44,665 nt of DNA from Candidatus Pacearchaeota archaeon. GTDB taxonomy: Archaea; Nanobdellota; Nanobdellia; Pacearchaeales; GW2011-AR1. How positions within the stretch are numbered: the first letter of the stretch is position 1; each line of letters starts with the position of its first letter. Location: contig VGKP01000006.1 of NCBI GenBank assembly GCA_016866975.1, positions 1 through 44,665 of the forward strand, in the 5' to 3' direction. Positions 1 through 44,665 of the stretch are shown one piece after another. The notes under the pieces are model-generated. The model was given only the letters and a program-made list of their open reading frames with translations, was not told where the DNA came from and ran no database searches. Both the position numbers and the translations under genes were made by a program.

Positions 1-7952: not shown

Positions 7953-8886
7953 TTAGTCTTTCCTCCTTCAGATTCTTACCTCGAGAAACGTCAACAGATT
8001 GGGTTTTTTTCACCTTAATTTTTTTAAGGTCGTCATATGCTCCCCGGATGTTGCCTCTTATCATCTTTCCATCTTCAGCATACTGGGCGGTTCCTGTATC
8101 TACTATCAAGCCTTTCATTGAGTTAATCATATTTTGAACTTTCATAACTTGTTCATCTGAAATATTAATCTCTTTAGACTTAATATGTGCAAGTGTTGCG
8201 CTTAGTCTCTCAATCTCAAACTTCGCAGCAAAATGGAAATTAACACCGTTCTTGCAACCATTAAATAAGCAATATTTTTTAATCGTCGAGTGTAATTCAT
8301 CAGAGCTGTTGGCTTTAGCAATAGCATCTTTCAAAGGTACTATCACTTGTGCATTTGCGTCAGAGATAACTTTTCTCATCCCGCTAGCATTCAATCCTTT
8401 AGCTTCAAATTTATCTGTAAGGGCAGTATGTTGTTCAAGTATTTTTGTGTAAGCTTCAACTCTTTTCTCTCCAAGATTCTTCATACCATTTTGCTGGCAA
8501 GTTTTGAATATATCATGCACTTTCTTGTACTCATCCTTCAGCGCTTGTTTTTGCTCCTTTTTCAGGCCGCCATGTTTGAGGCTCCTATGGCTGTCGACAC
8601 CAATCCTTGCAGATTTTAAATCTGTATCTACATTATTCTTTACAAATTCTCTTATCTTTGAAGCATTACCTGTTGTAGCCTGTTCAATTAGCATATTTTT
8701 ATCTTTGGTCAGATTACTTATCAGAAGGGAAAAATTTGTATTATTTATATTTCTCTCGTAAGCACCAAGCACAGCAATGGTGAAATCTATTTTACAAGTT
8801 ATAGGATCGACATTTTCTAGTGCAGCAGACATAGATACTGCCAGCACCATCGCAATTACCCCTGCTACGATAACTTTATAGAACAT
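7936..8886 (-). CDS. Secreted helical/coiled-coil protein (start reassigned to MFYK)
   Basis: Sec-type signal VIVAGVIAMVLAVSMSAA; minus-strand TATA starting at 8915 is 29 nt before the ATG at 8886. Confidence 0.75.
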   Translation of the reverse strand: MFYKVIVAGVIAMVLAVSMSAALENVDPITCKIDFTIAVLGAYERNINNTNFSLLISNLTKDKNMLIEQATTGNASKIREFVKNNVDTDLKSARIGVDSHRSLKHGGLKKEQKQALKDEYKKVHDIFKTCQQNGMKNLGEKRVEAYTKILEQHTALTDKFEAKGLNASGMRKVISDANAQVIVPLKDAIAKANSSDELHSTIKKYCLFNGCKNGVNFHFAAKFEIERLSATLAHIKSKEINISDEQVMKVQNMINSMKGLIVDTGTAQYAEDGKMIRGNIRGAYDDLKKIKVKKTQSVDVSRGKNLKEERLNEQRN

Positions 8887-8979
8887 TAAATTATCGCACA
8901 ATCTATTTATTTAAATCTTCCGGAAAAGGTTTAAATTGTAAAAGCAAAGCCTTAAAAATGCTTAATTCTCGTTATTTCT

Positions 8980-9378
8980 GTGAGTCAGGGAGCTGACTTC
9001 GGAGTCGGTCATTCAATTGACAAGAGTGCTTATACATTCTGATTCTGAGGAAGGTCCGGACATCCGTTTTCCTTACAGAAAACGATAATGCGATGTGCTG
9101 AAAAGCATATAGTTGTGAAGCTAAGCTCTCCTGCAATCATGTAAATGTTGCGGGCACAGAGGACTTTAGTCTTCTGTGGCTACAGAAACGCCACCGCTCT
9201 CTTTGAGCAATGCACCATGCGGGAAGCTAAGACGAGAGAGACAGGATGAAACGAGCACCTTCGCAGATGCAAGTGCCCAAGCCGCACGCAAAGACAGATG
9301 TCAGCACGCACTGTATGTAGCCTAAGGGAAAACCGTAGGTTGTCGTAGTTCGACAGAATCTGGCCTACTCTGACTCAC
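8980..9378 (+). ncRNA. rnpB: RNase P RNA
   Basis: P1 GTGAGTCAG/CTGACTCAC; GAGGAAGGTCCGGA pairs with TCTGGCCT (P4 with bulged U); P2 GCTGAC/GTCAGC; TATA at 8951, 29 nt before the first base. Confidence 0.9.
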
Positions 9379-9427
9379 ACTTTTCTATAACAATAATCTT
9401 TATATTGTTTGGAAAATTAAAATAATT

Positions 9428-9676
9428 ATGAAAGAAAAATATAAAATCTCAGATCTCAAAAGGGAAATGAGAGGAGTGCGTATAGGCAGATATTCTTTTG
9501 TTGGAGCATTAAGAACCTCTCTTGGCGATGAAGGGGCTATGCTTTGGTTTTACCATACAAAAATCCGACCACTTGGAAATATGACTCCTCATAACTATGT
9601 TGATAGACGGGGGCAGAGTGGAAAGGAATGCCTAGCAGGAGTAGTTTATGCCTTGGTCACAGGTCAGCCAGATTAG
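9428..9676 (+). CDS. Hypothetical protein (82 aa)
   Basis: TATA at 9399, 29 nt before the ATG. Confidence 0.55.
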   Translation: MKEKYKISDLKREMRGVRIGRYSFVGALRTSLGDEGAMLWFYHTKIRPLGNMTPHNYVDRRGQSGKECLAGVVYALVTGQPD

Positions 9677-9739
9677 TCTTATTTTTGCCTCATTTTCTCC
9701 TAAAAACATTTAAAAGTCACTTAACTTTAACTTTATTAA

Positions 9740-9811
9740 GGGCGGGTAGCTCAGTGGGAGAGCACACGACTGAAGCTCGTGGTGTCGGGGGTTCGATTCC
9801 CTCTCCGCCCA
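9740..9811 (+). tRNA. trnF: tRNA-Phe (GAA)
   Basis: Acceptor GGGCGGG/TCCGCCC; anticodon arm CACGA-CTGAAGC-TCGTG; TTCGA; 72 nt; no intron. Confidence 0.97.
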
Positions 9812-9865
9812 TTTTTGTTTCAGATAAGTCATAACATTTATAAAACCCTACACTCTTTATACACT

Positions 9866-10153
9866 ATGAAAAAAAGAGCTGTCAAGTATTTGACCTCCAA
9901 CTATAATAGTTTTGGCACGGCAAGCGTTGTCTTAAGCATTGTAAGCTTGGTCTTCCCCTCATATTATGGAATTGTACCGGGCATAGTAGCTCTAGTATTT
10001 GCTCTCAAGCAAAGACACGATAGTAATAATAATTGGGCCCTTTGGGGACTTACGCTATCAATAATAGGGATTGTTCTTAATCTATTGGATATTTTATACG
10101 GATCTCAAACTCAGTTTGTTGCCGAATATATAAAGTCTTATAGGGAGTCATAA
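9866..10153 (+). CDS. Small membrane protein, DUF4190-like (start reassigned to MKKRAV)
   Basis: Hydrophobic helices with a GIVALVFALKQ...ALWGLTLSIIG pattern; TATA at 9837, 29 nt before the ATG. Confidence 0.7.
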   Translation: MKKRAVKYLTSNYNSFGTASVVLSIVSLVFPSYYGIVPGIVALVFALKQRHDSNNNWALWGLTLSIIGIVLNLLDILYGSQTQFVAEYIKSYRES

Positions 10154-10158
10154 TTCAC

Positions 10159-10773
10159 ATGAAAAGTCTTCTACAACAACCTAAAAAGGGGGCAATCGAG
10201 CTTTCAATAGGGACAATAGTCATTATTGTTCTAGGCATGACCATGCTCATTTTAGGCCTTATTCTTATAAGGCAAATATTCTTCGTTGCAAATAAAAGTA
10301 TTACTTCAATTGATGAAAAGGTTAGAGGAGAAATTGATAAGCAACTTGGAGGGGAAGAAGGATATATTAGAATATATACGGAAGATGGAGAAAAAAAAGT
10401 TTCTGTGAAGGCAGGATCGAGTAATTTCGGTGTGGCTATAGCAGCACGTACTCAAGATGGATCTAAGGCTGATAAAGATAGGCTTCAATATCGCCTTTCG
10501 TTGGGTCCCCAAAATGGTAAGAGTTGCATTGATGACAAATATCTAGGTCGGCAGAAGACAGAAGATCTTTTTAAGACTCCTTTAAACAAACAATTACCAT
10601 TTCAAGAATTTCATGGAGAGGATAAAGCATATGATGTAATTCTTTTGGATATTCCATCAGGTACAGTTAGCTGTACACAAAGAGTAATTTTAGATGTTAC
10701 CGATACAAAAGTGGGACAGTCTATAGGTGGCAATTTCTTTACTTTAGAAATTACCAAAGGAGGATTTTTCTGA
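10159..10773 (+). CDS. Type IV pilin-like protein with class III signal peptide
   Basis: KKG/AIELSIGTIVIIVLGMTMLILG N-terminus followed by a beta-rich domain. Confidence 0.8.
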   Translation: MKSLLQQPKKGAIELSIGTIVIIVLGMTMLILGLILIRQIFFVANKSITSIDEKVRGEIDKQLGGEEGYIRIYTEDGEKKVSVKAGSSNFGVAIAARTQDGSKADKDRLQYRLSLGPQNGKSCIDDKYLGRQKTEDLFKTPLNKQLPFQEFHGEDKAYDVILLDIPSGTVSCTQRVILDVTDTKVGQSIGGNFFTLEITKGGFF

Positions 10774-10883
10774 TGCCTAAAAAGACTAAATCGGAAGATA
10801 AAGAAGAAGAATATCTTTTTGACGATGAAAGCGATTCAGAAGAAACGGAGTGGAATGACGAGGAAGAGGAAGGGTTTAATTAA
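10773..10883 (+). CDS. 36-aa very acidic small protein (not in ORF track)
   Basis: MPKKTKSEDKEEEYLFDDESDSEETEWNDEEEEGFN*; TGATG overlap with the pilin-gene stop; GGAGG at 10759-10763. Confidence 0.55.
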   Translation: MPKKTKSEDKEEEYLFDDESDSEETEWNDEEEEGFN

Positions 10884-10957
10884 GTTTAAAAATCCAGGAA
10901 AAAATAACTCATTATTTAAATATAAACAATTAAAAACAAGCTTTTTGTCGTTAATTT

Positions 10958-11542
10958 ATGCAATCTCTGATTAAAGATTTTAAGAAATACAAGTGGTTTG
11001 TAACCTCTAATGGCAAGCTAGTTATAGGTGGGAAGAGTGCTGCTCAAAATGACGCCCTTCTCAATAAGGTAAAATCTGAAAGAGTTACATTGATTGTGAT
11101 GCACACAACATCTCCAGGCAGTCCATTCACAGTCATCCTTTCACCTTTATCCAAGATAAGTGATAAAGAAATGGAGGAATGCGCTATTTTCACAGGTTGC
11201 TTTAGTCAAGCGTGGAAGAGCGGCAAAAGAAGCACAGAGGTGGACATATTCAGATCAGACCAGCTCTACAAATCTAATAAAATGAAAGAAGGAATGTGGG
11301 GAGTAAATGGCAAGATTGAAAGAAAAAAGGTTATCTTGAAACTGGTCTTGACTATTCAGAAAGATATATTGAGGGCAGTGCCAGAGCTATCTATTAAAAC
11401 TAAAAAAGATTCGATGCTCATAATTATTCCCGGAAAGACAGATAAAAATGACTTGTTCGACGAATTAGATAAGACGATGTATAATTTTACAAAAGAAGAG
11501 TTCCTATCCGCTCTCCCTGCAGGAGGTTCAAAAATAATATGA
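10958..11542 (+). CDS. NFACT-R (DUF814) RNA-binding domain protein
   Basis: YKWFVTSNGKLVIGGKSAAQND...MHT...PGSPF...SQAWK motif set. Confidence 0.85.
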   Translation: MQSLIKDFKKYKWFVTSNGKLVIGGKSAAQNDALLNKVKSERVTLIVMHTTSPGSPFTVILSPLSKISDKEMEECAIFTGCFSQAWKSGKRSTEVDIFRSDQLYKSNKMKEGMWGVNGKIERKKVILKLVLTIQKDILRAVPELSIKTKKDSMLIIIPGKTDKNDLFDELDKTMYNFTKEEFLSALPAGGSKII

Positions 11543-11793
11543 GTTTCTATGTAAAATTCCAGATTGGAAAAGCAGGCGTAACACCTGGTGTGATCGAATC
11601 ACTTTCATTAGTATTGAAAACTCACAAAGATGTCAGGATCTCAGTCCTAAAGTCTTCAGGTAGGGATAAAGAGAAGATTAAATACATGGTTCAACAAATG
11701 ACAGAAGGTTTATCCGCGAAGACAGGACAAAGTTATACTGCAAGAATAATTGGATTTACAGTCATACTTAGAAGACACGCTCCGCAAAAGTAA
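11539..11793 (+). CDS. YhbY/CRM-domain RNA-binding protein
   Basis: FQIGKAGVT and IIGFTVIL motifs; ATGA-coupled to the upstream gene. Confidence 0.8.
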   Translation: MSFYVKFQIGKAGVTPGVIESLSLVLKTHKDVRISVLKSSGRDKEKIKYMVQQMTEGLSAKTGQSYTARIIGFTVILRRHAPQK

Positions 11794-11827
11794 GATTTAT
11801 AAGCCCTCTTTTTTACCTACAGATGCA

Positions 11828-12238
11828 ATGACAGACATTCGTTCTATTGAACCTGGAAAGTACAACGCATCACTAGCAGGTGCATTGAAAGAGATTGAAG
11901 AATTCAAGAGGCCAGAATGGATAGAATTTGTAAAGTCCGGCCAGCATAAGCAGAGACCCATCAATAACCCCGATTTTTGGTATATTCGTGGCGCCAGCAT
12001 ATTAAGACAGATATACATACAAGGAATAGTAGGCGTCCAGAGGTTGAGGACGAGGTATGGCGGTAGGAAAGACAGAGGTATGAAACCTCCTCAGTTCAGG
12101 AAATCTGGGGGAAAAATAATTCGTACGATTTTACAGCAGTCTGAGGCCGCAGGCCTTATAGAAAAGGCAAAGGGAAAGAATGCCGGAAGACAGCTTACTA
12201 AAAAGGGAAAAGAATTCTTGGAAGGTATTAAAGTATGA
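11828..12238 (+). CDS. rps19e: 30S ribosomal protein eS19
   Basis: PEWIEFVKSG, DFWYIRGASILRQIY, GVQRLRTRYGG, GRQLTKKG; start reassigned to MTDIRS. Confidence 0.95.
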   Translation: MTDIRSIEPGKYNASLAGALKEIEEFKRPEWIEFVKSGQHKQRPINNPDFWYIRGASILRQIYIQGIVGVQRLRTRYGGRKDRGMKPPQFRKSGGKIIRTILQQSEAAGLIEKAKGKNAGRQLTKKGKEFLEGIKV

Positions 12239-12441
12239 GAAGAGTGTACCAGAAGAAATTAGCTCTTGCGGTAGCCTCAAGGCAGACTAAATGGGCACCT
12301 TTTTGGGCAGTATTAAGAAAGTTTGGAAAAGGAAAAGCAGGTCACGTTCATCCTTCACAAATAACTAAAAACAGGAGACATTGGAGAAGAACAAAACTAA
12401 AGCTTAAGCCAAGAAGATCTCCAAAGTCACACTTAGGTTAA
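12235..12441 (+). CDS. rpl39e: 50S ribosomal protein eL39
   Basis: KKLALA...RQ...APFW...RRHWRRTKL; adjacent to eL31. Confidence 0.9.
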   Translation: MRRVYQKKLALAVASRQTKWAPFWAVLRKFGKGKAGHVHPSQITKNRRHWRRTKLKLKPRRSPKSHLG

Positions 12442-12442
12442 T

Positions 12443-12970
12443 ATGGTAGAAAATAAGGTATTAGAACGTGAATACATCATACCTCTCAGAAGGATCTGGA
12501 TTCGTGTTCCGCAATACGAAAGGACAGGAAAAGCCGTAAAAGCAATCAAGCAATTTATAGCAAAACACATGAAGGTCACAGATCGCGATGTCAATAAGGT
12601 AAAATTAGACATTTTTTTCAATAATGATCTATGGTTCAAGGGAAGGACAAATCCTCCAGGAAAAGTTAGAGTCAAAGCAAAGAAGGAAGGAGATATTGTC
12701 CATGTGACATTTGTAGAAACGCCTCAGCTAGTTGCATTCAAGAAACTCAGAGAGATGAAGAAGCATATGCCTACAAAGAAAGATGCTCCTAAGGAGACTG
12801 AAGAAAAGAAGGAAGAGAAGACTGAAGAACAGAAAAAAGATGAAGAAGAAAAAGGAAAATCAGTTGAACAAGCCAACATAAAGCAAGCTGAACAGCAGGC
12901 AAAGGCACAGAAGCACACCACTAAGGTTGAGAAAACTCAGAGACCTCAAAGAATGGCGTTGCAGAAGTAA
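12443..12970 (+). CDS. rpl31e: 50S ribosomal protein eL31 with long charged C-terminal extension
   Basis: EREYIIPLRR, KAVKAIKQFIAKHMK, PPGKVRVKAKK; K/E-rich tail of about 80 aa. Confidence 0.95.
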   Translation: MVENKVLEREYIIPLRRIWIRVPQYERTGKAVKAIKQFIAKHMKVTDRDVNKVKLDIFFNNDLWFKGRTNPPGKVRVKAKKEGDIVHVTFVETPQLVAFKKLREMKKHMPTKKDAPKETEEKKEEKTEEQKKDEEEKGKSVEQANIKQAEQQAKAQKHTTKVEKTQRPQRMALQK

Positions 12971-13000
12971 GTTTATATTCTTATTAATTTTCTTTCTTTT

Positions 13001-13696
13001 ATGTCCTCTCTTCAATCATCACTCCTCGCACTAAAAAATCCAGAGAAAGCCGCGCTCTTGCAGAGATTTTTCAAAACAGGAAAAGGAGAATATGCAGAAG
13101 GAGATATTTTTATCGGTATAATGGTCCCACAAATAAGAGAAATAATTAAGCAATTCCATTCTCTCTCTCTAAAAGAAATCCAATCCTCTCTGAAGTCAAA
13201 ATATCATGAAGAGCGCCTCGCCGCTCTTTTAATTCTTGTCTATCAATTTGAAAAAAATCCGAATAAAAGAGAAGAAATATACGATCTCTATATCTCAAAC
13301 ACAAAAAATATCAATAACTGGGACTTGGTCGACCTCAGCGCCCCAAGAATCGTTGGGCATTTTCTTTTAGACAAAGACAAGAGCAAATTATTTCAGTTAG
13401 CCCGCTCTAATTTGCTTTGGGACAGAAGAATAGCAATTATTTCAACAGCATATTTCATAAGGGAAAGCCGATTTGAAGAAACGCTCCACATCGCAGAGAT
13501 TCTCCTCAAAGACAAGCACGATTTAATTCACAAGGCAGTCGGCTGGATGCTCCGTGAAGTCGGTAAAAAAGACCTTCAAACTCTAAAATCTTTTCTCAAC
13601 CAGCATCATTCTAGCATGTCTCGCACATCTCTCCGCTACGCTATCGAGCGTTTCCCAGAAAAAGAAAGGAAGGCCTATTTAGACGGAAGAATATGA
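13001..13696 (+). CDS. alkD: DNA alkylation repair protein, AlkD family
   Basis: FFKTGKGEYAEGD, NNWDLVD, LIHKAVGWMLREVGK, RYAIE. Confidence 0.9.
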   Translation: MSSLQSSLLALKNPEKAALLQRFFKTGKGEYAEGDIFIGIMVPQIREIIKQFHSLSLKEIQSSLKSKYHEERLAALLILVYQFEKNPNKREEIYDLYISNTKNINNWDLVDLSAPRIVGHFLLDKDKSKLFQLARSNLLWDRRIAIISTAYFIRESRFEETLHIAEILLKDKHDLIHKAVGWMLREVGKKDLQTLKSFLNQHHSSMSRTSLRYAIERFPEKERKAYLDGRI

Positions 13697-13767
13697 TTCC
13701 TTACAAAGTCTCTTAATTAAATAGCCATAATGTAATAAACTTAAACTAGGCCGATATGATTATTTTC

Positions 13768-13959
13768 TCACATTCCCAAACTCTTCAGCATTCCATAAAC
13801 AATTATTGCAGGCCATACAATCGCCTTAAGCACTCCAAGAACTCCCATCCAGAATCCAGAAGCTGTAGAAATATAATAAACAGCTGCACCGATAAATCCA
13901 AGACCATATACGGCTCCTCCGCATCCACTGCATCCAACACATTTAATATTTCCTTTCAT
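13768..13959 (-). CDS. Small membrane protein with N-terminal CxxCxxC
   Basis: GGAVYGLGFIGAAVYYI...GFWMGVLGVLKAIVWPA; GGAGG SD before the ATG at 13959. Confidence 0.75.
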   Translation of the reverse strand: MKGNIKCVGCSGCGGAVYGLGFIGAAVYYISTASGFWMGVLGVLKAIVWPAIIVYGMLKSLGM

Positions 13960-14011
13960 CTTCCACCTCCAATTATTCATAGAAAGAGAGATATTTAAAT
14001 GTTATAACTTC

Positions 14012-15766
14012 CTAAATCCTATTCTGCGTCCGATACAACTCATAGAAATGCCTCTTCTTTCTAACAAGCTCATCAAATGTTCCTTCCTCTGTAATTGTGC
14101 CTCCACTCATTAGAATAATCTTATCGACATCTCTCAAAGTAGAAAGTCTATGTGCAATAACCAGCAAGGTAGAATTCTCAAGTGCTTTGTCAAGATTCTC
14201 TCTTATTTTAGTTTCTGTCTTGCTATCGAGGTGAGAAGTCGCTTCATCAAGAATAAGCATTGGAAAATTAGCATAAACTGCTCTCGCAATTCCAACTCTC
14301 TGTCTTTCTCCTCCGCTAAGTCGGTATCCTCTCTCACCTATCAGGGTCTTAAGTCCTTGCGGAAGCCTTTTTATCATTTCCTGCAGCTCGCTCGTTCTCG
14401 CGGCAATCGCAACTTTCTCTTCATTAGGCTTTTCATCAGTAATTGCTATGTTCCCAGCAAGAGGCAAATTAAACATTTCAGAATCTTGTAGAACAATTCC
14501 TATCTGCTTGTTTATAGAACTCTGTTTGTAATCGCGGAGCGGCTTCCCGTCAATAAGAATCTCTCCTTCTTGCGGCTCATAAAGTCCCAAAATCAACTTG
14601 GCAAGCGTAGACTTTCCAGAGCCAGAGCGTCCAACAATTCCTATCTTATTACCTCTATTTATTCTGAGATTAAAATTTTTTAGAACCCATTTGTCCTTAT
14701 ATCTAAATCCAACATTCATAAATTCTATTCTTCTCCAATTATGATTTACTTCGGCCAACTTTGGTGACTCTCTTTCGATGGTCTTCTCATCAAGAAGGCT
14801 CATTATTCGCCCTATACCTGACTTTAGCTCGATTATTCTGTCGCTAGAATTAATAAGCATATCCGAGCTTTCTCTAAGTCTTCCAAAATAATTTGCAAAA
14901 ACAAATATCGTGGCAGCCTCAATTATTCCTTTAGCAGCATCAAATCCCAGCAGAACAATAAATAACCCGTACCCCAAAGATGCAACAATAGATATAATCA
15001 TTGATTTTTTCGCTTCAAGGGATCTATTTTTCAACCATATTTTATAATATTCATCTTCATGTGATTCAAGGGAATTCCTGAAATTTTCTTTCAATCCCAG
15101 GGATTTAACTGCAAGAATATTAGCCGCAGATTCATGTACCTTTCCGCTAAGTTTTTCATTTATCTTATTAAGTTTATCCTGAAGGACAGCCTTTTTTTTC
15201 ATAAAATAGCTTTGAAGTGACAAAAATACTATTAAATAACCGATTGCAAAAAGACCATATTTAAAGTCAAGCAGCACAAATATGACGAAGGCACCACCCA
15301 TTCCAGTCAGAATGCTCATTCCTTCATTAACAAACATCCTCATTGCATCATAGATATTCTGTCCTCCACTGCTTATTTTCTGTATTTTTGCCCCAGTGTT
15401 TTCTTTTTCATGCCACTTCAGTTCCAGATCAATGAGCTTGCTCATCGCAATAATTCTTATCTTCTTTCTTATATCTGCTCCAAGAGTAAGAATCGATAGC
15501 TTTGCATTCTGTCTAGTCAAGGTCATAATTATTCCTACTGCTGCAATCCCCGCAGCATATAGATAAAATGGCTGCAAGCTTTCGCCAGAATCATATTTAA
15601 CAAAAAAATCTACAATCTTCCCAAGAAAATAAATTGAAACATATCCCAAAAGTCCGGCGGCGAACATAGCGAGCATCCAAAAACTAAATTTAACTCTATT
15701 TCCTTTTAGCAATAGCCAAAAATCCTTAACAAGCCTCTTTGCAGAATACACGCTCTTCTTATTCAT
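14012..15766 (-). CDS. ABC exporter, fused TMD-NBD (MsbA/ABCB-like)
   Basis: GRSGSGKST, LSGGERQR, LILDEATSHLD, IAHRL; start reassigned to MNKKSV from TATA spacing. Confidence 0.92.
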   Translation of the reverse strand: MNKKSVYSAKRLVKDFWLLLKGNRVKFSFWMLAMFAAGLLGYVSIYFLGKIVDFFVKYDSGESLQPFYLYAAGIAAVGIIMTLTRQNAKLSILTLGADIRKKIRIIAMSKLIDLELKWHEKENTGAKIQKISSGGQNIYDAMRMFVNEGMSILTGMGGAFVIFVLLDFKYGLFAIGYLIVFLSLQSYFMKKKAVLQDKLNKINEKLSGKVHESAANILAVKSLGLKENFRNSLESHEDEYYKIWLKNRSLEAKKSMIISIVASLGYGLFIVLLGFDAAKGIIEAATIFVFANYFGRLRESSDMLINSSDRIIELKSGIGRIMSLLDEKTIERESPKLAEVNHNWRRIEFMNVGFRYKDKWVLKNFNLRINRGNKIGIVGRSGSGKSTLAKLILGLYEPQEGEILIDGKPLRDYKQSSINKQIGIVLQDSEMFNLPLAGNIAITDEKPNEEKVAIAARTSELQEMIKRLPQGLKTLIGERGYRLSGGERQRVGIARAVYANFPMLILDEATSHLDSKTETKIRENLDKALENSTLLVIAHRLSTLRDVDKIILMSGGTITEEGTFDELVRKKRHFYELYRTQNRI

Positions 15767-15891
15767 TAATTTCTCTACTCTCAAAGATTATTTAAATCTT
15801 TCGTTTTATTATCCCTAAAAAGAGGTAACAAAATCAAATCTCCTCATACAAACAAGTGTATCTTTAAATACTTATCGATATGAATGATTCT

Positions 15892-16758
15892 ATGCTCGAT
15901 ATCCAAGTTATAAAGTCTAAAAAATCTACCGAAGATCTTATTCGTTTCAGTATTATAAATATAGATAAGCCTTCTGGGCCCACCTCTTTCCAGGTTTCTC
16001 AATTTGTGAAGAATTCTCTTAATGTTAATAAGACATCTCATTTTGGCACTCTCGACCCAGCAGTATCTGGTGTGCTTCCAGTAGGGATAGGTAGAGCTTG
16101 TCGGTTAAACGAATATCTTATGCACAGAGATAAGACTTATGTGGGCATCATGAGAGTACACCAAGAAATATCAGAATCAAAATTAAATAAGATTGTGGAA
16201 AAATTCATCGGAAAAATTCAGCAACTTCCACCTGTGCGTTCCCGTGTCAAGAGAGCAGTCCGCGAGCGTGAAATTAAGTATTTCAATATCTTGGAGATCG
16301 ACGGCAAAGACATTCTTTTTGAAACACAAGTTCAAGCAGGGACGTATATAAGGAAAATCTGCGACGATATGGGGAAAGAAATTGGTGGCGCACATATGTT
16401 AGAACTCCGTCGGACACAGGCAGGTTTATTCTCGGAGAAGGATATTCATACACTATATGATTTTGAGAATGCTCTAAATAAATTTAAAGATGGCGAAGAT
16501 AAAATTTTGAGATCGATGCTTGTACCTGGAGAGATAGTAACTACAATAATGCCGACTATAGAGGTAAGAAAGGATGTAGTTAAGAAATGTTTAACTGGGA
16601 GTCCAATCTTTCTCTCTTTCCTCAAGGACAAAGATCATGTCAAGAACCTCATAGAAGAGGGAAAGATTTGCATAATTTCCGAGGATAAATTCATTGGCTG
16701 TTACAAGTTTATAGGAAAGGAAGATCTGGTGGCCAAGCCGGAATTTGTACTTAATTGA
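15892..16758 (+). CDS. cbf5: Cbf5/TruB-family pseudouridine synthase
   Basis: [30 protein letters not shown]; TATA at 15863 is 29 nt before the ATG at 15892. Confidence 0.92.
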
Positions 16759-16810
16759 TTGGGTTCTGTCTATAAGAAGATTATTTAAAGAAGAATTTCA
16801 GGATAAAATT

Positions 16811-17149
16811 ATGGAAAAAATCACCTGGGAAGATTTCGAAAAAGTAGAACTTCGTGTAGGCACAATTCTAAAAGTTGAAGAATTTCCAGAAGCAAAGAAG
16901 CCTGCCTATAAGCTAGAAATTGATTTTGGCGAGGAGATAGGAGTCAAAAAATCCAGCGCTCAGATAACCAAGCATTATACAAAGCAACAACTCATAGGAA
17001 AGCAAGTCATTGGTGTAGTAAATTTTCCTAAAAAACAGATTGGGCCATTCATCTCAGAGGTATTGACGACAGGATTTGCAGATGAGAATGGAGATATAGT
17101 GCTCGCAGCTCCAGAGAGAAAAGTTCCGAATGGATCCAAATTATTCTGA
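16811..17149 (+). CDS. csaA: CsaA/Trbp111 tRNA-binding chaperone
   Basis: [38 protein letters not shown]. Confidence 0.9.
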
Positions 17150-17185
17150 ACAAAGCCTTAAAAGCTCATCTGTCTAAATCTCAGC

Positions 17186-17863
17186 ATGAGAGAGTTCATA
17201 TATTATTCACGTACTGCTCCTACATCAGGCAGTTATGTCACCGAGGACCTCCAAAGGTCTGGAAGGATAGATATCGCGATTCACACAGTGATTGCAACTT
17301 TTTTTCTCAGTCATAAAATCCGGACTGATGCTCGGCTTCATCTTTGCTTCGCAGGGCCACCAGATCCTCCCAAGCACCTTGAGCTTAAACCAGTTACGGA
17401 AGGGAAGACCGGGATAGACAAGATTTATTTAGCCAAGAAAGACGTCTCTGGTGTCCTAAAAAAAATGCTTTATAAGTATAGAGAAGGAGAAAAGAAAGAA
17501 GTCTTCCCCGGATTCTGGATTGAGAAGAAAGGATTTCTGGAAGTTGCAAAGGGGCTGACAGAACAAGGGAGAAATCTTTACATCCTAGACCCCAAAGGAG
17601 AAGATATTCGTACAGTAGAAATAAAAGAAAATCCTGTCTTTATTTTGGGAGATCATAAAGGCCTTCCACTCAAGGAACTAAAGCGCCTTAAGTCTTATTG
17701 TACACCAGTCACTATCGGCCCAAAGGTCTATTTTGCCTCGCAGACCATTGCCATTGTCAACAATGAATTAGATAGGAGAGAAGCAGATGGCAGGTTATCT
17801 CCCTCACAAAGTGACCTTTCCTTAGAAGATAACACCGACGACAATATTAGTGATGCAGAGTAA
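17186..17863 (+). CDS. trmY: tRNA pseudouridine-54 N1-methyltransferase (SPOUT)
   Basis: SGRIDI, FFLSHKIRTD, FILGDHKG, IGPKVYFASQTI. Confidence 0.88.
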   Translation: MREFIYYSRTAPTSGSYVTEDLQRSGRIDIAIHTVIATFFLSHKIRTDARLHLCFAGPPDPPKHLELKPVTEGKTGIDKIYLAKKDVSGVLKKMLYKYREGEKKEVFPGFWIEKKGFLEVAKGLTEQGRNLYILDPKGEDIRTVEIKENPVFILGDHKGLPLKELKRLKSYCTPVTIGPKVYFASQTIAIVNNELDRREADGRLSPSQSDLSLEDNTDDNISDAE

Positions 17864-17907
17864 ACAAACACAACAATCTTTAAAAGCTCTAGTCAAATAA
17901 AGGATGT

Positions 17908-18702
17908 ATGACAAAAGGAGTTTCAATAAAGTTTCGTTCATATGAGGCCACTGTGCCAAAATTATTAGAACTCATCAAGTTTGAGAGGGCATTGGAGAAG
18001 CAAAAGACAATCATTCTAAAACCCGCAGTAAATCAAAAAGATGCTATGAATACTCCAGTAGAATTTGTAGAAGAGGTTCTCAAGTTCTGTCTTAAAAACA
18101 AGAAGCCAGACACATCTGTCTTCATAGCAGAAGGCTCAGATGGCGCAGAGACAATGGAGCTTTTTGACTCTCTTGGATACAAGACCCTCTCGGAGAAATA
18201 TCAGGTAGGTCTGCTTGATTTAAATCAAGCAGAAATAGAAGAGATACAGGATGGCAACTTCTCTAAATTTGAGAGCATAAGGTATCCTAAACTATTGCTC
18301 GAAGGGTTTATAGTCTCACTGCCAAAGTTATCTCACGACGGCGAGCTTGACATGCAAGGCTCTCTATCCAACATGCTTGGAGCATTCCCTTCCAGGTATT
18401 ACCAAGGCCTTTTCGCTAGGAAAAAGAGCAAGATAAGAAAATGGCCATTGAAATACGCAGTTCATGACATATTGAGGTGCAAGATGCCGGATTTTACAGT
18501 CATCGATGCTTCAGAACAAGGCACAATTCTGGCAGGTTTCCCTCTAGATATGGATAAACAAGCGGCAAAGTTAGTGGGGAAAGAATGGAAAGATATACAG
18601 TATCTAAGGTTTATTGATGAGAATTTCTCACAATCCTTCCAGCATGATGGTTCTAAAGAACAACCAACTAATAATTCTAATTCAAGGGTAAATATCCAAT
18701 AG
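17908..18702 (+). CDS. DUF362-like protein
   Basis: ILKP, IAEGS, LDLN, SLPKL and SLSNMLG resemble DUF362 motifs but are divergent. Confidence 0.65.
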   Translation: MTKGVSIKFRSYEATVPKLLELIKFERALEKQKTIILKPAVNQKDAMNTPVEFVEEVLKFCLKNKKPDTSVFIAEGSDGAETMELFDSLGYKTLSEKYQVGLLDLNQAEIEEIQDGNFSKFESIRYPKLLLEGFIVSLPKLSHDGELDMQGSLSNMLGAFPSRYYQGLFARKKSKIRKWPLKYAVHDILRCKMPDFTVIDASEQGTILAGFPLDMDKQAAKLVGKEWKDIQYLRFIDENFSQSFQHDGSKEQPTNNSNSRVNIQ

Positions 18703-18740
18703 ATAGGAAACTATTTTAATAAGAGGTATGTAAGAACAAT

Positions 18741-19016
18741 ATGAAAAAAACAGTCAGGCTGACAATCACAGGGTCGTTACAGAGCTTGTTTTTCAAGCAA
18801 TTCATAAAGGAGAATGCAGATGCTAATGATGTAAGGGGATTTCTAAGAAATCTTGAAGATGGACGTGTAGAGATCTTTCTTGAAGGTAATAAGGAAGATG
18901 TGGAAGAGATGACTGAAGTCTGCAGCAAAGGGCCTAAATATGCGCAGATAAGATCGGTTGAACAGAAAGAAGAACGCTTCCAAGGGTTCAGGGAATTCAA
19001 GATTCTCAAAATCTAA
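18741..19016 (+). CDS. acyP: Acylphosphatase-family protein
   Basis: GFLRNLEDGRVEI, CSKGP; the usual VQGVGFR loop is altered to LQSLFFK. Confidence 0.8.
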   Translation: MKKTVRLTITGSLQSLFFKQFIKENADANDVRGFLRNLEDGRVEIFLEGNKEDVEEMTEVCSKGPKYAQIRSVEQKEERFQGFREFKILKI

Positions 19017-19053
19017 GACAAGGATTTAAAAAGCATACGATCGTCATCGTCAC

Positions 19054-19551
19054 ATGAAAAAGAGCCAGGTCAGGAAATTAAAGCCAACTGTGTCTCCCTC
19101 TTCTATAAAGGCCATAATAGTTATAGACTGCATTATAGCACTTCTCCTGCTTTTGTTAGGCATATCTCTCATTGCGAGCAGCATACAGATATTAAAAGAC
19201 CCGAGTCAGGCCACAGAACAGTTCCTAGAGGCACTTAAGAATTATCCTTCCTCAAATATAGCTGCTGAGGATGCAGAGAGTTATGTTCTTATGATTGCTA
19301 AGGTTGCACCCTATTTTGGAGCAATTTTACTTATTTTGGCCTTCACTCATGTTTTGTTAGCCATATATCTCAAGAGAAGGAAGAATTGGGCGCGGATGAC
19401 TCAGATAGTTCTGGCAATATTTGCAATAATTTATTCTCTCCTCATTATCGGATCAGGAAACTTTGTCTTCGGGATTTTATTCCTTCTTATTGAAGGATGG
19501 ATTGCAAGTTACCTTCTTTTTACACCAGGAGGGAAGGACCACTTCTCTTAA
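19054..19551 (+). CDS. Multi-pass membrane protein, unknown function
   Basis: Four hydrophobic segments; TATA at 19025, 29 nt before the ATG. Confidence 0.7.
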   Translation: MKKSQVRKLKPTVSPSSIKAIIVIDCIIALLLLLLGISLIASSIQILKDPSQATEQFLEALKNYPSSNIAAEDAESYVLMIAKVAPYFGAILLILAFTHVLLAIYLKRRKNWARMTQIVLAIFAIIYSLLIIGSGNFVFGILFLLIEGWIASYLLFTPGGKDHFS

Positions 19552-19589
19552 TTCATAATCTCTTTAAATACAGATAGTATAAGAAAAAT

Positions 19590-20156
19590 ATGGTATCTCG
19601 GGAAAGCGCTATGCAACTATTGCACGAACATGTGCAGTCTCAGTCGTTAAGAACGCACTGCCTTGCTGTAGCATATGCTATGGAAGCTTATGCAGATTAC
19701 TTTCAAGAAGATAGGGACTTATGGTTCATTACTGGTCTGTTGCACGATTTTGACTATGAGGAATTTCCCACGGCAGAACATCATCCATTTGAAGGGGTCA
19801 AGATACTTAGGGAAAAAGGATATCCTGCAGAGACTATCGATGCTATTTTAGGTCATGCAGAATACTCCGGTGTCAAAAGGACATCAAATATGGCCAAATC
19901 ATTGTTTGCAGTAGATGAGTTGTCAGGATTCATTCTTGCCCTTGCAAAGGTCAGGCCAGGAAATTTTGAAGGAATGTCAGCAGATTCTGTGAAGAAGGCC
20001 TTGAAGAAAAAAGGATTTGCCGAGGCAATTAGCAGGGAAGATGTTGCAAAAGGGATAAAAGAACTCAATATACCTGAAAATCTCCATTATGAGAGAGTTA
20101 TTAATGCCCTTAGAGATCATTCTAAGGAGCTGACCTTTTCTTCAAAATATATATAA
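19590..20156 (+). CDS. HD-domain phosphohydrolase (COG2316-like)
   Basis: RTHCLAV, GLLHDFDYE, AILGH, AVDELSG. Confidence 0.88.
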   Translation: MVSRESAMQLLHEHVQSQSLRTHCLAVAYAMEAYADYFQEDRDLWFITGLLHDFDYEEFPTAEHHPFEGVKILREKGYPAETIDAILGHAEYSGVKRTSNMAKSLFAVDELSGFILALAKVRPGNFEGMSADSVKKALKKKGFAEAISREDVAKGIKELNIPENLHYERVINALRDHSKELTFSSKYI

Positions 20157-20178
20157 ATGCCCTTTTTCTCCTCGTATT

Positions 20179-21741
20179 ATGGGAAGACAAGATGAATTGC
20201 TTAAAGAGCGCTTGAGGAAAATAGATGAGCTTAGGAAGAAAGGGATAAACCCTTATCCATATAGTTATGACAAGAAAGATTCTTCAGCCCAGCTTCAGAA
20301 AGAGCATGAGAAATTAAAGCCAGAACAGCATTCAAAATCGACAGCAAAAATTGCTGGCCGCCTCATGTCTTTTCGCGATATGGGTAAAATAGCATTCGGC
20401 TCAATTCAGGATGAAACGGGAAAAATACAAATAGTATTGCAAGAGCCAGATACCTCTGAGAAGGTCTCAGAATTTTTTAAGAAATATATTGATCTTGGAG
20501 ACTTTGTAGGAATAGAGGGCACAGTTTTCAGGACAAAGCGGGGAGAACTTTCAATATTAGCAAAGAAAGCAGACATTCTCTCAAAATCTCTTCAAGCTCT
20601 TCCAGACAAATGGCACGGGTTGGAAGACAAAGAAGAAAGATACAGAAAGCGTCATCTGGATTTGATAATGTCTCCCGAAGTAAAGCAAGTTTTAGACAAA
20701 AGGGAAAAAATACTTGACGCAATCCGCGAATTCTTGAAAAGCAAAGGCTTCAATGAAGTAGACACACCTTATCTCCAGGCAGTATACGGCGGCGCAGCAG
20801 CAAGGCCTTTCAAAACACATCTGAACGCTTTAGACATCGATTTATATCTGGCTATTTCTCCAGAGCTTTATCTAAAAAGGCTTATTATCGGTGGCTACGA
20901 AAAAGTTTTTACAATTGCCCACAATTTCAGAAATGAAGGAATTGATCGCTGGCACAATCCAGAGTTTACAATGATGGAAATATATCAAGCCTATGCGGAT
21001 TACAACGACATGATGGAACTTATGGAAGACTTATATGTTTGCGCAGCAAAGAAAGTAAATGGCTCTACAAAAATTAATTTCAGAGGCAAGGATATAGATT
21101 TCAAGAAGCCTTGGGCGAGAATGACTATGGCTGAAGCGATCAAAAAATATGCAAAAATAGATGTAGAAAAAATGTCTGCTAAAGAGTTATTCGATGTAAT
21201 AGAAGAGCACAAAGTCGAGAAAAAAGGAAATACATGGGGCTGGGCAGTGCAATCTCTTTTTGAGCATTTTTGCGAGTCTCATTTAGAACAGCCGACATTC
21301 ATCATAGACCATCCGCTTGAGACAACTCCTCTTTGCAAGCTTCACAGAAATGACAAGCTCTGCCGCCTGATAGAAAGATTTGAGCCATTTTGCATGGGCG
21401 CAGAACTTGGGAATGCATATTCAGAGCTAAACGATCCAGTCATGCAGAAGAAACTTCTAGAAGAACAGCAGGCAATGCTCAAGAAAGGAAATGAAGAAGC
21501 AAATCCATATGATGAAGATTTTGTAAATGCGCTTGAAGTAGGCATGCCTCCGACGGGCGGAATTGGCATAGGTATAGACAGAATGGTTATGCTTCTTACA
21601 GGGCAGGATTCAATCCGCGATGTTTTGTTATTTCCCTTTATGCGCCCCGAAACAAAGCCAGAATCTAAGCTTGAAGTAAAAGCAGGGCAGAAAAAAGAGA
21701 CAAGGGGAGGTAAAAATGACCGATCTGATAATAAAAAGTAA
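20179..21741 (+). CDS. lysS: Lysyl-tRNA synthetase, class II
   Basis: OB-fold anticodon domain, GGAAARPFKTH, FRNEG, HNPEFT, ELGNAYSEL, GMPPTGGIGIGIDR. Confidence 0.97.
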   Translation: MGRQDELLKERLRKIDELRKKGINPYPYSYDKKDSSAQLQKEHEKLKPEQHSKSTAKIAGRLMSFRDMGKIAFGSIQDETGKIQIVLQEPDTSEKVSEFFKKYIDLGDFVGIEGTVFRTKRGELSILAKKADILSKSLQALPDKWHGLEDKEERYRKRHLDLIMSPEVKQVLDKREKILDAIREFLKSKGFNEVDTPYLQAVYGGAAARPFKTHLNALDIDLYLAISPELYLKRLIIGGYEKVFTIAHNFRNEGIDRWHNPEFTMMEIYQAYADYNDMMELMEDLYVCAAKKVNGSTKINFRGKDIDFKKPWARMTMAEAIKKYAKIDVEKMSAKELFDVIEEHKVEKKGNTWGWAVQSLFEHFCESHLEQPTFIIDHPLETTPLCKLHRNDKLCRLIERFEPFCMGAELGNAYSELNDPVMQKKLLEEQQAMLKKGNEEANPYDEDFVNALEVGMPPTGGIGIGIDRMVMLLTGQDSIRDVLLFPFMRPETKPESKLEVKAGQKKETRGGKNDRSDNKK

Positions 21742-21883
21742 GATTAAAGCCGCTGTTCCAGAAATGAGCGTAGCAGGAGAGGTAGCAGAAGCCTTGGATA
21801 AGAAGGTCAAGGAAATTTTGGAAGCTGCAGCCCAACGTGCAAAAGCAAACGGCAGAAGAACTTTGCAAGCAAGAGATATTTAG
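21716..21883 (+). CDS. 55-aa short histone-fold protein (alpha3/face-to-face type), not in ORF track
   Basis: MTDLIIKSKIKAAVPEMSVAGEVAEALDKKVKEILEAAAQRAKANGRRTLQARDI*; RxTxxxxD motif; GGAGG at 21706-21710. Confidence 0.88.
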   Translation: MTDLIIKSKIKAAVPEMSVAGEVAEALDKKVKEILEAAAQRAKANGRRTLQARDI

Positions 21884-21914
21884 GACTTTTATTGGGAGAT
21901 ATTTAATTAAAAAC

Positions 21915-22070
21915 ATGAGAAAGAAGTTTCCAACATTTGCGTTCTTGGTTCTTATAATTGGAATCATATGGCTATTCTCAGAACTAGGCGTAATTTCGGC
22001 AAATATCCCTTGGCTGCCAATCATAGTGATAATTCTGTCCCTTGGCTGGATAATTAATCATAATACTTGA
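21915..22070 (+). CDS. 51-aa two-TM membrane protein
   Basis: MRKKFPTFAFLVLIIGIIWL...IPWLPIIVIILSLGWII; start reassigned from the longer ORF. Confidence 0.65.
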   Translation: MRKKFPTFAFLVLIIGIIWLFSELGVISANIPWLPIIVIILSLGWIINHNT

Positions 22071-22134
22071 TAATGTTTTTTACTACATTCAAAGGAAAAA
22101 CGATATTTATATAACACTCAGTTAATGAATGTTT

Positions 22135-22398
22135 ATGGAGGGACCAAGATATTACGTATATTTGCGTTTCTATCTAGACTCAACCAAGAATCCCAATGGA
22201 TTCCCAATAGGGGAGAGACAATACAATAAAGAATTAATTCTACATCAAAAAATATCTCTTCCTCATCAAAAAGACCCATTTTTTAAGGACATGCCTGAAG
22301 CGATAGTAGAATCGATTTCACCAAGTATCTTGATTGGTGAGCCTCAGAAACTTCACGCACCGATATTTCTTCCTAAAGGTAGGGAAGATCTAGGGTAA
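22135..22398 (+). CDS. Hypothetical protein, possibly frameshifted
   Basis: TATA at 22106, 29 nt before the ATG at 22135; an overlapping -1 frame stays open to 22598. Confidence 0.45.
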   Translation: MEGPRYYVYLRFYLDSTKNPNGFPIGERQYNKELILHQKISLPHQKDPFFKDMPEAIVESISPSILIGEPQKLHAPIFLPKGREDLG

Positions 22399-22575
22399 TT
22401 GTTGGAGGAATTTTTAGATGGTATACTCGTGAAGAGCAGAATATCTCTCAGGAAGACTTGCCTTTAGGATATACTTTTGCACAAGCTTTTTATGGCAATA
22501 GAATCATTCCGCCTCCTAGAGATTATCTTGGGATGGTCAGCTCTGCAAGAAACAATTTGTCATTAAATAAGAAAA

Positions 22576-23358
22576 TTACTGGCATTTCTTCCAAATAGGA
22601 TTTGTCACGCTTCTGTTTGTAATCGAATCAACTGCAACAAGACCCAATTTGGATACCTTGCCAAGACCCTTAATTGAGAGTGGATACTCGCTTGATTCGC
22701 CCAAGGCGGGAACGTTTGATGTCGCAGTCTTTATTTCTTTTCCATTTACATCATTTACAGTAAATATAAGCGAGATATTCTCACCTTGGCCTCTATCTCT
22801 CCTGACTCTAGCAACATTTGTAGAACAGGAAAACTCGCTTATCTCAAAATAATATGAAGTAAATTTAGGCAATCTGACTTCGCTTAAGTCAGTCTCTTTC
22901 GTTACTATTGCAAATAGATTTTGCATACAATTAATGTAAAGGAAACTAAGGTTGCTCTTCATATTGCCTTCACAATTAAAATAATTATAAGAATTATTCA
23001 GCATTCTAAATGAAGAATTTCTCTCTCCGTTGAATATCTCTTTCAGTGTCTGCCTGTCATTCTCATTCATAGAATCTACATATTCTTTTTCACATGAATT
23101 CTTGCATGAAGCATCGAAGAACCTTTGCAGCTGTCCATAATCATTGTATTGTGTTTCAGTTGGGCAGAGAGAATTGCAGTAGATATACTTATGATATCCT
23201 GCTTCGACTCTCTGTATTCTCCAACTGTCTTCAAATACTATAAACAGTTGGAATATTATTGCAGCAATCACTCCCAGTGCAATTACAATATATATCAGAA
23301 ACAGCCATCTTGGAGTTCTCTTAGATTTTTTCCATGTCTCTTTTTCCGTCGGAATCAT
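22576..23358 (-). CDS. Membrane-anchored surface protein with Cys-containing ectodomain
   Basis: One N-terminal TM; CNSLCP and CKNSC motifs; several N-x-S/T sequons. Confidence 0.7.
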   Translation of the reverse strand: MIPTEKETWKKSKRTPRWLFLIYIVIALGVIAAIIFQLFIVFEDSWRIQRVEAGYHKYIYCNSLCPTETQYNDYGQLQRFFDASCKNSCEKEYVDSMNENDRQTLKEIFNGERNSSFRMLNNSYNYFNCEGNMKSNLSFLYINCMQNLFAIVTKETDLSEVRLPKFTSYYFEISEFSCSTNVARVRRDRGQGENISLIFTVNDVNGKEIKTATSNVPALGESSEYPLSIKGLGKVSKLGLVAVDSITNRSVTNPIWKKCQ

Positions 23359-23410
23359 AAATTACATTAAGAAATAAAACTATTTAAATCCTTTTTAACA
23401 TGGAAGTTCT

Positions 23411-23809
23411 ATGTCAAATAAATCAAAGGGGTCGAATGCTGAGCGCGAATTAGTTAAAATGTTTACAGAGCACGGTTGGCGCGCCCTCCGTGTTGCAGGT
23501 TCAGGAGTAAATGACGATTCTCCCTGCGACATTATAGTTGGGAAAGTCGGCAAGAAAGGTTATGCTATTGAAGCAAAGTCAAGCAAGAAAAATCGCATCT
23601 ATATCACAAAATCTCAGATAGAAGATTTTGTTAAATTTTCATTGATGCTTGGTCTTCAGCCAGCCCTAGCAATCAGGTTTAACTATAAAGGCTGGCATTT
23701 CATCCCTCCAGAACATCTCGAGGATACTGGCAATAATTGGGTAATCAGCATGGAAAAAGCAGAGACAAAAGGCCTAAGATTCAGCCAATTTTTTGAAGGT
23801 AGCACTTAA
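23411..23809 (+). CDS. hjc: Archaeal Holliday junction resolvase
   Basis: GSNAEREL, RVAGSG, PCDI, IEAKS. Confidence 0.93.
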   Translation: MSNKSKGSNAERELVKMFTEHGWRALRVAGSGVNDDSPCDIIVGKVGKKGYAIEAKSSKKNRIYITKSQIEDFVKFSLMLGLQPALAIRFNYKGWHFIPPEHLEDTGNNWVISMEKAETKGLRFSQFFEGST

Positions 23810-23855
23810 TTTAAAATAAAATTTAGTAAACAAAAGGCATCATCTGAAATCAATA

Positions 23856-26240
23856 TTAGGGCTTCACAGGATTAGGTATGGATATAACTTCGCCTTTTAT
23901 CTGTGAAGCACTCACTACTAGGTTGCAGGCATTAGGGTCAGGTTCATTATCATACGCATCGCTGCATTTTATATGATAGACTGCATTGTCCTTCCATTCA
24001 GCAAGATGGCTCTCAAGCTCTTCTATAGGGGAATGTATCATCTCAATCCCTTCCACAAACCTGTAGTTGCAAGAGGTAAGTGAATATACACATTGAGCAT
24101 CTTCATCAGTGACTACTTTCAATGCCTCTGTATTGAATCTATATGCCCTCGTTATCTTTGGAGGCTGCTTATCTACAATTATGGTAAATGCCGCGCTAGT
24201 CTTTGCAAGGTTGCCTCCTGCATCTATACATCTTATGGAATAATTATAATTGCCACTTATTAATCCAAGGGTCTGCTTGTGGGATATTCCTCCAGTCTCA
24301 AACATTTTTATGTACTCTTTTTGCCCAGAGGGAGCAAATGAACACACAGATTTCCCATCTTCAGCACCGTTAGTGGTAGTTACAACAATATCTACTTTTA
24401 CAGTATCTGTGCTTCCCGAGATTGTTCCATTAGGACCGACAGAGAATATATCCAAGGGCCGACTACCTTTTAACACAAGCTCTTTGCTTGCGACATTTAC
24501 ATTGCCTGCAATATCCTTGCACCTGAAGAAGAAAGAGTTGTCTTCTCTGTCCTTTACTCCAGTCAAATTGCCTTTACATATATATTGTAGGTCAGCATTT
24601 ATCTCAATGCTCTCATTAGAACACTGCATGACATTTTCCATTGTCTCATAGTTTTTGCTTTGAATGCTCCACTTGCACTGCGCAGGTTCATTGATATATG
24701 ATTCTATAGGCACAATATCTTTCCTGTATTGCACAAAACTTCCAGATGGTATAGAAAACTCCTCAATCAAAGGAGGGGTTGTATCTGGCCCCTTATCCAC
24801 GCAGAAACTAACTGCATAAGCATCAGCATTATAGTTTCCATTGGCATCCTGGCATCTGATATACATACTTATTGTCCCATCATTCCTCAACGTAGGTGAT
24901 GCAACATCTTTAGAATTATCCGGTGCAGGCAATCTCATTTTCTGTGTGTGATTGTATGCAAAATAATTACTTTCCCCAACATAATATTGCATGTCTGAGA
25001 AAGGAGTGGTAGCATTGAAGTCTATCTTGCACTGCGCAGGCTCATCAGTAGTTATTCCAAATTTTAATGGAGTATAAGCAGGCAAGCAACCTGAATTTGA
25101 GGTTATTTTAATTCCTATTGCAGGAGGACGAACACTTGTATCAGTTACATACTTTAGTTCTCCAGGAGACAATACATCTTTCCAAGGGCTTATCATAGGG
25201 CTTCTTGCGTCATTAACACTCTTATACACGCATTGTGGCACAGTAGAATCTTTGTTTACAAGATCACATGCCTGTCCCAATGACTTACATCTATATTCGG
25301 TGCACGGTCGGCTAGGATCTTTATTGCAATCTTCACATTTCTTCCCCCCAAGTGGAGGTTCCCATGGTAAGCACTCGAACCTTACCAGTTTTTTCTCTTC
25401 TTTTTTATACATCAAGAAAAATACTGCTGCCGCTATCCCTATTCCAGTCACAAACCCAAATTGAGTGGCGGAAAGTCCGATTTTATTTGCAAATGAACCA
25501 ACACCCCATGAAGTATATTTTGCCTCTGTTGCTAGCCCATAAAGCAACCTCCCTCCTATTATCCCCGCCATCGCGGCGGCAGATAAAGAATTTGTAAGTT
25601 CTTTATCCAGTCCTGCAATCTCTCCCACAAGCTTTATGATGCCTACTGCCGTTGTTGCCCACAATACACCAGTCAATAAATGAGCACCCATCCCGGAAAA
25701 TTCGATATCAGTAAATGGTATCTTTTGTTTATGTGTTCCAGATAGAGTCCCTCCCTGTGATGCTACGCTTTGCTGAATATCTTTGAATTCTTTAGTATTG
25801 ATAGTGATTTCTTCTCCATTTGCAATTATCTTACCACCTTTTCCATCAGCTCCAGGAGGAATTATACTTTGGACATCAGAATAAGGTTTACCTCTAATTT
25901 CAACGCTTGCACCTTTCACGATTATTCCTTTTTGTCTAAGATAAAGAGAATTTGTTCCAGTAGGATTAGGCGTCTTAGTACCTCCCCAAAATTTTTTCTG
26001 TTCAGGCAGTTTTATCTTTGAACTTAAATCTGGAGAGACTGGTGGGGCTGGAAGAGGTGATGGATCAGGGAGATCTATCCCTGTACTTAGACCTGGAGAT
26101 CCCGATGGAGAGTGAGATGTTGCATAAACATTCTGAGCCTGTCCTATCACAAAAGATATTGCAAAAACTGCACAAATTAAGATAAAAACTTGTCCAGAAA
26201 CCACAGATAAGACTCCCTTCCTTCCACTTCTTTTTTGCAT
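23856..26240 (-). CDS. 794-aa surface protein: Pro-rich linker, Gly/Ala-rich hydrophobic region, Cys/Ig-like C-domain
   Basis: C-domain matches the 1273-aa protein (CxPWxPPLGG, PAQCK, FCVxxGPDTTPP, DxxPPxITRxY); own TATA at 26269, 29 nt before the ATG. Confidence 0.85.
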   Translation of the reverse strand: MQKRSGRKGVLSVVSGQVFILICAVFAISFVIGQAQNVYATSHSPSGSPGLSTGIDLPDPSPLPAPPVSPDLSSKIKLPEQKKFWGGTKTPNPTGTNSLYLRQKGIIVKGASVEIRGKPYSDVQSIIPPGADGKGGKIIANGEEITINTKEFKDIQQSVASQGGTLSGTHKQKIPFTDIEFSGMGAHLLTGVLWATTAVGIIKLVGEIAGLDKELTNSLSAAAMAGIIGGRLLYGLATEAKYTSWGVGSFANKIGLSATQFGFVTGIGIAAAVFFLMYKKEEKKLVRFECLPWEPPLGGKKCEDCNKDPSRPCTEYRCKSLGQACDLVNKDSTVPQCVYKSVNDARSPMISPWKDVLSPGELKYVTDTSVRPPAIGIKITSNSGCLPAYTPLKFGITTDEPAQCKIDFNATTPFSDMQYYVGESNYFAYNHTQKMRLPAPDNSKDVASPTLRNDGTISMYIRCQDANGNYNADAYAVSFCVDKGPDTTPPLIEEFSIPSGSFVQYRKDIVPIESYINEPAQCKWSIQSKNYETMENVMQCSNESIEINADLQYICKGNLTGVKDREDNSFFFRCKDIAGNVNVASKELVLKGSRPLDIFSVGPNGTISGSTDTVKVDIVVTTTNGAEDGKSVCSFAPSGQKEYIKMFETGGISHKQTLGLISGNYNYSIRCIDAGGNLAKTSAAFTIIVDKQPPKITRAYRFNTEALKVVTDEDAQCVYSLTSCNYRFVEGIEMIHSPIEELESHLAEWKDNAVYHIKCSDAYDNEPDPNACNLVVSASQIKGEVISIPNPVKP

Positions 26241-26281
26241 ATCGTAGCGATGCCCTCCTAGTTTATAAATCTTCTCAGATT

Positions 26282-27091
26282 CTACTTGCTTTCATAGACT
26301 TCAAAAGGCGCTTCACCAAGAAACAATACTCTCGGTTCTGGTTTGGGGGGCGGAGAATAAGTTACCGCGCTCTTTCCAAAACTGAACCATGGTTTTGGTT
26401 GATTTATAATGAGAGTCGCCCTATTATCTTTTTCTTTACCATATACTACCAAGGAATATTTTCCTGAGAACTGCAATTTTTTAACTTCTACTTCTATGTC
26501 ATCTTCTGGCTCTGAAGATTCTATCATAGTATCTAATTTAATATTACCCTCTGCATCCAATATTTTCACAAAAAACTTCTGGAAACTTTTATCTTCAAAA
26601 GAATAACCTATTCGAAACGGCTTACCTTGAGGGAATCTTGCATTATTTGCTGGCCTCAAGCCAACATATTCTTCAGGATAATCTGCACCATCTCCATTTT
26701 TATCGATAGTATGCTCATAATATAAAATAGCAACTCTTCCTACATCAGGAAGCCTTAATACTTTCATGAATGGATCAGACGCATATACTTCTGCAGAGGT
26801 ATTAGCAGATACATTAGAGTCATTTGAAGATTGTGGCTGATTAATCATCTGCTGAGTCTGCTTTCCCTGTTGAAGTACCGCTCCAGATTGAAGAAGTGCC
26901 GAAGCCAATCCAAGTCCTGCAGCCGCCTGGGGAGAAAGGCTACTGTTATACAATGCATTTCCGCCCGCAATACCTCCCAATGCAAAAGTCCCTTCAGGGG
27001 TAGCACATCCAGAGGACAATAATACTGCTAGTGCTCCAGAAGAAACCATAATCGAGGACTTTTCTCTAAATCTCTCAATCAAATCCATCAT
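26282..27091 (-). CDS. Putative lipoprotein of unknown function
   Basis: LAVLLSSGC lipobox-like motif; unrelated to its neighbours; own TATA-like element near 27116. Confidence 0.65.
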   Translation of the reverse strand: MMDLIERFREKSSIMVSSGALAVLLSSGCATPEGTFALGGIAGGNALYNSSLSPQAAAGLGLASALLQSGAVLQQGKQTQQMINQPQSSNDSNVSANTSAEVYASDPFMKVLRLPDVGRVAILYYEHTIDKNGDGADYPEEYVGLRPANNARFPQGKPFRIGYSFEDKSFQKFFVKILDAEGNIKLDTMIESSEPEDDIEVEVKKLQFSGKYSLVVYGKEKDNRATLIINQPKPWFSFGKSAVTYSPPPKPEPRVLFLGEAPFEVYESK

Positions 27092-27126
27092 CTTTGAAGA
27101 ATATCTGAATATAAAAGCATTTCTAT

Positions 27127-28602
27127 TTATCGAGTTATTTTAAATCCTTCTTTGAATCCCTTATCTCCAACCCAATTTACCTTGGGACCACAATCACCTA
27201 ATGCCGTGCAGACCTCAGATCTCTGTCTCTGCCAAGTCTCTGCCAGGCATTCACATCCGCTCTTGCAAGTCTTTCCACCAAATACTCCTTTCTCGTAAGT
27301 TACTTGGCAGACTGCATTTGCTTGTGAGCATACATTCAACGCATCACTTCCTTCCCAGAATTTCAGTCCAGGAGAATTTCTAGGCACACACGCCCCATCC
27401 GTGGAATTTCCAAATGCTATTCCTGGCTTCCAGATGCAGTCTCTTATATCTATATTTTGACAATCTTGTTTCTCAGTTTGAGTTATACAGTCTTGCCATC
27501 TGTTGACCTTACACGCTGCTTGTAGAAAAGGTCCTGTAGACGTCTGAATACTGTCTTCTATGCATTCTTGTTGCCTAAAATCATCACATTGCTCAACAAT
27601 CTCTTCTCCATTAATGCACAAGTGTTTCGTGAACCTGCTCCCTACAGAATTACTTCCTTGATTTATTGTGCCTTTGTCAGATGAAATGCACCAAGATTCA
27701 CCATGTTTTCTGGGACCTTTAGATGTAGAAGCACAGTTCAAGTCAGCACATACATATGATAATCCGGTGTTCTTTTTAGATTGCCTGCAATAGCTTCCGG
27801 ATAGATAGTTGCAGTTTCCACAGCTTACCGAATTGCTGTTTGGTGATCCTGGATTACAAGACTCTGACTTTGTCTTCACATTTGTCCAATATTCAGGATT
27901 GTTTGCTTTTGAAGAGTCATAAATGTTTGCAGGATTTCCACAGGTGTCAAGGAAGTATACTTCATCTTTTCCAGGGGCGCAAGTAGTCTTTGTCGATTGG
28001 CCGCAATTTGTTCCAAGAGTAGGCGCCGAGCATAATAAATTCTTGAAGAATTGTCCTTTTACAGATGACCCATTCACTCCCGCCCCACATTCCTCTCTAG
28101 TTGTGAATTTACATGTTCTTGTGAACTCTAAATCATATACACATGCGCCTCTATCTTGGTTCTGCACCGAAAGTATGCATTGCTCCTCACTGGCTATGTT
28201 TTTCTTGAAGTTTGTTTGCAAGCCATATAATGAAGAGAGCCTTTTGCACCTCACTAAAGAAACAAATGCTGCTTGGTCTCCTAGAACACAACATCCAGCA
28301 TTGCACTGAGGCGGAGCAGACTCATTCCATACTCCTCCTGCAACATTGCACGCAAGTTTAGGAGTATTATCAGTACAAATACCTTCTTTTCCATCATAAC
28401 ATGTACCTAGCCTGCAGAAACTTGTCGAGTCGCATGCTGTAGGAGCTTGTGCAGATCCGGCAGCGCATTCACTTGCAGCCACATTTTGGCAATAGAGATT
28501 ATTTTTTGTCTTTTCACAGCACACAGTAGGCTCTACTGCGCTTACAATTCCAATTAGACCAAAGCAGACTGCTATTGCCAATATCATCATTATCTTATTC
28601 AT
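27127..28602 (-). CDS. Secreted Cys-rich protein (about 44 Cys), homologous to the N-half of the 1273-aa protein
   Basis: Sec signal; shared GTCxD, GCCxL, CGNxxNIYD, CGNC, ExWC and LGDCG motifs; ATGA-coupled to the upstream gene. Confidence 0.85.
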   Translation of the reverse strand: MNKIMMILAIAVCFGLIGIVSAVEPTVCCEKTKNNLYCQNVAASECAAGSAQAPTACDSTSFCRLGTCYDGKEGICTDNTPKLACNVAGGVWNESAPPQCNAGCCVLGDQAAFVSLVRCKRLSSLYGLQTNFKKNIASEEQCILSVQNQDRGACVYDLEFTRTCKFTTREECGAGVNGSSVKGQFFKNLLCSAPTLGTNCGQSTKTTCAPGKDEVYFLDTCGNPANIYDSSKANNPEYWTNVKTKSESCNPGSPNSNSVSCGNCNYLSGSYCRQSKKNTGLSYVCADLNCASTSKGPRKHGESWCISSDKGTINQGSNSVGSRFTKHLCINGEEIVEQCDDFRQQECIEDSIQTSTGPFLQAACKVNRWQDCITQTEKQDCQNIDIRDCIWKPGIAFGNSTDGACVPRNSPGLKFWEGSDALNVCSQANAVCQVTYEKGVFGGKTCKSGCECLAETWQRQRSEVCTALGDCGPKVNWVGDKGFKEGFKITR

Positions 28603-29396
28603 ATTCCATATCCCGGAGGCCATACCAAGCTTCTTGAAGCAAACTGGAACCTCTCATTAGACGTCAAACTTGATACTCTATATATCTTTATACCGTTAGG
28701 AATTTTAATCTTTTCTATCTTAAGGTTCGGATAGGCATTTATGAAATCAGTTGTTTCAGAATCTCCAAATGTCGATTCATAATTGACTATGCTCTCCCCT
28801 ATGATTAATAGTTCATAAGCTTCGCTCTTTATAGAAAGGTCAAATCTGTCGAAGCTCTGCGTTCCTTCTTTTCTGATAGTCAATGGAGACACAATAGCTA
28901 CCGCTATCTTTCCAGGAACAATATCTATAGATGTTTTTGAACTAGAACTGGATACTTCATATCCTCTTTTTCTATATTCATTGATCAGGGAATCTAGACA
29001 AGACTTTGATTTCTCAGAGGTCCTTTCAGCAAGCTCTCTCTCCACTTGGGATTTTATCATTGGCTTCTGGACAGTACATGTCTTGTAGTTCTCAGAAGTA
29101 TAGCATAGGTAAGATATCTTATCTCCCTCATATTCAACACTGCTTTCAGGTATGATAGCACCTCCCTGTTTTAACTGCGTGGATAATGTAGAAGTTATAT
29201 GGGGCTCAATACAGGAGGTGAGATAGCTATGGGGTGACAACGCTTCCCCTCCTATTATAGAAAGCGACCCTCTGTTCAACATAAGCAATATTACTGCTAT
29301 GACAACAAGGATTGCGATGATGATAATTATCGCCATTTGCCCTCTTTTCTGCATCACCAAAAAAGTACAGTCTTGTTTATAAGTGTTCCGTTTCAT
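28599..29396 (-). CDS. Pilin-like protein with class III signal (alternative start 29354)
   Basis: KRG/QMAIIIIIAILVVIA; paralogue of 33211-33996 (SC.E, QGG...P, YLC, C..Q.P). Confidence 0.8.
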   Translation of the reverse strand: MKRNTYKQDCTFLVMQKRGQMAIIIIIAILVVIAVILLMLNRGSLSIIGGEALSPHSYLTSCIEPHITSTLSTQLKQGGAIIPESSVEYEGDKISYLCYTSENYKTCTVQKPMIKSQVERELAERTSEKSKSCLDSLINEYRKRGYEVSSSSSKTSIDIVPGKIAVAIVSPLTIRKEGTQSFDRFDLSIKSEAYELLIIGESIVNYESTFGDSETTDFINAYPNLKIEKIKIPNGIKIYRVSSLTSNERFQFASRSLVWPPGYGI

Positions 29397-32300
29397 ATGA
29401 CTCCTTCTTGTATGACTGCGCTACAGCTTCCAGCTACCTTTCCAAACTTGTTTTTGCATTTTATGTAAGATACTTTGCCTCGAGGCATAGGCAAGGTATG
29501 CTCAAGGGAGCTTCCAGACATTTCAGTGCCATTCTTGTAGTCAAAGAAGCATGCTTCAGCATCATTTGTGCTAAGACTGCAACTTCCTTTTTTCTCAGTT
29601 ATCACATGAAGCACACCGTTCTTATTATATATTCTCGTTACTGCAGGAGGTGTAGCATCTATCTTTATTTCAAATTCAGTGCTGCCTTCAGCTATATTCC
29701 CTATCGGATCTTCACACACTATAGGCAAAGTAATCTTTCCAGAGTATAGGTAAGTTAGTAACTTGCTATGCTTGGAAGAAAAAGTCTCAGTAAACGCGTC
29801 CTTAGTGCCTTTATAATTAAGGAAACATTGTGCGCTTCCATCCAGCCCCCCAGAAGTCATAGCTTCGAGTTTTACCGTAGCAGGTTCACTTTCTGCGTCT
29901 ATTACAATTCCAGATACAGGCTTTATGCTATCTATTTTCAAAGGCGCAGAGACTTTATTCAGATTAAACTTGTAGCTCTCAGTCATATCATTTCTCTTCA
30001 CAGCACTGTCTCCTGTATGCCAAGGTTGATCTCTGCATCTCACAAAATATTGGTTCTCCATATTTGGGGTAGGTAATGTGGCGTTGCATACAAATCCATT
30101 TATGCTATAGTCTTCAATCTCGTTTGCACAATCGAATTCATTTTTCATGCCGTCATAATTTCCATCAGTAGTATCCCATTTGCAATCGGCAGGCTCACTC
30201 GTGAAAATCAAGACTTTCTTATCCGTTGCACCATATTTTATCTTTTCCAGCGAAGGTTCTCTTCCAACGACTTTCGGAGGAGTGGTGTCTGGTCCTTGTT
30301 TTACACAGAAGTCTACTGTAAATGCTCTTGAGTTCTTATTTCCATTTTTGTCTTGGCAGAAAAGATGCAGTTGAATGTCTATTTTTGCTGTTGGATCAAA
30401 ATCAGGTAATCCAAGGCTCTCAAGATTAGGTATCGATATAGGTAAAGTATGGTTTCTCACAAACAAGTTTGTACCAACATCTTCCATATTTTCCCATGTA
30501 TCAGCCCTGTCATTACTCATCTTACATTGTGCAACTTCATTAGTATCAAACTTTAGATTAATTATATTATATGTTTCCGCAATACATTCTTCGTTTCCTT
30601 TTATATGCACTCCATAATCTCTCAATTCATATGTATAAGGAGAAGGAGCTATGCTTCTTGCATTTATTACTGGAGAAGCTACATCTTCTGGAGAGACATC
30701 TACACACTCCCCATATCCCTTTTCACTTGTTCCTTCATTAATGAGTTCGCAGGTCTGTCCTAAAGACTCGCACGCTGACCTTGTACAAGGCAGCCCATCG
30801 CTTCCACACTTTGCACAGTTCTTTCCTCCAAGAGGCGGCTGCCATGGCTTGCATGTGAATGTCACGTCTTTTGTTTTTGCTTTGCCAATTCCAAGAATCT
30901 TAAGAATGACAATGATAATTATCACTACTACGATTATTGCAACTCCAATGGCGGCAACACTCGCTGCAGGACCTAGTCCAGCACCTATGCCTGCTCCTCC
31001 TGCTCCAAATGTGCCACCCGTACCTATTGTTCCACCCAATGCTCCAAATCCAGCTATCCCTCCTCCTAATGTTCCCAATGCCAATAGACCATATGTTGCT
31101 GCTGGAGGCAATCCTCTTCCTATTCCAGTCCAGCTTATTAGGAACGATGTCAATGCAAATCCAATTGCAGCACCTGCAAGTGCGCCGCCATAAGGTGCTA
31201 GTGTCGTACCAGATGGAGCAGCGATAATTCCTTCTCTAATCACCTCTCCTGCAGCATTATAAATTGGTACAGTGCCAATTTGAACAAACGTGGATGTCGA
31301 ACCTGCAAGAGGACCCAAGGCAGCCGCACCAATCGAGGTGTGTGCAATCATGGGCAGCAATGTTCCTACTGCTCCAGCTATCATGCTTCCGGATTTCAAT
31401 GTTCCTGCTGTTTCATCTTCAGGGACTTCAGCATTTCCAATATCTTCTGGATATCCAATCGACTCAAAATATCCTTTCAAGGTAGGAGACAGGGCAAATT
31501 GTCCAGGATAATTTCTTTCAGATGCATAACGGGATATCCCTGAGAGATAACTGTTCCCAAGCTCAGGAGCATTCACAACTTTGTAGCTTTTTGACATGTC
31601 ACCTAAGTAATTTACTTGTGCTCCACAATCTCCCAAGCTCATGCACAAGTCATTTAATTGTTGGGTAAATTCCTCCTCGACACAACCTTCATTTACTTTC
31701 TTACTTTTAAACAATCCTTTTACTTTGACATATTTGCATGAAATAGTGCCCATCGAGCAACGGTTTTCATTCACTGAATCATCTCTGCTGAACCCAGGCT
31801 TGTATTTTGGGACACACACATCAAACTTGAATTTACTATCTACATCGACATGCTTTACAAAACAGAAAACATTCTTCTCACAATTTCCAATATCTTCCTC
31901 AGTCTTTAAAGGATTCATCTTAAGACAAAGAGAAGATGGATTTGGGAGACACTGAGCTGATGAGAAAGTTCCTCCATTCGAAGTCTGGACTTCACTGGCT
32001 GTACATATAGAATTCCTATTGCTACCGCATACCTCCGATACTATCTCTCCATTTTGGCAAGATTGTAAGAAATGAGAACTGCCTGGAGTGTCAATAGATC
32101 TCTGTCCATCGAAGCCTATTGCTCCTTGATATCTGCACCATCTCTCTCCATTCACTCTCTTTTTGCCGTTTTCATCTATACAGGAAGCATCTCTGCATAC
32201 ATATTCCATGTTAGAGTCTACAAGTGTTTGTGTGCTAGTCTTTTTTCCGCATACGCTTCCAAGTATAGGGGCACAATTTCCACATGTCTTTTGCTTATCT

Positions 32301-33214
32301 TTGAAACTGGGATCAGTCGGAGAAGGCAATTGGCAGCTTTGCGAAGCACTTACTATCTTGCCTTCCTGCCTTAATTTGGCTTTGTTGTTGAAATCATATA
32401 TATTTTCTTTATTTCCACAACTATCAAACCAATAAATAGCATCTTCTCCATTCTCAGTCTTGTCACACTTAGTTGTCTCCTGAGGCAGGCATCTAGTGTT
32501 TAAGGAAGGATTTGAACAAAGCACTTTGGAGTAGAATTTGCCGCCTTTTGTTTTGCATGTCTGTTCATTTGATACAATGCAATCATTGAATGGTTTTTTT
32601 TCGAAAAGGCAGGCTCCTTCAACATTACTTGTCCTTAAGACTAAGCAAGCAGGTTGGGTAGTGACCTCTCTCCTGAAATCTTTCTTAATCCCCGCAGCCT
32701 GTGATATTAAGGTACATTCTTGTTCATTGATAAACTCAGGATTTCCGTTTAACATGCAACATCCTTTCATACATTGAGGGATTGTCCCTTGCACATTATC
32801 ATACCATTGCCCTGATTTTTCATCACATGTCTGCTTCGCAGTCCTTATGCTACAGCTACCGTGCCTTGTATCTACACAGGTTCCAAATGAGCATGCATGG
32901 ATTCCACTAGTCATAGTAGAAATACAGGACACTGCACATTTACTTGGGCATTCCGCAGTCAAGAATACTGAACATATGTCTCCAGTCTTGGTTTTAGGAC
33001 AGTAAGAAGATGATGTGTCGGGTTCTGCAGAGACCAATGGGATGTCAGGCATCAACCACTTCCAGATTAGGCTAATCATCTCACCTAATGTGTTGTCTTT
33101 GCTCGTAATAATTGCAGAATTGGATTCCATCCCACTTCTCAACAGGAAGGAAAAAGCAAATATACTTGATACAAGTAAGAATATTTGGAAAAAGACTTTA
33201 ATGTGTTTTATCAT
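29393..33214 (-). CDS. 1273-aa giant Cys-rich surface protein with central glycine-zipper hydrophobic region
   Basis: N-terminal hydrophobic anchor, Cys-rich N-half, Gly/Ala-rich segment at about 30885-31386, C-half with DTTPP-bounded repeats. Confidence 0.88.
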   Translation of the reverse strand: MIKHIKVFFQIFLLVSSIFAFSFLLRSGMESNSAIITSKDNTLGEMISLIWKWLMPDIPLVSAEPDTSSSYCPKTKTGDICSVFLTAECPSKCAVSCISTMTSGIHACSFGTCVDTRHGSCSIRTAKQTCDEKSGQWYDNVQGTIPQCMKGCCMLNGNPEFINEQECTLISQAAGIKKDFRREVTTQPACLVLRTSNVEGACLFEKKPFNDCIVSNEQTCKTKGGKFYSKVLCSNPSLNTRCLPQETTKCDKTENGEDAIYWFDSCGNKENIYDFNNKAKLRQEGKIVSASQSCQLPSPTDPSFKDKQKTCGNCAPILGSVCGKKTSTQTLVDSNMEYVCRDASCIDENGKKRVNGERWCRYQGAIGFDGQRSIDTPGSSHFLQSCQNGEIVSEVCGSNRNSICTASEVQTSNGGTFSSAQCLPNPSSLCLKMNPLKTEEDIGNCEKNVFCFVKHVDVDSKFKFDVCVPKYKPGFSRDDSVNENRCSMGTISCKYVKVKGLFKSKKVNEGCVEEEFTQQLNDLCMSLGDCGAQVNYLGDMSKSYKVVNAPELGNSYLSGISRYASERNYPGQFALSPTLKGYFESIGYPEDIGNAEVPEDETAGTLKSGSMIAGAVGTLLPMIAHTSIGAAALGPLAGSTSTFVQIGTVPIYNAAGEVIREGIIAAPSGTTLAPYGGALAGAAIGFALTSFLISWTGIGRGLPPAATYGLLALGTLGGGIAGFGALGGTIGTGGTFGAGGAGIGAGLGPAASVAAIGVAIIVVVIIIIVILKILGIGKAKTKDVTFTCKPWQPPLGGKNCAKCGSDGLPCTRSACESLGQTCELINEGTSEKGYGECVDVSPEDVASPVINARSIAPSPYTYELRDYGVHIKGNEECIAETYNIINLKFDTNEVAQCKMSNDRADTWENMEDVGTNLFVRNHTLPISIPNLESLGLPDFDPTAKIDIQLHLFCQDKNGNKNSRAFTVDFCVKQGPDTTPPKVVGREPSLEKIKYGATDKKVLIFTSEPADCKWDTTDGNYDGMKNEFDCANEIEDYSINGFVCNATLPTPNMENQYFVRCRDQPWHTGDSAVKRNDMTESYKFNLNKVSAPLKIDSIKPVSGIVIDAESEPATVKLEAMTSGGLDGSAQCFLNYKGTKDAFTETFSSKHSKLLTYLYSGKITLPIVCEDPIGNIAEGSTEFEIKIDATPPAVTRIYNKNGVLHVITEKKGSCSLSTNDAEACFFDYKNGTEMSGSSLEHTLPMPRGKVSYIKCKNKFGKVAGSCSAVIQEGVI

Positions 33215-33996
33215 TCTCCCTCCTCACCTAAAGTATATGGGACAACACAACTCCTTACGGCGATCCATAACTCTTTCTTACTTTTAACATCTTGTATCTG
33301 GTATATAACGCTTTCATCTGACATAACTTGTTTCTTTATCATATATTCAGGAGATAAGATGGAATAACCAAGAGTATCAAAATGACAATATCTGGCCTCT
33401 TGGTTTGCTATTTCTATTGCCACACTACCAAGATTAAAAAGAGGATGAGAAACCTGGACTGGGAAATCGAGGACAGTCAGACTTTTTTCACCTTTTTTCA
33501 TTATCATCTCTCGCGTCAGATTTACATATATCTTTCCTTTTCCCCAGTATAAATTAACCTGTTGCGGTCCAAGTTCTACATCAGTGGACCTTCTCTCATA
33601 CTCTATCTCTAATCCTCTGAAACATCCATCAACTTTATTCTTTATATTATCTTCAATAGTAGCTCTCATCTCTTCAAGGAATAAAGGGTGTTGTTGAATA
33701 CAAGGTACATACGACCCAGGGTTCTTGCAGAGGTATTCTACTTTGACATTCTTATATAATATATAATTTGAAGGATTTACAAAACCTCCCTGAGGCATTA
33801 TTTTCTGAGTTATCTCTTCTAATCCTTCCTCCACACAACTCTCTATGGCAGAACCTGGATGCGATATTGATTGGTCGTCTACTTTTATTTTTCTTCCAGT
33901 ATATGCAAAGACTAATAAAGCTGTTACAAAAAGTACAGCAAGGATTATCCACAGAGTCATCTGGCCCTTTTTCTTCATTTTATCTCTTTTTATCAT
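33211..33996 (-). CDS. Pilin-like protein with class III signal
   Basis: KKKG/QMTLWIILAVLFV; GGAGG before the ATG at 33996; ATGA-coupled to the giant gene. Confidence 0.82.
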   Translation of the reverse strand: MIKRDKMKKKGQMTLWIILAVLFVTALLVFAYTGRKIKVDDQSISHPGSAIESCVEEGLEEITQKIMPQGGFVNPSNYILYKNVKVEYLCKNPGSYVPCIQQHPLFLEEMRATIEDNIKNKVDGCFRGLEIEYERRSTDVELGPQQVNLYWGKGKIYVNLTREMIMKKGEKSLTVLDFPVQVSHPLFNLGSVAIEIANQEARYCHFDTLGYSILSPEYMIKKQVMSDESVIYQIQDVKSKKELWIAVRSCVVPYTLGEEGE

Positions 33997-34048
33997 TCTT
34001 TCTCTCCTCCTCGACAACTAATATCCTCTTTTCTGCATCAAATTTTAT

Positions 34049-34166
34049 GTCGGGAACCGATGAAAACCACACCTTTCAAGGTGTGGTGGTTCCCGAGCAT
34101 CTCCAAAAACGAGCGCCTGCAACAAACCTCGGCTTAAAAGCCGAGGTGGCGCATCGTTTTTGTGAT
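34049..34166 (+). mobile_element. 118-nt structured mini-element, copy 2
   Basis: 3' of TTTAT; ends in TGAT; shares AAAAACGAGCGCCTGCAACAAAC and TGGCGCATCGTTTTT with copy 1; stems covary. Confidence 0.85.
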
Positions 34167-34275
34167 AATAATTTTGCTGCCTGGTTTCAAGGATAAAGTA
34201 TCCACTATTGCCTTAGGTATCTTTATCCTTTCACCTTTTTGTACTTTCCCGCCTCGAAATATTGTCTCAGCCATT

Positions 34276-34313
34276 GTACTTTAAAAGTACTTATTTATAC
34301 TTTTAAAAGTATA
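34276..34313. promoter_or_regulatory. Tandem palindromes in a divergent intergenic region
   Basis: GTACTTTAAAAGTAC (34276-34290) and the perfect 18-bp palindrome TATACTTTTAAAAGTATA (34296-34313). Confidence 0.45.
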
Positions 34314-34372
34314 TAAATCTGTCTGTATACAATCACCATCTTATTTAAATAAAATCTTATTTTATTCGACAT

Positions 34373-34915
34373 ATGGATAAATCTAATCTCGGTCTAGTTC
34401 AAGTCTTCTGGGGAAATGGAAAAGGAAAGACAACATCTGCATTGGGTACTGCACTGAGAGCTTGCGGTAATGGATATACCGTACATCTTGTGCAGTTTAT
34501 GAAGAATGGCACAGGGGATCCAGAGATAGACTATCCTGGAGAACTAAAAGCACTTGAAAAATTCTCATCTTTTTCATTCAAACGTTTCGGCACAGGCTCA
34601 TGGGTGATTGGAAAGCCAAACCAACAACACATAGAAAAAGTCAAGGAAGCTTACGATTATCTCTTGTCATGTTTAGGAAATTATGATATAATCATAGCAG
34701 ATGAGATTTTATATGCTGTCCAGCTTGGCCTTCTTCAAGAACAGGACATTATCTCCTTAATTGAGAAGAGACCAAAGCAACAAGAGCTTATTATCACCGG
34801 GTCTCATATTCCTTTTCCCGCGATATTTGACAGATCGGACCTAGTCACAGAAATCAAGAAACACAAGCACCCTTATGATTCGGGAATCATGGCCAGGAAG
34901 GGTCTGGAGTATTAA
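34373..34915 (+). CDS. cobO: Cob(I)alamin adenosyltransferase, CobO/BtuR type
   Basis: GLVQVFWGNGKGKTTSALG, VQFMK, DEI, ELIITG, KHPYDSG. Confidence 0.92.
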   Translation: MDKSNLGLVQVFWGNGKGKTTSALGTALRACGNGYTVHLVQFMKNGTGDPEIDYPGELKALEKFSSFSFKRFGTGSWVIGKPNQQHIEKVKEAYDYLLSCLGNYDIIIADEILYAVQLGLLQEQDIISLIEKRPKQQELIITGSHIPFPAIFDRSDLVTEIKKHKHPYDSGIMARKGLEY

Positions 34916-34920
34916 GTAGA

Positions 34921-35640
34921 TTATGCCTCAAATTCCACTTCTTTCTTCGTCTCTTTACCATCTGATTTCAATATTCTGATAATAGTGCCTTTTCTTTTTG
35001 CTTGTTCTCTAATTTGGACAGGATCGCTCACTCCTTTTGGAAGGGTAATCTCTTTAATAGAAAGTGTATGTCTTATAGATGATTCAATGAAATCTTTACA
35101 ATCGAAGAAAAGGTCATCAATTATTCCTCTTTGATTTGTTTTTACCGTGCAGAAATCTGCAGAGACTTCTTTGTCACCCCCAGAAGAAGGCTTGGCACTT
35201 TTTGGTGCTTTAGCTTTTGTTTTTATCTGCGTATCTCCAGAGCTGAATGAGAGCGCGAAAAAAGCTCTTGGAAAAGAATCCATCAATTCTATCAAATTTT
35301 TAGCATCAGCTTGGCCCTCGATAACAACTTGTTTAATGCCCATAAACTGCTTTACTCTCTTCACGGTCTCATTTCCTAAAAGGATTTGTGCTCGAGTATG
35401 GACATCAAACGTCGATACAATGACTCCTGAAACTTGAATCCGTCCAGCTGACTTTTCCAAGCAATTCCTTACCAACGTATTGACGTACTCGGCACTTGTC
35501 TTGATCGTCCATCCTGTCTTAGATTTCTTGCCTTCCAGCAGGTACTTGTTCTCAAAAATACCTTTGCTGTATTTTATGAATTCCGCGTGCACACTTTCAT
35601 CCGTCTTTCCAGAGAATATCTTATATATTGTAGATTCCAT
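34921..35640 (-). CDS. Hypothetical basic cytoplasmic protein (start reassigned to MESTIY)
   Basis: Minus-strand TATA at 35669, 29 nt before the ATG at 35640. Confidence 0.7.
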   Translation of the reverse strand: MESTIYKIFSGKTDESVHAEFIKYSKGIFENKYLLEGKKSKTGWTIKTSAEYVNTLVRNCLEKSAGRIQVSGVIVSTFDVHTRAQILLGNETVKRVKQFMGIKQVVIEGQADAKNLIELMDSFPRAFFALSFSSGDTQIKTKAKAPKSAKPSSGGDKEVSADFCTVKTNQRGIIDDLFFDCKDFIESSIRHTLSIKEITLPKGVSDPVQIREQAKRKGTIIRILKSDGKETKKEVEFEA

Positions 35641-35810
35641 CATCAATTTTAAGGAAATGACTTTATAAATTATTACATTTTGAGCCAAAGGAAGTTGAGA
35701 ATATTTGCTCAAAATGTAATTAGAGAACAATCAATTAAATTTATCCTAATACATGAAAAGCATTCACTCTAGAGTGAAAGTTTATATACTAATCACGATA
35801 TTAAAAGGGC

Positions 35811-36851
35811 ATGCAGATTAATGAGAAAGACATAAAGAAATTTACAATTATCTTCCTTATACTCTTACTTGTAGTTCTAGTGTATTTAGTTGTAAAACCT
35901 ATATTGTTCTCAATTTTTGCCGGTCTAATATTAGGATATATTCTTCTCCCAATCTATAGAAAAATGGTCAGGGTCATAAGAAATAAAGATTTAGTGTCTG
36001 GTACAATAGTGACTTTGGTGGTGATAATAATCGCAGTTCCATTCTGGCTTATTCTCCCGATAGTTATAGACCAAGTGTTCCAGCTTTTCAGGACTTTACA
36101 AGACTTGGATGTACAGCAAGCAGTGAGGGGCTTATTCCCAAACGCTTCTGAGCAATTTACAATACAATCCTCTCTGATCCTCAAGGATTTCTTCTCTAAA
36201 ATAACAAGTCTTATATTGTCTTCAGCAGTAAACCTATCGTTAGATTTACCAAATATCCTTCTTCATACATTTCTGATACTTTTCATACTATATTTCACCT
36301 TGAGAGATGCAGAAGAACTTAAGGAATTCTTGTCTAAGATATCTCCTCTCAGTATTGCAAGGCAAAAAGCTATGACAAAGCATTTCAAAGAGATAACCGA
36401 TTCTATATTATATGGTCAGGTGATAGGGGGTGTTGTCCAAGGAATATTTGCAGGAATTGGTATCTTTGCAGTGGGAATTCCTGGCGCCCTCACAATCACT
36501 TTGATAACTATAATACTCTGTATAATACCATTCTTAGGCGCGTTTATAGTTTGGGTGCCTATAATGATATACCTTTTTGCTACTGGACAAGCTACCGTGG
36601 GTTTATTGTTCTTATTATATAATCTGATAGTGGTCTCAAATGTAGATAATATAGTAAGGTCTTATATTGTAGCAAAGAGAACAAATGTGTCCCAACCAAT
36701 AATATTTATAGGCATGATCGGAGGGCTGCTTGTTTTTGATCTTGCTGGATTGATAATTGGTCCTTTGGTGCTTGTATACTTTATTGCTCTGCTCAATTCT
36801 TACAAGGACAAGACCCTATATAGTTTCTTTTCAGATGAAAACGGAGAATAG
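35811..36851 (+). CDS. AI-2E family transporter
   Basis: Multi-pass; IPFLGAFIVWVP, VDNIVR, IGMIGGL, LIIGP. Confidence 0.9.
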   Translation: MQINEKDIKKFTIIFLILLLVVLVYLVVKPILFSIFAGLILGYILLPIYRKMVRVIRNKDLVSGTIVTLVVIIIAVPFWLILPIVIDQVFQLFRTLQDLDVQQAVRGLFPNASEQFTIQSSLILKDFFSKITSLILSSAVNLSLDLPNILLHTFLILFILYFTLRDAEELKEFLSKISPLSIARQKAMTKHFKEITDSILYGQVIGGVVQGIFAGIGIFAVGIPGALTITLITIILCIIPFLGAFIVWVPIMIYLFATGQATVGLLFLLYNLIVVSNVDNIVRSYIVAKRTNVSQPIIFIGMIGGLLVFDLAGLIIGPLVLVYFIALLNSYKDKTLYSFFSDENGE

Positions 36852-38328
36852 TTTACAAAAGACGCTTAAGATAAAGAGGTTTATGATTGAGTCAGGTAGG
36901 CCAATAGTCTTCCTAAACGAGAAAACAGCTGAAGCTATGCAAATTTCGGCTGGCGACAGAGTAGTAGTGGTTTTTGAGGCTCACAAAAGAATGATTGCTA
37001 TGGTCGATCTGATGAATCAGGTCTCGCCATCCGAGATAGTTCTCTCCAAAGAATTCAGCGCATTTATTAATGGATCTGTCAAGAGAGTCACTGTTTACCC
37101 TGCTTCTTACCCTAAGAGTCTTCCATTGATAGTGAAGAAGATGCATGGCAAGGAGTTAGATAAATTAGAATTAAGGACGATTATAGAAGACATAACTCAA
37201 AATGCCCTTATGGAAGCAGAAGTCGCTTACTTCGTCTCAGCAGTTTACGAGGAAGGTATGACTTTCAAGGAGACTGTTAATTTGACTGACGCCATATCAA
37301 GTACTGGAGCAAGATTAAGTTGGGGCAAGAGAGATATAGCAGACAAGCATTCCATAGGAGGGATAGCAGGAAATAGAACGACACCTATAGTGGTCTCTAT
37401 TTGTGCTGCAGCTGGCATGACTATGCCAAAGACTTCTTCTAGAGCGATTACAAGTGCTGCTGGAACCGCAGATGTCATGGAGACCCTGACCAAGGTAGAT
37501 CTGACTAGTAGTGATCTTCAGAAAGTTGTCAAGAAGACAGGTGCTTGTCTGGCTTGGGGAGGATCGCTTGGATTGGCCCCGGCAGATGACAAACTTATCA
37601 GGGTAGAAAGATTGCTAAATATCGATCCAGAGGCACAGCTTATTGCTTCTATATTGGCTAAGAAAATCTCCGCAGGAAGCAAGCACATCTTAATAGACAT
37701 CCCTTACGGTTTTGGAGCAAAGGTCACAGAGAGTCAGGCCAAGGGGCTTGGGAAAAGATTTGTAGATATAGGGAGAAGATTTGGCCTCAATATAAAAATA
37801 ATGACTACTGATGGAAGCCAACCAATAGGCAACGGCATTGGTCCTAACTTGGAGATGCGCGACGTATTAAGCGTATTGAGGAGACATAACCCTCCTCTTG
37901 ATCTGGAGAAAAAAGCTATTTTGTTGGCAAGCACATTGCTCGAGATGACAGGCACTGCCCAAAAAGGAAATGGTCTTGTTATGGCAAAGAGCATTTTGGA
38001 TTCAGGGGCAGCATATAAGAAATTTGATGAGATAATAACTGCTCAAGGAAAAAAACACAATTCTCTTAAGACTGGAAGATTTGAGTATCATCTGACTGCC
38101 AAGTCTCCTGGGACAATAAAGTCTATAGATAACAAGAAAGTGAACCATGCAGCCAACTTGCTTGGATGTCCAGAAGAGAAGTCTGCAGGATTGTATCTTT
38201 ATAAGCACAAAAACGAAAAGTTCTCTATAGGGGATAGGATAGTCACATTCTACGCAGAATCTCAGTCAAAGCTAGAAGAAGCAAAAGATTTCTGGAAAGG
38301 AAGTCGCCCTATTGAGATTACCCACTAA
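36835..38328 (+). CDS. deoA: AMP phosphorylase / thymidine phosphorylase family
   Basis: DKHSIGGIAGN, KTSSRAITSAAGTAD, WGG...APADD, QPIGNGIGP; N-terminal extension typical of archaeal AMP phosphorylase. Confidence 0.92.
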   Translation: MKTENSLQKTLKIKRFMIESGRPIVFLNEKTAEAMQISAGDRVVVVFEAHKRMIAMVDLMNQVSPSEIVLSKEFSAFINGSVKRVTVYPASYPKSLPLIVKKMHGKELDKLELRTIIEDITQNALMEAEVAYFVSAVYEEGMTFKETVNLTDAISSTGARLSWGKRDIADKHSIGGIAGNRTTPIVVSICAAAGMTMPKTSSRAITSAAGTADVMETLTKVDLTSSDLQKVVKKTGACLAWGGSLGLAPADDKLIRVERLLNIDPEAQLIASILAKKISAGSKHILIDIPYGFGAKVTESQAKGLGKRFVDIGRRFGLNIKIMTTDGSQPIGNGIGPNLEMRDVLSVLRRHNPPLDLEKKAILLASTLLEMTGTAQKGNGLVMAKSILDSGAAYKKFDEIITAQGKKHNSLKTGRFEYHLTAKSPGTIKSIDNKKVNHAANLLGCPEEKSAGLYLYKHKNEKFSIGDRIVTFYAESQSKLEEAKDFWKGSRPIEITH

Positions 38329-38358
38329 ATTTAAATATAGGTAAGGACTTTTTTTTGA

Positions 38359-38631
38359 ATGCAGAAAAAAGAAGATTATATAGGGAGCATTTCTGAATAC
38401 ATAAAAAGAAATCTGAAGAAAGGCTATACAAAGGAATCTTTGAAATGGGCGCTGGTTAAACAAGGACACTCGCGTTTAGAGGTAGACAAGGCGATGGCCA
38501 AAGTAGATTCTGAATTGGCCAACATGGCCCCCATACTCAAGACAAAACCCGAAATAACTTTGGAAGTTATAGAACCCCAAGGTGCAATAGTTAAAAAAAA
38601 ATCCCTATGGGCTAAATTACGGGGTAAGTGA
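38359..38631 (+). CDS. Small helical hypothetical protein
   Basis: YIKRNLKKGYTKESLKWAL; TATA at 38330, 29 nt before the ATG. Confidence 0.7.
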   Translation: MQKKEDYIGSISEYIKRNLKKGYTKESLKWALVKQGHSRLEVDKAMAKVDSELANMAPILKTKPEITLEVIEPQGAIVKKKSLWAKLRGK

Positions 38632-38680
38632 TTAGGGTAATGTTTTAATATTTGCATTTCTATGATCAAGAGTAAAAAAG

Positions 38681-40855
38681 ATGAAGAAAGTCCAAATAAC
38701 GCTGGTAGACATAGATGATCAAGACTCTTTCAAAGTAGAACAGAGTCTTAATCAGCTGTCAGGGGTAAGGAATGTAGCTGTCAATATGGCCACAAAGACG
38801 GTAACTGCAGACTGTGAAGATTACATAGCAGAAGATCAGTTGATATCTACTATCCGTCAGACTGGATTTCAAGTTTCAGATATATTTTTCGAGAATTCTT
38901 CATCTGAAACAGTTATTGATGACGAAAATTATTTCAAGGTAAAACAGGAAGGAAAGGATACAGATCTTCTTGATAGTGTAGTCTGGGCATGGGTTTTCGC
39001 AATACCTCTAATAGGAATTCTGATCTCTCAGCTTATCTTCCAGGAGGGGGTAAGCTTCACGATGCAGGCAATAGTCTTACTTATAAGCCTGCCTATTGTC
39101 TTGGTCATGGGATGGAAACCAATCAGCTCTGGTGCACAGAGCTTTCATTCAATGAGCTTTGACTCAAATTCGCTTATTTTTTTAAGTGCATCAGTCGGAA
39201 TCTTCACAGGGGTATTGAGCCTATTTATAAGTATAACAAATTATTCAGGAATCGCCGGAGTGATGATGGCTATATTTTTGACAGGGAAGTATTTAGAGGA
39301 GAAAGTCAGGAATGAAGTTGGCAGAGATATAAGACGTTTCAATCGTTTGATACCAGATACGGCTATAATAATCATCCAAGGGAAGGAATTTAGAGTGCCT
39401 CTCTCAGAGATTCAGGTAGGAGATATCATGGTTCTTCTACCAGGAGATCACATAGCCGCAGACGGATTGATTACAAAGGGATCTGGCAAGGTTGATGAAA
39501 GTCTTCTAACTTCTGAAGACCATCTTATCGATAAGGCGCAGGGAGATAGTATTCTTGCCGGAAGCGTTATAAATTCAGGTCGGTTTCTCATAGAAGTCAC
39601 AAAGATTGGGAAGGATACATATCTTTCAAGAGCACTAGGTGTTGTAGAAGGTACTCAGAACTCAAAGAGATCTATTCAAAGAATGCTCAATTCTGTTGCT
39701 AAATACATGGTGCCTTCAATGATTGTACTCTCAGTATTAACCTTTGTTTCCTGGTTGATATTTACGCAAAATTTTAACGCTTCTCTAAATTATGCCTTAG
39801 CAGTACTTATCATAACCTGTCCTTCATCATTAGGTCTTGCTGTGCCAGCAGTTCTTTTTGTTGGGTCAGGCATGGCGGCAAGAAAAGGAATACTTATAAG
39901 AAATGGGGAATCATTCCAGATAATTAAAGAAGCGAAGACTATAATATTTGATATCCCTGGGACTCTGACAAAAGGTACACCAGATATTTCCTATATAACC
40001 AGCGTTATTAAAGAGAAAAATCTTTTAGAGATTGCAGCAAGTATGATGAGGCAATATGATACTGAACTGGCAAATTCCTTGCTTAGGCGTGCAGGATTGA
40101 AAAGATTCAAACAGGTTGAAAATACTATCTCAACTCCCGGGAAGGGCATTGAGGGGAATATAGACGGGAAGAAAATAGTCGCGGGGAATAAATCTTTTTT
40201 TGCAGAAAAGTCTATTTCAATTAAGGGCATGGGCAAATACATCCAAGAATATGAGGACGGGGGCAAGAAAGTTTTACTTATTTCCATTAGCGGCAAGGTA
40301 GTAGGGGCTATTGCTGTATCAGATGAGCTCAAGGAAGATTCGCAAAGTACAGTTATCAGGCTTCAGAAAATGAATTATAAAGTCATGATACTAGTCTCAG
40401 ACAATGAAAGAGCAGGCAAGGCCCTTGCAAAAAGGCTAGGCAATCCTGAAGTGCTTATAGCAAGGACTCCAGAAGAAATATCAAAAAAAATAAGCCATCT
40501 GCAAGAATTTGGAAGGGTTGCATTCATATCTGGTCCGAATAGAAATGGGAGGGCAATTAAACAAAGTAATGTAGGTATAGTGATTGGAAAAGAAGACGAT
40601 TTGGGCAATGGCACAGAAGATATATTGATAACAAAGACTCCTTCTGCAAGTATAATTGAGATTGCCCGGCTATCTAAAAAAGTTCATGACAAAGTTCAAC
40701 AGAACCTCTATTGGGCTATAGGTTACAATGTTCTTGCAGTTCCTCTTGCAGTCTTAGGCTATATGCACCCGATTTTTGCAGAAATGGCAATGTTAGCTTC
40801 AACCATAAGTATTTTTGCTAATGCAAATATTTTAAGGGCAGAAAGATTTTACTGA
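38681..40855 (+). CDS. P1B (CopA-like) ATPase homologue with degenerate catalytic motifs
   Basis: Full HMA-TM-A-P-N layout, but DKTGT is DIPGT, TGE is TSE, CPC is CPS, TGDN is VSDN, GDGIND is SGPNRN, and the HMA domain has no CxxC. Confidence 0.88.
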   Translation: MKKVQITLVDIDDQDSFKVEQSLNQLSGVRNVAVNMATKTVTADCEDYIAEDQLISTIRQTGFQVSDIFFENSSSETVIDDENYFKVKQEGKDTDLLDSVVWAWVFAIPLIGILISQLIFQEGVSFTMQAIVLLISLPIVLVMGWKPISSGAQSFHSMSFDSNSLIFLSASVGIFTGVLSLFISITNYSGIAGVMMAIFLTGKYLEEKVRNEVGRDIRRFNRLIPDTAIIIIQGKEFRVPLSEIQVGDIMVLLPGDHIAADGLITKGSGKVDESLLTSEDHLIDKAQGDSILAGSVINSGRFLIEVTKIGKDTYLSRALGVVEGTQNSKRSIQRMLNSVAKYMVPSMIVLSVLTFVSWLIFTQNFNASLNYALAVLIITCPSSLGLAVPAVLFVGSGMAARKGILIRNGESFQIIKEAKTIIFDIPGTLTKGTPDISYITSVIKEKNLLEIAASMMRQYDTELANSLLRRAGLKRFKQVENTISTPGKGIEGNIDGKKIVAGNKSFFAEKSISIKGMGKYIQEYEDGGKKVLLISISGKVVGAIAVSDELKEDSQSTVIRLQKMNYKVMILVSDNERAGKALAKRLGNPEVLIARTPEEISKKISHLQEFGRVAFISGPNRNGRAIKQSNVGIVIGKEDDLGNGTEDILITKTPSASIIEIARLSKKVHDKVQQNLYWAIGYNVLAVPLAVLGYMHPIFAEMAMLASTISIFANANILRAERFY

Positions 40856-40856
40856 A

Positions 40857-42068
40857 TTACTCATACCTCAATGCCGTCACAGTGTTTAACTTGCTTGCTC
40901 TCCATGCTGGGAAGACTCCAGAGACTGCTCCAATTAGAAAAGCAAAAGTCAGGCAGCCAATTATAAGTTCTATAGGTGCCGCAGCCTGTAGAAGGGTTGT
41001 ATTGAGTTTCTGTGTCGCTACATACTCTATACTCTTGGCAATTCCATATCCTAACAACATTCCAAATATTCCCCCTATAAATCCTAGCAGACCAGATTCT
41101 ATCAGGAAGATAAATAGTATATCGGAATTCTTAGCTCCAACAGCCTTCATGGTCCCAATCTCTTTTGTCCTCTCAAGTACAGAGGTATACATCGTTGTAG
41201 CAATTCCTATACCTCCAACTATAATAGATATTGCTGCGACTCCAAGAAGGAAAGACGTCAATATTCCCAATATGGTGTCAAATGTCGCAAGAAATTCCTC
41301 AGGGGTCAAAACTGTGAAATCTTGCGTCTTTTCAGTCTGACTTCTTGACGACCTAAGTTTTTTTTCTACTCCAGAGGCTACCTCTCTTAATTGAGAAGAA
41401 CTCTCAGCTTGGACTATTATCTGGTCTATTCTATCATCTGAATTGAATATTTCCTGGAAGTCTTCGAGAGGTATTAGGAGTATTCTATCATCCACTGGAT
41501 TACCTACTGGCCTCATGCTTGCCTTTACTTTGAAAGATACACCGTTTATTATTATACTGTCTCCTTCATGGACTTCTTCTGTAAAGACCAATGCTCTTGA
41601 GAAATGCGACCCCAATCCTACAAATCTTCTATCGCCTTCTCTCAACCATCTTCCTTCTTCTATTTTATATGCTCCACTTTCGATGAATACATCTCCTCTG
41701 TTTGTAGGCACGCCAATTATCTGCAAGTATCTTGTCTCTCCACCAAATTCTATTTTTGCATTTCCCGCAGCGACATATGATAAATCCTTCACTCCAGGCA
41801 CTTTATCAATGACTTTTATGTCTTCTAGAGTTAGTAGGTTTGACCCTCCACTTCCAGGGCCAGCAATTTGTGCTCTGGAAAAAATGAAGAATTTATCAGT
41901 GCCAAGTGCCCTAAACTGCTCAGTCACAGCAATCTGCAATCCCATCGACACACTGATAAGCACAAAGATAGTGGCGATTGCAATTATTATCCCGAGCATT
42001 GTCAATGAAGATCTTAGTCTGCGTTTCCATAATGTCTTTAATGCAATCTTAAAAAAAGATGACTTCAT
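40857..42068 (-). CDS. MacB/FtsX-family ABC permease
   Basis: RSSLTMLGIIIA, SVLERTKEIGTMKAVGA, PAWRASKL. Confidence 0.92.
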   Translation of the reverse strand: MKSSFFKIALKTLWKRRLRSSLTMLGIIIAIATIFVLISVSMGLQIAVTEQFRALGTDKFFIFSRAQIAGPGSGGSNLLTLEDIKVIDKVPGVKDLSYVAAGNAKIEFGGETRYLQIIGVPTNRGDVFIESGAYKIEEGRWLREGDRRFVGLGSHFSRALVFTEEVHEGDSIIINGVSFKVKASMRPVGNPVDDRILLIPLEDFQEIFNSDDRIDQIIVQAESSSQLREVASGVEKKLRSSRSQTEKTQDFTVLTPEEFLATFDTILGILTSFLLGVAAISIIVGGIGIATTMYTSVLERTKEIGTMKAVGAKNSDILFIFLIESGLLGFIGGIFGMLLGYGIAKSIEYVATQKLNTTLLQAAAPIELIIGCLTFAFLIGAVSGVFPAWRASKLNTVTALRYE

Positions 42069-43279
42069 GATCTCAAAGCCTCCACAGGGTGCATTCTAGA
42101 AGCTTTCCATGCAGGTATGCTGCCTGCAATTATACCTAATAGGAATGTGAATAATACTGCTCCTCCAATTAATGGCAATGAGAAAGAAGCTTGCAGCAGG
42201 TTAGTGCCCAGTGCTGAGTTTGCTCCAGCAGCGGCTGCATATGCAAACCCAATTCCCATTACTACTCCTATCGATCCCCCTATAAATCCTAACATACCAG
42301 ATTCTATTAAGAAGATAAATAATATATCGGAATTCTTAGCTCCAACAGCCTTCATGGTCCCAATCTCTTTCTTTCTCTCTAGAACTGAGGTGAACATGGT
42401 ATTGCTTACTCCAATAGATCCTATCAACAAAGCAATTGCGGCAATGCCTGCAACAACTATATTTATCACGGTAAGTATAGTATTTACTGAAGAAATGACT
42501 CCAGCAGGAGTTTGTATTGAAAAGTCTTCCTCGCCCTTTTTTAAATTTCTATCCTTCCTTAGTTTATTTTCAATTGACTCTTTTATTTCATCACTTCTTT
42601 CTATGTCATCAATACGTATTATAAGTATATCCATCTCATCACTCAATTCAAGTATATTCCTCATGTCTTCTTCAGGCATAAGCATTGCATTGTTAAATTG
42701 CATGTTTCCTGAAGGGGCAAGGATTCCTGCAACACTGAATTCTCTTCCTTGAATGGTCAATTTTGTTCCTGCATGTATATCTTTCCCGAATTGTCTTTCC
42801 TTGGCAAGTTCACTACCTAATAAAATCTCGCCTTTGTCAGAAGATTTCAATAGTTTGCCTTCCTTAGTCTTTATCTGGAAACTAGTATAAAAGAAATCAA
42901 TCCCTTCCTGTCTGTCAGGCAGAGAACCTGTAAAGATGAATTTTCTTTGACGATTGTAGTCTACACTTGTCACTCTTATCAATCTAGGAATAGTAGACTT
43001 GACACCACTTATCCCATCCACTACATTTTGATCATGTTCAGTCAATTTTCTTACAGCTGTGCTTCCTGGAGGGCCAAATCCTGCTTCAGCATTTGTAAGT
43101 ATCAATCTATCTGCGGCTATTCCAGAAAATTGTCCAGTAATTGCATTTTGCAGACCTTGACCTAAGGAAAGCAGTGCAATAACTGCAGTTATCCCTATTA
43201 TTATTCCGAGCAAAGTTAACCAAGATCTTACGCCTCTATGCCTTAGATTGCTCATTGCGAGCTTGAGCGTTTCCACCAT
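42065..43279 (-). CDS. MacB/FtsX-family ABC permease (tandem paralogue)
   Basis: RSWLTLLGIIIG, SVLERKKEIGTMKAVGA, PAWKASRM. Confidence 0.92.
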   Translation of the reverse strand: MVETLKLAMSNLRHRGVRSWLTLLGIIIGITAVIALLSLGQGLQNAITGQFSGIAADRLILTNAEAGFGPPGSTAVRKLTEHDQNVVDGISGVKSTIPRLIRVTSVDYNRQRKFIFTGSLPDRQEGIDFFYTSFQIKTKEGKLLKSSDKGEILLGSELAKERQFGKDIHAGTKLTIQGREFSVAGILAPSGNMQFNNAMLMPEEDMRNILELSDEMDILIIRIDDIERSDEIKESIENKLRKDRNLKKGEEDFSIQTPAGVISSVNTILTVINIVVAGIAAIALLIGSIGVSNTMFTSVLERKKEIGTMKAVGAKNSDILFIFLIESGMLGFIGGSIGVVMGIGFAYAAAAGANSALGTNLLQASFSLPLIGGAVLFTFLLGIIAGSIPAWKASRMHPVEALRS

Positions 43280-43281
43280 TA

Positions 43282-44130
43282 TTACTTCCTCAACGCCAAT
43301 TCCTTACTTTTTCTTAAACGCTGCCTCTTTCTTATGGCGCGCCAGATTATCCAAATTGCTATGAGAACAATTAATCCAAAAATAACTTGCACACTATTAT
43401 CCTTCTTAATTATTCCAAATTCAAGTGCTCTCTCCCTGGAATAAATTGTCAATGGTACATTCTCAGTCATACTCAGATCTTTATTGTTAAAATCCTTATA
43501 TGTCAAAACTACTGTAAGGCTTGGTCTTTCTCCAAAAAATAATGTATCAAATGAGACAGATTCGAAATCATCTGAGTTGATTGTCCCCACATAGATTTGA
43601 CTCTCCGATAAGATTGTCATTCTTTCTGGAATAGCTCTTAATGATACAAACCTTGCATCTGTAAGTCCAGAATTGACTATTCTTAAAGTTACTTTAGATC
43701 TCTCTCCAACGACGGGCTTCTCTATCTGAGTATTGAATGATAAAACACTGTTTCCAGTGATGCTCAAGCCTATTGTGCCTTTCTTTTGTGTAATATTCTT
43801 TCCATTTATCGTGTACGGCACCTTATAGTCTCCAGGCTCAGAATCTGGTGATGCTCGGATTTTGAATGATAGTACTTTTTCCCTATCTTCATTCAGCTTA
43901 TTGACGCTAGCTTCAGATCCTCCAATTGGGATAAATGGAAGTCCTGTGAAATCTAACGATACCGAAATATCTTCAACTGCCTTTGAACCTTCATTTTCTA
44001 ATATGATCGTGATTGTCCCTTCCTGTCCCGGTTGTATAGTAGGTGCAGTTATATCGCTTACCTGCAATGCAGACATCAATGGCGATACTAGCAGTATCAT
44101 CAATAAGCCCAATATAATAGTATATTTCAT
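43282..44130 (-). CDS. COG1361-like secreted Ig-fold protein with C-terminal TM
   Basis: Signal peptide, PGQEGTITIILENEG, PGDYKVP, IVNSG, YVGTINSDD, C-terminal anchor; TATA at 44159. Confidence 0.82.
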   Translation of the reverse strand: MKYTIILGLLMILLVSPLMSALQVSDITAPTIQPGQEGTITIILENEGSKAVEDISVSLDFTGLPFIPIGGSEASVNKLNEDREKVLSFKIRASPDSEPGDYKVPYTINGKNITQKKGTIGLSITGNSVLSFNTQIEKPVVGERSKVTLRIVNSGLTDARFVSLRAIPERMTILSESQIYVGTINSDDFESVSFDTLFFGERPSLTVVLTYKDFNNKDLSMTENVPLTIYSRERALEFGIIKKDNSVQVIFGLIVLIAIWIIWRAIRKRQRLRKSKELALRK

Positions 44131-44227
44131 AAAAATCCTCGAGCAACCTACTTTAAAAACCTTTTCTTAACTAAACTTTATAGTGACAACAGAAAAGATT
44201 AAATAGCCTTTCTTTAATTCTATTCTC

Positions 44228-44656
44228 ATGAAGGGCGAAAGACATTCCTATATTAAAAACGCTTGGGAAACTATAAAGGAGTTTGTATCCACAACTTCTG
44301 CAAAAATCACTTTCGGAGCGATACTTGTAGGGGCGATTACCACATTAGTCTCTTATAAATACGAAACACAGCGTTCTTCTTCTATTCCACTTGCTTTCTC
44401 AGAAGTGACTCAAATCGAAAAAGATGCGGCTTCTGTAGGAACGCATCTAGAAAATATTAATCGCTATCTTCCCAAAGTTAACGATTGTGCGATGAAAATA
44501 TTTGAAAGTTGGAATCTTGCCCATGGAGTAATGACTCAGGAAAAAGGAATAGGACCTGATTCTGCAAAAGAAATGATGAAAAATGTTAAGCAATATAGTA
44601 ATCTCTTTGGTAAATTCGAAGAGGGAAAAACTCCTGATAAATTGTATTGTTGTTAA
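44228..44656 (+). CDS. Membrane-anchored hypothetical protein (may be truncated)
   Basis: One TM near the N-terminus; ends 9 nt from the window edge. Confidence 0.55.
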   Translation: MKGERHSYIKNAWETIKEFVSTTSAKITFGAILVGAITTLVSYKYETQRSSSIPLAFSEVTQIEKDAASVGTHLENINRYLPKVNDCAMKIFESWNLAHGVMTQEKGIGPDSAKEMMKNVKQYSNLFGKFEEGKTPDKLYCC

Positions 44657-44665
44657 ATTTGTTTT

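Follow-up and report, generated by a model that had tools for sequence, protein, structure and literature searches.

Two paralogous modules of pilin-like, cysteine-rich and Ig-like proteins form a candidate adhesion-type surface complex in a Pacearchaeota archaeon

The window, i.e. the whole 44,665-nt stretch of DNA analysed here, carries six ORFs on the reverse strand between positions 23856 and 33996. They encode, in the order of transcription, the pilin-like protein PilA, a giant protein, a second pilin-like protein (PilB), a Cys-rich protein, a lipoprotein and a 794-aa protein. Together they account for about 1.3% of the 0.8-Mb genome of this tiny and probably host-dependent archaeon. The features of the locus, including the domains of the giant, are as follows.

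34134..34274, reverse strand: small 46-aa ORF upstream of the operon, AbrB/MazE-like (PF04014, E 5e-4, below the cut-off)
33211..33996, reverse strand: PilA, 261 aa; class III signal KKKGQ and hydrophobic helix, alpha+beta head
29393..33214, reverse strand: copy-1 giant, 1273 aa; Cys-rich N-domain, membrane region, Cys knot and Ig-like domains
Giant aa 4-27, reverse strand: N-terminal helix
31580..33037, reverse strand: Cys-rich N-domain of the giant (aa ~60-545)
30890..31417, reverse strand: Gly/Ala-rich membrane region of the giant (aa ~600-775)
29396..30862, reverse strand: Cys knot of the giant, then four or five Ig-like domains (aa ~785-1273)
28599..29396, reverse strand: PilB, 265 aa, PilA paralogue; KRGQ signal, cognate partner of the split module
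27127..28602, reverse strand: N-only Cys-rich protein, 491 aa; Sec-type signal peptide and Cys-rich N-domain, without membrane anchor
26282..27091, reverse strand: lipoprotein, 269 aa; SSGC lipobox
23856..26240, reverse strand: C-only protein, 794 aa; N-terminal helix, Pro-rich exported linker, membrane region, Cys knot and Ig-like array

Three junctions (PilA/giant, giant/PilB and PilB/Cys-rich) are 4-nt overlaps. The ORF of the N-only protein can be read from 28623 (498 aa); the ATG at 28602 (491 aa) gives an ATGA overlap with the PilB gene, and the protein Atlas record starts there too. The gene set, gene order and ATGA coupling given in a preliminary description of this DNA stand, but the small DNA-binding gene ahead of the operon had been missed. 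The 3' end of this gene enters a mini-element (~34049-34166), and its slot is occupied in relatives by a small wHTH or RHH gene. The 269-aa gene had moreover been regarded as unrelated to its neighbours, which is not so: a lipoprotein is kept at this position across the family. Lipobox-bearing ORFs lie between N-only and C-only genes in the window and at loci L006, L030 to L033 and L036, with sequence similarity detectable between the window's lipoprotein and that of L006 only.

The Cys-rich and 794-aa proteins correspond to the two halves of the giant. Residues 58-539 of the giant align with residues 24-487 of the Cys-rich protein (30% identity, E 1e-53), and residues 671-1257 with residues 158-763 of the 794-aa protein (31% identity, E 2e-61). 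The latter is not the bare C-half that had been described, since it retains a giant-type N-terminal helix (second alignment), and the exported linker that follows is specific to it. An alignment of 89 full-length homologues has about 60 invariant columns, nearly all of them Cys, against a mean column identity of 29%, as expected from the earlier remark that Cys positions are conserved while spacers diverge. The head of the giant holds 44 Cys in about 480 aa. A 7-Cys knot comes before the Ig-like array, and conserved Cys pairs are found in every domain of this array. Three N-glycosylation sequons are found in the 1273 aa of the giant.

None of the six operon proteins matched Pfam or NCBIfam above the curated cut-offs, enzyme families included, and profile searches of PDB sequences with alignments A1 and A2 returned 0 matches. 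No published description of the cassette was found. The preliminary description, in which no enzyme motifs were seen and the type could not be assigned to a named family, is in line with these searches. At the level of structure, the AF2 model of the giant (residues 60-1259, pLDDT 82.9) was compared with the PDB by Foldseek and gave tandem Ig/FN3-like arrays (E 5e-11 to 1e-8, ~360-590 alignment columns). Ig/FN3 arrays were again obtained from BFVD, which holds predicted viral protein structures, and VIA also supports arrays. A Big_13 (PF19077) match in the 794-aa protein (aa 622-690, 22.4 bits) lies below the 27-bit cut-off; among relatives, Big_13 was found in 16/34 at E<=1e-3 (best E 7e-8) and LysM in 2/34. 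From the modelled arrays and from Big_13 and LysM in relatives, these parts look extracellular and adhesion-like. Tandem beta-sandwiches, a C-x-D-x-x-G-N type motif and D-T-T-P-P linkers are shared with bacterial Big_13/HYR-like adhesin repeats and with GhpA, the grappling-hook protein of Aureispira, fragments of which were matched by Foldseek at about E 1e-8. The array of the module differs from these in having four or five domains only, conserved Cys pairs, the Cys knot before it and an N-terminal tether to the membrane.

Between its two ectodomains, the giant has a 165-aa Gly/Ala-rich hydrophobic stretch, in which small-xxx-small motifs are kept in the family consensus. Its topology by hydropathy is ambiguous, with three AF2 helices, K-rich residues after the last one, and 2-8 hydrophobic segments in homologues. 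All that is left of this membrane region in split-C proteins is an amphipathic helix and one or two clear transmembrane helices, and split-C relatives have an exported segment with Cys-rich, LysM or Thr/Pro linker inserts. The K-rich flank and the three AF2 helices prompted consideration of a cytoplasmic Ig array, which was rejected mainly on account of single-chain relatives. Twelve such proteins of 1084-1306 aa were found in families f5, f8, f48, f57, f59 and f112, which belong to the same class as the window. Each of them combines a [KR][GAS]Q signal, a Pil domain, the second half of the N-domain and the C-domain, and in all twelve the N-terminal helix is the only strongly hydrophobic segment, with none between N- and C-domains. 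Since the three parts are fused without an internal membrane segment, Pil, N and Ig parts are linked to one another and the Ig array would lie outside the cell.

The same proteins bear on a possible membrane-fusion or pore device, in which the Gly/Ala-rich region would act as a glycine zipper that inserts into the host membrane and opens a cytoplasmic bridge. DPANN archaea in culture are in close contact with host cells, and both the length of the hydrophobic stretch between two ectodomains and its conserved small-xxx-small motifs would suit such a role. However, the region is absent from 12/12 single-chain relatives that keep the Pil, N and C parts, so that the conserved function does not require it and its behaviour is that of an anchor. 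Its shrinkage in split-C proteins points in the same direction. No fusogen or fusexin was listed in the fold searches of whole models, although the result lists were filled by Ig arrays. Such a device is considered highly improbable.

PilA and PilB (24% identity, E 9e-19) bear the signals KKGQ and KRGQ, respectively. The elements of an archaeal class III signal, i.e. a charged N-terminus, [KR][GA], a small residue or Gln at +1 and about 20 hydrophobic residues, are all found in Pil; in 125 Pil sequences, position -2 is K/R in 92%, position -1 is G, A or S in 100% and position +1 is Q in 100%. The same genome encodes a Peptidase_A24 prepilin peptidase (contig C8, 17485-17823, 64.8 bits, above the cut-off) together with a T2SSE ATPase and two T2SSF platform proteins (contig C21), and its small bona fide pilins carry the same RGQ/KGQ motif. 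A complete type IV filament machinery is present elsewhere in this genome, as is a separate S-layer-type gene. EppA processing is reportedly linked to +1 Gln signals of the Epd type. Pil resembles the Epd-type pilins of Methanococcus maripaludis (Epd pilus, "system 1") in its positive N-terminus, [KR][GA], invariant Gln and hydrophobic helix of about 20 residues (PMC13705601, PMC4858521), and in being encoded in one genome with a prepilin peptidase and with small pilins that share this motif. Unlike these pilins, it has a 220-aa alpha+beta head without known fold, its gene lies beside giant partners and not beside ATPase or platform genes, and some lineages have it as a fusion with a 1000-aa ectodomain.

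In the AF2 model of PilA (pLDDT 93.5), the alpha+beta head is separated by a coil from the helix (aa 10-33), the two not being packed together as in pilins. Fold and family searches with this model gave no pilin-like or other recognisable fold for the head, and a Pfam search of nine 100-aa N-termini gave no pilin N-terminal family. A single Flp1_like match was seen among 34 relatives. A third Pil paralogue, 606 aa long and without Pfam domain, is encoded on contig C19.

These features could indicate that Pil, or in relatives the whole giant pilin-like chain, is part of a pilus built by the contig C21 machinery and carries the Cys-rich head at its tip, comparable to bacterial minor pilins with PilY1 or to GspK. 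The invariant +1 Q shared with the small pilins, the full set of ATPase, platform and peptidase genes and the pilin-type helix as sole hydrophobic segment of single-chain relatives are consistent with this, as are the large adhesin-like proteins predicted for archaeal type IV filament loci (PMC4858521, PMC13705601). On the other hand, the extra membrane helices of the giant and the C-only protein should prevent extraction into a fibre, the helix of PilA is set off from its head in the AF2 model, and the giant's own N-terminal helix lacks G/A at -1. Moreover, the module is not beside filament ATPase, platform or peptidase genes, and none of these was seen in the 24 related loci. A location at a filament tip is judged unlikely.

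The genetic coupling of small pilin-like proteins to a very large extracellular adhesin-like protein, partly with Ig folds, is shared with the bacterial sets PilVWX-PilY1 and GspK, and with large Ig-fold proteins of adhesin type that are predicted at archaeal type IV filament loci (arCOG05616, arCOG07037; PMC13705601). The module differs from all of these in that no PilY1 beta-propeller or DUF2341 was matched at the sequence level in Pfam or NCBIfam, the giant is anchored in the membrane by a helical hairpin, the 44-Cys head has no family, and the partners are coupled 1:1 and have been duplicated together. In Sulfolobus bindosome-type proteins, a class III signal likewise displays a large non-filament protein at the surface (PMC13705601). 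The module has neither solute-binding domains nor nearby Bas-type assembly genes, and its ectodomains are Cys-rich or Ig-like.

Gene pairing and order are conserved across relatives. Pil adjoins its partner in 24/24 loci, so that the pairing assumed in the preliminary description holds, and the trees of Pil and of the C-domain mirror each other. In the former, the genes ahead of copy-2 modules group in a single clade of 15 (SH-aLRT 100); in the latter, the C-domains of copy 2 are united in a clade of 13 (SH-aLRT 97). This adjacency and the mirrored trees imply that entire modules underwent an ancient duplication and have been maintained since. The paralogy of the two modules is thus old, and they are retained across the family; copy number ranges from 1 to 3 among the loci examined, and the smallest genomes have the split module only. 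Identity to the closest relative is 65-76% for the module and 49-81% for its flanking neighbours, so that its rate of evolution does not exceed theirs. Hypervariability was rejected, the divergence rate being like that of flanking housekeeping genes. Contigs from four lake-water runs (depths 1-6) were identical to the window, without variants. With a copy number of 1 to 3, the two specificity variants proposed earlier are not supported.

This conservation might be expected of a structural envelope component, such as an S-layer scaffold or anchor, which would serve cell integrity and not cell binding. Among the genomes sampled, the Pil domain was found in 369/401 from the phylum and the giant family in 26/27 from the window's own family; the operon keeps a stable position among core genes in relatives, and it diverges like its housekeeping neighbours. 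Archaeal S-layer proteins (S_layer_N/S_layer_C of Methanococcales, SlaA/SlaB of Sulfolobus) are also large, exported, membrane-tethered and beta-rich. Unlike them, the module is extremely Cys-rich and has few N-glycosylation sequons. No S_layer_N or S_layer_C domain was found in the six proteins, the S_layer_C matches lying on contigs C5 and C18, and an S-layer identity of the module was rejected. A general envelope role further has to account for the wide variation of the module, from 1 to 3 copies and from split to fused forms, and for the accessory LysM of some relatives, which points to a ligand that these archaea are not known to make themselves. Such a role appears rather improbable.

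Taken together, these features slightly favour the view that the operon encodes two paralogous copies of a modular cell-surface complex, membrane-anchored, pilin-linked and of adhesion type, that is specific to this DPANN class (Pacearchaeota/Woesearchaeota-type). Its parts would be Pil, a disulfide-rich head (the N-domain) and a stalk made of the Cys knot and four or five Ig-like domains (the C-domain). Pil would be cut by the prepilin peptidase of this genome, and its N-terminal helix would keep it in the membrane. In the window, module 1 would consist of two chains (PilA and the giant) and module 2 of four (PilB, the secreted N protein, the lipoprotein and the membrane-anchored C protein); in other families the whole module is a single giant pilin-like chain. 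Its forms would thus range from one to four chains depending on lineage, and relatives have the complex as three, two or one protein. The parts may assemble outside the cell with the geometry of the single-chain relatives, the Gly/Ala-rich hairpin presumably being only an anchor. The complex would then bind something outside the cell, which may be a host cell, another cell or a surface polymer; the role in host attachment put forward in the preliminary description is one such conjecture. Against an adhesion-type complex stand the lack of the fast divergence often expected of host-specificity adhesins, the distance from filament assembly and peptidase genes, the Pil head without recognisable fold and the ambiguous hydropathy of the giant.

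A broader reading is that Pacearchaeota/Woesearchaeota-type DPANN archaea have in this module, across the whole class, their main organ of contact, a pilin-anchored, disulfide-locked head and stalk that recognises a host or partner and whose 480-aa, 44-Cys head is a new fold. This is put forward tentatively and is rather doubtful. For the most part, the DPANN archaea of this class have not been cultured, and neither their hosts nor their attachment molecules are known. The module combines hallmarks of export and adhesion without bearing a family name, and it is a candidate for holding other cells or surfaces. The series of fusions and fissions, in which the same parts occur as one, two or four chains, offers a map of likely contacts between the parts. 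Soluble constructs for binding assays and structural studies can be taken from the same series, which could make host recognition in these archaea directly testable.

Six genes lie in the same direction on the minus strand between positions 23856 and 33996:

33211-33996 (-): PilA, pilin-like protein, 261 aa
29393-33214 (-): giant protein, 1273 aa
28599-29396 (-): PilB, pilin-like protein, 265 aa
27127-28602 (-): Cys-rich protein, 491 aa when started at ATG 28602 (the 498-aa ORF extends to 28623)
26282-27091 (-): gene between the Cys-rich and 794-aa genes, 269 aa
23856-26240 (-): C-only protein, 794 aa

Consecutive genes among the first four overlap by 4 nt; the remaining junctions are gaps of about 35-41 nt. 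The Cys-rich protein aligns with residues 58-539 of the giant protein at 30% identity (E 1e-53), and the 794-aa protein with residues 671-1257 at 31% (E 2e-61). PilB is a paralogue of PilA (E 9e-19). Among 89 full-length giant homologues, about 60 columns are invariant, almost all of them Cys, at a mean column identity of 29%. The gene run, paralogy and Cys conservation reported in the preliminary description are thus confirmed. An AbrB/MazE-like 46-aa ORF (34134-34274, minus strand) immediately precedes the operon and follows a TATA-like box; its last codons reach into a mini-element at 34049-34166. In relatives, this position is occupied by a small wHTH gene (L006, the closest relative locus) or an RHH gene (L008, L010), indicating that the regulator slot is conserved but its fold is not.

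Searches of the operon proteins against Pfam, NCBIfam and, with profiles, PDB sequences gave no match above curated cut-offs, which bears out the earlier view that they belong to no named family. The sole hint was Big_13, an Ig-like domain that the 794-aa protein matched below threshold. S_layer_C (PF05124) exceeded its Pfam cut-off at two places in the source genome (C5:13427-13720 and C18:11370-11510) and at none in the window; on C18, the match falls at the end of the contig, 3 kb away from the gene for a small RGQ pilin.

An exhaustive HMMER search for the pilin-like (Pil) family recovered 852 cluster representatives with lengths of about 255 aa. In an alignment of 125 members, K/R occupies position -2 in 92%, G/A/S position -1 in 100% and Gln position +1 in 100%, and a hydrophobic helix of about 20 residues follows. 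By its residue pattern, this is a +1-Gln class III signal of the archaeal type. Type IV filament parts encoded by the genome are an A24 prepilin peptidase (C8), a T2SSE ATPase (C21, with a second match on C4), two T2SSF platform proteins (C21) and clustered pilins of 100-200 aa that carry the RGQ/KGQ motif too. This machinery is unlinked to the Pil-giant operon and includes two type IV filament gene clusters away from the window:

C8:9781-18309: seven or more small proteins bearing class III-type N-termini, then the A24 peptidase
C21:1227-10379: an ATPase of 1050 aa and two platform proteins, with small pilins on either side

Since the peptidase and filament parts are present, processing of the Pil proteins by the genome's own peptidase is plausible. 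At C19:4667-6487 (minus strand; L060:268-2088), the genome encodes a third paralogue with a Pil domain, 606 aa long and bearing an RGQ signal. Its match to the Pil profile has E 8e-21 and its 350-aa extension has no Pfam match; similar proteins of 610-660 aa are found repeatedly in the window's family.

The AF2 model of giant residues 60-1259 (pLDDT 82.9) shows a Cys-rich N-domain of beta-hairpin and short helices, a poorly predicted linker, a Gly/Ala-rich region with three helices, and a C-domain in which a Cys knot precedes four or five beta-sandwiches. The N-terminal helix opens with E or Q in 79/89 giants, in the conserved context x-x-[EQ]-I-x-L-L...F-A-F-S-Y but without G/A at -1, and is therefore reminiscent of pilins rather than a canonical cleavage site. 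The same helix is present in the 794-aa protein. That protein had been described as matching the C-half of the giant; the shared helix makes it a giant whose N-domain has been lost rather than a mere C-terminal piece. In split-C relatives, the exported linker bears Cys-rich, LysM or Thr/Pro inserts. The 269-aa gene, previously considered unrelated, has counterparts: a lipobox ORF (SSGC, GGC or similar) occupies the slot between N-only and C-only genes in the window, L006, L030-L033 and L036, with similar N-termini and remaining sequence diverged past detection. It is treated here as a putative conserved lipoprotein member of the split module. At L034:7211-8234 (G397), the slot is instead filled by three ORFs, each about 110 aa long.

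Of 401 genomes sampled in the phylum, 369 gave a hit with the Pil profile, whereas the giant query reached far fewer (114). These tallies take in the unpublished genomes G243, G244, G322, G333 and G396, without which they become 364/396 and 114/396; the five enter the tallies only, and no sequence or locus from them was used. In families f5, f8, f48, f57, f59 and f112, the Pil domain forms the N-terminus of proteins of 1084-1306 aa. Twelve of these single-chain proteins (L046-L057) were compared. In all twelve, a [KR][GAS]Q signal and the Pil domain, which spans aa 1-250, are combined with the latter half of the N-domain (profile positions ~336-552) and with the C-domain. This combination indicates that Pil, N and C belong to a single unit. 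In the twelve chains, the N-terminal helix is the sole strongly hydrophobic segment. As none lies between the N- and C-domains, the Ig-like array would be on the exported Pil side, outside the cell; the fusion forms thereby settle its predicted topology, left open by hydropathy alone. The Gly/Ala-rich region might alternatively serve in fusion or as a pore, an idea weakened by the single chains, which lack the region and so mark it as dispensable and anchor-like.

The giant family was found in 26/27 genomes from the window's own family; in the other families it is all-or-none. A Pil gene adjoins the N- and C-domain genes in 24/24 loci, so the pairing is conserved. The order Pil-giant-Pil-N-lipoprotein-C is found in the window, L006 and L030-L035, Pil-N-C alone in L036-L038 (the smallest genomes), two or three fused modules in L026, L028, L029 and L034, and giant-Pil-giant in other families. 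In the C-domain tree, copy-1 and copy-2 clades separate within the window's family (SH-aLRT 97), with the same genomes represented in both; the copy-2 clade contains 11 C-only and 2 fused proteins. The Pil tree shows a parallel pattern, as Pil genes preceding copy-2 modules form one clade of 15 (support 100). The matching trees indicate that whole modules were duplicated before the family diversified and kept their cognate partners. Compared with L006, the module shows 65-76% identity and neighbouring genes 49-81%; on this comparison, the module is not hypervariable. Both the old duplication and the neighbour-like divergence argue against two specificity variants, as first proposed, being a recent or general feature. 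In G235, two giant genes with identical match scores (C5:30312-34067 and 38558-42313) lie 8 kb apart, which reflects either an assembly repeat or a tandem duplication of the module that happened very recently.

The source genome is archaeal, 0.81 Mb and 89% complete, and the window, its entire 44.7-kb contig C6, carries an archaeal rRNA operon. Window DNA occurs in lake-water metagenomes, and homologues of the operon genes are labelled Pacearchaeota, Nanoarchaeota or Nanobdellota by their sources. The 23S rRNA match (2670-6513) spans 3844 bases against 2987 in the model, pointing to insertions in the gene. The lysyl-tRNA synthetase (20179-21741, plus strand) is only 49% identical to that at L006:20916-22496; the adjacent HD, Hjc and CobA-like products show 78-81%.

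Archaeal type IV filament surveys (PMC4858521, PMC13705601) describe predicted large Ig-fold adhesin-like proteins, as well as class III-signal proteins, at many loci, and report that type IV filament systems are seldom detected in DPANN. An archaeal "dark matter" survey (PMC6393860) lists DPANN-specific secreted families. No description of the Pil-giant module was found in the passages and text searches of these three sources. Taken together, the operon encodes a real, conserved, unnamed and pilin-linked surface complex. Its predicted modularity is now supported by the fusion forms, and adhesion is the best-inferred candidate role.
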